Part shown: one piece after another, positions 1-64,000 of the stretch
Numbering within the stretch: the first letter of the stretch is position 1
Layout of the letters: each line of letters starts with the position of its first letter
Assembly: GCA_030265395.1 (NCBI GenBank)
Contig: JARFYF010000012.1
Coordinates: 19,910,046-19,974,045 of the forward strand
Direction of reading: 5' to 3'
Length of the DNA: 64,000 bases
DNA from: Rhina ancylostomus
Lineage: Eukaryota
Program-made: the position numbers and the translations under genes
Notes under the pieces: generated by a model
What the model was told of the DNA's origin: nothing
The model's database searches: none
What the model saw: only the letters and a program-made list of their open reading frames with translations

Positions 1-30
<30 letters not shown>
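1..30. repeat. (AC)15 microsatellite, truncated by window start
   Basis: Pure ac repeat at 1-30. Confidence 0.95.
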
Positions 31-34
<4 letters not shown>

Positions 35-339
35 TTAAAGGAACCTCACTAATTGTAACCTAGTCCGTAACAGTAGTCATGTTTTCCTTCAACTATATGA
101 GAGTTTGGATTCCTGGGTGGTCAGAAGGAAGAGATGAGGGCAAATGTGTTTCTCCTGCAGTTGGGAAAATTCCATGAAAAGAGGAGTTGGGTATTGGTGG
201 AAATAGAAGTGTGGGTCAGACACAGAATAGAACTAGGCCTTTGGGCTGACTGAGTCTGCACATATACTAATTGTACATTGATAGCAATTTTTAATTTGCC
301 CCACCCTCATCAACTCCCTCAGATTTTACTGCTGACCTG

Positions 340-535
340 CACACTAGGGGCAAATTAGTGTCCAGTCAACCTTGCAAGCAAGCTGTATGTCTTTGGGATG
401 TGGGAAGAAACCAGAGGAAGCCATGTGCTCGTCGGGAGAATGTGCAAACCCCATGCACCTACAGCTGAGGCCAGGATTGAATTTGTGTCTCTGGCATTGT
501 GAGGCAGCATTTCTACTAGCTGTACCACTGTACTG
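340..535 (-). mobile_element. Degenerate V-SINE (HE1-like tRNA SINE)
   Basis: Reverse complement of the V-domain (tgtctttgggatgtgggaagaaaccagag...ggagaatgtgcaaac) followed by a tRNA-like head. Confidence 0.7.
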
Positions 536-594
536 TCGGAGTTGTGGATGGAATTGTCCTCCCTACTCTTTAAACTTTCCTAGGGGATGTGTCT

Positions 595-1935
595 GGCAGT
601 GGAATCAGGTTGAACATGGCAGAAATTGGAGGATAATCCGTTGAATGTGTAGGCTATTAGGGTGGAAGATGATGACAAGGGAAACCTTTGCTGTGATTCC
701 TCCACCGAACCTATCTCCCGTAAGATCTCAGTACAATTTTCATGGTTTCTGCACTTTTGTCATATCTCACCTAATGGTGACACCTTCCATATTAATGTTT
801 CTGTGATGTCATATTCCTTTAACTATAGTTTTGGTTCCTTCATATTTAAAGAGATCTCAACTGTGTTTGTTCCATTTTCTGCATTTCTCTTCTCACTCCC
901 TTCTCCACTCACAGAAAGGAAAGGGTTCTACTAGTTCCTGCCTTCCCACCATCTTGCTTCAGTGGACTTTCCTCTAATTTCTATCATCACCAGATACATT
1001 TTCCCCTCCCCTCCACTTGCAGCATACTGGAGGGACTATTCCCACTACAACTCAGTGGTTCACTCTTATGTTTCTGCTAATGTTGCTCATCACCCACCTA
1101 CTACCGTTGGAACTGCAGGAGATGCAATGTCTATCCCTTTACCTCTTCCCACCATCCAAAGATAGTCCCATTATGTGAAGCAGTGGTTCATTGTTGGTAC
1201 TTCCAGTTTTTGTCTCCGTTCACTTCTCATGTCATTGCCTCCTTTGCATTGGAAAAATCAAAGGTAAATTAGGTAACTACTTTGTAGAGCAACTCCTTTC
1301 ATCTCTCAGGAGTGACCCTGAGCTTCTATTTGTCACTTTAATTCTTCATCCTACTTTCATTCCTACATCATTTTTGGCCTTTTACATTTTTCCAGTGTCT
1401 CATCTTCTTTGCATATTACAGCCCTTAGGACTCAATTTAATTCAGCACTTTCAGATAATCAGTTTTCTAATTGATCAAACTGAAATGTTTACTTTTTTCC
1501 TTTCTCCATAAATGCTGCCTTACCTGTTGAGTATTTTAGCATTGTTTTATTTTGCATATCAAGCATTTGCAGCATTTAGTATCTCAATTTCAGCATGGTT
1601 TTCTTTACTACCTCCCTGTTTTTCTCTTTCATCTTTGGTTTATATCTCGTCCATAAACATCAACTGTGATTAACAAATACCCTCTCAGCTGGCATTGCCA
1701 CTGCTACCTTTGCTATTTAGTCTCTATTGATCTCCAACCTGTCACAGAGACTTTCTTTTGTTCTCACCACCCTTCTCCCTTGTCTGCAACTCTAAACATA
1801 TTTGATTTCCCAGTTCTGTTGAAACATCATTGACCTGAAATGTTATTTGTTCCTCTCGCCACACATAGGAATGTTGCTTGAATTGCTAATAATTTTCAGC
1901 ATTTTTATTTCAGATTTCCAGCACCTACAGATTTT
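595..1935 (+). mobile_element. Penelope-like element remnant (GIY-YIG region plus tandem 3' tails; short inverted 5' piece at ~600-690)
   Basis: ORF 1191-1511 contains LLCIGKIKGKLGNYFVEQLLSSLRSDPEL, a decayed YIGETKRRLGDRFAEHL. Tail motif (tgctgcc..acctgttgagtatttt(c)agcatt) occurs twice and matches 49380-50370. Confidence 0.75.
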
Positions 1936-1992
1936 GGCTTTGTATTTAGGTAATATGCAGATTGTTAATTTTTTATTACCCACTCTAAACAG

Positions 1993-2062
1993 GATCCAAC
2001 TCATGCATGGAGTGGTGGATTGGACCTTTCACTGAAAATGCGTGATTTAAACACAGACCAAG
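1993..2062 (+). CDS. BUB3: BUB3 coding exon (DPTHAWSGGLDLSLKMRDLNTDQ)
   Basis: ag at 1991-1992, gt at 2063; 70 nt; translation matches vertebrate BUB3. Not in the ORF track. Confidence 0.95.
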
Positions 2063-2737
2063 GTGAGAAATGTTTGTGTTAAACACGCTGCTTAAGGAGG
2101 TGCATGATGTGATAGAATACACTTTTGAAGTAGTGTAGGGGCAGCAATGAATTTAATCGCCTTTCATAATGTCATTCCTTTATGTAATTAAAGTGGGGAA
2201 AGAATACTTGAGCAAAAATTATTTAAATTATTTAAATTAAATTCTAGATCCTAATCAATTTCACTGTTTACCTGCAATTCATATTTGCTGTTTATTTGAT
2301 TTGNNNNNNNNNNNNNNNNNNNNNNNNNNNNNNNNNNNNNNNNNNNNNNNNNNNNNNNNNNNNNNNNNNNNNNNNNNNNNNNNNNNNNNNNNNNNNNNNN
2401 NNNTTGTGACTAAACAATTTGTGAATGAGAACAGCTGCTAGTATCAGCAGCTTGAGATGAGTGGAAAAATAATGGAAGACTAATTTATACTAATTTTGGT
2501 CTTTGAGATCCCATGGTATATATCTGTGTAGCCAGTGCACATGGGAAAACTGAATGCTGTACTGTACATTGTCTAATTAGAAGGGTTTATCCTGAGAACC
2601 TTCAGAATATCATCCATGGTACAAATGAGTTTTTAAAGTTTGCTTTTGTTAAACAAAATAGTCACAGTTTGTGATGGGACAAATATTGTGTTTTCTTGAT
2701 ATGATGCTCATGTCAGTTAATTTTATCTTTCATATAG

Positions 2738-2889
2738 AATCTATTGTGGGTTCCCACGATGCTTCGATTCGTTGTGTTGAATACTGTCCGGAAGTGAATG
2801 TAATGGTCACTGGAAGTTGGGATCAAACAGTCAAGCTGTGGGATCCTAGAACACCGTGCAATGCTGGGACATTTGCACAGCCAGAAAGG
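2738..2889 (+). CDS. BUB3: BUB3 coding exon (SIVGSHDASIRCVEYCPEVNVMVTGSWDQTVKLWDPRTPCNAGTFAQPER)
   Basis: ag|...|gt, 152 nt, WD40 GSWDQTVKLWD motif, phase-compatible with neighbouring exons. Confidence 0.97.
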
Positions 2890-5800
2890 GTATGCAGTGC
2901 TATTGTTATAAAATAAATATTTTAAATAAAACCTGACTGTTGAATACCATGTAAGCAAATATATGGTTATAGCATTTCTTAGACCAAAAATGCAGGTTAT
3001 TCAAATGCAATGTTTTGAAACCTGACTTTGGAAGTGCAAGTCGGATTGTTATTTATAAATCTGTTCTTGTCCAAAAGTGTATATTCCCCTTGTGCAGAAG
3101 GTAAATTCATGACTCACCGTGTTTAAAATATTAAATGAATTGGTATGTTAGACACACAGAGTCCTCCATATTCAGAACAAAGATGCACAATTTTGAAAGT
3201 AGAGCTAGGTTATTCAGGAATGATGCAAGAAAATATTCCTCCTTGCATAGTAAAGAAAATCTAAAGCTCTTGTCACCCAAAAAGCTGTTGCAGCTGGATC
3301 AGTAGACATTTTTAAAACACATTTTTGGCAAATTATTAAGGGTAATACATGTAATGTGAGTAGATACTGTTAATGATCAGCAGCGATGTAACTCACTGGC
3401 CAAATTGGCTTGACGGGCTGAATGATCTACACCTTTTATGTAAAATTTTGTTTGTAATGAACTTGCCTTAGTTTTGTTTTGATGAAAGTTATCTATGTCT
3501 TTGCCTCGAGTAATAAGGATGATTGATTATGTTCCCATTTTCATATGTATAAACTTTTCCAAGTTGATAACTGAAATCTGTTTTAGAATGGGGTAAACTT
3601 TGGTTTCCTAGTGTTGAATAATTTTGCATATGGGGGTAAAATGCTGGGAATTTGAACATATGCAGAAAAAGTTGCAGACGCAGAGGAAAACAGTCAGTAT
3701 CTACAAAGAAGAAAGATAAGGTTTTGGTGTCCTTGACACTGACAACGTTTATTGGACTTAAGCTATCCTCGTATTTTTTTGGCATTTTGGTGGGTTGAAT
3801 AATGCCTTTGTCTAGAGGACGGGAGAATTTAACCTGTGTCCACGTGGAGTCTTATCATACATAGCTCGTATATTTTGAGGCAACAGTGGAATCATGATAA
3901 ACTTCTATATTATTTATTGTTCCTCTACGTTTTTTTTCCCCAAATTGGGGTATAATATGAACAGTAGATTGGTATTTGTATTGTAGAACCTTAAATGTTA
4001 CCAGCACAGATGTATTTTCAATTGTCTTGAAGTAATTTTCACCTTTTGCACATTGTAATATATAGATAATGTTCAAATCTTGTAGTTATAATGGTTATAA
4101 TATAACGTTCAGAAGTTAACCCCCCGCCCTAAGCACCGTATTACTACATCATTATTTACTGCAATATCTACTAACTGGCCATGAAGCTATTCCATTACTC
4201 TTAGCCTAATTTTTTTTTAGTAATATCTTTGTTTAGTGAAAATGGGTTGTGGTGAATGAGGGTATGATTTATAGCATGTTAGGTTCCAAGAGCCAGTGAT
4301 GAATCTGTGACAGAATGGAGTGGAACAGACAGGCATTGTCGATGAAACTGTTTATTGGTTCACTGGGATTCATTATGGCATCAGGTTTTTTATCTGATTG
4401 AGTAATACTATTCCTGATGAATGTGTGCACAGAGTAGACTGGCAGAATCTGCATGACCCATCAGCTCTATCATTTGATTTATGAGTGCGTAGGAGTTGGG
4501 AATATCAAACTTGCAATGCGGAAAATACCTGACAACCAGTATTTCAAAGATGCACATGCAATACATGTAATTTAAACTATTGATACAAATTGCAAGCTTG
4601 AAATCAGCAAAATCACTTTTTTAAAACTGCNNNNNNNNNNNNNNNNNNNNNNNNNNNNNNNNNNNNNNNNNNNNNNNNNNNNNNNNNNNNNNNNNNNNNN
4701 NNNNNNNNNNNNNNNNNNNNNNNNNNNNNNNNNNNNNNNNNNNNNNNNNNNNNNNNNNNNNNNNNTTTCCATCTGGAATTCCAGGATGTGTATGGTATCT
4801 TAATTTCAGTGCATTGTGTGGTTTTAGTCTTGAAGCTACTTGCAAATTTGAGTATTAGCAAATTTCCATAACCAGGTATGCTGACTCTGGATTTGGTAAT
4901 GCAGGCTGAAGAGTAGCATTCTTGTCCAATGAAGTATCAGCCCTAGCTCACCTGCCTTGTAGCAGAGGAGTTTCCAGCAAACTTAAAGCTAAGGTAGTCT
5001 TGGGCAGACTTTCTCAGATTTGCCCACTAGACCTGATGCAAGATTCCAATTCGGATTAGTTTATTGTCATAAACTTCAGGGTGCAGTCAAATTACTTGCT
5101 AGCATGAAGCTCACAGAGTAAACACTATACATGGTATTAATAAATACAACAATAAATACAATGATGAGTGCAAAATAGCAGAATGGTGCAAAGGTTGTTG
5201 TGTAAAAAGAAATGCTAAAGTAACAATAACAAAATAACCAAGAGGGCTAGAATATAATGCCACCTTGAAATCAACAGAAAAAAAATGGCTATCCACGGAA
5301 TTTTTTGATTTGATTTTGGTTAATTTAAGTGTATTTAATTGTTTTTGTGCAACAGTTTTGTGCCCACGTGTTCTTTGTTTGAATTTCAAGTGGGCAGGCT
5401 TCACGGGTTGTAAGTGCCTTTCTGGATTTATGTCCTTGGAGATCCTGAAATTTGCTTGGCCATGGTGATCAGCTGATTGCAGGCCTCACAGTGGAAGATT
5501 GTGCCTGGGATCATAATAGGGGAAAATGTGTCTTGAGGGCTGCCCAGTCAATGGATGATGCAGTGCATAATTTTCACTGTGTAGATATTTTAGATATTTG
5601 GAAAGTCCCAGGAGACATATAAGATTATACTTAACTATTATATTGCCTAGCTTTTAGTTTTCTTAGATTTTTAAAAATAAGTTTTGAAATTGTTTACCAT
5701 GATTCATCAATGTCAGGTTAAATGAGTGACTTATTGGGAATAGTAAAATGGAAGGTGCTGTGTGTATTGAGGCTTGCAGTTGCAGTGCTGCCTTGTAATA

Positions 5801-6979
5801 TTTTATTACATCAAAATAAAATGGAACAGTAAGAAAGGTGCAGGGATATTTTAGTGGGGTAGAAGAGTTGGGTATGTGCAGTATCCTATCCACGTGCTTG
5901 TTAACATGTCTCAGTCCTCTCAGCTGCCTTCCATCCTTTGTAGAGTTTCCACTCTTTTGACTATTGCTGTAGCACATTATTTATACCCTATGCTCGTCAA
6001 TTTCTGCAGGCTCACATCTTGGTTAATTTTCATTAGGCCTTTCTACTTGGAAACCATTTCTCCATGTTTGTTGGCAACACTCGGGCTACTTTCCTGCTAT
6101 TGCCTTTGCCTTTACTCTTTTTCTTAATTGAAGCCAACAGTATTGTACAAGTCTTTCAAAAACATCAAGGTCCGTCAGATCACCAGTTTTAGTCCTGCTT
6201 CCTTTGCCACCTGCACATTTGAATGACATTTTCTCCATTTAGTTTTTTCTAATTTTTCTGTTTTTGCATAGAATTTACTAGTTTCAATGAAACTGAGCTT
6301 GTAGTGAGAATATTTGTTGTTCACCATCCATCTCTAGGCTTTGATTAATTGCGCATTCAGGTTCATGAATGTTCATGCGACTACAACATTGTAGATATTT
6401 GCTTATCATTTAGTTTCTGACTGTAGCGTCTGATACTGAGTGACTTAGAAACATTCTGTGCTTGATCATCACACATCTTATTTTCATGTACATCCCATTT
6501 ATTAGCCTGCTAATCTTTCCCCTGATGTAATAGGTCTAGAATTTAGTGAAAGGTACGGGGAGGCCCTAGGTGTTAGCTAAAATGAATGAAATGCTGCTAC
6601 AAGATTGTTTGAGGAAGTTGAGTTTCTTGGTATGGGAACTGAAGTAGAAAGTTTGTCCCCAATATAATTCAGTCATGAGTAGGGTTCCCAAGCTTCCTTA
6701 AATGATTTACAGGGCAGCAAAGTAGACAATTTGTGAAATTCACTCAAGCCGTCAAATTGTTTGGCAATGTTGGTAATCTGTAAGATTGAAGCTGTATATT
6801 GTTGCCTTTTTAAAATATTTTTTGATATTTATGCAATGAATACCTATTGATTTCTGACAGATGTACAGCACAAGGTTGAATGAGCATTGATGAGGAAACA
6901 ATAAGAATTGATTATGGTTTGGTTATGGTTTTCCCTTTATTGCATTACTGACCACTGCTTGGATCCTCCCCAATCAAAT

Positions 6980-7232
6980 ATAAGACCATAAGACATAGGA
7001 GAAGAATTAGGCCATTCAAACATGGCTGAGCTGATTTATTTTTTTCCTGTCAATCCATTCTCCTGCCTTCGCTCTGTAACTTTTTGACACCCTTACTAAT
7101 CAAGAACCTCTGAATCTCAGCTTTAAATATACCCAATGACTTGACCTCCACAGCCGTCTGCGACAATGAATTCCACAGATTCACCACCCTCTGGCTAAAG
7201 AAGTTCTTCCTTATCTCAATTCCAAAGGGACA
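6980..7232 (-). mobile_element. CR1 (HER1-like) LINE 3' end, runs into gap
   Basis: ataagaccataagacataggagaagaattaggccatt tail; near-identical stretch at 42115-42358 and reverse of 45650-45775. Confidence 0.8.
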
Positions 7233-8109
7233 NNNNNNNNNNNNNNNNNNNNNNNNNNNNNNNNNNNNNNNNNNNNNNNNNNNNNNNNNNNNNNTTTAAA
7301 AATCTAAATGTACTGTTAGTGCTTGACATTCTCCTCCCTCTAGTGTGGGGAAGGTTTGAATGCCTTTAGGAGATAAAGAGGAAAATATCTAAAAGTGACA
7401 TTTAAGGGTGGGGATGGCATGGTGCGGAAGTTATGTTAAAATTCTGGGCTGAGAAAGTGTTGCAGCTGCCTCCGTAGGGGAGCAGATCTACTCCTATTTT
7501 GGTTTATGTACAATCTGACCCAGATATCCTGTTAACTTGCAGGGCCCTGTGTCCTACTTTCCCACAAATGTATAAAATTGTTAGGAGCAGATCATATGGC
7601 TTGTTGAGTATACCGCTCTTCATGATGCCCAGAATACGACTGTCCCATCAATTTTGCAACCTCTAGGCTGAAGTCCAAATTATGGGTCAATAAAGAAAAA
7701 ATGTTCTCCAGTATTCTACAGAAAATTTAATGGTAAATTTTATCAATAAAGCACCAACCCCTTGATGNNNNNNNNNNCTCCCATTTGAAGGCATAAGATG
7801 AAACAAGCTAAGTAATGGAAAATCATCTACAAGAAATGTTATCAGATGTGGCAGAAAAATTGTGGAATGTAGGACCATTAAGGATGTGTGTTCAATTTGC
7901 TTTCATTGAAAACTTTTTCAAGCTGAATACACTAATGTCCAAAATTTTAAGCACTCAATATTTTTCAAGTATTGTTTTAGTTGAAAAATTGACTCTTAAA
8001 GGACAGGTTTGCAATTTTTGTGTACTGAATAACTGAATGTCACTTTAAATATGGCTTATAATGCACAGGTTCTTGTCTGTACATAATTTAATAAGTGGGT
8101 CGAGACACT

Positions 8110-8320
8110 GTAAGTTCTCCCTGTGTCTGCGTGGGTTTCCTCTGGGTGTTCCGGTTTCCTCTCATGTTCCAAAGACATACAGGTTAGGAAATTGTAGGCA
8201 TGCTATGTTGGCGCTGGAAGAGTGGAGACACTTGCGGGCTGCCCCCAGAACATTCTACACAAGAAGATACATTTCATTGTGTGTTTCGATATACATCTGA
8301 CTAATAAAGAAATCTTATTT
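8110..8320 (+). mobile_element. 5'-truncated V-SINE, tail type A
   Basis: gttctccctgtgtctgcgtgggtttcctctgggtgttccggtttcct V-domain; tail shared with 28750-29030. Confidence 0.85.
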
Positions 8321-8721
8321 TGTATCATGCACTTGGTGTCTGGTGTGCAATAATTTCCAAGCTTAAGCTATCAAGTATAATTTACTTAATGTATTGGACC
8401 TTTGTATTGTATGACTTGCTAAAGTTGATTAGCTCATGATGACTGCCACCAATATTAAGTAAAGAGGATGCTAAACTATCTTACCTTTCTTGGTGCTTAA
8501 AACCCAGCATAAAATTTTTTCTATTTTTCTGTTGGGTAAGCCTAGTAATTTCTAGGGTAGGGACATGTTCGGCACAGCTTTGTTGGCCGAAGGGCCTGAA
8601 TTGTGCTGTAGTTTTTCTATGTTTTCAAAATGTGAAAGTATTTTCATCCTTGTTACACGTGTGTAATCTTAAGAGAAAATAGTTGAGTTTTTTTGCTTCT
8701 TTCCCACACCCTCAATTTTAG

Positions 8722-8880
8722 GTGTACACCCTTTCTGTGTCTGGAGATCGTCTAATTGTTGGAACAGCTAGTCGTCGTGTACTGGTGTGGGACTTGAGGA
8801 ACATGGGCTATGTACAGCAAAGGAGAGAATCTAGTCTGAAGTATCAGACCCGCTGCATTAGAGCATTTCCAAATAAGCAG
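8722..8880 (+). CDS. BUB3: BUB3 coding exon ([53 protein letters not shown])
   Basis: ag|gtg...cag|gtaata, 159 nt, near-identical to vertebrate BUB3. Confidence 0.98.
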
Positions 8881-9219
8881 GTAATATACATGTTTAACAG
8901 TGCTATTTGTAGTCATTGAGTATAACCTTCTATTGTTTTGTCACGTTCTAGTTGTATGTACGCTGAATATTTGGCATCTGAAATATTTTTGGGAAAAGGA
9001 TAAGTAATATTTTGACCATTTAAAGATCAGTGTATGCAGCTGCTTGTAACTACCCATGCTATTCCATCTTCCCGTATCATGTTACTATCTGGCTAAACCT
9101 AGCCCAAACAAACTTTGCAAAAGAAATCAAGCCTTTTTTTTTCATCTTGCACTACTCTTAAGGGATTCTTTATCCTTCTGATCTATCATGTTCGCTTTGA
9201 AATCTAGTAACAATCTCAT

Positions 9220-9760
9220 TTACAGCACTAAGGAGGCCGTTCATCCCGTATCCCCAGCTTAGATTGTGTTAATCACACTTGTCAGCAGTCAGTTGTATAA
9301 CCTGCAGGTTACAGTAGTTTGCGTTCTTCCAGTTAATTTTTAGATGTGATGAAGATCTCTAATTCCACTGCTCTGTTAGGGAGTGGCTTCCAGATACCCA
9401 TCTCTTGTTAAAGTATTTTTTCAACTCTTCTGTACTACTACCAATCAATTTTGATTCATATCTCTTAGTTATTGATCACTTTGCTAAGTGAAATAGGTCC
9501 TTATTATTCACCCTCCCTGGGCTTCTCATTATACACGTAAGTTAAATTGCCCTTTAGTCTCCTTTCATCCTAAGTAAACAAACCCAGTCTAGACAGGCTC
9601 GCTTCTTAATTATAATTCTCCAGGCCTTGCAAAGTCTTCATACATCGTCTCTGCACTTCCTCTCATGCTATCAAATCCTTGCTGTTTTGTGATTGGAACA
9701 ATTCACAAAATGTTAGTCAGCTGTGATCTAACTAATGTTTTGTACAGAGCTGCATCTTCT
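9220..9760 (-). mobile_element. Old CR1 LINE 3' fragment
   Basis: Degenerate match to the other minus-strand CR1 copies (e.g. 61960-62350): cagcactaaggaggccgttc tail; aaacaaacccagtcta. Confidence 0.55.
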
Positions 9761-10955
9761 TCCAAGCCCTTGCCATCTCAACTTTGTGTGGGATTGGGGG
9801 GGATGGGTAGTGAACCAAAATTTAAAAGTATTTTCATATGCATATGTAACTAAGGTTTGCTCAATCCAGTGTTACACTTAGTGGTCCTATCTATACTAAA
9901 AAATGTAATTTGCTTTTCCTGTAGCTTTGAAAGATTGACTGTTACTCTTAAGTTTGTTTCAATAGATTTTTCCAAATTTAAATGCACTCCAACATATTTG
10001 TACTCTAGGATTTCGTGTCCTGTAGCAATAGGTCACTTTCATCCATCTTATGTTATTTATTTTCAGGGTGGTTATTTTTATAGTTTCACATTGCTTGGAA
10101 GGCAATAATGGCTAATTGAGGTGATTAGCCAAATAACGAGTGTTACCTGCAATTCCAGTTTTGACACCATCAATTTCTCTCAAAAAAATAATAGTTAATC
10201 TTGATTTGTTCTTGAAGTATTTAATCAGACTTGTGGGTGCAGCAGGTAGGAGTATTTTTTTTAATTGATTTTTAATACTAATGCACATGAAAGCTAAAAG
10301 TTATCAGTTGCCAATCTGGTTATACCCATATTTGACTTTTTTTTTGCTTTCACAACATTATCTATTAGAAGAAAGCTAAATTGATTATTAGATTAGAAAA
10401 GCAACCAAATGATGCCTCCCTTTAACAATGTTATTTACATTGAAATTTCAAGTTGATGCAAAGTAGTTTCACTGATGCAAATATGCAATATGAATGTCAA
10501 AGCCAATTTAAATTGTTAATGTACTAAAGTTAGGAAGTGAGATTTATATATTATTTATATAAAATTTAGTATTGTATCATGACTTAATAGCAGTGAAATA
10601 GAATTCCAGCCCTACATAAGCCAGTGGTGTTTCCATGATCCATGAACTTTTAGACATGGTGTAGAGCATTGGATATTAAGAGGACGAGTACTTAACAGCT
10701 CTTTGTGCGTGCAGGTGAACAAAATTTCAAGCAGTCCTGCCCTACTTATACTTCGTAGATATAGTTCCCTGCACTTCTAATACTTCTCTATATTCAGACT
10801 AAGTAATGTACAGTAGCAAATGATCTAAGTTATGAATATATTCTCTTGCAGTTTCTTGAAATCATAAGATATTGGGAGGATGAACAGCTGTTGACTAATG
10901 AGAAGTTTTTAATCTAGTTTGTGTAATCTATGGATTTTATATAATTTCTTTTTAG

Positions 10956-11133
10956 GGCTATGTTCTTAGTTCAATTGAAGGACGTGTTGCAGTGGAGTAC
11001 CTTGATCCTAACCCAGAAGTACAGAAGAAAAAGTATGCTTTTAAATGTCATCGATTGAAAGAGAACAACCTTGAACAAATCTATCCAGTCAATGCCATTT
11101 CCTTTCACAGTGTTCACAATACATTTGCTACAG
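10956..11133 (+). CDS. BUB3: BUB3 coding exon (GYVLSSIEGRVAVEYLDPNPEVQKKKYAFKCHRLKENNLEQIYPVNAISFHSVHNTFAT)
   Basis: tttag|ggc...cag|gtaag, 178 nt; contains the Bub3/Rae1 SIEGR and FKCHR signatures. Not in the ORF track. Confidence 0.98.
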
Positions 11134-13179
11134 GTAAGATATAATTTAAAGAGTGCTGTATTAAATGAACTTTGCTAAAATATGAACTCTAGTCTCAAGA
11201 CTCAAGTTTTAGATTGATTGTGCCTGGTTTTAATAAAAAAAAGCAGTTAACTTTTTATACCATTACAGTTTCAATGCGTGGATAACTTTATGTGCAGACA
11301 TTTATTTGTCCCAGGCTTGATTTTTATTTTCTTAGACTCCCCAACTAGTTTTTTTTTGTTAAAGGATTTATGGCAGAATTGGTTTGACCTGTATCCTGAA
11401 AACTTCGTAGCTTTTGGTGTTATTTTCCACAACATCTGCTGTGCTTTCTTCAAATCTCAGCAAACAAAGTCAGGTGATGGAATGGTTAATACTTTTTTGT
11501 TTTTTGAATTTTGTTGTCCCAACTGTATTAGAAATATCAAATCTCAATGCGTCTTCCATTTACGTTGGTAAGTACAAGAACCCAGACTTGTGATATTTGC
11601 GAATTTTTGGGAAATTATGCATCTTTGAAATTATTTGGAGGCATATTAATCTCAAAGATGTAAAATGTAAACAATAGACCAAATTTTCAAAGTTGTAAAT
11701 TTGTTCTCTAATTTTAGAAATGTTAGATTCCGTATCAGCGTTTTTCAATGGTGATTTTTTTTTCTAACAATGTTTTAAACCAAGACCTTAAATTGAGCAG
11801 AGTTTAAAATTGATGGATCAGATGATTTGTTATAATATGCAATAAATTAACTGTTGGCTAGTAATTTGCCACTGGAGTACTGGAATGGCACTTTACATTC
11901 TGCTACATTAAATATTCCAATTCTTACACAAGTTTATTTTCAAAGAACAGTAGCTAAAATGCATCTAATTATGATTGAGCAGAGCATTTTAAAGTTACCC
12001 ATGATACTTTGTGTGCTTTGCTTAAAGAAAAAGTTCTTAATTTTCTCTTCTGAATGTTCAGTGTAAATACATTGAAGTTTGACAGCAATAGCTAGTATTT
12101 AAAATGGATGAAACTTGAGCAATATATATAGGCAAATTTTCACTGTGTTAAAGCACTGTATAACATTTTTTGTCAACAGTTGTGGGTAAAGTTCACTTTG
12201 GGGTGTAGGGGGTGAGTTCTATGATAAGACTCAAATTTTCTTGATATAAATCAAATGGGAATGTAGTTGCTGGTAGTAATTGTAGAGAATGGATTTGATT
12301 TTCCTGGCATTAATGTGAAGAAATTAAATAACTTTAAGCAACAGACTTTTGAACTAGTTGAGAGGTGGAGGTAGCAAACTAAAGCTGCCCACCTACCCTC
12401 ACTTAGTCTGCCTGTGGAACCTGAACATGTTTGTGGATCATGACTGAGGGCTTGGCATATACATAATTAAAATTGTGAGATGAGATGGACGCTATGCAAT
12501 ATCAGAGGTGAGCATGTGGTTATGGGACGAGAAATGATTGGCGATGTAATGTCACAGTAAAAAGTGAGTCAGAAAGTGGGTGATTAAAATGCAATCCATG
12601 TTGATTACAAGGTGTAGTTCTTGATTTTGGTCAGTACAGTTTTGAGATTGGGTAGAAGCTGGTTTAGAAGGCTTCAAACAGGGACTGTCAGCGTTTGAAA
12701 AGGTTACGGGATTTTGAGAGGAAAATAAGTGATAAATAATGTTTTGAGTTTGAGATTTGCTTTGAATTTTGTGGAGAATTGTTGACCTTGAAAGTGTAGA
12801 AAATGAGCCAAGAGCAAGTTAATTCACCAGGATTTCGAATTGGGTGAAGCTGCCATCAAATGGAAGATGGATTGGAGTAGATGTTTGGTGATTTGGACTT
12901 GTTTTTCCTTTACAATATGTAAGGTGGCTAATTGTAGATGACTTTTGGAATAGTGGAGGAGAGTGCCGGTGAATGCCAGGTTAGTAGCAGGATGGTGGGT
13001 TGGTTAGGGAGAGAATAGAACTTTGTGCCTCAGTTGCTGGTTCAGAATTAAGCCTGTAAGCATTTGGAAAACATCAGAATGGTACTTATGGTATGACTAA
13101 AGTTAAGTTTCAGACATATAGTAATTCCAAAATATTGATTTTGAGAGATTTTGGGAACGGTAACACTATTGAGAGAGGA

Positions 13180-13740
13180 ATTTGCACATGTTCTTCATGA
13201 CTGGGTATGTTTCCTCGATCCTCTGGTTTCTTTCCATGTACCAAGGATATGCTGGTAGATAAATTACCCAATGGGTAAATGGCAAAATAAATCAAAGGGA
13301 AGTTGATAGGCATATATGAGAGCATAAGTTGCAGCAGTGCAGGAAGAGGGCAAATAGGATTGCTTCTCTGGGAACTGACGTGGTCCTGATGGACTGAATG
13401 GTCACCTTCCATGTTGTTATATAATAGCACAGTTAATTGAGCTGTTGCCTCAGCACCAACAATCAGGATTCAATCCTGACCTTCAGTGCTGCCTGTAAGG
13501 AGTTTATACATTCTCCCTTTGACCACGTGGTTATAGACACCCCGGGCTTCCTCCCACATCCCAAATGCGTGTGGATTAGTGGGTTAATTTCCCCTTGCAC
13601 CTGGGTAAATGGTAAAAATCTAGGGAAGTTGACAAATACATAGGAAGAATTAGATCAGAGCAAATATGTGGGGGAATACATTTACTTGGTGAGCATGCAT
13701 AGATAGCCTTGATAAGCTGAATGGCCTCCATGTTTTGAGG
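13180..13740 (+). mobile_element. Two adjacent degenerate V-SINEs
   Basis: ggaatttgcacatgttcttc...ctggtttctttcca at ~13180; gcctgtaaggagtttatacattctccc...ttcctcccacatcccaaa at ~13490. Confidence 0.6.
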
Positions 13741-14139
13741 AAATATAGCAACAAGGGTAGCACATGGGCAGAGACTAATTCATTTCCTGAAGACTTGCAA
13801 GTGGAATTGAAACCTTAATTATTTTTAAATATAGCCATTTCTGATCCTTCTATTAGGAAACTCATGAAGCAGAAAGAGGTGGTTAGGCATAAGTCTGTGC
13901 TCTGAAGAACGTGAGCAGTCTTGAGATTGAAACAATCAGCTTTTAACAAGCACATCTATACCCCACTATCCTAAATATGACTCCAGCCAGTGAAGAAGTT
14001 TCATTTTGATTTCCATTGACTTCGTCTTTAATAGAAACATTTATGGAAAAAGCAATAATTTGCACTTGGGATTGATTATTTGTGCTCATTGGAACCATTT
14101 GGTTCCAGGTAGTCCTGACAGAACTTTAATCAAGCATCT

Positions 14140-14535
14140 ATCAATAAGTTGGTGTTGGGACAAATTGTCACTTGAAAACACTGTCCATGACCCCTTTCAT
14201 GCCTTTGTTGATAAGAGGGTATGCAGATGGGGTGGTAATTGGTTGAATTGGGTTATTCCTGACTGATGTTAGTGGCCTGCAAAACTTTGTGCATTTTAGA
14301 GTAGAAGCTAGTGTTGTATCTGTTGTGGAACTGCTGGGTGAGGAGTGGAGCTAAGTCTGAAGAATGTCTTTGCTTAAAGTCAGCAGGTTGTAGGGTCCAT
14401 AGTGTTTGCTGTGTCTGATGTACTTGTACAGAGTAAGAGTTGACTGAAGATCTGTGATGGGAACTTCAGGAGGGTGATGGGCTTCATGGAGTTGGCACAT
14501 CTGGATGAAGGTGGTTGCAAATTCCTCAGCCTTGT
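14140..14535 (-). mobile_element. LINE (CR1/L2-type) ORF2 fragment
   Basis: Minus-strand peptides KAEEFATTFIQ and SDTANTMDP resemble KAEAFATIFSQ and LDTAKAMGPD. Confidence 0.5.
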
Positions 14536-14904
14536 TATGTGCACTTATTAGCTCTACTATTATACAGTACTGGATGCTTATGGAATCTCATATTGTTAGG
14601 TGTCCAGTTGTTCAACCCCAAAAATGATGTAGTAGAAGCACAGAGATTATATGATTGCTTATCTCTGTCTGTATAGCATGCTGTTAAGACATGTGCAGCA
14701 AACCTCTGCCATGTTTGATGGATTAGTTTGATCCAGCAATTGACCCTGTGAAATCTTTGGTGTAAGAAGGCTAACCAGTAAAAGAATTTTGATCTAATGG
14801 AAAAAAGTGTAGATGGAGTATTTTGAAAGTTCCTCAATTTTCTGAAAACCAGGAAATGAGATAAATGCAGAGTTTTTAGGGTTTCATTTTGGAAACTATA
14901 GTAA

Positions 14905-15270
14905 TAGAAAATGGAAATCTGAAATAAAATCAGAAAATGCTAGAAACGTTCAATTGGTCAGGAAGCATTTGTGGAAAGAGAAACATCAGAACTGGGAAAT
15001 TAAGTAAACTGATTTCAAGTTATAGAGGAAAAGGTGGATAGGACAAAGGGAATATATCTGGTAGGATGAGGTCAGGGTTGCCATGGTGATGTTAGTGAAG
15101 CTATCTCTTTGATAGTCTAATGAGGACTGAGGGAGAAAGCAGGATTTCTAGAGACTTTGAAAAGCAGGTCGGAGCTGTTGCAGAGAACTGAAACTAAAAA
15201 GGTAATGTTGAAAATGGCCTGCAGATCTGGCAGACTGGAGAGAGAAAAACAGTTAATATTGCAGATGGAT
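14905..15270 (-). mobile_element. Penelope tandem-tail fragment
   Basis: ggaaatctgaaataaaatcagaaaatgctagaaa is the reverse complement of the tail at 1890-1925 and 50000-50035. Confidence 0.65.
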
Positions 15271-16808
15271 AGCCAGCAGAATAATAGGGGAAAATAGATA
15301 CATTGGTAATGCTGAAGTCTTAAATGTAGGGAATTAAAGAGCAGTTTTTAAAATTTTATTATTTGACAATATTGCAATTATACTACCACAGACTAGAGGT
15401 TTTTAAAGAGTTTATGCACAATTTACTGACAATGGGCAAAAGCCAGCATATAAGAATGTGCTAATTATCCAGCACAATGTTTTAAAAAAATTGTACTGTG
15501 GAATGGCTCTCTGCAAACAACTGGCCTTGTACCCAGATATAATTAATCATATTGCAGTGTTTATGCTAATTAGACAATTGTGAACTTTTATGAAAACTCA
15601 CGAAATGAAGCTTGTTCTTGCTCCAAGGACATTAATGGGCAATATTTAAAAGCTTTAGAATTTTTTTTTGTTTTCCTAAGAAACAGACTTCAGTAATGTA
15701 ACCAGCAAATGGCAGTGTAGTTTTAAAATTTTCAGTTATTTAAAAGATGATTTGCTTTCTGATATATTTGCATCAAACCACTTGATGTATTAGCTGAAGA
15801 AATTCTTAAAATAAATTAAATTAGAGATGCTGCATGATTGTGCTGGATTTTGGCACAGTTGAGCATACAATGTTATACAAATTGATCTATAAGGAAACGG
15901 GAGAGAAAAGCACTTAAAATCTTGCATATTATGCACCTAGTTTGCTGTTTGCTCCCTGAGCAGAAACACATTCCCCTATTGTTTCATTACTTAGCTGAAT
16001 AGGTGGACAACAACACTAACCATCTTGAGCATTTACAAAAGGCCCATAACTTTGAAAGTAACCTTTGTTTAATTTTAGGAGTGATGGATCTTGATGCTAA
16101 TGATCTGGAAATCAAAATAGATTAGAGGAGATGGGGCAGTTTGGGGAATTTCTGAACATTTTTAGGCTGAAATATTGTATTTATTCATTCATGGAATGGA
16201 GACCTCATTGGAATGATTGTTTATCCTTGTTGCCCTTGGAGATGTTGTCTGCTCAGTATATTATCTATTTGAAAAGCCTTTTTAGGCTGTATTTCTGTGT
16301 TTTTACCCCTGATCTAAAGGTTATAAATAATAGATCTTTGTCGGAAATTGAAAGCAGCAAGATTAGTGGGAACGTGTATATTTTACTAGAAATCCAGAAA
16401 ATCGGAGAAAAAATAGGCGACTTGGCTCTTTGATTGTGCTCTGCCATTCAGTACAGCCATGGCTAAAAAGCAGCGTGCTTGGTTTACATTGAAAACTGAT
16501 GAACTGTGCAGAGCTGATAGAAATTTTTAGTTTTTGCAAGCTGAAGTCCTTATCTCTTGTGTTCGACCACTAATACCATACTAAAACACCATTTGTTTAG
16601 AGCACCTGATTTCAAATAAGACTGAGAGAGATTTCAAATGAAGGACAACTTGAGCTTACTTAATATATTGACCTTTTAAATGTATTGAAATACTTAGCTA
16701 CTTGGTGACCATCAACTCAGATCAGCAGATATAATATTTAAAGCAGTTTTTTTTTTAAGTATAAGAAATGTAGCAGTAAATTACAGTAAACATTTTTTTT
16801 AAATTTAG

Positions 16809-17025
16809 GTGGCTCTGATGGATTTGTGAATATCTGGGATCCTTTCAATAAGAAAAGATTGTGTCAGTTCCACCGCTACCCCACCAGTATTGCATCGCTT
16901 GCCTTCAGCAACGATGGCTCTGTTATTGCAATAGCATCATCATACATGTATGAAAAAGGTGAAATAGAACACCCTGAAGACAGTATCTATATTCGGCAAG
17001 TGACAGATGCGGAAACAAAGCCCAA
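16809..17025 (+). CDS. BUB3: BUB3 coding exon (GSDGFVNIWDPFNKKRLCQFHRYPTSIASLAFSNDGSVIAIASSYMYEKGEIEHPEDSIYIRQVTDAETKP)
   Basis: ag|gt...cccaa|gtgag, 217 nt; if unspliced the frame ends K-TGA at 17027-17029. Confidence 0.97.
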
Positions 17026-17576
17026 GTGAGTTTCTCCTCAGCTGGCTTTTATCCTTTCTACCATTTGTCCAAACATTTATTAATTTTTCTAATTTCACGA
17101 AAGAAATTGATGTTGAGTAGATAACACAGTTGCTAGCAGAGCTAGTATTGATTCTATCTTGTTCTTCCAAGCTTTCAATATCCGTTGGATGATAGACGTC
17201 ATATTGATAAAAATGTGCCTACTTGTTTTCTCAGACAGCATGTCAAATGTATCTTTTTTGTGCAGTGCTGCTTGGATCAACAAACGTTTGGTCTTTTACA
17301 TTAGAAGTATTCTCTCAAAATTTCATTTTTCTGTGTAACATTGGTCAATTATGGAAAATTCTTATATTGAGATCTGTGCAATTTTCAGCAGTAATAATTT
17401 GTTATAAACAGCAATTAAAACAGTAATATATGAAATGTTTCAACTGCTCAGATATGCTGATTCTTGGTCTAACTGAAAGTTCATCAGACTTCCAATCTGA
17501 ATTTGTGTGGCAAAGGATCAAAAAGATGACAAATGGCTATCTACCGTAATTCTGCAATTTTTAACCAATGTTTGTA

Positions 17577-17702
17577 AATAAACCTGTTTCTGTAGTTGAT
17601 GTGTATGCAACTTTTCCTTTGAAGTTCACTTGTATGCATTTATTTTGAACTTTATTATGTTTAAAATTCAATAAAGGCATTAATAAAAAATGATTTTTTT
17701 TG
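17577..17702 (+). terminator. Cluster of polyadenylation signals (candidate proximal BUB3 3' end)
   Basis: AATAAA at 17577, 17670 and 17682, followed by a T-rich run, ~550-650 nt after the read-through TGA. Confidence 0.55.
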
Positions 17703-18969
17703 AGCGATTCTGTATTACTTAAGTGCTGGCTTTTACACATAATATCAGCTGAGACAGAGTTGGGGAAGGAGATATAAAATAAAACAACTGGCACTTTGCC
17801 AGATGCATACTGATTGAAAGTTCTAAATTTGTCAAGGCTTTCTTGAAAAATAGTCAAGGATTAATCTTCAGGAAACTTCCTTAAACGTCAATACATTTTA
17901 GGAATTGAAAGATTAAAAAGTTAATAGAAAAGGGAGAAAGAAAATAACAGTTAAAAAAACATGTCTACAGAATTGGGATTTTGTAACTTAATGATGAGAA
18001 TATGCCAGAAGCCACTAGAGCAGCATAATGGGTAACAACCCCAGTCCTCCTCAACACATTGTATGGTGGTTTCATTATTTGGAGCTACTTCAGAAGATTG
18101 CCTAGCTTCCTATCCTGCCTCTAGGTAACATTAACAGCTGCTCTGTCTACCCTGAGCACTCTTGTTGAGTTGCACAGGATAACTTAGTGATCTAGGCACT
18201 TTCAGATCGCTCAATGACCAATTAGTTACTTTCCAGTTGGGGGTGGAGAGACAAAAGGGAAGATGAGTGGAATGTTATTGGGGTTAGATTAGCTTCAAGA
18301 TCTATCTGTTGAAGTAACATCAGAATCAAAGAATCAGTTTAACAGACTCTATCCTATTTTTGGCCAGGTTTATTAGTAATCCTTGAAGCACTGCTACAGA
18401 TTTCTACAGTCTGCATAGTTTTTAAAGGGACTTGAAAGAGCAGAGATGTTTCTTGGTCTCAAGCACTCAAATCTTGGTTAATCCTTTACACAACTACTTG
18501 GAAGGAGACACGTTATTCTTTTTGAAGACTTGTTTGATTGGTAACCCCTTTGCCCAAAACAGCATTTACAGAGCTGTATCTGGGTTCTCAGCTTGTTAGA
18601 TGTGGTGGGTTGCAGTGTATTTTAATACAAGCAGAAACTCCATCTGCAGATTTTCCTGTTTGGTTTGCAGCCTGGATATTAGCAGTTTCCACTTGTATTC
18701 TAGACATCTGCTTTGAACATTGGGGAAACAAACAGCTTAATTGTAGTTGCTCTTTGATTAGGTTGCAATTGGGGAGAGTTTTTAATGTAACATGTAAAGT
18801 GTGGTTTCAAGTCTGTTACCAAATTACAGAATAGATAACTCTAAAAGGTGGGAGAGAAATCAGCAAAAGAACAAATAAGAAGGAAAATGGCTGTGAACTT
18901 GATACTGATTTATTGCACACGGTTGAGGCAAGACAAATCTAGAATGTAGCCAGCTGTAATTTTAAAAAT

Positions 18970-19620
18970 AGAACACAAAGTAGGAGCAGGAGTAGGTCAC
19001 CCGGCCCCTCAAGCCTGCCTTGCCATTCAATATGCTCATGGTTGATATTACCCAGGCCTCAATTCCACTGTGCCAGAACCCTCACCTGATCTTTCCAAAA
19101 ATTTATCTACTTCCACTTTAAATTCTAATGAACTAGTCTCTGTAATTCTCTGGAGTAGAAAATTCCAGAGATTCACTAACCCTGGAAAAATTTCTGTGCA
19201 TCTCTGTATTAAATGACCATCCCCTTATCCTGAAGCAATATCCCCTTGTTTGAGACTTTCTCAGTAGTGAAGATATCTTGACATCTACCCTGTCATGCAC
19301 CCTTAGGATCTATGTGTTTATTTTTATAAACTTGAATACAGACCCAACCTGTCTAGCCTCTCTTAACAGGACAATTCTCTCATCCCAGGAATTAGCCTTG
19401 TGAATCCCTTTCAACCTGCTTCCAATGCAATGTAAGGGAACTAATACTGTGTGTAGTACTCCAGGTATGGCTTCACCAACACCCTGTATAGTTGTATAAA
19501 AACTTCTCTATTTCTAAACAACAATCTCTGCAATAAAGATCAATATTTGCCCTCTTAACCAACCGCATCTGTCTGCTAACTTTTTGTGATTCATGCACAG
19601 GAACACCAAGATCTGTTTAT
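18970..19620 (-). mobile_element. CR1 LINE 3' fragment
   Basis: gaacacaaagtaggagcaggagtagg tail; reverse of the LVxPxLEY region (agtactccaggtatggcttcaccaacacc). Confidence 0.75.
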
Positions 19621-20914
19621 TTGCAGTCTCTTTCCATTGGTCAGATGTGTCTTTAGTGACAGAATTGTTTTATTTTGCTGTCTGTAGATGTGGTTAATTT
19701 CCATTTTTAAAAAATAATTGGCTATATTTTCAAGATTGTTTGTTCATTCAAAATGACTCGTTTGTTCAAGTGGAGTGTGATCGATTTTTGGGTATTGAGA
19801 AAATCAACAGATATGGTTGCTAAAGTAGAAGATCAGCCATGATCTTGGTGAAAGCTGATGCAAGCTTAATGGACTCGATGACATACTTCCATTGTGTTCT
19901 TAAATTTACAGTAGGGACAGACATGGGCATGGTTAGCTGTAAAGCATGAGTTAACTGTTTGGAATACGTAAATAGATTGTAGAAAGATAACTGAAGATTG
20001 CTGACCAGGATCCTTTAAAGTGCCCAATATTAAATTGGCAGTTGCTTTGACCAATCATATTTCTAATGATGAGAAGTGGGAAAGTATCTCCCTTGGAAAC
20101 TATTTTAGTTCAGTTCCAGAGGAAAGCAAGAGGTCAACTGCAATCAAAGGAATAGGTGCAATTCATCTCTTATTATAATTCAGAAAGGAAGGTGATGTAG
20201 AAATTTGTCCTGAGGAATATTATTATGAATAAAAATTGAGAATATTCTTATCAATATGAATATCTTTGCTCATGCCCACAAACCTGAGATTAAATGGCTT
20301 CTAGTGAATAAGAATACCTAACATACATGTAGACTAGATGCCATGGTTTTAATTGTGATGGATTTGACCTACAGAATAGTTCCAGTAAGGCACATTACAC
20401 CAAGTGCCTTTATTGCCATTGCATCCAGATGTTTGTAAGAAGTATTTTGCAGGTATTATCTGGCATATTCCTTTCATAGTTTTTAAAAGAATATGTTACA
20501 TGATGCTTTACTGCTTCTGCAGCATTTAGGACTGGATGTCACGTTTCAAAATATGCTCTTATCTAACGGATCCTGGTTTGAGGCTTAATAGATCTGGCTT
20601 GATTTTCTGTAGAATTCTAGCCAAAGGTGTCTTGTCATGTACTTTTACTGGAAGATGGCTTCTTTGTTTATGAATGTTGATTGTTCAATAGTAAATGTAG
20701 CTTTTAAGCATCCTGCTAAGCAGTTTTCTCTGATTAGTACTTGCATCAGAGTTAGATACTTATGCATTTGTCCTGTTCCAGAGATTAGAATATATAATCT
20801 AAGGTAGTAGTTCAGTGCGGTATTGGAAGCCATGCACAGCAAGAGGCTTGCTTTTAAAGAGGAAATTCACCTGCGGTCTGGGCCTGGTTACTGCTGGAGT
20901 AAAGTGTGAGTTGT

Positions 20915-21080
20915 TAATGTTGGTGCCCTGACCAATAGCTATCCCTCAACCAACATAATTTAAATAGATTACCTTGTCATCTCTGGGTGGGGAGTTCTGT
21001 GTGCAGATTAACTGCTGTATCCTTTGCCTCCAATTTTACTTCAACTGTGCTACATTGAGGTGTCTTGAGATCACATAGTG
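20915..21080 (+). mobile_element. DeuSINE (SacSINE1/AmnSINE-like) 3' part
   Basis: cctgaccaatagctatccctcaaccaacat...agattacc.tgtcat...gttctgtgtgcagattaactgc. Confidence 0.6.
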
Positions 21081-23891
21081 TCTTTCTGTTTCACTCTTCT
21101 AAACTGAGCAATCACTTTCTTGATCTCTATTGTTGGACAGCAGTTAAGTATTAACTACTTTCTTGATCTAAATACCAATGTATAGGCTTGACTTATTTAC
21201 TCTGTAGTCATGGAGCATATTATTAGTTCCCAAGTTCCACCTGCATTAAACATTCAATGTGCCATAATATTGAAAGATTCCTTTTCTGACAAGTAATTTG
21301 CTGCACAAAATCTAGATGTGATGCAGATTATAATGGTGTAGAATTATTTGAAGATTATAGTTTTGACTCTATAGATAAATAGAACATCTTTTTCCCATTT
21401 ACAAAATCCATTGCTTTGTAGTCCCAACAATGGCACAATTATAACCCATTGTTCGTATCTGAGTTGAGAAATTGGGGCTAAATTGCAAATTTTGATTTTA
21501 AAATTCACTGTAAAATGATAGTTCTTCAAGTACAGGAAGCAGCTCTTTGCTCCACTGAGCACGTGCTAGCTTTTTGAACGCTTAATCCAGTTTATCCCAT
21601 TCTGCAGCTCTTTTCCTATGGCCTTTGCAGTTTCCCAATTCCTTTTGAAAGTCATGGTTGAATAGTTTCCACTCTAATGCAGTGAGTTCCAGATCATATT
21701 TATGTCTTGCATGAAAATAATTTTACTCGTGTCACTTTTACACCTTTAAACACCTGTGCACATATGCCTAAAGGTCTCTTTTTTTCCAATTACGTTAGAA
21801 TTAGATGTTGCAAATTGCTGGTTTATTACGCTACGAATCTGATCCATTCAATGCCTTTGAGAAAGTTGCTTCATTAAACAACCAGAAAACAAACAGTTTC
21901 CTATTTAAGGAAGCACAACTCCCATAGACCTACTGCTAGAGGAGACCTCAGTTGACAACAAGTGTAAGAGTCGTCAATAGCCCTTTAAACCATTTGTGAC
22001 CACGGTTCAAAAGGGAAGTCCATTCAATTGATCCAAGAAACAAACAATTCTCCATCAAATCAGTGTTCTTTCATTCCCTCTGCTGTTCTGGTAAGAGAAT
22101 CTCTTTGGTTTATGGCCCTTGGCACCACTCACAATCCCAGACCAAAGTCCTCTCCATCAGTGGAAAATGTTATATACACATGGTCAACCTCCCATCACAT
22201 AACATCACTATAGCAAACAAGCCTTAATTAAGCTGATTAACACATTAACCATTATCACATCAGTGTTTTTTAATAATGNNNNNNNNNNNNNNNNNNNNNN
22301 NNNNNNNNNNNNNNNNNNNNNNNNNNNNNNNNNNNNNNNNNNNNNNNNNNNNNNNNNNNNNNNNNNNNNNNNNNNNNNCTTAATTAAGCTGATTAACACA
22401 TTAACCATTACCACATCAGTGTTTTTTTTAGACAATGTTAGTTGCACATATCACTAAATAGTTAATTGTTAATAAACTAAATAGGATGTATAATATTAGT
22501 ATTCTAACCCAATTACAAAGTTCTTGCTGTCTTCTGTATCACACTACATTATAATCTTTGTATTACTTTTGTCTCAAATGTGCAGAACTGGCACTGTTGC
22601 CCTTGCTCCCCTCACATCCACACTTACCTAGGCTGGGTTTGGCCTGTCTTGTTAGTCTTCTGTCCACTCAACTCCAGCAGTCACTAGGTCCAAGCACAAA
22701 GAAAATACATTATTGAGTTTATTTTTAAATGTCATTTAAAGGTCTTTGAAAACTATCAAAATTGAAGAAAAAAAAGTTCTGTTAATCAACAGGGTTTTGG
22801 ACCCTACATCAGCAGGGACCAGGCATAGGATCTGATTGGCAATACAACACTGTGATGCTGAGTAATTTCAACAAGAGTGGGCCCCACCTTAGAACTTACA
22901 GGAGTTCAAATTTATTAGCAACACCTGGATTCTCAGCACATGTGAGTAAAATTGAGAACTGCCTCACTTTAAATGGCTGAAAACTGATAGTTCTGAACAA
23001 AACTGCTGGCCACAGTCAGGTCCTTTGCCTATCTGCAATGCATCCTTACCAAAATGTATCCATCCATTCAACAAGCTTGTAAGTTTTTCATGAGACTCAG
23101 TAAATTTGATACTCTCTCCTAGCTGGAATTGTTTTCTGGTAAAATACACAAGAATGATTTGGAATTAGTTGTAAAAGATGATTAAATTTGTTCTGTTGGA
23201 ATTGGTTATTGAAATCAAAATATTATCATGACAAGGTTAGTCCGTATTTACAGAGATATTTTGCAAGTGGCCTTCTACATCCCTATGTAGCAGATGGCTT
23301 GCAATTTCCTGGATAGTTCCAGAGAAGTATGGTTAAGGATGGGCTCCTGGGAATTACTGAGATTTTAATTTGATTAGGTAACAAAAATATAGCCATTAAT
23401 AGTAATTGTGGCATCATTTCGTGACTGGAAGCAATTGGCCATTGGCAAACAATTGGTCCCAGTGGGAAGACTGCAACTGCGTAATACTCAGGCAAAAGCA
23501 GAGTTAAGCCACTTATTTATAATTTTTTTTTAATGGTAATTGCATTGCATTAGAGCAAATGTCGACTCAGACAATTTTTATTTAACTGAATTTAATGAAC
23601 AAACCAAAAATGAGTTTAATGGGTTAGGAAAATTTCCAGCAACTAACTGAAATACCCTAAACCAGGATTGAGTGTAATAGCTTAATGATTATTCATTTTT
23701 GGTGCATCAGAGTTTGGATGACAGAATATATTTATTAACAGAAGGCTATACAGAGTGCCAATCTCAGCTCATTTTTGAAACTGGGCTCATAAAATGTAGC
23801 TGTCTGAATATCTTAATTTGCATTTCCAAATAAAATTAAGCTTGTATTTTTAAGTTTAACTGAATATTGAGGTATGCCTCTATTTCTCCAG

Positions 23892-23916
23892 GTCTCAAGA
23901 AAGATCTGAAGTGTAA
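23892..23916 (+). CDS. BUB3: Candidate distal terminal BUB3 exon encoding (K)SQERSEV*
   Basis: Pyrimidine tract ctctatttctccag|g; phase completes the Lys codon, then Ser as in known BUB3 C-termini; TAA at 23914-23916; AATAAA at ~25070. No transcript evidence. Confidence 0.4.
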
Positions 23917-25654
23917 TATTTTTATTTGAAAATTATTAATGTTGTTTTGGGTTAGTAGTCCAAATTTAATTACAGCTGCAAATTGGAGAACCATTCACAG
24001 GTGATCATTATAATTGGTAAAGCAAGACACTGATGTAAGGACAATATGAACTAGTGACTGTAATCAGAAGCAACAGACATCTGATCTGTTACTAGTTTTT
24101 ATCCAGTTCATGAGTTATTGTCTTGCTTGAAGAATTGGGCCCTGTTACCTTGATCAATGACCAGAAATGCTATCTGAGGCAAATTTTAAAGTTGAGCAAT
24201 TCATGGCTCTGGTGAGGTTCTCCAACATTGGGGTTTCTGTTCCCCAACTTGAATTCATATTTCTAAATAAGTACACAGAAATTTAAGCCAATATTTTATT
24301 GTGTATGAAGCTCAAAGTATCATACTTGATAGGACTTACATGCAAATATGCACAAAGGTCTTGCATTAGCTCCAGCATTGTGCAGAAAATCATGCAAGCC
24401 ATGGATCACTGAGTTGTGATAGAGAAAAAGGTCTAGAGGAGGGAGCTGGGGATTGAAGAGGATGGGGGTTGGGTTGAAGGTGTTGTCAGGGCTATTGGAG
24501 TATGGAGCGATATGGGAGTAGGGAAACTGGGTGGGAGAAAACACCACGCATAAACCTTTATGTATGAACTTTGCTGCCTTGCACACTTCAGCTATTGTAC
24601 AAATGTGGTCCCTCTAATTAAAATGAAGATCGGCTATTATGGCCTGCTTAAATTAGAGCAGTTTGTGCTATTTCTGGGCCTCCAATGTGAGAGGTTGGGT
24701 AGAATTCCCTGGAGTGGGTGTCCTGCACAAAAGACCCAATCACATTCACCCAATGGGTTTTCAATTAAATTTGTTTGCATGCTGCACAAAACCACTGTGC
24801 TTTGCAAAAGAATTTGTAGTCCCTTATATTCTCTTTACACATGCTGAATAGCTGGTGCATTTCCAGTACTCTGTTTTGTTCCATGATACTAACATTTTTT
24901 ACTAATTTCCCTCAGCCTAACTGAGCATTCCCCAACTGTTTCCTTAGCATATGACACTGACAATTTTATGACCCAAAATGATGCTGTTAATATGTTATGA
25001 ACATGCATTACAAAACATGCTTGTGGTCATGTTTAAAACATCTAAAATTATTTTAATTTTTCTTAGATTAATAAAATAACACAGGTTATTTAAACCCATT
25101 AGAAAGTTATTTTCTTTAACTGTGGATTGTATAATATATTAGGTTGAATTGCTCTTAAGCAACCTTAAATATAAACTGTAAGTATATTGTCATATCAAAA
25201 TAGTTTCACAATAACACTCATGAATTAGACAAAACTCTACTCTGCCATCACTCTTTTGGTGCACTTACTAATTACGACAGCTTTCCTAAACTCACACTGA
25301 AAGTAAAGTAATACAAAACTAAAGCAAGTATACTGTAAAATACTCAGGAACATTTTCTTTTAGGAAGAGAAGCAATCAGAACCACAGTATATTCAGCAGT
25401 GATTTGAATGAAGATAATAATCTGAATCAATGTGACACCTGTGCATGAGTCTCCTCCCACAACCTGAGGAGACTCCCAGCCTGCCAGAAGAGCTGTGTTC
25501 CCATCCAATGACTAGGAGGTCAGTAGTCTCCTAATCAAGAGGTCAGAGGCAGTACAGTCATACCCTTTCTGTTTCTCTGTGTCACACTTTTCTGAACCAC
25601 TCGCCACTCCCTCTGATGCTCAGCAGAATATAAGGTGACAAGGGCTTGAAATAA

Positions 25655-25905
25655 GTGCTGTTTATTATTATTGTCACATATATCGAGGTACAGTGATAAA
25701 CTTTGTTTTGCGTGCCATCCAATACAGATCATCTCACCACATCAGTATGTTGAGGTAGTACAAAGGGAAAATAACCTTTCCAGAGTGCAGAATGAAGTGT
25801 TACAGTTCCAGAGAAAGTGCAGCACAGACAGACAATAAAGTGCAAGGCCACGATGGGGTAGATTGTGAGATCAAGAGTCCATCTTATCATACAAGAAGTC
25901 CAATT
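25655..25905 (-). mobile_element. LINE 3' UTR fragment (Rex/Babar-like tail)
   Basis: tttattattattgtcacat...gtacagtgataaactttg is the reverse of the ttttcattgtac...tgacaataaa tail at 46605-46655. Confidence 0.55.
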
Positions 25906-28749
25906 GATATGGACATTAAAGCCTTGGAGTCAGAGCAGTATGGTCTATTCTGGGTTGATGATGTCACTGTGTGGTGAGAGATCAAGTAAGGCCAATTAAT
26001 TCTCACTCTCTCCCCATATATGAGAACAATTTCTTTGTGATTCTGAGGGGATTTGACAGGGATGCCAAGAGGTTGTTTCCTCCACCTGGAGAATCAAGAG
26101 TTCATCAATATTGTCCCAGGTTACAGGGTTATAAACCTTTGGAATTTTCCTCTTCAAGGCTAAGAATGATTAAGTTTTGGATTCTAAGGGAATGGGTTGA
26201 GGCAGGAGAGCAGATGGCTCAGGATCAGCAATAATCTGTAAGCAGGCTTCAGGGCCTTAAGGCATCTGCTATTTCTTATGTTCTTACCCATGCCTTGAGA
26301 TTCTTATTGATTCTATTCAGGCTTCCAACCTACAGAGCAGCAGTTGTTAAGGAAATGTCATCATCAAATTTCTGACTCTCAAAGTCCCAGATCGTAGATC
26401 AGCTAACTCAGCAGAACTGGACATTGAACCTGGAACCTCTTGGTCTGAAGGCCTCTGCTGGTCAAAAGGATGCTACTTAGAGTATTTTAAATCACAATTA
26501 AAATGGAGTATCATTGAGGATTGCAATAACTTTATCTCATTTTTAATAGAGTTGGATTTAGTTCATTTAACAAAATAGTATTTTCTACTCAATGGTAAGT
26601 AAGCATACAATGAATAGGATAAGTGTAGAGCCTCGTTTTTGTCTTTTGTTTCCTGGCCAAACAATTCTAGCAAATATGCTCACTGAGGCATTTATTACTT
26701 GTATTCTTGATTGTCATGTTTCTGGTGGGAAATATAAATTTAAATGATGAAAACAAATGTAATGAGCACATCCAAAGGAAAAACTTCATGTGAAATATTT
26801 ATTGCTTTACCTTGCAAGAACAGGGGTAAGCAGTCTTCAGAAAATTATTTTCTCATCGTCAACAGCTGTTCATACAGTATTCTTATGCCCAAAGATGGTA
26901 GACTTTTGAAATTCAGATTTCGCTTGACCGAAATACTGAAACAGGAAATTGTCTATGGTGTTACTGTTAACACAATTTATTTCAGTTTGGATTTTTCTTC
27001 ACAGATGCAAATCATTGCAATACAACAATTTATTTTGCATAAAATAAACCTCAAGTTAACATCTACTTTATGAGACAATCATAAGATCTGATTATTATGA
27101 CCGTCTAGGATGAGCCACTTAGGTATCAAAATATAAAGTTAATGAGTTTTCCTATTTATGAATATATTTGTTCTGGCCATCTGTTGCTTCCTGCAGCATG
27201 TAGGCAAATGTCTCTCTTTATGTTAAGTTGATACATCTATAAACAATGAATGTATGATTTATAGCAATTTATTCTAACTGAAGTTTAAGGTCATTTATCC
27301 TACTACAGGCCAATTGGTCTATAACTAATTGCCTAGAAAAAGCCAGATCTCAATTGACATGAAAATACTGACAACACAAATGGATGTTTCTATCTTCTAC
27401 TGTGTCTTCACAGCTTTGAACATTTATTAAGTTTCAGTTTATATTTACAAAATGTGATTAGTTTTAGTAAGATTAAGTAAAATCAGTGTTTGCAAGTCAA
27501 TTTCGTCAATAAAATTCTCCACAATATACAGCAACTTAAAGAATTAAACAACTTATTCAAATAATTCATATTCCATGCTCCACGTACTGAGTTCGACTAA
27601 CTTCCTCTCTGTTGAAGCCTCTTTGAATTTACAGACTGTCCAGCAACTGAATTATCTAATTTAATCAGTGTAAGACCTGTCCATTTTATTTCTCTTTAAC
27701 TTCACAGTAGCAAACAAAATCGTTAAGCAGAAGTGAATCCTACTGATATAATTGGATTAAGTCTAAATGCCATAATGGAAAATATATCTCAATTTTCCAT
27801 TGTCTTGGTGGTCTTAAAGAGTTGTATAACGTCAATCTGTCAAGAAACATTTTGTGGAGAATGTTCTAATGTGGACTGTGAATAGCAGATATAAAAGCTG
27901 CAGCTGCTCTCCTTGTTTGTGATGGCACTGATAGAAAACTACATTTATATTGCACCTATTATAAAGTGAAGCTTTCTAAATTGCTCAACAGCTAATGAGT
28001 TACCGTACAAGTATAGGCATTTTAAGGAAAACATAGCAACTGGCTTTGCACAAAGTAAATGATGGTAGTGTGATAGACGAGGTATGTTAAAATGGAGGTA
28101 AAGAATGGGGCTTCCCAGGCATTGATATCAGGATGACAACTGTTTCTTATTTACATTAACTCTTGGATGTAAATTAGTCAGATTTGGAGATTATAACAAA
28201 ATAGGAAGGGAAGTGGTGTGAAAGGCAGTTCAAAAGTTGCAGTATGAGTTGGAAAATATGTAAAATAGGACTGAAAATATGTAAATAGGGTTGAAAATGG
28301 CAGGTGAAATTTAGTACTATAGGGAGAAAACTTGCGTGACAGCATCATAAAGTAGTGGTAAAATTGGCAAAATGAAATTAAAAACATTACTTTTAAAAGT
28401 TAAATGAAACAGATGATTGAAATTTCAATCAATTTGTGGAAGCAGTCAACAGGCCAATCAACATCTGTGAAGGGAATAATCAAGTGGATTTAGCTCTGAA
28501 TGGTCTCAGCATCTGAAACTTTAATTTGGCCACTCCATGGTTACTGGGTAACTGATGATTTGTTTGTAATATTAACTTGTTTACAATTAACATCTTCAGC
28601 TAATGCAGAACAACAGTTAATAAATCTAACAGAATGTTAAATGAAAAATTAAGTCAGAGGAGTTCATCAATAAATTTTACATTGCTCTTGTCAGACACTA
28701 ATTAGAATTCTGTATTTTATTTGAAGTAAATAGGGGAGGCATTCAACTG

Positions 28750-29030
28750 AGGCGGCATGGTAGTGTGCGGTTAGCGTAACGCTATTACAGCACCAGTGAC
28801 CCAGGTTCAGTTCCGCCACTGTCTGTAAGGAGTTTGTAAGTTCTCCCAGTGTCTTTGTGGGTTTCCTCCAGGTGCTCCGATTTCCTCCCACATCCCAAAG
28901 ACATACAGGTTAGGAGTTGTGGGCATGCTATGTTGGTGCCGGAAGAGTGGCAACATTCTCAGTAACGCAAGAAGATGCATTTCACTGTGTGTTTTGATCT
29001 TCATGTGACTAATAAATAAATATCTTACCT
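28750..29030 (+). mobile_element. Full-length V-SINE (tRNA head, V domain, tail A)
   Basis: A-box-like ggcatggtagtgtgcgg, B-box-like ggttcagttcc, V-domain gtgggtttcctccaggtgctccgatttcctcccacatcccaaagac, ends gactaataaa. Confidence 0.9.
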
Positions 29031-32000
29031 TGATGGAGAAGTTTAGTAAACAAAACTATGAGACTTACCACTCTGGTAAAAGATCTGGAATTATGAATCA
29101 ATATAGTAGAACTCATTCTCTTTGAGTCTGGAGTGGAAATGTCTAAGAGATCACCTTACAGAGGGACTGAAAGGTAATTAGAGTACAGAAGAGGTAAATC
29201 AGAATTAAGTTAAATGTAAAAGAAGCACATAGGCAGGTCAGAAGATTTTTAACCTAAAAATTGTCAGTATTTGCAATGAACTTGCAGAGAGAGGAGTGGG
29301 ATTGCAAAAGCACAGAATAATAATATAAAAAAGGAAAGAATGAAAATTGTTACATATATAGATGAATTAAAATAGGTTGAATAACCTTCCTAGTCTTTAA
29401 TTATTTTGGAAAAGGGACATCTTATTGTTAATTAGGAGTGAGCAGGCAAGTGAGATTAGACTGCATGGATTAAGTGAGAAGCAAAACAGTGGCAAAGAAT
29501 GTGGAACCAAAGATTTGCTTGTATTGTAGCATTCTATGATCAAAGACAATTCAGCATAATTTTTTTAAAGAATCAGATGCATAACTTTTTGTCTTTGCAT
29601 CTGTGTCCACACAAAGAACATTTCAATTCAAGATGGATACTGAATAGTAGTGTAGCTTTTGACTAAGCATTTAGAATAAGTTAAATCAACTGGGAAATTA
29701 ATTGAAATTGTGAAGAAAATTATTTGGCTTAGCAGATGAAGAGGAAATAATTATTATGTTATTATATTTATAGATGGAAGAACGCTTGTCATATGTTGTC
29801 AACCAGTGCAGCTAAAGTAGATGTGAGTGTTTAATTATATAATTAATTTAACTTAGCAGCTTAATCTTGTTTGCAATTGTCTATGGCTAGAGAATGCAGT
29901 CACAAAATATTATTTTTCTAAGATTCTAGTTTCCTTCTGTCTGGATTTTGTTCTTCCAGGTTGAGCTCAATTAATGAGAAAGACAGAATTGGCACAGTCT
30001 TTCCTGAAATTTGAAATTCTCTTTTCTTTTGAAAAGACATCTGTTGGCGTCCTGCACATGGTGGAACTGACAGAATGGTAATTTCCCTAAACACACTGTT
30101 GACAAGAATGCCAAATCAATGAATAAAACATTAAAATAAAGCTTTCTTTCATTTTTTTAAACTAATGACTAAATGCTAAATGTAAGTAACAATAACCCCT
30201 TTTTGCTGTATATTTCAGTTTGAGTGAACAAAGAGATGTTATAATGTCTTGTTGCAGTGAAGTGACCCAGTGCTGATATTGATCTGTAGTCTGTTTTTTT
30301 GGATACCACCTTATCTGTGGTCTGAAAAAAGAAAGAAACATCATATCCATGGTTAATCTGTTGCTGTCTCAAGGTTTTCTTATTGCCTTTATTTTAAATA
30401 AATACCCATTCTTACACAAAGCCCGCCAGTTTAGAAATGCAGAAGAAAAAGGAAAGGAATTGATGGCACTTTTTACATTCCTGTTATCGAAGTTATTATT
30501 TTAATGTATGGTTTTAACCAGTCAGAACAATTTTTGTATCACTACTGCTCTAAAGTATATCTAATGTTGATATTTTACCATATGCTCAGTTTAGTCCAAT
30601 CAGCATGAGCAGAATTAACACGTAAAAGTTACTAGTCTGAAATTTTATAGATCTCAATTAATCATGTGTTAAAAGTAAGTTGCCAGCTACCATGACAATG
30701 ATGTCCTGTTATGCTGCTAAGGGACCCACTTTTGCATATACAAGTCATGTACATTCAAATTCCAACTAACGTGGCGTTGAAGTTGTTTTTGTGTGATAAC
30801 AGACTCTCAAAACAGAGTTCAAGTGTTGTAATAAAGCGATCACATCTGACTTTTGCAGCTCCCTTATTAACGTTTGCTTTCCTGATAGCCTAGTTTTTTA
30901 AAAAAAAAGCAAGTTTGTTAAGAAAAAGTACATTTCAGGGAATCTGTGTTGTAAGAAAAGTTAAATTTTCATTGATTGTTTTTATGCATCTTAGAGGAAC
31001 TACCTAATGAGCTGCATAGGTAGAAACCTGGAAGCATCTTCTATGACCTAGAAGGTCATAGAACTTTGCAGCAGATTGAACCATACTCCAACAGAAGATA
31101 AAAGGAGAATTTCTTGTCCTCTGACCCTGGAGTTGAGTTAACACTCACTCTAAATATGCACACAATTTACTAACAATAGCATGAAGCAAAATGGCTTCAT
31201 ACTGACACCAAAGCTATTTTTTAAAATACAATTAAAAGTTGCTTGAATATGCTACTTCTCCAACTCCACTATTAACAATAGCAAATAATTATATGATGAG
31301 AACAGTACAACATCTACAACCATTAGCTTTATGGTAAACAAATGGACAACATGGAATTTGAATTTACTTCTAAAATAACTTGATTGTGGCACAACTTTTT
31401 AAATCGTTCTAATGTAACAATGAGCAAATATAAAGCATGACTTTTACACTTTAAGATAACTTGCACATGAAAAATCTTCACTAAAGAAAATGAAGACGAT
31501 TACTTATTGCAAGAGAAATGTCAGTACACTGAAATGGCTTTACTTTTTAAATTGTGCAAGGTATTGCGGTTCAGTATTTCATCCAAAAGGCAGCTCGAAA
31601 TATCAACTTAAATTATGTCTGCTGGAAGTTGATCTCATAATATTCTGCTTCTGAGATGAAAATTCTATTACTGAGCAAGGCCAACACGTAAATGCCAAGC
31701 AATATGAATTGGGTTTTAGCCTTCTCCCCCATCATCATAACTGAAGTTCAGGGGTCAGCAATTTTTATGCTTAATTAACATTTGTATTTGAAAACTTGAA
31801 TATGATAGTTGGAGATAGTATAAATCCTTTTCAGGAGAAAATGCTGTTTAGTATAACAATTATGCTACTGTGCAAAATTCCCAAACTGGACTTTAACATT
31901 TTATTTTACAGTTTTTGATTATATTTTCTTTTTGTCTTTTGTTGGAGTATGGTTTAATCAGGGCTAGTGGGCAATTGCTAATTCACCTGGGTAGTCATGC

Positions 32001-34894
32001 TTGTTGACTGGAAGTTTAACAATAGTGACATTGTAGACACGGCTGATTCCATTTTCACCAAATTCCTACACATATGCACTTTTCAACAGGAGTCACTAGA
32101 TTGTGATCAGGAGGAAGAATTTTTACTGATAGCCCCAACTCAAAAACAGTGAAGTTAATTGTAGTTCGCCCTCTATCACCTGCAGGAGATCTATATTTTG
32201 AACATGGGATATTTCTAATTTGTGTCATGATATTTGATGCATCGTGGTATCCATTCCAATGGATGAGCTTCTACTTGATAATCTTTTAGTTGCTGAGCTT
32301 CTACTGCACTGATATTCAAGGACCTTTTTGGTACATGTATTTGTTACCTTGAATGTAAAATGTCCTTTTTTTTTACATTCTTAATGCATTGTTTCCTTCT
32401 GTTCTGCCTCATTACATTTATTTGTATTCAGTGGTAGAAGTAGTGGCGAAACAACATGTTGATTATGCTATGATTGCCAAAATAGTTTTCCCACAAGTCC
32501 TATTATGCCATCAGTGTACAGCTCTGACCAGTCAAAGGTGGTTTCATGTGGAAAGGAAATTAAAAATAAAATGTGATTTACCTTGGGCCATTCTAAGCTT
32601 GGCCTTTGGAGATTAACTTTGTCGTGTTATTATCTACAGTTCTGAAGAACGTGAAGAATAAATGAATATATTCTGAATTAAACATTTTTCTCCTTGTCAC
32701 AAACAAGCACTGCTTTGATCATTCTTAAAATGGCAGCATCTCAGAATTTCTCATTGCCATTTATTTTAACAAATAACTTGTCTAGTCATACTGTCTGTCT
32801 GAAGGTGGGTAATCTCAGCGCACTTCTTTTGAACCTTTCATTTGTTATCCATTGTACTTGCCCTTTTGACCAGAACTCCTGATAAAAATCAGACATTTGT
32901 GAAATGGGTAGAATATCGGAAATGATACTGGAAGAAGGTCAGCCTGACAATTATCTGCTGAAGGAGTTAATTTATTTGTGGTCAGACATGGGATGCTTTG
33001 TTCATGACAAGTCACCATACGCAGTACAGGAGGGTAATCCTAAGGACTGTTTTATTTATTTTAAAGGAGGTTGCAGATATCATTTTACTTGGTATCATTA
33101 TGAAATCCCATAAAAGACTGGGCATAGCCTCTTACTTTGTCGGAATGAAAACCCCTTTGTACATTGTTCTGAAATAAAATTGCATGGTTAAAAATAGAGC
33201 ACTCAGGGCAATCGAGGAAAGGGTTGTAAAGGTAGTTGCTCAGCCCAATAACATTACAAACAGAAAACAAATTTAGTTGTGAACATTGGGAAAATTTCCC
33301 GTCATTAGCAATCCAAAATTCTCTTTCTCACACTGCACAACTGACAAAAAAGCATAAATTTACCCAACATGTTGAGTTCTAGGGCAGACTGTTGCCTTAC
33401 TTTCAAAACTGAGCGAAGTGCTCTCTTGGACCTTGTTTAATTCTATACAATGTTATGTTCCTCAAGCAAGCAGGAATTTACTTTGAATATTACTTTGAAG
33501 TCAGGGGCATTCATGCAGGCCATTTTCCAGTGCAGAACATCCACCCATGTGAAATTATTGCCTGGATTGTTGGGGAATCATCTATGCACTTGGCCTGCAA
33601 AAACTCAGACCCTCACTAAAATTCAAACTCCACCCCAGTCACCTCTTTCAGGACTATTGGGTACCACTGCAGAGGCACTGAGTTTTTCCAGCTTCTCCAG
33701 TTGGCGAACAACTCTAACTATGCAAGCAACTTGCCACACAAATTCAAGTGAGGTTCAACAGTGAAAATGGTTCAGTCCTCCAACTACTTCCACTGGATGG
33801 AGAACATCAGCTTCCTGCCCATGGGTCTGAACACTTCAGGTTTGACCCCATTTTAACGGCCTGAAAAGGGACAAGGGATATAACCAGGATTGCTTTTCAT
33901 GTTAGTCATCAGTCTTCCACAATTTGCTAGCTGTAAACCAAATTGGCTGGGTTGAAAATTTTAACTGAAATCGATCAAATCGGATTGAATTTTTCNNNNN
34001 NNNNNNNNNNNNNNNNNNNNNNNNNNGTTTATATTTGAGGCTGAAAATACTTGGATATCAGGCTTCAATGTTTAAAAGCATTGAAGGATAACAAAACAAT
34101 AAGTATTTCTAGTTTAACCTCAAGAGAAATGCAGCTAAGAGCAAGAATGTTGCATTATTTCTTTCAAATCTTTGTTGCAATATGTAGTAAAAAATGCAGT
34201 AAAATTATATTTTTACTGTAATAACCAGTTATTTGGTGCTCCAAAGTGAACTTTTTTGAGTGAATTAACTTATACTAATCCACATTTTCAAGAGTTATGC
34301 TACTAAAACAGCACAACAGTACTGCTGTAAAGCACCATGTCTACTGAATATTTGCTGTCACCAGTATCATGGTATTGTCCTCTCAATCGTGTGAAGCTAC
34401 TGATGGAATGAGATATAAAGTTGCACATACCGATCCATCAAGCAGACATTCCTATAATTATGTAGATTAAATGTATGTGCATTATGAAATTTCTGATAGT
34501 CATTTGTGAAATATTACATATTTATTCCATAGTAATGATTTTGGAGTCATTATTCTTTATGTTTGAATATCATCCTGGATATAGGTGCACCCACAGTTGG
34601 CCTGTGACTCAGAACAATGCAAGATTAAACCCCAAACATTAATATTCTAACTACCAACAAAAAAATAGCTATCTGATCTTCAGACTCTGTAAGAAATAGA
34701 TTAAGCTTTTCTGTAATGGTGTATGGTATCATCTGAGTTCCTTAATTAAATCCTTCCATTATGTAATTTGTCTGACAGCCAGTAGTTTGTTGAAATAATC
34801 TATACATTCACTGACTATTTCTTTTGAAAAATATATTTTAAATGTTGAGAGAAAGAGCACTAAACCAAGACACCAGAAGAACTGATAGCTTTTC

Positions 34895-35103
34895 ATTGAA
34901 TTGCATCATGAGATTTCTTACGTTCACTCAGGCAGGGAAATGAGGGCTTGTTTTACTTACAAAGGAACGCATTTCCAACAACGTTGTACTTGTTTACTAG
35001 TGCACTAGGCTATCTGACTTAGTTCCAAGTTCAGGATAGTATGTAGTTTAAACCCATGTGCTTTGATTTGGGAAGGGGAGTGTTAATAGATGATCCAAAC
35101 TGA
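34895..35103 (-). mobile_element. DeuSINE (SacSINE1-like) degenerate copy
   Basis: catgagatttcttacgttcactcaggcagggaaatgagggcttg resembles the reverse Deu core; a tRNA-like head follows. Confidence 0.55.
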
Positions 35104-37119
35104 TATTTAAGTAATATAGTTTGGGGACCACCAAGATACATTTTCCTAGGATGCTGGATGCTCAATCTTCAGGGATACCAGGGACTGCAAGATTTAAAGA
35201 AGTTCATTTAAACAACATAGCAATGCCCTGGGAAGTTTTTTTTCTGCTTGGTTTCTCATAATGTTGAATTCCACCCCCCCCCCCAGTACTTAATGATCTC
35301 AAGTTTCTTTGTCCAAGTTGTTCACCATTTTCCCCACTAGCACAATGCTGCTACCATTGAGTTGATGAAAATGACAGATTTGTAGTCATTGGAGCAATGT
35401 AGACAGGCACCAGAAAGCTCAGGATATACCAGAGATGTTGAGAACCAGCACACCTGAACCTTGCTTTGAATGATGCCAAACACACAACCTGCCTTTACTG
35501 GGGCAAAAATTAGCAGGAGAAACAATAGTATGAGAGCAGTATGTGAATGCTTGATTAACCATACTGCTAGATACCTTTTCAGGAGTATCTCAGTTGCAAC
35601 ATGTCATGCTTTAATAGTGATCATCAAAAATAGTTTGCCCAAATAATTAATAGCCATCAAAGCTTGATTCTCTCACCTGCCAGGATGCCCATAAAAAGAA
35701 CCAAGAACAGAACTACCAAGAACCAATTTGTCTTTATGGAGGCTTAAAGTCCTGGTCTCTCATTTCTCTAGTGAAGGCCAGAATTAATGCATATTAGAAA
35801 AAGATGTTTTTTTTTCCAGACCTGTGAACGTAGTTGCAATGAGGCTTCAAGATGCCTATTGTAAAATCTTGAAATGTGTTTCAGAGCCTTATTATTTATG
35901 TTCTGAACTGTAGATCATGAAGCTAAGAAAGATGTCTGACCAGCACTGCAGAGTCCGGACATCAGTCACCCATGGTTTATTTTCAAATGGTTTATTTTCA
36001 AAGCAAACTCTAGATTAGTAGCATTAAAATTCAAAATTATGTGACCGGCCTCTCACAATTTCTTCACTTTAGTAGAATGACTAATTCCTTGATAATGTTC
36101 AGTGATCCTTTGATGTAGCCTGTAAAGACAAAGACTCCATCAAGTGGACACTCTGCTGGGCAATTCAATTATTTATTGAAAATTCATTCCTTATTCTCAT
36201 TATTTGGCAAGATCGGGAGAAAAAGCTAAGTCTTGAGGCTCATATTGATTTACTGGACTGAGGCTATGTGGAATGATCGAGTGGTAAGGAAGTTCAGGAC
36301 ACTATTCAATTTAGTAGTCAGAGACCAAGTGATCCTTCTTGTGAAGTAAGGTGTGTGCCTGGGGCTGATGCAACTCTACAAGTGTCCCACAGAGTTGGGT
36401 AACATTCTTCTAACACATTTCCCTGTGGAGATTAATGTCTGATTTTTAAGATTTGTAATCCCAGTGGTCTAGGTATCACCATGTCAGNNNNNNNNNNAAT
36501 AAATACCTTATGTGCTGGACTCTGATTTCCTCTAATTATTCTTCACCCTCCTCTTCACGACAAAGAAGATCCATTTTCACGCACCAAAATTATAAAGAAA
36601 GTTCCAAAGTTTTTACAGATACATCTTCACAAAACCACCATGCCACTTAGCAACAAAGACATCTACTGGGAGACACTTCTTTAGGGTTTTTTTTACCCCA
36701 ACCACCATTTTTATACCAGCATGATTTTGAGTGTTAGTTTGGGGATGCTAATTGGAGAATATTCTGAAATACCTTGGTTTTGGCCACACATTTCAATTTG
36801 CACACATCAGAGTCGGTTCACAGTAATGGGTACTGACTGGTTGCATTGAAGCTTTGACCATTAATTTTTATGGTGAAAAATAATATATCACATGCTTTTT
36901 AATAATGCTGAAAATTTGCTCGACAGTGCAAAGGAACATCAAGCCATAAAGACTTTGGGTGAGTTTAGTGGAATATCAATGTAAAGTTCAGATAAGTGTA
37001 AACCTTTTTGTGCCTTTTGTCTATAGTTTCCACTGATCATCCAGTGAGTTACAATGGGAGGTTGGGAGATCCCTTGTGGAAGTAGCATCTGTGTTATTTT
37101 TAGAAGGGAAAACAGCTCC

Positions 37120-37280
37120 ACTGCATTGAATAACATTCTTCCCTCAATCAATATCACATAACCAGATTAATAGGACATCATATCAGTGTCTGCGGGATCT
37201 TTCTGGATGCAAGTTGCCAGATGTGCCTATGCAGTTAATCCAATGTACATGAAGCAAAGTGAAAGCTGTTTAAGTATGTT
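37120..37280 (+). mobile_element. DeuSINE 3' part
   Basis: cattcttccctcaatcaatatcacataaccagatta...tgtctgcgggatctttctggatgcaagttg, homologous to 20915-21080. Confidence 0.55.
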
Positions 37281-38139
37281 CACAGATGCAATTCTTTGTG
37301 TCAATCACATCAAACAGTACCTTTCTTTCAACATTAAAAATTATGCTATATCTACATCCATGTCAATTTAAGACCATTTTTACATGTCACCAAAAAATAT
37401 GCAACATATTTAAGTTTACTGTGCTATATTCAAAGTTCCTTAGTGTTTGTATTTTTCTAGGCATTTCAATGTTCAAGATTTATTGGTAAATTTTATTAAA
37501 GTCAAAGGAAGAGTTTAAGGTCATTTAGTACAGTTGGCATTGAGTCTGGGGCACTGTGCAGATTTGTGTTGGACAAGAACTACTATTCTTATTACCTTGT
37601 TAATATACAGCAGCAAGGCTTGTTTAGAGGAAAAAAAATTGTTTCCAATAAATTTTTCTGTTCCTTTTTGATTATAAGACAATGCAGCCCAATTTGAAGC
37701 GGACATACCCAGTAGAAAACAAAAACTTGCACTCAAACTTATTTTCTGGAATGAAAATAGTAGTGGGAATTTGCAACCACAGTTGAAAGAATTAAGAGGT
37801 ACCTTAAATTTGTCTAAAATATACTGGTTATTTCAAAGCAAACACAGCATCATCCTAGTTCTTCACTTGAAAATGAAGATTGATATGATCTATCTAAACG
37901 TGCTTTGTATTGCCTAAAAGGCTCCATTTTTTTTGATATGCAGGCCAGAAACCATTAATGCAACAATGAAATAGATAAAGGTCCAGTTACATTTGAAACA
38001 TTTCTCCAAATACAGAACATGAAATCTCAATTTCAGAAGAAGAAACTTTGCTTTCTTGTTCCATGAAACTCTAATGCATGCCTAACTGCTAATCCTGGCA
38101 CTCAATAATAACCACAATAGTGTAGACTCAGTAAGCACA

Positions 38140-39600
38140 CATTGTGTAGTCTGAAAAAGGTGCTGCAGTTTTTTTTTAAAAACAGTCCACGAGCTGAATT
38201 GTCATCATTATGTTATATTATGAGTCATCCTTGCTTTTTGTATTCAGTGGAGAATGCTCTATCTTTCTCGCTCCTTTCAACAGTTGTTTACAATATTTTG
38301 TGTCCTTTTTCCCATCTCAGAAAGCCTTTATTTTCTAGTGAAGCAGACAAGCCTGAAATTATTCCATTAAAGAGGTGCAATTTTTGTAATGGGACTTAGA
38401 GTGTTCTGGAGAAGTGCAGGCAAGTTTCTTCAATATCCTGAGCATTATTCGCTCATTAAGTTAAATGATGTTTCTAATTCTCTGGTAATTACATGTAATG
38501 AGGCACTTTTTCTCTTCTTGATGGACTTTAGAATAATATAAGATGTCGTTCTTTTTAAGAATAATTACCCTTCATAGGAAAGCAGGGTTTGTTGTGTGGA
38601 ATATGGCAAATTACGTTATTTCCTGCCATTTAGGCTGTCTGTAAATTATAAATTGAAGTTTATTTCGATAGAGCATTAGCACCATCTTGGAGGAGGGCTG
38701 GATTTTCATTAGTACTGATGTCCGATGAGATGTAATGCAAAGAAAAGATTTCTACCTGTTGTGGTTCAGATACTTTAAAGCAGAAATTATGGAAATCATT
38801 ATGGACAACAACAGCACATTACATTGACACTATACTTAATGTATGTTATTTTATGTAATAGATGTTATTTTCAATATAATGTTTGTTGCATGTATTTTGT
38901 GCTTATGAAAAATAATGCAGTAAGACTATTCGTTGAATGTTAAATGTGTTTAATTTAAAACACAATCTTTTTATTATTTATGTAGTATTATACCTTTTGT
39001 AAAACAGAATATATTATTGTTAATCTTTTCATTAAGTAGGAAAGGAGGTTTAATAATTTATAACATGATATCTCTTTCTGTTATTAATGTATTATTCCTC
39101 TGTAAAACAGAATATATTGTTTGTTTAAATGCTGTCTTCTTGCCAGCTGACCCTTGGCAGATCCACTGTCAATTTATAAAACATTCCCTCTGGTGCATGA
39201 TATTAAAGCACAATGTTACTTTCAAAATAGATCACCCATGTTCAGAAATTTTACCATCCCTCTGATAATATTCACATTATGAAAGGTTGTTTTATCAAAA
39301 GGAGGGTTAAAGCGGAGGCTAAAAAAAAAGCACCAGCCCACTCTTCCTTTTCATCAGCATTTTGACAATTTCACTCGCATTTACCAATGTAGTGGTTTGC
39401 CAACACAGTGTGCAGGCATAATGGGTTTCTCAAAGGTCAAGTTGTATGATCATGCTAGAAAAAAATGTGAAATGACTCAGAAACCAAAACAATCAACTCT
39501 TGTTACCATTAATTAGCACAATAAAGAAACATGAAATTTCCTAATGAAAATCTGCAAGTGGAACTTATTTATGACAGTGAGCTATAGTTTTCTGGCTACT
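38140..39600. promoter_or_regulatory. Candidate conserved non-coding element block
   Basis: No recognisable repeat; dense TAAT/ATTA, TGACA and AGGTCA motifs; located in the desert distal to BUB3. Inference only. Confidence 0.4.
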
Positions 39601-42114
39601 GGATGGACCATTATTGTCATTTTTTATCATGATTACACTACAGATTCTATTTTAGTTTTTGTAGATCTCAGTTTTTCCAAGGACACCATCTTACTACCAT
39701 CACTTACATGCTTTCTACAACACGAGGGAAGATGGTGAGAATATAGACATCTGTGCACTCACTTACTTTCACTGTGCCAAACAAAACCACAGTTGGATCA
39801 CACACTAATGCAACTCACTCCACTTCTAATCCAATCTATTGTCCAAACATTTCCAGTCCTCAGCATGCATTCACCTTTGTCTCCTCCTTAGTGCCAAATA
39901 TTCTCCTCCAATACATCCCTGAATGGTGTTGGCTCACTCAACAGAGAACAGCAATGAAGTAGAAATTTTCCTGGTCTAAATGACTCAATCCCCTGCTGAG
40001 CTTTTCAGAGAGTCAAACAATGGTGGTAGAATTGTAACATCTCTGATTTGGGTTCTCTTTGCCTCTTCATTAACCAACTTAAAAATAGTGACAAGTAACT
40101 TTATTGGCCTGTATGCATTTCTATAGGTTTTCAGCCATTATTTTCCAATTGCAATTAAAGACAGTAATAAAGCAAGTATAAATAGAAATGCCATGTATTA
40201 AAATGTGTTGAGGGACTCTTGGAGTGGTTCTGCCATTTTTATTTTGATTTCAGAAGTATATTCTAATTTGAAAATTTGTAATGGTACATTACAGTATAAG
40301 GCAAATGTCACAATTCACAATAACACAGCATAATTAAACTAAATGCAGTCCATGGCATTCTCTCTTTTTAGAATGCTGACTAGACTTACTTTATTATAAC
40401 AGTGAACATTAAGCTCATACTTACTGTCTCAGTTTTCAATTGTCCAGTTGCTCTAAATGGTAGCATTTCCAAGTGAGCCTCTTTTGTGGTTTCACCAAGC
40501 TTCAGTGCAGCCAACAGTAGTCCTACTGATGTGCTGCTCTGTACTATATTCTTATGCTGGAAGACCAGGAAGTTTCAGCCATATGAAAGGGAAGCTTTCA
40601 TTAATGTGATAGCCTTCCAATGCACAGCTGATGTTTGTTTAGCTTTGTCTCTCTCAGAATACTCCATTGGAGAATGAGTCCTGTGTCACACAGCTGCATG
40701 AGATGAAACTTGGGGAAATAAAATACTCCATCTATTTCAAAACTTTCTTTGTAAATGCAACTGAGAATGATGTGTGATGATCTCTTCTTCACTGGTCCTA
40801 CCCTGAAGACAACTTGCATTGGCATGGAGGCAATGGGATATATAAAAACATCTGTCATGAACATCAACAATCCAAACTATTGAAGTGCTTCATTGAAAGA
40901 TCTGGTGATGATGAGCTCTGCCAAATGGGTTTGATACTTCTAGTAGGATTTTTCTGAATGGATTTGAAAATGTTATGCACAGACTGCTGCCTGATGGCTT
41001 TGTGCCCAGAATGTGTTGTTCCGTACAAACTTTTCCATTAAAGACAGGTGGCTTGATGCAATCCATGCAAATGGAATGTAGCGTGACAAGACCAGACCCA
41101 TCATTTGCAAAATCAGAGGAATGTTGAGACTTAGCACATATTGGCATTTGGTGTTTCCTTACCAAGGGTTATGAACAGGTCGATGCATGTGCAAACAAAT
41201 GTGACCAATTGGATGAGGATGAGGTCAGGCACATTTTGCCTTGTTCATTTCAGACATGATCTTTCAGACTTCAAATAAAGTGGAAGATGCATTTTTTATC
41301 CACCAGTACAGAGTAAACTATGTACAACACCTGGGTTGTGAACAGCATTGCAGCTTGATGTTCTGAATGGGAATGCATTTACCAATAGCATTACCAAGAA
41401 CAACAGAACTTCAACAGGACAATCCAATGACCAACAAATATCATTGCTAACAAAAGGGTTATTTGAGCTTGAGTTCTAGCTCACATGCAATGGTCTGAAC
41501 ATTCTGCTCCATGTAACTGACTAGTGTAATTCTATGTAGGAACGGTTAGGGGCCAATATAAGAGGAATATTGTGTTGTGGGGATGTATTTTTTCATGAAA
41601 AACACTTCACAATTTTTAACTATGCAATATTATAATAAAGATATATAAATTGTGCATAAATATCTAAATTGCTGACCAGAACAATGCATAAATTTGTATT
41701 TATTTATTTATTATTAAAATACCCAAGCTGTTTTTGACAGTAGCTTAAAAAATAGTTAGAAAACATACTTCAAGAATCAAGTGCATTACTTTGATAAAAT
41801 ACCACGTGAAATGGTTTATGGCAATCTGGAAATATTCATTGCAGACATCTTATTACATTGGTGGAAGGGAAGCGAATTGGGGAGAGGAGGCATTGGTTAA
41901 GGTTGTTGATGTGAGTTAAAGTGAAGATTTTTTAGACTCAATCATCTGTGTGTAATTTTCTTGGTGAGATTCAATCCTAGAACCTTGCATATACAATGAA
42001 CATTTAGCGACAGGTCAAGGGATTAAGATCATGATTTAGTAAATGGAAAAAAGCAAAATTCTTTAACATTGACTGATGTCCTTGAGGTAATGGTAGTTTG
42101 CCAAATAGTCCATG

Positions 42115-42358
42115 TCCATAAGACAATAAGACATAGGAACAGAATTAGGTCGTTCAGCCCATTGAGTCTGCTCCACTATTCGATCATGGCTGATTTAGCT
42201 CAACCACATTCTCCTGCCTTCTCCCCATAACCCTTGGCGCCCTTACTAGTCAAGAACCCATCAACTGCCACTTTAAATACACTCAATGACTTGGCCTCCA
42301 CAGCCGTCTGTGGCAATGAATTCCACAGATGCAACATCCTCTGGCTAAAGAAATTCCT
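42115..42358 (-). mobile_element. CR1 LINE 3' end, runs into gap
   Basis: cataagacaataagacataggaacagaattagg tail; shares ttggcctccacagccgtctg...ctctggctaaagaa with ~7140-7205. Confidence 0.85.
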
Positions 42359-45174
42359 NNNNNNNNNNNNNNNNNNNNNNNNNNNNNNNNNNNNNNNNNN
42401 NNNNNNNNNNNNNNNNNNNNNNNNNNNNNNNNNNNNNNNNNNNNNNNNNNNNNNNNNNNNNNNNNNNNNNNNNNNNNNNNNNNNNNNNNNNNNNNNNNNN
42501 NNNNNNNNNNNNNNNNNNNNNNNNNNNNNNNNNNNNNNNNNNNNNNNNNNNNNNNNNNNNNNNNNNNNNNNNNNNNNNNNNNNNNNNNNNNNNNNNNNNN
42601 NNNNNNNNNNNNNNNNNNNNNNNNNNNNNNNNNNNNNNNNNNNNNNNNNNNNNNNNNNNNNNNNNNNNNNNNNNNNNNNNNNNNNNNNNNNNNNNNNNNN
42701 NNNNNNNNNNNNNNNNNNNNNNNNNNNNNNNNNNNNNNNNNNNNNNNNNNNNNNNNNNNNNNNNNNNNNNNNNNNNNNNNNNNNNNNNNNNNNNNNNNNN
42801 NNNNNNNNNNNNNNNNNNNNNNNNNNNNNNNNNNNNNNNNNNNNNNNNNNNNNNNNNNNNNNNNNNNNNNNNNNNNNNNNNNNNNNNNNNNNNNNNNNNN
42901 NNNNNNNNNNNNNNNNNNNNNNNNNNNNNNNNNNNNNNNNNNNNNNNNNNNNNNNNNNNNNNNNNNNNNNNNNNNNNNNNNNNNNNNNNNNNNNNNNNNN
43001 NNNNNNNNNNNNNNNNNNNNNNNNNNNNNNNNNNNNNNNNNNNNNNNNNNNNNNNNNNNNNNNNNNNNNNNNNNNNNNNNNNNNNNNNNNNNNNNNNNNN
43101 NAACAAAATGTACAGTTATTTTCAGAGCTGTTTCCTAATCAGCACAAGCAGCAGCTAAGCAAGGCAAACTGAATTCTGCCTAGCCACTATCCTGTTAACA
43201 TCATTACCTGTAGCACTTAAATGGACCCTTAAAGGAATAATTTATACTATATTGGCCAAACTGCACTATTGTTGAAGCAGAGTAAACATTCAATGTCGAG
43301 GGGAACTGATTGAATATCTGCAGAACAAAATGGGATTGAATGTTGCTAGTTTAAATTTAGACTTGCAGGTGAGATAGTTTCTGTGACATTCTAATTCTGA
43401 TCCAGCTTGATTAGTCAAGTGGTGAACTAGTAATGGTGTAATTAGTAATGGTGAACTTTGAAAAAGTTCCACACCACTGTTCAATGTTCTTGGTAGATCA
43501 GTCTAGATGGGCTGAATGGCCTTGTTCCATTTTAAATTTACATGCTAGTAAAGAAAACAATTATAGAGTGTGATTGTTAAAGTACCCATTGTAAAAAAAG
43601 ATTAAATTCCAAATTAGTAATGTATAATTTACTTTATTCTTAACAGAAATAACTTCCAGTAACACTGCCCCAAAAGCTTTCAAAACTTCTTTAAACTACA
43701 ATCTCCCTTCACCTTTGTATTTAAAAAAGTTTTGAATGGCACAGATTAGATTTTAAAATCGATAGGCATTACACTTGTTTCATAAGCAAATATAATCCAT
43801 AAAATAAGCATACAATGCTAAACTGTAAAGAAACAATGTGTGGTTGTCCTCTAATTAACTAAAGATGGCCGTAAGACCTTGTAACCTTAAATGGATAATC
43901 TAAATTACACACACCACACTTTGACAGGACAAAAATAAGTACTATGTTCTAGAGTTCCCATCTAGAACAGCATATCCTTTGACTGACAGTGAACGTCACC
44001 ATGGAAAACTTGCTGGTTCTTTAATAAAGTCAAGTAAATCAAACAAAACTTAAAATTCCTAAAACTTTAAATATCATATTTCTTCTGCAGCAAATTTGGC
44101 ATAATATTTCACACTGTGACAGGTTAAATGATCACTTTCATTAATAAGAAGTTTTAAATATGATAAAGAATACAGCATTTTGGTCATTATTATATTCAGG
44201 ACTAATATGAAATGACTCTGCTGATGACAGCTAATGATGAAGTGGTTGAGGAACATCAGTATTTTAGTTTCTTGTGCTGCCAAGAGAGATTAGGTTGAAG
44301 CAAAGTTGTTAACTCTTCTAAAGTACTGCTATAAGATGAAACCCCTCTCTACCGTTAAAGCAATTTTACTTTAGCATAAAGCATCTTAAAAATGGAAGCC
44401 ATTTTAAAAAAATATAAATAAATATTCCTTAAAAAGCCTCCTTAGAAAATTCTTTTGGCTTTTGGTTATTTTATATCCTTTAAAAAAAATCCACCCATAC
44501 CATGTACCACGGGCAGTTGACAAGCTCACTCCTTATGTTACTGTGTAATAGCCATTGGAGGTTCATGTGAGCATTCAGGGGTAAATCACTGTTTCAAAGC
44601 TCCTTTCTCTGAGAATCCAGCCCCACTGCCTGATGGCTTGAGTTCAGCAACTAAAAAGCATGCAGAATTCCAGCTTCAATTCCATATACTTTGGCTGGCT
44701 TTTAAGATACTTTTTCATTAAAAGAATAAGATCAATACCAAAGCCTGTCTCTTCTCACTATTGGCTACACTTATAAACACAATTGAGTTGCTTGTCATCG
44801 TTCCCATGGCATTCAAGACCAACATACATGAAACTACCTTCAGGTCTCTGTTTTAAAGTAAATGTAGGGACAGATTCTTTCTCTATCAGCATAAATGTCT
44901 GGATGTTCGAAATGTCCTTAAGAATAATAGTAACAAACTCATTAAAAAGGCTGGGTAATGCACAGAGGTGGTGTCACAGTTTGTAACCCCTCAGCAAACA
45001 TAAAAGCACTCCAGCTGTATATGGCCTATTGCTTTCTGGAACACAGCAGCACCATGAGGCTCCTAGAAAATTAAATGATTCTGGGCATTGATATTTTTCC
45101 TTATTCCACCTGGAAAATGCTCTGTAGAGAGGAAAACAGTGAATACTCTTTATATTAGACCTCTTTCCCAGTCT

Positions 45175-45775
45175 TAAAGCAAGGATGTAATACGGAGGCT
45201 TTACAAGGCGTTGGTCAGACCACATTTGGAGTATTGGGCCCCATATCTAAGAATAGATGTGCTGGTATTGGAGAGGCTCCAGAGGACNNNNNNNNNNNNN
45301 NNNNNNNNNNNNNNNNNNNNNNNNNNNNNNNNNNNNNNNNNNNNNNNNNNNNNNNNNNNNNNNNNNNNNNNNNNNNNNNNNNNNNNNNNNNNNNNNNNNN
45401 NNNNNNNNNNNNNNNNNNNNNNNNNNNNNNNNNNNNNNNNNNNNNNNNNNNNNNNNNNNNNNNNNNNNNNNNNNNNNNNNNNNNNNNNNNNNNNNNNNNN
45501 NNNNNNNNNNNNNNNNNNNNNNNNNNNNNNNNNNNNNNNNNNNNNNNNNNNNNNNNNNNNNNNNNNNNNNNNNNNNNNNNNNNNNNNNNNNNNNNNNNNN
45601 NNNNNNNNNNNNNNNNNNNNNNNNNNNNNNNNNNNNNNNNNNNNNNNNNTCAAAAGTTAAGGGGAGAAGGCAGGAGAATGGGGTTGAGTGGGAAAACTAA
45701 ATCAACCATGATCAAATAGTGGAACAGCCTCACGGCCAAATGGCCTAATTCTGCTCCTATGTCTTATGGTCTTAT
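45175..45775 (+). mobile_element. 5'-truncated CR1 LINE spanning a gap
   Basis: [34 protein letters not shown] (CR1 ORF2 C-terminus); ends tcctatgtcttatggtcttat. Confidence 0.9.
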
Positions 45776-46144
45776 TGCCAGGGATTCCACCAAAAGTCCT
45801 ACGTAAAATAGGAGAAGAAAGGGAGCAGACTGAATCTGCCGATTCAATTTCTATTGATGTAATCCAGTTTAGGAAGTCACTAGTGGGACTCCTCCCTGAC
45901 TCCTCCTCTGATCAGAGATTCCGAAGAGGCCAGATAGAAGGTCAAAGAGACCAGACAGCTTTGTGGCCTACTTCCTTTGGAAGATGCATTGTGATTTCTG
46001 GGCCTGCAAATCTGGGCACTGTTCTTTCCAGTGTCCTGGCATTCCTGTGCACGCTGCTATATCCCATAACAAGACCATTGAGGGGATTGGCCTATGTCAC
46101 ATTATGTGAATGATTCATCCCTCTAAGACCAGATTTACCTGGAC

Positions 46145-46665
46145 TAGTTGCATTATGGCCTGGTATGGCACAGGAATGCAATAAGCTGCAGAGAGTTGTG
46201 GACACAGCCCAGTGCACCATTGACAGCATCCACAGGAGGTAGAGCAGAAGGTGGCATCTATCATCAAGGATCCCCACCATCTGGCTCATGCCCTCTTCTC
46301 ACTGATACCATCAGGCAGGAGGTTCAGAAGCCTGAAGTCCCACACCACCAGGTTCAGGAANNNNNNNNNNTCCTACAACCATCAGGTTTTTGAACCTACC
46401 TGCACAACCCTACCCCGAACTCAGCAATGGAACACTACTGACCACTTCTTGCACTACCATGGACTTGTCTCTGATTGTCTCTTTGTTTTCTTGTACTAAA
46501 GTCTTGCTTTTGCACACTTTTCCCCCCACTGTATGGGATAGTTCTATGCACAATTTATATTCCGTGTATTGTCTGTACCTACGTACCTGTGATGCTGCTG
46601 CAAGTTTTTCATTGTACCTGTTCCTCATCATACCTGTGCACATGACAATAAATTTGACTTGCCTT
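46145..46665 (+). mobile_element. Rex1/Babar LINE 3' fragment
   Basis: IIKDPHHLAHALFSLIPSGRRFRSLKSHTTRFR plus upstream AWYG and KLQRVV; tail atgacaataaatttgacttg. Confidence 0.85.
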
Positions 46666-48554
46666 GACCTTGATAGGCAGTTAATTGTGCAGTTAAAGTA
46701 TCTGAAGTGCATTTTTATAACCACAGAAATTAGTCACTCAATGAACTTCAAACACTTTCAGGCATGCCAATTTCTGATAATCATTAGCCCTTCTGAAGTA
46801 ACTGATAATGGTTCATATTATAAAACCACTGGCATTCTATAAATACACCAGTAGTGCTGTTTAACTCGCCAAAGAATTTATCAAGATTAGAGAGCTTTTC
46901 TTTGTTCTACTTAACAATACAGGTCTACCACCATATTTTGAATTATAACCCAAAAAGTAAAGACAAGATGGAAAAAAATTAGTGGGAAGAAGAACTAATC
47001 AGAAAAATGAACAGTATTTTTGCACATTGGACCATCAATTAAAATCTATGCATATTTTAAGAGCTAGAAAAGTTAAAATCCTCATAAGGAAACATGTCTT
47101 CATTAGTAATTTTAGCAAAAGCTTCACTTTTTAAATAAACTGCAATTAGCAGTTTCTGGCTTCTTATTCCTTCAGATGGTTCACGTCTGCTCTGAATTGC
47201 TGCAGACATTTTGGCTCTACAGGATGCAAAGGCAGGACAATTAAAAAGGTGGAAGAGATTCTCCAAGGAATTGCTATGCACATTTAGTAAAACCACAAAA
47301 TGGTTTAGTGTTTGCAGCACAAGTACAAATGACCTTCAAACTAATCGATGTATTTAAATACAAATTACCAGTTATCTTTGAAAATTATATTCATAAAGTT
47401 TGATAAGAATCCATAACCTGTAATCTCTGATTGCTACAGAATAGAAGGCTTCTAAAGAACAAACATCTCCTGTGACATTACTCAGAATATGAGAATCTTT
47501 AGTCATAAATGTACCACTATTTTGTCTCACTTAAGAAAATTTACAGCTGGTTACTGTAACAAATGCTTCTAAAGTGGCAAGCACCTCACTAAGTAGCCAC
47601 CTTAATCCACACTCTCTTTTCAACAGTGTCAGTTAGCCCAGTGTTTGTGATTCTACGGCTTGTTCCCATGACCAGCAGAATATTTTTTTAACCTCACCTA
47701 ACATCAATCAGGAAGGCAGCTAGGGAAACAAAGTTCTGTCAAGGCACCATGAGGGGGAGGGAACATTCAGACTGTGAAGGTAAATGGAGCACTAGGGATA
47801 TGGGATAACAGAGAGGGGTTAACAAGAAACATTGGGAAGTGGAAGCAGGGGGAGTTGTTGTGGGAAGATGCTTTGAAAATTATTGCCCTTTCTTGTTCAT
47901 GACCAATCTGGCACATGGTCAGTCTCTTCCCCCTTCTTTACTCACCCAAACCACCTCTGGCTCAAAGTCGCCTGATATGTTGGACTCTTGCACTCTTTGT
48001 TGAGTTATGTCCATCTACAGACAGCAAATTCTGCAAAGGTGTTAATAATAGCAAAAAAAAAGTGAGCTTCAGGGCAGTGACGGAGAATATGGACTGTTGT
48101 GTCAGAATGGCAAGTTCTATGAAATCCTCAGGTTGGTTTGAGGAACATCCAGAGAAACTCAGTAGAAAACAATAGGGTTTGAAATTTTAAAAAAAGCAAT
48201 GTCTAATTATGCTTTTCAGGGTCTCTCATGAACACAGATTAATTTCAATTTCAGAGGCACGGTCAACTTCAGGTCCACAGAAGTTAGGCTTCAGAAGGCA
48301 AAACTCAACAGATGTTTCTTTTTACATGTTGGTTCAATCCAAACATGTTCAATTTTTGTTCACAAATTCTTGCATTATAAATTTATTAATAGAAGGACAG
48401 TTGAGAAAGCTCTTCATTGATTCATTCATACTTGCTACATTTTCAGTTATGATTTATGATGGCTTTATGAATATGAATTTTAAGTCAATCAAGTACAATT
48501 ATGGATACTTTAATATTAAAGATGACACCAGATATCTGGCGAAACAATGACCTG

Positions 48555-49255
48555 TAATACCTTTAAGGCAGTAAAGTGCTCCAAAGAGCTTCACAAGAGA
48601 ATTGTTTGACACAAGGAAATATTGGAGTAGATGAGGTGATCAAAGAATTAAGTACAGAGGAGACAGAAGCAGGGAGGTGGAGAGGTTGACGGAGGAACTT
48701 CCAGACCTTAGCAACTGAAGCCTGGTGCCAGTGGTGGGAGACTTCCAGGACACCAGAACTGGAGGAATGTAAAATCTTGGAAGTCTTTAAAGGAGTGAAG
48801 ATTACAGAGATGGAGAAATGAGGCCATGGAGAAATTCAAAAATAAGGAAGAGAATTTTAATATCATGGTGCTGCTTAACCAAGGCCAGCAAACATGGGGT
48901 GACCTTGAATGGCACTATGCAAGTGAAGACATGGGCAGCACATTTTGGTTAACCTCAGGTTTATTCAGGGTAATACGAGGGAGGCAGATTGAGCAGAGGC
49001 AGTCATGTAGTGTAGTAGAAGTGGAAATATATGACGCCAAGGTTGTGAAGAGTCTGGTTCAACCTAGGCAGTTGATGGGGAATGGGTTGCAGCCAGTGGC
49101 TAGGAGATAGATTTTGTAAGGCGGCTGAAAGTAATGGCTTTGTTCTTCTCAATTTTAAGTTGGAGGAAATGTTTGCTTCTTCACTTCTGGATGTTGGACT
49201 GGTCAAGAGAGGTAGTGGTGAAGAGGAGCTGAATGTCATCAGTGCACTGATGTCA
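48555..49255 (-). mobile_element. L2 LINE 3' fragment
   Basis: Reverse of ggagctgaatgtcatcagtgca reads TDDIQL (cf. ADDTQL); gattacagagatggaga..gaggccatggag is typical L2. Confidence 0.7.
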
Positions 49256-49379
49256 AGAGATGCTGGACTATAAATTCAGTTGCGTCTAAAACCAGCACAG
49301 TGTGGATAACCCACATCCATTCGAGCAGGTCTCCATGTTTAGTGAATCATCCGTTGTAATTACTTTCATTTTGAATGAG

Positions 49380-50370
49380 AATCCCTGAGACACATCTTCC
49401 ATCTCTTTCCCTATCAGCATTCTGAACAGACTGTTCCTTTAGTGATTTCTTGGTCTACTCCCACCTCGAGCAATAACTCCTATTCGCCTGGCACTTTTCT
49501 ATGCAAACACCAGTCTTTTATGTCTTCCCTTCCCACTATAAAAGGGACTCAAACTGGCATTCCAGGTAAATGCAATTCCCTTGTATTTTTTTTCATATTT
49601 AGTTTCTCTGTGTGCTCAGTGCTCTTGATGTGGTCCTCTCCACAACTGGAAAAACCAAAGGTAGATTGGGTGATCACTCTGCGGAACACCTCCGTTCATT
49701 CTGCAAGGGTGATCCCCAGCTTCCAGTTACATGTCACTTGAATTCTCCATTGCATTCTCACTCTGACCTCTCAGTCTTTGATCTCCTACACTGTTCCAAT
49801 TAAGCCCTATGCAACCTTGAATAACAGTGCCTTATTTACGAAAGATGTAGCTCTTGGGGCTCAATATTGCATTCAAAAATTTCAGATAACCAGCCTTTCC
49901 TGTTTGTGTCAGAACCAACCAGCTCTGATGCAAGAACATCCACCTGTAAAGTTAACTTACATTTTTCTCTCCCCACAGATGCCACCTGATCTGTTGAGTC
50001 TTTCCAGCATTCTCTTTTAATTTCAGATTTCCAGCAACCACCATAATCTGCAGCTTACAGTTCTATTCATACTCCTCCATGCAAATCAGCTATGACTAAC
50101 ATGCATTCATCAGCCTCTTTGATGGCACCAACAATATTTCTGTTATCTGGACAACCTTGGTCTCCACCTTATTACAGATACTCTTTCTCCCCACCCTTCA
50201 CCTTCTCTGCAACTTAAAACAAACATGTCTTCTCACTCTTCCAGTTCAGATGCAAAGTCAATGACCTGAAATGTTATCAGTTTCTCCCTCCAAAGATGCT
50301 TCCTGATCTGCTGAACGTCTTCAGCATTTTCTGCTTTTATTTAAGCTTTTCAGTGTCAGCAGGTTTTTTT
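49380..50370 (+). mobile_element. Penelope-like element remnant (GIY-YIG plus two tandem tails)
   Basis: GKTKGRLGDHSAEHLRSFCKGDPQLPVTCHLNS in ORF 49612-49803; tails at ~49925-50040 and ~50240-50360. Confidence 0.85.
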
Positions 50371-50524
50371 TGGTCTTCGATTAAGTGCTGCTGTCATTTG
50401 AAATGGTTGCAAAGGAGATAGTGCAGGGCAGAGGATGGGTCAGCTCAGACACACACCTATATGTGGACATGCCAGTGAGAAGGATACTTGTCTTGTGTGC
50501 CAGAAGGTTCCAGGACAGTTCCTG

Positions 50525-50610
50525 ATCAGATATAAAGAGGACGTGGCAGCAGAAGTAAGTGGCACCATGGAACAGTGCAGGATGAAATGCCATGACCTCA
50601 CTTACTGCTT
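50525..50610 (+). mobile_element. Possible Harbinger Myb/SANT-like gene remnant
   Basis: EDVAAEVSGTMEQCRMKCHDL resembles the W.EVAA.VS...T..QCRKK..DL motif. Confidence 0.4.
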
Positions 50611-53471
50611 GGACCCTACAAACTAAAGCTGATCAGTGCAGTTTTGAAATGGCCACAGCAGCAGCACTTGCACTATGAAACTCACACATGGAGGCCCATG
50701 CGCACAGAAACCAATCCCACGCCAGAAGCCATGTCCCCAGCTTCCCACATACACCTCATGTTTACCACTTCTTCCCAAAGTCACTCAGCTCACCACACAC
50801 ACACAGAATATGTTTAGTCAGAATACCACCATGATAATTATGATATTCCTCCACTTTAACAATGAAATAAATGTTCTGTTCATTTTGAGGATAAGCAGTT
50901 ACCCATCCTTGGGCCACATTGTCTTTTCCAGCATGGCCTTGGGTGTAGCCTTCCACTGGAATCTGGACTCACAACACAAAGGGCTTTGTATTGTTAGTGG
51001 CCAGCTACAGCCATAGAATGGCATTGACAGTCAGTGAATCTCCACCCTTAGTGGTGGAGAAGGCTGTCACTGAAAATGAATATTTATGAATGTCATTTTA
51101 ATTCCCAGCTCTACTTCCTAGCCTAACAGCTGAGAAACCTGGTGGTGACACGAGAGACTTCACACACGCAACACACTAGATCAACCTCGTGAGGAAACAT
51201 TACAGCTGGAGGTTGCCTGAATGGCTCTAATAAAGTAGGTCAGGCCACAGGTTCTGTCACTTTCTCGCCATTGTGTGTGCTTGAAGCTTCTGCCATATGA
51301 CCATGTGGCAGCAAGCAAGTCCCATATTTTCCATAATTTCCTTTGAAATGTGTAAACTTTTCCAACTCTCAGTTACAGTGTCAATAAGACCCAAAATATA
51401 ACTTCATTTCTCCCAAAAACATTTTTAGTAAAATTCAATGCTCTGAGTGTCACCAAATACCATTGCAATTCAAGACATTTCCTAGCTCTCAATATCTTAA
51501 ACTATAGAATAATAACCTGGTTATATTTATTAATTTATGGCAAAAATCATGTGAAATAAGCATGTAATCAGGACAAGACCCACCATGGAGGTGAGTAACA
51601 ATTTAAGTATAAATTTCCCTATACTGTATTTCTATTTTGTAATCTATTTAGCATGTTCTGATAGAATTGTGGTAATGACAGCCATGGGAGCACCATGGTT
51701 ACAACAGTAACACCTCGTGGTTGCTATGCTATTTCATGGCCATAACAATGGTCCCACAGATAAAATAAAGGCTTTAAAATAACCTGAGATGCATTTGAAT
51801 CACAAATAGGATCAAAGTGTTCTCTTATAGAATTACACCCTTGTTGTTACCATCATCCACTAGTGGCTGCTCAGTCCATTTGTGGAATTGCAGGACGTGC
51901 CTTTGATCTGAATAGACCATCTGAATTTAATGATTAAAATTTGGGAAAAAAAAGTCCGCAGCCGAGCTGAAATTTTCAAATGGCAGACATTGTTACCCAC
52001 CACGTAACACATGAGAATCAGAAATATCATCCTGAACCATGCCATTTCCACTTCCCTCATCATTTACATAGCAACAGAGATGAAAATTAACTTAAAACCT
52101 TCCACATGGAAATGGAGTTTTCCACTGACAAGCTGTGTAAACAAAAGGCCTCTCTCCATCTCAAGGGCCCTCTTTATTCTGTATGAAAATTTCAGGTCTT
52201 TCTTTGCCCAAGAATTGTATAATTACAGAATTAGACCATTCAACCTGTTAAGACTGCTCTGGACCCTGGAGAGAGCAATTTACTTCCTTCATTCCCATAA
52301 TACTTCCCCCTATTTTTGCAATATTTCCAGTATTTATTCACCTTCCTTTTCAAGGCTGCTATTGTCCACATTTTCATCATCCTGACAAGCAGTACATTCT
52401 TATTCTGAACCGCTTAATACATAAAAGTTTTTCCTCATATTGCTTCTGGTCCTTTTGCCAAATGTATTGTTAGTTTCTTTGCCATGGCTCAATTGATAAG
52501 AGTTTTATGGCACTTCAAAGCATTAGGACCAATAATGAGATGAACTTCATTCCTTTTCCATTTTTGACAGGTCCAGCAGCCAAAACAGAGACAATTTGTT
52601 GAGCAGTAATTATTGCCTTGGTTCACCATTAAAAATTCACTTGGACCACATGCAAGATAGTGCAAGATTTTCAGGATACCTTAAGTGGAACTAGTTTGCA
52701 AGTAGCTCAAGTACATGTCAGTTCTTAGCAGCCTATTGAGGAATACCAAATCAGTGAGCAAATTTGGGACTTCACAAATGTGTGTGAATGCTGAAGTCGC
52801 TGTCAATTTCATGGAGTAATAACAACAAACACTGTCAGTTTCACTATTATCACTATCGCAAAATCCAGATGGTTGAAAACAGTCAGAATAAGCTGATCTC
52901 CTTATGTCCAGGGTGATCCACTTACTTTGTGGATAGTATGGGGGGCATGAGTTGCAGACAGGACTGTTTGCCAGAGGGAAAGGTCCCACATTCCACTTCA
53001 AAGTACTCAGTGAGGACTTCAAATGGAAAGTCTACAGCAAAAGGCCAATTGGTCTGCACAACAAATTGTTAAACACATTGTGAAGCTTGTCAGAAAACCC
53101 TGTATTTAATGGCAAGTGGAGAGAGAGCCCCAGCACAAAACTGGCACAGGACCTAAACCCAACATTTCTAGTGGGGAAGTATTGTCCAAATGCATTCACA
53201 CGTTTGTGTACTAAACCATGATGTGGCCAATTTTGAAATTTTCAGTACAGTTTAAACAACTGCCATCTGTGCACCAAATTAGTAGCTCAGACTGCTGACT
53301 TCAGAGCAGTGCATTTCAATTACAGGAATTCTTTGGGCATCAGAACAGGCCTTTGGTTTACTAGTTCCTTTCCAGGGAAAAGGTAGTGGTATGAGGAGCA
53401 GATTCTGTTGTCCTGTACCAAATGTCAGCGTTTGTGCTCACACCACCATAACTCTGCCAGTGTGTCCTTGG

Positions 53472-54551
53472 GGCTTCCTGTCAGTCACATCAATTATTTC
53501 CCTTTATTCCAAGGTGGTGCAGACTGCACTGAACTCAACTAACCTCAAAACTGCACAAAGTCATCCTCCAAACCAATTTACATTCTCCTCTGTTGAAAGT
53601 CAGTAGCCTTCACCAACCACTTGGATTTAACTAACAGAGCACTATGTAGGAACATACAGACAATACACACTAAGAGAATGCACGTGATCAGTTCACATTT
53701 CTTTGTACTATAGAATAATTTTGTTTTATATTTTTTGCATTGTGACCAAGCAATTTCACATTGAAAATCACTGACATGGTAAGAGAAAGTGTGGAATTGT
53801 GGGTGATGGGTATGGAATCAGAACTAGCATCACGCTGAACTTAGCTCTTTACAAACAGCCCAAGCAGAAAGTTTTGGATTGCCTCTTTCCTTCCCCTTCA
53901 TGCACTCGCACTCCAGCTCTTTTTTGTGAAGCTGATCACAACAGCTGTTCTCTTGAGGGCAAAGTTGCACAGCATGCAACATACCCTAGTTAGCATAATA
54001 CCCACAGTACCAACTGCTCCAAGATGGTCCACACAATCCAAGTGTTGTGTCACTGGTCTGCTCTATCATACTTTGTCTGGACTTTCATTTTATGCACACT
54101 GAGTTCATGTGGTTGGTTCTGTGCTGTAGTTGTCAGTTGACAGGTGGGTGCCCAATAACTTTGTGCTGCTATGCTGGGATAAACACATTTGGCAGTGAAT
54201 TTATTAATCTGTTAGCTTGATTGAAGTACCTCATCCTTTCATGAAAAAAACATATGCTTCACAAAATAAGCCAATGATTAAATAATTGTAATTTAAACCT
54301 TTTTTAAAAACCACATGGCATCTCTAATTGTGATCACTTGTGTATTCTCCAAGTGTGTATTGTCTATATGTTCCTACATAGTGCTCTGCTAGTTAAATCC
54401 AGGTGGTTGTTGAAAGCTACCGACTTTCAATAGAGGAGAATGTAAATGGGTTTGGAGGATGACTTTGTGCAGTTTTGAGGTTAGTTGAGTTCGGTGCAGT
54501 CTGCACCACCTTAGAGTAAGGGGAAACAATTGATGTGACTGACAGGAAGCC
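53472..54551. repeat. ~220-bp inverted repeat pair (53472-53690 / 54331-54551) with 640-bp spacer
   Basis: Manual alignment: about 16 substitutions and one 2-nt indel (~92% identity). Confidence 0.95.
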
Positions 54552-57177
54552 AATTCACCAATTTCCCTTGTTCACCAGCATCCCATTCCTTATGATGAGT
54601 TAAACAATCTCCAGCGTCTTCACCATAAGGTCTCCAATGGGATGAATGGCAGATGCCAGTTTGTCCCTAGATGGCACCTACAGTACTCGAACAATGGTCC
54701 TTACCATTCCTCACTTGTTTTGCTTATAAATTGGATTTCTTTTTTTTCATTATGTGTAATGATAGTGCCAAATTGGTCCCCTATTCTCCCCCAAACAATT
54801 GCAAAATTATCTCCAACTATGTGCAAATTATGTTGCTGTGGTGCGATGATACATGATCCACATGGGCCCAGATAGGAATAGCCTCAGGTCAATGCAACTG
54901 GTGCCACTTTTCTGTGCAGCAATTGGAGATGGGTGTCAGCCCTTAAAGGCAAATTCCCCAGGGGAGCAAGACGGCAGAACACATGGAGGAGATGGAAGTT
55001 CCAGGAGAGAAGTAGAGAACTCTCGGATTTTCAGAAAGGGACAAAGGTGATCTAATAATGGAAGTACATGCCCAGAGAGAGGTCCTGGGGAGCCAGGAAA
55101 CCCTTCAGATCTACCACCAAAAGATTGTACCCAGAGTCTGCAAGAAATGATTCTCTCTCTTCTGTTTTGTCTTTGCAGGGTATGAAAAGAGGCTGCCTTT
55201 CCTTCTTCCCCCACCTTTTCCAATCACCAGGAGGCTGCTGTGATTGAAGATGAGGCAATAGAAATGTAGGAGCAAATGGTGGCTGATGAAGATGAGCACA
55301 TAGCCTACCTCATAGCACACCTTCATAAATTTGTACCATAAAGCGTGAGCAAATTAGGTCAGAGGGCTTGTGACCTGTGGAGAGACACCAGGAATTAGTA
55401 GGCTGTAGTTAGACAAAATCTTGGGTATCAAGTGTGGGAGTTGCCAGAGAGGGAGGGGAAAATTCCTCTATAGTCCTATAGGGCAAGGTTCTCAGATAAG
55501 GATCAGGAGGCCTTCACAACAAGGCTGGTGTGGAGGCATACGGAGATGTTTTGCACATTGTCCAGGTGCCTGACTGAATGCAGGAGGTACCAGAGTGTGG
55601 TGTATTTCAATTCAGTGTTTTTGCAGGAAACTGTGCAGACCCAGGACTGTATCGTTTCTACTTCTGGCACGTCACCTATTTCACAATGGTGGAGCCAGAT
55701 CAGCAAGGTAAGGGAGGGTTCTACTGCTGGGCACCCATACTGGACATACAGCCATCCATCTCATGCCTGGGTTTCTGTGGGAATTTATTCTCTGCCCTTG
55801 GGACCCTTGATTCTATCGGGATAGATATCAAGATCAAGGAAACAAATTCAAATGCATGTTCAAATTCTGGCTGTGAAATTTTGATTATATTGGCAAACAT
55901 TGTGAGCTATTTCAGACTTATTTATTGTTGAGTTCTGCATCATAACTGCAAGCAAACATTTATTCAATGTACTTTTATTTTAGCAGNNNNNNNNNNNNNN
56001 NNNNNNNNNNNNNNNNNNNNNNNNNNNNNNNNNNNNNNNNNNNNNNNNNNNNNNNNNNNNNNNNNNNNNNNNNNNNNNNNNNNNNNTTTAGCAGAATTGT
56101 AAGTTTTGCACTGATTTCCATATTTAATCCTCAACCCATTAGGTTCTTTTTCCATACTTCCACTCAAGGTCCTGACTGTTGCTACAGCAAGGAACACAGG
56201 TGCTGTTAACCTTCCTGGAACTCCCTAAATTGACCATTCTTGTGAGTGTGTCAGATCCTCTCATACCATGAGGGGGCTACAGATAAGGCAAAATGTGTCA
56301 AAGTGCTAATTATTTAGCAGAAATTCAGTATGCTGACCTTTACACTTTTTTTAGACTTTCAAATGATAATTAATTAAGCGCAAATGGCTTAATTTGTTCT
56401 GTGTTTTTGTTATAATTACACCAGTGTTAAATTGCATAAGTACTTATAGAACCATGCAAGGAAAATAAATTCCAGATTTATCTGGTCTCTTTCATAAAAC
56501 AGCTTTTGCGTACAAATTTGCAGTAATTGCTGTACTCAGGTGTTTAGTTTCTAATGTGTGTGGAGGCAGTAAGCCATAATTGTTGGTCTTTCACGACTGA
56601 TGGTGCTTCAACCTTGTCTGAGCAGGGCATTGAAGTTAAATGTGTAGGAAACACAAATGATGTCTTTTTGATCGGACAGTTGCTTCAGGCCATCAGACAA
56701 ATCTATCTTCAATGGTTAGGATCTCCTATTCTTGTCACGGACCAACGAATTAAAAAGAGTCTGACCAGTACTTACCTTTTGGTCTAAAAAACTGTCTGGT
56801 AAACATATGCCCACCAGCTATAGCCTCACAGTTGGACAGCAGGCTATCAGCCGAAGACCATTTAGGCACTGTGATTAATCTGATGGAAACAAATACACTG
56901 CTGTTCAGAAAAGTACTGGAGCCTTCCAGTCTCACCCAGGAAAGCTTGTTACTGCTCTTAGATTTTAAGCAATCCTGGCCAAGATAAAAGTGAGAACTCT
57001 GAGTTAACAACTTTGATTAGCTAAGGATCCAACTGAAGCAAGAATCTAGGAAAAACATCCTTGAGATTTGAGGAAATCATTATATCTTCATAAAGACCAA
57101 TGTGCAAAGACAGTAGAAAGATGGGCAATACTTTATGCAGGATTAGAAGGTAAAATGAACCAGCTTGGAGGAAGGTG

Positions 57178-57428
57178 GGTGGCACGGTAGCGTAGTGGTT
57201 ACCATGACGCTATTACAGCACCAGCGACCCAGGTTCGATTCCCGCTGCTGCCTGTAAGGAGTTTGTACGTTCTCCCGTGTCTGCATGGGTTTCCTCCGGG
57301 TGCTTCAGTTTCCTCCCACATTCCAAAGACATATGGGTAGGTTAATTTGGGGTTTAAAATGGGTGGCGTAGACTCGATGGGCCGGAAAGGCCTGTTACCA
57401 CGCTGTAAAATGTAAAAGTAAATAAAAA
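57178..57428 (+). mobile_element. Full-length V-SINE (tRNA head, V domain, CR1-type tail B)
   Basis: ggcacggtagcgtagtgg (A box), ggttcgattcc (B box), V domain, tail gatgggccggaaaggcctgttaccacgctgta. Confidence 0.9.
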
Positions 57429-57879
57429 AGTAGTGAATTCTGAGCTGCATATCCTGTTTAGTGCTGGGACAGCTTACAAAAGGTGTATTCATGCCAAATT
57501 CCAACACAAACTGCTGGATGGGATGAAGGGTGCTGGAATGGTTTTAGAGACTGGTGTCAGAAATAGTGCTGGTCTTTGGATATTTTGTAAAAGAACTTTG
57601 GACATGGAGAATGATATTAAGATCCTGGCTTAACAATAGGGAGGTGCACTCTCAGAGATTGGGGATAAGTGTCAAAGGAAGCTGCAGCCCTGTCTCCTAA
57701 CCTCACTCATTTTATTGCAGCTTCCCAGTTGAAAGCATTAGATTATGGCATCACTTTGTGTACAGAGAAAAAAGTGACAGCAAGAATAAAAACAATGTAA
57801 TATATTTGATGTACAGTATACCAGATAAGGCTTAAAGTTCCTTGGATGGCTGCACTGTAAATATTGAATGAGTCATTAA

Positions 57880-57971
57880 GTGGTACAGAAACAGGCCCTT
57901 TGGCCCACCATGTCCATGCTGCCCATTGTACTTATACTGATCCTATTTGCCCACAAAGCCTTCAATGCCTT
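57880..57971 (-). mobile_element. CR1 LINE 3' tail running into gap
   Basis: gtacagaaacaggccctttggcccacc, same tail type as 61345-61400. Confidence 0.7.
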
Positions 57972-58429
57972 NNNNNNNNNNNNNNNNNNNNNNNNNNNNN
58001 NNNNNNNNNNNNNNNNNNNNNNNNNNNNNNNNNNNNNNNNNNNNNNNNNNNNNNNNNNNNNNNNNNNNNNNNNNNNNNNNNNNNNNNNNNNNNNNNNNNN
58101 NNNNNNNNNNNNNNNNNNNNNNNNNNNNNNNNNNNNNNNNNNNNNNNNNNNNNNNNNNNNNNNNNNNNNNNNNNNNNNNNNNNNNNNNNNNNNNNNNNNN
58201 NNNNNNNNNNNNNNNNNNNNNNNNNNNNNNNNNNNNNNNNNNNNNNNNNNNNNNNNNNNNNNNNNNNNNNNNNNNNNNNNNNNNNNNNNNNNNNNNNNNN
58301 NNNNNNNNNNNNNNNNNNNNNNNNNNNNNNNNNNNNNNNNNNNNNNNNNNNNNNNNNNNNNNNNNNNNNNNNNNNNNNNNNNNNNNNNNNNNNNNNNNNN
58401 NNNNNNNNNNNNNNNNNNNTTCATTAAGA

Positions 58430-61340
58430 ATCAATGAACATTAATGCCAAGGAATCATAAATACTTTTAAATATATCCAATTTTTGTGTGGGCTTTAATC
58501 CATATTTTAACAAATTGCATGAGCAGCACTCTAATTTGCCAACCCAGTCATTGCTTATGAAACCTATCCTTGGGCTGATGGGGGTACCCAAATATTTTTT
58601 AAAAGATCCTGGTGCAATAAAATATAACTCATTACTATTAATGGACCATTTCTTGATGGAATTAAAAACATAAAACCCAAACTTGTAGTTCTCACAAGAA
58701 AAATCTCAAACTTGTTTGAAAATGTTATTGTATGACATTAGTCATATAACCTCACTGGCAAAAGCCAAGTTGTTACAATATATTTTACTTAGAAGCTGCA
58801 GTCCTCCCTATCCAAGGACACAATAAAACATCTATTTCCAAGTTAAATAAAATAAGGGAGAGAAGATCACCCTGTTTCACTTCCCTCAAAATAGGGGTGT
58901 GTCAGATTCTGGCCTTGCCATTTCCAATAAAAGTGGATGGATTAAAATACAGATTCACAATTGGAGTGATGAAGTGGGCAAGACATCCATGTGGCCAAGA
59001 GGTTTTGACCCACAGGGTCAAAGACCTTAGCAAGGTCTATAAAACCATGGCCAGGTCCCTTGTATTCTGATTGGGTCTGGTTTTTCAGATTATTCTGAAT
59101 CAAAGGTCCCAAAGAGCACAGAACAAGTTTCCACCACACCTGAATTTTTGATAACAACCAGAGATGGACACAAAAAATAATTTTGCCAGACATTTAGGCT
59201 GATCACTTCAACCAATCCCTTAGCCAAGATCTTAGTGAACAGCCTGAATCGTGATAGACGCCAATTATCGACGTTTCCAGGTTTATTGGACTGTCTTACT
59301 TTAGAACATGGACACTGCAGCCATTCTTACGATCGGCTGGTATCTTGCTGCACTTCAGCCAAGAACAATAGAGCTATTTTAAAATATTGAAGTCCATCTT
59401 AGCAATCCCACTTGAAGTGATGCTGTCTGGGCTGGCAGTGATATTCTTTAAACCATCAAAGCATAAAATCTCAACTGTGCTAACACTATGTAAAAAACCT
59501 GTTATTGTTACTCTGAGCTAAGCAAGGGCTAAACTTCGCAATGTTGGCTTTATTATTAAAAACTGCAAACCAAGATTTAAAATGGGTCTCTATAATGTCA
59601 ATGGCTAAAGGGCAGATCAGATAGGTTGGTTTGCCCATACTGTCTCACAAGGATCCTTCTATTCTCTTTATACATCTTTTGCACCAACATAAATTCTCCC
59701 TTCTGGTTATCAAATCTCTTCCTTACACTAGAATTAAAAACTTCATTTCTCTGTCATCTCTGGAGTGTCAGTCACTTCTTGGGTCTCACCTTACACTTGT
59801 GTTTCTCAGATATATATCTACAACCCTGGTCAGTAAGCTTTCATGTTTCTTCTCACTGCCAGTATACTTATTAATAGCTAAAATTTTCCCCTTATTGAAT
59901 GGCTGGGTTACAGAAATCCCATCTTTGCTATTTGAACCCACAACAAAACTATTATTAAAGAAACCATTCTTTAGCCATTACACCATTGCCCATGGCTGTC
60001 CTATCAGCGCTAACAATATTCTCTACAACCTCAACTTCATCCTCACTTACAAGGGTGACAGCATAACTAACATCTGTCTTATCCATACCCACCTCAGCTT
60101 CATCCAAAGAAGCACGTCTTCCCTCAAGCACCACATGCCTTTTTATATAGTTGGCCATGCACAATCTTATCGTCCAGGATTGCTAGAGACCTGCTACTGC
60201 CCAACTCACTGGTAATAAAAACACTCAATGTTCTTCTCATCCTCAAATGCAAGGTCTGACTGAAAGAACCCATCCACTTCTTTTTTGATCCAGATGGACA
60301 GAGATTTCCCTATTAACAACACACTCACTCCTACAAGAATTTGCATTAGTACTAGATGGTCTTTTAGAATTTCTCAATACAGGGTGCCTGTGATGTTCTT
60401 GCTGTCTAAGGCTGATCTTAGAAAGAAACAGGATACTGCATTCAGAACAATGGAGAGACCCAGTTCCCTCCAGACCCTAGTCAGTCCCATCCCCACTACT
60501 ATTTATTTATTGCTGATCTCTCCTTTGCATTTCACATAGTGGCAGATGATTGACTGCCATCTACCAATTTTGTCACACCTACCACACTGAGCTTTCATAT
60601 GAACACCAGCACGGAATGTATCAAAATGTTTCTTAAAAGGATCAGAAGCAATAAAACCCTCATTACAAATACTAAACTTAAGATTTTTGACTTGATAACT
60701 GACACTGACTTCCTTTAAAACCTCACTGGTAGAATTACCATTAACTATAGGACCACTATCTTTTAAAAGAGTATCCCCACCTCTTTAAAATGGGCAGTCT
60801 AAAACCAGAATCTAAAATTGGAGACTTTAAGATGACAGAATTACAACCTAATTTTTAAAAATTCCTCAATAAAAACTTTACATCCATCCATAGAAGCAGG
60901 TATTTGGAGCTGACTATTCAAAATGCTAAAAATCAGAACTAAAAAGGACCCAAACTCTCCCAGGGCTTTCCTCTTCATGTGTATCTTCACTCAACAACCT
61001 GGGTTGAGGCACCTGAATAACCCTGGGAACTAAAAATCTTCCAATTAAAATAAAGTCATCCTCTGTGGTTTGTGTTTCCAAAATGATAACCAGCCTAGCA
61101 GGGCTGAAGATGGCCTGTCCTCAGTATCTGCATTTATTACAAGTGGTCCCTGTGGAGGCCTTTTCATTATTTTAGCAGCATTATTTTTCCAGTGGCAACC
61201 CCACCTGGGCATGGAAAGATCATTCACAAGCATTTCTTACTGTCAGACTGTTTAATGTCAGAGCCCAGCAATTTCTAGGAGGTCCACTTAGCCAGTAAAC
61301 TCCATCACCCAGGAGGAAACACATGAAGGTGGGACTGCAC
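58430..61340 (-). mobile_element. Decayed R2 non-LTR retrotransposon, clade A-like (3 ZnF, Myb, RT; 3' RLE end not seen)
   Basis: Colinear minus-strand peptides: degenerate ZnF FSICNEG..KKHFDTFR; CCHC QCGRCDKIGRWQSIICHYVKCKG; C2H2-type CSECSILFLSKISLRQQEHHRHPVLRN; Myb WIKKEVD..AFEDEKNI; TASPDSITSSGIAKMD; WLKCSKIP; DNWR-ITI/RLFTKILAK; DLAMV-IDLAKVFDPVG; VKQGDLLSLILFNL; LAFASE; WSINSNELYFIAPGSFKKYLG; LKPTQKLDIFK. Many stops and frameshifts. Confidence 0.9.
61282..61335 (-). ncRNA. Degenerate HDV-like ribozyme at R2 5' end (P1 5' strand missing)
   Basis: Minus strand GUCCC-ACC-UUCAUGU-GUU-UCCUCCU-GG-GUGA(UGGAGU)UUAC-U-GGCUAA-GUGGAC follows P2/P3/L3/P3'/P1'/GG/P4/J4-2/P2' order. Confidence 0.6.
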
Positions 61341-61342
61341 AA

Positions 61343-61604
61343 TTACACAGAACAGTACAGTACAGAATAGGCCCTTCAGCCCACAATGTTGTGCTGACAT
61401 AGCTATACCTTCAGAATGCCCATATCCCTCTATTTTCCTCTCATTCGTGTGTCCATCCAAGCCCCTCATAAAAGCCCCCAATGAATTTGCCTCCACCACC
61501 CCATCAGGCAACACATTCCAGGCATCCACCACTCCCTCAGTAAAAAAAAACATACCCCTCACATCTGTTCCGAACCTATCCCCTCTCACCTTAAATGCAA
61601 TCCC
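61343..61604 (-). mobile_element. 5'-truncated CR1 LINE 3' end
   Basis: agaacagtacagtacagaataggcccttcagccc tail; ORF 61305-61625 FKVRGDRFGTDVRGMFFFTEGVVDAWNVLPDGVVEA is the CR1 C-terminus. Confidence 0.9.
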
Positions 61605-61749
61605 TTGTTGATGGCATGCAATCATCTGTCACTATGTGAAATGCAAAGGAGGTATCAGCAACAAATAAATAGCAGTGGGGATGGGACTGACTAGGGACTG
61701 GGTCTCTCCATTGTTCTGAATGCAGTGTCCAGTTTCTTTCTGAGATCAG
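61605..61749 (+). repeat. Inverted copy of the R2 zinc-finger segment 60412-60567
   Basis: Reverse complement aligns with about 10 substitutions and an 11-nt deletion. Confidence 0.95.
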
Positions 61750-61959
61750 TAGTGTACCTCCTAAGATACATAGTGTGGCTCACTGTGACTAACATTGGTA
61801 ATCACTGCCTGTTTGGGGGAAAGAGGCCACTGTCCATGCAATCTAACCATGTCGCTGCAAGCAAGTTTTTCATTATACCTGTACCTCACCACAAATGACA
61901 ATTAACTCCATTTGACACTCACCAGTTTTCACTGATTACCTCCTCCCTATTGTTGTGAG

Positions 61960-62350
61960 TGTATCTGCCTCCAAGACCACCTCAGGCAGTGGAGCACACC
62001 GATTCCAACCATTCTATTGAAAAAAACTCCACCTCAGATCCCCTCTAAACCTCCTACCTCTCAACTTATACCCATGACATTGTTTCAGATACTTCCACTG
62101 TGGGAAAACAATTACCACTACCTACCCTGACTAGACCTCTCATAATTCTGTATGCCTCTATCAGGTCACACCTCAGCATCCTTAGCTCCAGGGAAAAACA
62201 AACCCAGCCTACCTAATCTCTCCTTTTAACTGAAATAGCATCCTGGTGAATGTCCTCGGCACCCTCTCCAGTGCAATCACATCCTTCTCATTAGTGCGGC
62301 AACCAGAATGGCACACAATACTCCATCTGTAGCCTAACCAGTGTTTCATA
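61960..62350 (-). mobile_element. CR1 LINE fragment
   Basis: ORF 62209-62427 contains KDVIALERVPRTFTRML. Confidence 0.85.
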
Positions 62351-63339
62351 TCATTGTTCTGAACCCTTGGAGAGATACTGGTGAATGGTGAATTGTGGCT
62401 TAATATCTTAGAATGGAATTTTGCCACACTCCTAAGAATATCATTCTTACCAATTTCATGAACTTGTGTCCAGCAATCAAGTCTTTGGAGAAAGTTGAAT
62501 CTAAGGGGAGATGGGTATATGACTAATCTTCCAAGTTTCTCCAGAATTTGTAGTGCAGCTTGTAGATCAGATTAAAGCATCTTGCGATAGTGCTGATGGC
62601 TGAACAGCTGGTGTACTTTATTAGGTTACTGCCTGCTGAGATTTGTCTCCCACTTTCATTACTCAATCGAGGGTGTGGTCCTAGTTAGATAAGAAAACTT
62701 ACTCTTCTGCATAGGTAGGTTCTGCATAACTGGTTAACCTCCAATGCAGATATAGGTTGGTTCTGACCTCCAGTGCTTAAGATTCCTGCATGCAATTAAA
62801 TGGCTCATTTCCTATCAGAAGGGAATGTGCATTCCAAATGTTACAAATTTCCAAGTATGTTTGGAGGTTTTTAATTATTTTTATGAGTTGGCAAGTCTAT
62901 CAGACAGCTGCTGAACAAAATGTAATTGTCCAAGCCTTGAAGTATTATCACAGCATGACTGCCTGAACTGACAATGTCAAATATGTGCATTGCCTGGAGT
63001 ACTCCTTGCCATGAGTTTTGTGCCTTTTATCTGGTCTGTGTGTTTCTCAGACTGAGCTGACTTCTCTTTCGTTCGCTGCTATAGCTGCATTTTGGGCAAA
63101 AAAGCCTTTCTTCCTTTGCTGCTCCATGCTCCATCAAATTCTCCACCCGGAGCACCCATCTCCACTNNNNNNNNNNNNNNNNNNNNNNNNNNNNNNNNNN
63201 NNNNNNNNNNNNNNNNNNNNNNNNNNNNNNNNNNNNNNNNNNNNNNNNNNNNNNNNNNNNNNNNNNTCCACTAATCCCATTTTATTTTCCCACATTCACA
63301 GCAACTCTTCCCTCTCACACCCCCCCCCCCCCCACAACT

Positions 63340-63520
63340 CCTATACACTGGGGCAATTTACATGACTGATTAACCTATCACCACATCCTTGGAATGTGGG
63401 AGGAAACCAGAACATTCAGAAGAACCTATGCAGTCAGAGAGAGAACGTGCAAACTCCACAGTCGGCATTGGAGGTTAGGATCGAAGCTGGGCCACTGAGG
63501 CAGCAGCTCTCTGTGTCACC
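63340..63520 (-). mobile_element. V-SINE
   Basis: ttggaatgtgggaggaaaccag...gagaacgtgcaaactccac is the reverse V-domain. Confidence 0.8.
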
Positions 63521-64000
63521 CTTTCCTGATTTAATGTTAAATTAAAAAATAACTATTTTTTCCCCACTAATGTTTCGTTTTCAGATGTAGTGGGATTGAT
63601 CTGAGTTTTTAAACTCTGAAAATGATTTAGAAAATGTGCATCAAAGATTACATAAGAAATATAATTTCCTTTGTAGTCTTGCATCACCTGCTACTAGAAT
63701 ATTTATTTTTTTGTATTCACTTGTAAAAGTTATAAAACTGTTTTTAGGACACCTAAATAAGTTGTTTGTATTTTGTTTAATAGTATGATTAAACAAAATG
63801 CTGTACATTATATGAAATAATGGACACATGGTCAGAAATCCAAAATGTTAGCAACTCATATTTTCCTCTCACCCTCACGTAGATCCCAGGTTACATCCAG
63901 GTGTCTGTTGTTTCAGGTTAAAAGTTGCTATGGTTTTAAAACAGTTACTGTTGTATCTTTAGACAAAATATTGCCACTTTTTGCCAAGCAAATAAAAAGC

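What the first reader, a model, noticed from the sequence alone, without database searches (positions are those of the whole stretch)
58430..61340. Fossil clade-A R2 retrotransposon outside rDNA, with 5' half nearly complete
Seen: more than ten colinear minus-strand peptide blocks with R2-like spacing (three N-terminal zinc fingers in CCHH/CCHC/CCHH-type order, Myb, RT motifs, thumb LKPxQK). Established: R2 elements normally insert site-specifically into 28S rDNA, and three fingers plus Myb is the clade-A architecture. No 28S sequence is recognisable at the 5' flank; the 3' side ends at an N-gap. Inference: either an old off-target insertion or a lineage that lost site specificity, possibly an undescribed elasmobranch R2 family. 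It is broken by stops, so the ORF track shows only a short piece (58942-59193).
Basis: partly seen in the sequence, partly recalled or inferred. Interest (0 to 1): 0.8.

Follow-up and report, generated by a model that had tools for sequence, protein, structure and literature searches.

The report
Dead R2 retrotransposon outside ribosomal DNA
This is the long-dead remains of a jumping gene that normally inserts only into ribosomal RNA genes, found stranded in ordinary fish DNA; such strays are known in flies, and its shark relatives are already described.

Summary
Confirmed as a fossil lineage-A R2. A frameshift-aware alignment maps R2 residues 135-920 of 1289 collinearly onto 60712-58420 (minus strand), score 387 against at most 41 elsewhere, with 14 frameshifts, 14 stops and the RT motif FADD changed to FASE. 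Three trees place it with elasmobranch R2s.

New here: a probable HDV-like ribozyme remnant (61336-61282), an inverted copy of the ZnF2-ZnF1 segment (61607-61749, plus strand), and LINE tails over both ends, so neither native junction survives. The window holds no rDNA, has host exons 41 kb away, and lacks the endonuclease half.

Elasmobranch lineage-A R2s are already published, mostly with 28S flanks (PMC13188248), and off-rDNA R2 copies are known in Drosophila (PMC2718515). The best reading is an old off-target copy of a 28S-resident subfamily, dead on arrival.

The open lead is six incomplete shark R2 gene models on 0.25-11.5 Mb scaffolds, which hint that shark R2s leak out of rDNA often. 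Their flanks could not be read.

The parts
61282..61336 (-). Probable remnant of the 3' part of the R2 5' HDV-like ribozyme (P2, P3, L3, P1 3' strand, P4, J4/2, P2'); the P1 5' strand is missing
   Evidence: 22-nt core of the Chiloscyllium R2 5' UTR matches once in 64 kb, 0 of 100 shuffles. A structural descriptor hits only here; 4 hits in 30 shuffles (descriptor tuned on this site). It no longer folds better than shuffles, z 0.58. Part of it also resembles the window's SINE.
60713..61281 (-). Rest of 5' UTR and N-terminal leader, assigned by position only
   Evidence: Lies between ribozyme remnant and ZnF3. Alignment to three leaders not significant (129-289 of 300 nulls reach it); no other match in the window.
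60599..60712 (-). ZnF3 (N-terminal finger) with preceding strand; 2 of 4 ligands left
   Evidence: 0 of 200 nulls
60524..60598 (-). ZnF2, CCHC, all four ligands left
   Evidence: 0 of 200
60354..60467 (-). ZnF1, CCHH type, 3 of 4 ligands left
   Evidence: 0 of 200
60156..60314 (-). Myb domain remnant, three frameshifts
   Evidence: 2 of 200; weak
59739..60119 (-). Variable linker, assigned by collinearity
   Evidence: not significant alone (172 of 200)
59314..59726 (-). Pre-RT region (motifs -1/0)
   Evidence: 0 of 200
58727..59313 (-). RT motifs 1-5; KQGD kept, catalytic FADD reads FASE
   Evidence: 0 of 200 for both halves
58420..58726 (-). RT motifs 6-7 and start of thumb (KYLG, LKPTQK), cut by the gap
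   Evidence: 0 of 200
61607..61749 (+). Inverted second copy of 60412-60564 (end of ZnF2 to middle of ZnF1); 132 matches, 11 mismatches, one 10-nt indel
61345..61606 (-). 5'-truncated LINE 3' end (CR1/L2 type; name recalled) that overwrites the R2 5' junction and abuts the inverted copy
   Evidence: homologous to other LINE tails in the window at 62084-61960, 8550-8622, 42353-42258, 7202-7132
57972..58419 (.). Assembly gap of 448 N hiding the 3' end
57880..57971 (-). LINE 3' tail on the far side of the gap; no R2 sequence follows
   Evidence: (weak match to 61389-61360, E 0.005)

Best explanation
An old, dead copy of a lineage-A R2 from an extinct or unsampled elasmobranch subfamily that normally lived in 28S rDNA. 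Established for R2: the element is co-transcribed with 28S, cut free by its 5' HDV-like ribozyme, and reverse-transcribed into a nicked site. Inferred here: a near-full-length cDNA landed off target in the region downstream of a WD40 gene, where an element without its own promoter cannot be transcribed. Shown: it then decayed (14 frameshifts, 14 stops, RT and zinc ligands lost, CpG o/e 0.10). Inferred: a later LINE insertion replaced the 5' junction and is linked to a local inverted duplication of the finger segment, and the endonuclease half was deleted or lies in an under-sized gap. It does nothing today. Such leakage may be fairly common in sharks.
For: All 3 of 3 PDB hits in each of two frames are turtle or finch lineage-A R2. 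Of 9 hits among 1.84 billion representatives, 7 align as R2-type proteins and 2 are short decayed R2-like ORFs. Best single reference is P0020, whose N-terminus equals R2-1_CPu, an element listed with 28S on both sides. Ribozyme remnant in the right place and strand. One copy only in 64 kb. No rDNA in the window; host exons at about 2.7 and 16.8 kb. Precedent: five Drosophila species hold incomplete R2 copies outside 28S (PMC2718515).
Against: Neither junction survives, so target-site similarity cannot be read. The fossil is only 37% identical to its best match, so its parent family and target are unknown. HDV-like ribozymes also occur in other non-LTR elements (PMC3774820), so the remnant does not prove rDNA residence. 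Two other decayed ORFs share residues with the fossil that intact elements lack, and six shark gene models sit on large scaffolds; both also fit a dispersed family.
Confidence: 0.6

Rival explanations
1. Member of an elasmobranch lineage-A subfamily that had relaxed or lost 28S specificity and spread through the genome, like R2NS-1_SMed and R2NS-1_CSi.
For: Six incomplete shark R2A gene models on scaffolds of 255 kb to 11.5 Mb fall in three groups. R2-1_CCar has no upstream 28S entry in Table S2. P0007 scores 100 against the fossil but 43-49 against intact elements; P0005 shares 7 residues absent from 9 intact references. The fossil is a long, separate branch.
Against: Scaffold length is not flank sequence. 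Those six models belong to other groups than the fossil, and three-finger shark relatives are listed with 28S flanks. Only two fossil-like relatives turned up; two word-based searches found none (low sensitivity). No second copy in the window.
Confidence: 0.25
2. The copy arrived inside an orphan rDNA fragment or by DNA-level rearrangement, not by its own off-target insertion.
For: It lacks the 3' end that retrotransposition should deliver first, both junctions are overwritten, and a local inverted duplication shows rearrangement here.
Against: No rRNA family in 56.5-64 kb even at E up to 10; no target motif; flanks are LINE and SINE patchwork of 35-46% GC.
Confidence: 0.1
3. An ancient single insertion kept across elasmobranchs because part of it was co-opted, for example as a regulatory element.
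For: P0007 matches the fossil in a stretch that is out of the R2 frame (7 of 2000 shuffles), which suggests a shared frameshift and so an orthologous or copied locus.
Against: The query frame selects for hits sharing its frame pattern. Lesions are spread evenly and slow shark evolution alone preserves old fossils. No conservation data were available.
Confidence: 0.03
4. Not R2 but another restriction-like-endonuclease clade (Utopia, NeSL, R4).
For: No named Utopia, NeSL or R4 protein was in my trees; Myb is weak; Utopia can carry similar fingers (PMC13188248).
Against: Nested among named lineage-A R2s with support 0.997, 0.933 and 93. Scores fall from shark-type R2 (322-440) to avian (274-278), PlaMe (230), Glossina (124) and an APE LINE (36). 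No other clade surfaced in an unindexed search.
Confidence: 0.02

Closest known systems
R2-1_CPu / R2-1_CPl (Chiloscyllium; PMC13188248 Table S2; P0020 = chiPu_0022439)
   Same: Best score over RT-thumb (440), same domain order, long ZnF2-ZnF1 linker, 18 of 22 nt of the ribozyme core.
   Different: Only 37% identical in RT-thumb (147 of 399). R2-1_CPu is intact and in 28S; the fossil is broken, 3'-truncated and outside rDNA. Sister relation weak (0.745) and not kept.
Other elasmobranch lineage-A R2 (R2-1_STig, CCar, CMax, HSa; Scyliorhinus and Chiloscyllium gene models P0013-P0019, P0037)
   Same: Same clade; ZnF2 pattern CxxC...SIxCHYxKC and the pre-RT NNKANI motif.
   Different: 32-36% identical; they are much younger.
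R2Pm (PlaMe, PDB 9nl2) and R2Tg (9dou, 9nl3)
   Same: Three-finger lineage-A architecture; only PDB hits.
   Different: Separate sub-branch; PlaMe 27% identical; active and 28S-specific.
Non-rDNA R2 copies of Drosophila (PMC2718515)
   Same: Incomplete R2 copies outside 28S that cannot feed the rDNA population.
   Different: Those are 1-2% diverged; this one is an order of magnitude older and vertebrate.
R2NS-1_SMed, R2NS-1_CSi (PMC5035012) and sponge R2-like elements (PMC13188248)
   Same: R2 relatives outside 28S.
   Different: They are clade D, clade C or unplaced, with several copies shown in varied flanks; no lineage-A vertebrate case appeared in the passages read.

Membership tests
R2 (lineage A) | RT groups with known lineage-A R2 | tested here: met
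   FastTree 0.997 (shark profile) and 0.933 (profile without shark, coelacanth or Chrysemys sequences); IQ-TREE UFBoot 93 read from the Newick string
R2 (lineage A) | Three N-terminal fingers ZnF3 CCHH, ZnF2 CCHC, ZnF1 CCHH | tested here: met
   All three align, 0 of 200 nulls each; ligands 2/4, 4/4, 3/4
R2 (lineage A) | Myb domain after ZnF1 | tested here: inconclusive
   Right position, conserved Trp, 2 of 200 nulls
R2 (lineage A) | Co-folded ZnF3:2 | not tested
   Ligands lost; no model was built
R2 | 5' HDV-like ribozyme | tested here: inconclusive
   Core and descriptor hits, but P1 5' strand absent, no fold signal, SINE look-alike
R2 | C-terminal zinc knuckle and restriction-like endonuclease | tested here: inconclusive
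   Absent from the window (best 32, background level); element cut by the gap
R2 | Insertion in the 28S target site | tested here: not met
   No rDNA in window. It is an R2-derived copy by descent, not a canonical rDNA insertion; native junctions are lost
R2 | Single intact ORF with active RT | tested here: not met
   14 frameshifts, 14 stops, FASE
R2NS (non-specific R2) | Many copies with clean junctions in unrelated flanks | not testable with these tools
   No eukaryotic genome collection on hand; one copy in 64 kb
Utopia / NeSL / R4 | RT groups with those clades; Utopia lacks Myb | tested here: inconclusive
   No named members available for the tree; all best hits are R2

The most novel reading that the evidence does not exclude
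Elasmobranch lineage-A R2s have relaxed target specificity and have seeded non-rDNA copies repeatedly over a long time. This fossil, with P0005 and P0007, marks an extinct dispersed subfamily, and the incomplete Chiloscyllium and Scyliorhinus copies on large scaffolds are younger waves. It would be a vertebrate three-finger R2 lineage that escapes 28S, giving natural variants for mapping which ZnF/Myb changes loosen targeting.
Probability: 0.25. Interest if true: 0.62.

Novelty: new member of a known kind. Interest (0 to 1): 0.33.

Why it matters
R2 copies in rDNA are purged by array turnover, so old ones rarely survive; an off-target fossil is a record of an extinct R2 subfamily and can be dated by orthology. 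Lineage-A R2 proteins are being developed for gene insertion into rDNA, so the natural off-target rate matters. One dead copy adds little. A count of such copies and their junctions in shark and ray genomes would be a cheap, direct measure of how leaky vertebrate R2 targeting is.

Tried and rejected
Pfam on the three read-through frames: 0 families for 3 of 3. Word-based protein searches with one frame: none among 7523 and 879 candidates; too insensitive to count as absence. The third frame was not searched against PDB (2 of 3 were). Full IQ-TREE run timed out; replaced by FastTree on 50 rows (P0006, P0051, P0054 dropped for coverage, P0005, P0007, P0009 left out beforehand) and IQ-TREE on 20 chosen rows.

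Idea that the R2 5' end lies at 61947 (a purine run complementary to the P1 3' strand): rejected as unsupported. The 7-mer occurs 14 times on that strand, can be read as LINE sequence, the stretch folds no better than shuffles (z -0.16) and holds another dispersed repeat.

Idea that the R2 split one LINE whose halves are 62330-61951 and 57971-57880: inconclusive. Twin-priming as source of the inverted segment: rejected, since the segment is duplicated and the main copy runs on past it. Leader motifs seen by eye at 61200-61060: not significant. A second ribozyme motif search was at chance level for the window (6 matches, 24 of 100 shuffles reach that). PDB did not name the host exons (WD40 hits only). 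Direct dating with the epaulette-shark rate gave implausibly large ages and was not used. Passages of PMC13580325, PMC3787270 and PMC4350176 held nothing bearing on the point.

Full report
Observation. The stretch was read in all frames and three minus-strand frames were read through with X at stops. Two of the three were searched against PDB; each returned 3 hits, all turtle or zebra-finch R2. An unindexed search of 1.84 billion representatives with one frame gave 9 hits at E up to 0.001: six named vertebrate proteins (two Latimeria, Synaphobranchus, Chiloscyllium, Platysternon R2, Denticeps) and three unnamed. A search with the best hit added 46 proteins.

Anatomy. I aligned a profile of 14 shark-type, coelacanth and turtle proteins to the DNA allowing frameshifts. 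Reference residues 135-920 of 1289 map collinearly to 60712-58420 with score 387; 26 of 26 other window segments score 26-41 and the reversed sequence 30. There are 697 matched codons (209 identical to P0020), 14 frameshifts, 6 stops in matched and 8 in inserted codons. Seven of nine domains beat all 200 nulls; Myb is reached by 2 of 200 and the linker is not significant. ZnF3 keeps two ligands, ZnF2 four, ZnF1 three, and the RT motif reads FASE. The C-terminal 369 residues match nowhere in the window on either strand (best 32). They would need more than 1.1 kb, while the gap is 448 N and a LINE tail follows it.

5' end. Table S2 of PMC13188248 gives the 5' ends of shark R2s. A 22-nt core from the Chiloscyllium elements, with CpG decay allowed, matches once in the window at 61330-61309 on the element's strand, 0 of 100 shuffles. 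A descriptor for the 3' part of an HDV-like fold hits only 61336-61282, against 4 hits in 30 shuffles; it was tuned on this site, so the test is partly circular. Against this reading: the stretch has no folding signal, a second motif is at chance level, and about 30 nt also resemble the window's SINE. I take it as probable. Directly upstream lie a LINE 3' end (61606-61345) and an inverted copy of the ZnF2-ZnF1 segment (61607-61749, plus strand; 132 matches, 11 mismatches, one 10-nt indel). The inverted copy abuts the truncated LINE end. Inverted duplications beside L1 insertions are described (bioRxiv 10.1101/2024.12.14.628481, passages), though at the insertion site itself; linking the two events here is inference.

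Context. Rfam finds nothing at gathering score in 64 kb and no rRNA at E up to 10 in 56.5-64 kb; both halves of the target site are absent at 3 mismatches. WD40 exons lie at about 2.7 and 16.8 kb; I recall them as BUB3, which no call named (one search shows the related Rae1). So this is ordinary host DNA, but the insertion site itself is unreadable. The host being an elasmobranch is inferred from the nearest R2s and from recalled SINE and LINE types.

Placement. Scored one by one over RT-thumb (40 of 52 references had enough coverage), the order is P0020 440, other shark-type 322-410, Chrysemys 316, avian 274-278, PlaMe 230, Glossina 124, APE LINE 36, with reversed controls at 30-47. FastTree on 50 rows puts the fossil in the elasmobranch-type clade at 0.997, and at 0.933 after realigning with a profile free of shark, coelacanth and Chrysemys sequences. 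IQ-TREE on 20 rows gives 93 (read from the Newick string because the printed labels shifted on re-rooting). Its place inside the clade is unresolved. No named Utopia, NeSL or R4 protein was available.

Age. Stops in 6 of 697 to 14 of 749 codons suggest roughly 0.07-0.15 substitutions per site since death (my estimate, assuming about 4% of changes create stops). The arms of the inversion differ by 7.7%, so the duplication looks younger. Sharks mutate slowly (7e-10 per generation, PMC10587355, passages), so tens to hundreds of millions of years is likely; this is inference.

What is known. PMC13188248 (text parts 1-2 of 9, passages, Table S2/S7 chondrichthyan rows cut at 400 characters) lists 13 chondrichthyan R2s; 12 have an upstream 28S entry and R2-1_CCar has none. 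P0020 has the N-terminus of R2-1_CPu. PMC5035012 (passages) reports an angel-shark R2 and two non-specific families in flatworms. PMC2718515 (passages) reports incomplete non-28S R2 copies in five Drosophila species. PMC3774820 and PMC11331408 (passages) give the ribozyme and co-transcription model. Six searches showed no paper on dispersed R2 in elasmobranchs; the library lacks most subscription papers and Repbase/Dfam were not searchable, and unread supplements may bear on this.

The lead worth following. One search lists four Chiloscyllium and two Scyliorhinus R2A gene models on scaffolds of 0.25-11.5 Mb. All six are incomplete as annotated, two have an altered motif 5 and two lack it, and they fall into three groups. 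A Chrysemys model lies on a 156 Mb sequence. Scaffold length is not flank sequence, so this only hints at dispersal. Two unnamed decayed ORFs are close to the fossil: P0007 scores 100 against it versus 43-49 against intact elements and shares an off-frame stretch (7 of 2000 shuffles); P0005 shares 7 residues absent from 9 intact references, where each intact reference has 0-4 such residues. They may be orthologues or paralogues.

Verdict. A real, correctly identified fossil lineage-A R2 outside rDNA: a new member of a known kind. Most likely an off-target copy that was dead on arrival (0.6); a dispersed subfamily remains possible (0.25). Interest 0.33.

Noticed in passing
window 2662-2916 (+) and 16790-17029 (+): WD40 exons of a host gene; recalled as BUB3, with the second exon at its C-terminus.
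   Followed up: partly
window 53472-53690 and 54331-54551: A second inverted pair, 221 nt at 92% identity, about 640 nt apart. No obvious terminal repeat or target duplication by eye; similar in age to the inverted copy beside the R2.
   Followed up: partly
window 8109-8313, 28751-29021, 57178-57346, 63369-63497: Copies of one SINE family (HE1-like by recall). Part of its core resembles the putative ribozyme stretch.
   Followed up: partly
window 6980-7206, 42118-42356, 45656-45784, 61951-62340: LINE 3' fragments of CR1/L2 type (name recalled); three N-gaps sit next to such fragments.
   Followed up: partly
window 61771-61786 (-): By eye, 15 of 16 nt match the 5' UTR of R2-1_HSa just before its ribozyme core; the match stops abruptly and was not tested.
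   Followed up: no
P0018 (Chrysemys) and P0021 (Cuculus): R2 ORFs carry host gene names (PDE3B isoform, mitochondrial enolase superfamily member 1); probably mis-annotations, P0018 on a 156 Mb sequence.
   Followed up: no
PMC13188248 Table S2 rows 165-166: R2-1_SCa shows only a short 28S stretch preceded by sequence unlike the other rows' 28S, and R2-1_CCar has no upstream 28S; both may be dispersed copies.
   Followed up: no
window 22223-22271 and 22379-22427: Near-identical 49-nt repeat on both sides of a 100-N gap, likely an assembly overlap artefact.
   Followed up: no

Follow-up and report, generated by a model that had tools for sequence, protein, structure and literature searches.

The window, a stretch of 64,000 nucleotides of the Rhina ancylostomus genome, contained a decayed copy of an R2 element on the minus strand. 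Remnants of the R2 protein were found in two regions. The zinc fingers at the N-terminal end of the R2 ORF were decayed and lay at 60360..60667 (−), where tblastn matched residues 196-285 of intact R2 (E 2e-8) and BLASTP gave E 4e-7. This remnant matched all three finger regions of intact R2, as in lineage A. The decayed reverse transcriptase (RT) region was located at 58463..59275 (−) by a tblastn match to residues 615-907 of intact R2 and by its tree placement. The element ran into a stretch of N, and its 3' end was not visible. On its 5' side the element was bordered by LINE repeat sequence at 61948..62350 (−), identified by repeat matches. No 28S likeness was found in this flank (p=0.68), and the window copy was not seen to be inserted at a 28S target site. 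LINE sequence lay on either side of the element, and no copy bridging the two flanks as one LINE was found. Elsewhere in the window, WD40-repeat exons of a host gene were seen at 2662-2913 and 16790-17026 (+).

The decayed family and its intact relative

An intact R2 was found in the rDNA of the same genome. It occupied 863-5071 of locus L038 (G000:C188), carried a 1291-aa ORF with three zinc fingers, and was flanked by 28S on both sides. The best named relatives of its protein were from Scyliorhinus and Chiloscyllium. Its ribozyme was canonical, with P1' pairing with 28S at −28 (7 pairs, −11.8 kcal/mol). Phylogenetic analysis was performed from the RT to the C-terminus, using FastTree with 62 rows (one copy of <130 residues was dropped) and IQ-TREE with 30 of these rows. 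The window copy and the other decayed copies formed one clade (FastTree 1.00, SH-aLRT 100). This clade was sister to the shark-type rDNA R2s, including the intact element (FastTree 0.86, SH-aLRT 98.6). The sister position was less sure than the clade itself, and the decayed rows were long branches. No intact member of the decayed clade was present among the loci retrieved from this genome. The RT piece of one family member had R2 proteins as its best solved-structure matches (E 5e-25). Pfam gave nothing meaningful for six decayed pieces, and word-index protein searches with decayed fragments gave zero matches. We found no description of this decayed R2 family in the texts that our literature searches covered.

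In a separate search, 878 RT candidates were considered as R2 insertions and rejected. At 29 of 40 sampled loci the match was a single piece of 330 nt that lay within a short repeat. This repeat of about 600 nt (L095-L134; for example, L117 at ~4630-5200) was TA-flanked, had short terminal inverted repeats and was MITE-like, and we presume it to be Tc1/mariner. It carried the 330-nt piece, derived from the RT of the decayed R2 family, internally, and its pairwise identity was ~76%.

The ribozyme core of the window copy and its relatives

The whole HDV-like ribozyme core was placed at 61282..61335 (−) by the sequence, a covariance model and alignment to other copies. On this strand, the P2 5' strand GUCCC (61335-61331) was followed by P3 ACC (61330-61328), an L3 of 7 nt (61327-61321), P3' GUU (61320-61318), P1' UCCUCCU (61317-61311), GG (61310-61309), a P4 hairpin of 4 bp (61308-61295), J4/2, and P2' GUGGAC (61287-61282). 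The C at 61291 in J4/2 was presumed to be catalytic from its position. This was the order described in the sequence-only reading, and all parts were found at the letters it had given. The full order P1-P2-P3-L3-P3'-P1'-P1.1-P4-J4/2-P2' was present in the window copy, with J1/2 broken by insertions. The reading had taken the motif for the remnant of an HDV-like ribozyme at the 5' end of R2, and had proposed HDV-like descriptors for the minus strand and a consensus rebuilt from other copies. A covariance model of nine other copies, with the window copy excluded, gave the motif 69.2 bits (E ~5e-13, a rough calibration), compared to 16.7 bits for the best unrelated match. A second match in the window, with 27.5 bits, was a displaced piece of J1/2. 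In addition, the core could be aligned to the ribozyme of the intact R2, which is canonical. The identification was thus upheld by context and homology.

The ribozyme core was found at 17 other loci of this genome, which is a lower bound, and the HDV order and pairing were kept. These loci were obtained from genome DNA and pattern searches, followed by model searches of the fetched loci. Matches in the three pattern searches numbered 22, 6 and 8, against 7, 5 and 1 in the controls, and only model-confirmed matches were kept. For the analysis, 15 of the 17 loci were used; C28558 and C14366 were excluded as near-duplicates of C7445. Core pairs formed in 85% of cells, compared to 22-53% when slid. 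Covariation in P2, P3, P4 and P1.1 within the family was not significant, being reached by 46-149 of 500 shuffles. When five rDNA-lineage ribozymes were added, one P2 pair was found to change from C-G to G-C between the decayed family and the intact R2 lineage, which was a single inherited event.

The core letters of the window by themselves were weak evidence for a ribozyme, and the identity of the motif came from context and homology, not from the letters alone. A family-blind descriptor, set at the looseness of the window copy, matched dinucleotide shuffles (0.3 matches per 64 kb; at least one match in 15 of 60 shuffles) and gave two further matches elsewhere in the real window. This descriptor missed 16 of 17 control loci, the intact R2 among them. 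It was thus loose enough to match by chance and yet too strict to recover the controls. No ribozyme family was matched in an Rfam search of 55000-64000, and RNAalifold gave no consensus structure for the family. These three results would fit a motif that resembles a ribozyme by chance and does not descend from one. However, the motif lay at an R2 5' end, aligned to the intact R2 ribozyme and recurred with HDV order and pairing at the other loci, and we regard a chance origin as highly improbable.

The sequence-only reading had noted mismatches in P2, P3 and L3. Those in P3 and L3 departed from the family majority. The one in P2 was common to the family and not a sign of decay: 14 of 16 rows had C at this position, and 14 of 15 had U opposite it. 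According to PMC3774820, about a third of R2 ribozymes are mismatched within the first five pairs of P2. In the window copy, P3 contained a C.U mismatch and P1.1 a U.G pair. In the decayed family as a whole, pairing was seen in 92% of the P3 cells and 84% of the P1.1 cells. In L3, a C-to-U change was found relative to the family majority. The presumed catalytic C was retained in 12 of 15 family rows. Three near-duplicate copies on small contigs (L146, L018 and L078) all had no catalytic C, and upstream sequence was common to L146 and L018, which probably represent a single duplicated locus. The contig of a relative had 0 listed changes from the window copy in the 54-nt core, where ~1.6 were expected, and 10 listed changes (12 in all) over 421 nt; these numbers are too small to inform on selection on the core. 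The P3 mismatch was common to both. The window copy is probably dead, since its P3 is mismatched, its P1.1 contains a wobble and its J1/2 carries a long inverted repeat. Among the listed holders of the sequence there was none from RNA. Residual activity of its ribozyme is conceivable, given that PMC3774820 describes a Nasonia ribozyme that is active despite a mismatch in P3, as well as J1/2 loops of >700 nt.

The P1 strand, the leader and the 5' boundary

The P1 partner had been described as absent. It was found ~600 bases upstream of the core as GGGAGGA at 61941..61947 (−), which were the first bases of the element and the point where family homology started. Read from 61947 to 61941, this strand formed 7/7 pairs with P1', the first being G.U, with −10.5 kcal/mol. 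The 28S sequence GGCGGGA, which the sequence-only reading had put forward as the P1 5' strand, gave −5.5 kcal/mol and 6/7 pairs with G.U counted. The element's own strand was therefore the stronger partner, and 28S need not have supplied P1. The 5' end had been called nearly full-length; it was retained and actually complete, though split by insertions. The predicted cleavage site is just 5' of G61947. A further sequence, AGGAGGT at 61756-61762 (−) on an insertion edge, had 6/7 potential pairs with P1' and could be a degenerate duplicate or chance.

J1/2 of the window copy had been lengthened from about 105 to 605 nt by later insertions; the leader upstream of P2 was 86-118 nt in 13 other copies. 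The start of the leader, with the family TAATCAG motif, was aligned to these 13 copies at 61915..61940 (−), and its middle was located at 61752..61842 (−) by the family profile (E 3e-15) and by the 27.5-bit covariance-model match. Between them lay a high-copy repeat fragment at 61843..61914 (ends approximate), which was missing from other family copies. The contig depth was ~34,000-38,000 in bin 61841-61907, compared to ~7-10 in the adjoining leader. The insertion at 61607..61749 was a copy, in inverted orientation, of 60412-60564 of the same element, with 86% identity over 153 columns. The 3' tail of a high-copy LINE, presumably CR1/HER1-like, occupied 61345..61606 (−) with a depth of >100,000, loose ends at 61345/61349 and many matches in unrelated loci. 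The inverted copy, whose source was 1 kb away, adjoined the LINE tail on its 5' side, and it was perhaps a templated insertion made as the LINE integrated.

A 5' end was present in 14 copies, namely the window copy and 13 others; C52 and C2 had no 5' end and were left out. The leaders reached a mean pairwise score of 29.5. The flanks upstream of P1, at 18.7, were no closer to one another than random sequence (17.6). Since the flanks were unrelated among copies and the leaders were related, the decayed family starts at P1. Pairing with P1' was scored as the best 7-mer within five offsets of the boundary, and was 7/7 in 3 copies, 6/7 in 5, 5/7 in 4 and 3/7 in 2. P1 with a purine first and G.U allowed reached 7/7 in the window copy and at least 6/7 in 8/14 copies. 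The weighted pairing sum at the boundary was 182, compared to 112 ± 10 at random flank positions, where the maximum in 20,000 draws was 155.

Matched P1 variants were found among the copies: GGTTGGA/TCAAACT (C57), ATGAGGG/TCCTCAT (C7), AAGAGGA/CCCTCTT (C1b) and GGAAGGA/TCCTTCA (C74). When own and swapped partners were compared, the permutation test, which ignores relatedness, gave p=0.003, and five decoy anchors gave p 0.30-0.82. Removal of C17, in which a deletion adjoins P1', raised the value to p=0.02, and removal of C17, C7 and C57 raised it to p=0.12; narrower offsets gave p 0.10-0.12. The P1 covariation among copies is thus suggestive only. T was found at the expected G1 position in 5 copies.

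These data were also considered with respect to a parent that used 28S GGCGGGA as P1 and cleaved at −28, the purine run of the element being incidental or a decayed duplicate of 28S. The 6/7 pairing of 28S with P1' is in keeping with such a parent, 28S out-paired the own P1 strand in 4/14 copies, and C7445, whose own P1 was poor, was 28S-like from about −29 to −3 directly upstream. The 5' ends including P1 were weakly like 28S from −28, a score that 19 of 425 other windows reached. However, this likeness was gone when P1 was removed (35/429 windows and 60/400 shuffles), and the likeness of the leader after P1 to a captured piece of 28S was not significant. The 28S duplex was weaker than that with the own strand, and 13/14 copies had no 28-nt 28S leader of the kind that −28 cleavage left on L040. 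We judge such a parent improbable. The pairing and boundary results suggested that self-cleavage in the decayed lineage probably needed no borrowed rRNA, unlike in the intact R2 of this genome. We consider it fairly probable that the own first seven bases paired with P1' in this dead R2, and that the parent RNA would have been cut at its first base and not 28 nt up in 28S.

The parent lineage and its relation to rDNA

The sequence-only reading had argued for an rDNA-resident parent from the supposed 28S P1. That argument fell away, and such a parent is still likely from junctions that resemble 28S. Among complete 3' ends of the decayed family, 2/3 resembled the 28S target (background 0.0003). 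The L055 junction, from a copy without a 5' leader whose family membership came from the tree, matched the target at 11/12 positions and continued as decayed 28S for ~40 nt. L044 matched at 10/12 and L028 at only 4/12. L021 and L049 ended 25-35 nt short of the model end, and 28S was not visible there. Against local background, 3/14 5' flanks were 28S-like (p about 0.001 each). Against a common background, 2/14 were above the 99th percentile and a third equalled it; the likeness was in register with the junction. Two such flanks were not reached with any of 40 decoy 28S windows. The summed 5'-flank test gave p=0.08 without C7445. Because some of the 5' and 3' junctions were 28S-like, it is probable that the R2 protein had kept its recognition of the 28S target. 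The parent would then still have been directed to rDNA, and the copies that survived would be those that went elsewhere.

The analysis turned up no member of the decayed family within rDNA, and masters outside rDNA were weighed as well. In such a family, non-specific or relaxed in its target (R2NS-like), the same ribozyme with its own P1 would have freed the RNA from read-through transcripts. Long upstream 28S was present in 0/14 copies with a complete 5' end, compared to two fossils of the rDNA lineage (L041 and L053); 11/14 flanks had no clear 28S likeness, and the copies lay on many contigs and differed in P1. However, the 28S-like 3' junctions of L055 and L044 speak against this explanation. 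In addition, the rDNA-specific lineage was dispersed too, with 12 non-intact loci, so dispersal alone proves nothing. The decayed copies, with a mean pairwise identity of 62%, are too decayed for the young-copy criterion as given in PMC5035012. We therefore hold this explanation to be rather unlikely. It is likewise doubtful that a chondrichthyan R2 escaped rDNA, moved its P1 partner to its own 5' end and gave rise to compensatory P1 subfamilies, as a vertebrate R2NS of relaxed specificity. If that reading were true, the fossils would record both a shift of the cleavage site and a loosened target code.

The rDNA-lineage fossils gave a view of −28 cleavage. L040 (G000:C246) began at 913-936 exactly at 28S −28 in unrelated DNA, with ~24 nt of 28S; judged by this junction, it is a fossil of −28 ribozyme cleavage. 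L050 had downstream 28S. The dispersed fossils of this lineage (L039-L057) were ~41-93% identical to the intact element at the protein level, and some older ones had an L3 of 8 nt, compared to 7 in the intact R2. A 28S copy with an empty R2 site was also seen in L020 (G000:C7, ~800-2100). It was unlike the 28S of C188, and an N gap separated it from a CpG-rich region with what we take to be a ribosomal-protein exon. L020 is possibly a mis-join or foreign sequence.

For the preferred account, in which the parent RNA was cut at its own first base, the following course may be proposed. Master copies in rDNA would have been transcribed together with rRNA, and the ribozyme would have freed the R2 RNA at its own G1. 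The full-length RNA would have been copied as far as G1. At times the R2 protein would have inserted the RNA at chromosomal sites loosely like the 28S target, and these stray copies would have persisted after the lineage was lost from rDNA. The window copy would later have gained the three J1/2 insertions and the substitutions in P3 and L3. As a locus, the window copy is a dead fossil. Since gene insertion into rDNA makes use of vertebrate lineage-A R2s, the natural off-target sites and 5' module variants may be of some use. The genome held both designs of R2 ribozyme, an intact one with a P1 borrowed from 28S and an extinct sister with its own P1.

An HDV-like ribozyme frees R2 RNA from its co-transcript with rRNA (PMC3774820). 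According to the same source, Drosophila simulans, tick, sea squirt and tadpole shrimp have the cut at the boundary of the element, and in most others it lies within 28S. Cleavage at the R2 boundary was thus already known, and the decayed chondrichthyan family is a probable further case. It shares with the boundary-cleaving R2s the HDV-like fold, a P1 5' strand inside the element and a long J1/2. Compensatory P1 differences, as among the decayed copies, are reported there for Drosophila R2 ribozymes. Unlike those R2s, the decayed family is from a jawed vertebrate, has three zinc fingers and is represented by decayed copies outside rDNA, and its cleavage is predicted. Cleavage at −28 is predicted for the zebra finch and white-throated sparrow R2s (PMC3774820, PMC11331408). 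These R2s and the intact R2 of this genome have the same core order as the decayed family and related proteins, and J1/2 was ~108 nt in the intact R2, compared to 86-118 nt in the decayed family. However, P1' of the −28 R2s pairs with 28S GGCGGGA, whereas that of the decayed family matches its own 5' end. A shift between the two cleavage designs, including a captured 28S leader, was modelled in PMC3774820 (Fig. 8 legend). Here the probable shift was in a jawed vertebrate; the vertebrate cases in the cited literature cleave at −28. R2NS-1_SMed and R2NS-1_CSi are also R2 copies outside rDNA, and as described in PMC5035012 they belong to flatworm clades D and C, with copies >98% identical to the consensus. 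In contrast, the decayed copies are old, and some of their junctions are still like the 28S target. More than one R2 lineage co-existing in a shark has been reported (R2Sqj, PMC5035012; PMC13188248), and the chondrichthyan R2s, including R2Sqj (PMC5035012) and the expansion in PMC13188248, are from the same host group as the decayed family. As described there, the survey of PMC13188248 annotated top matches flanked by 28S, and decayed dispersed families such as this one lie outside its scope.
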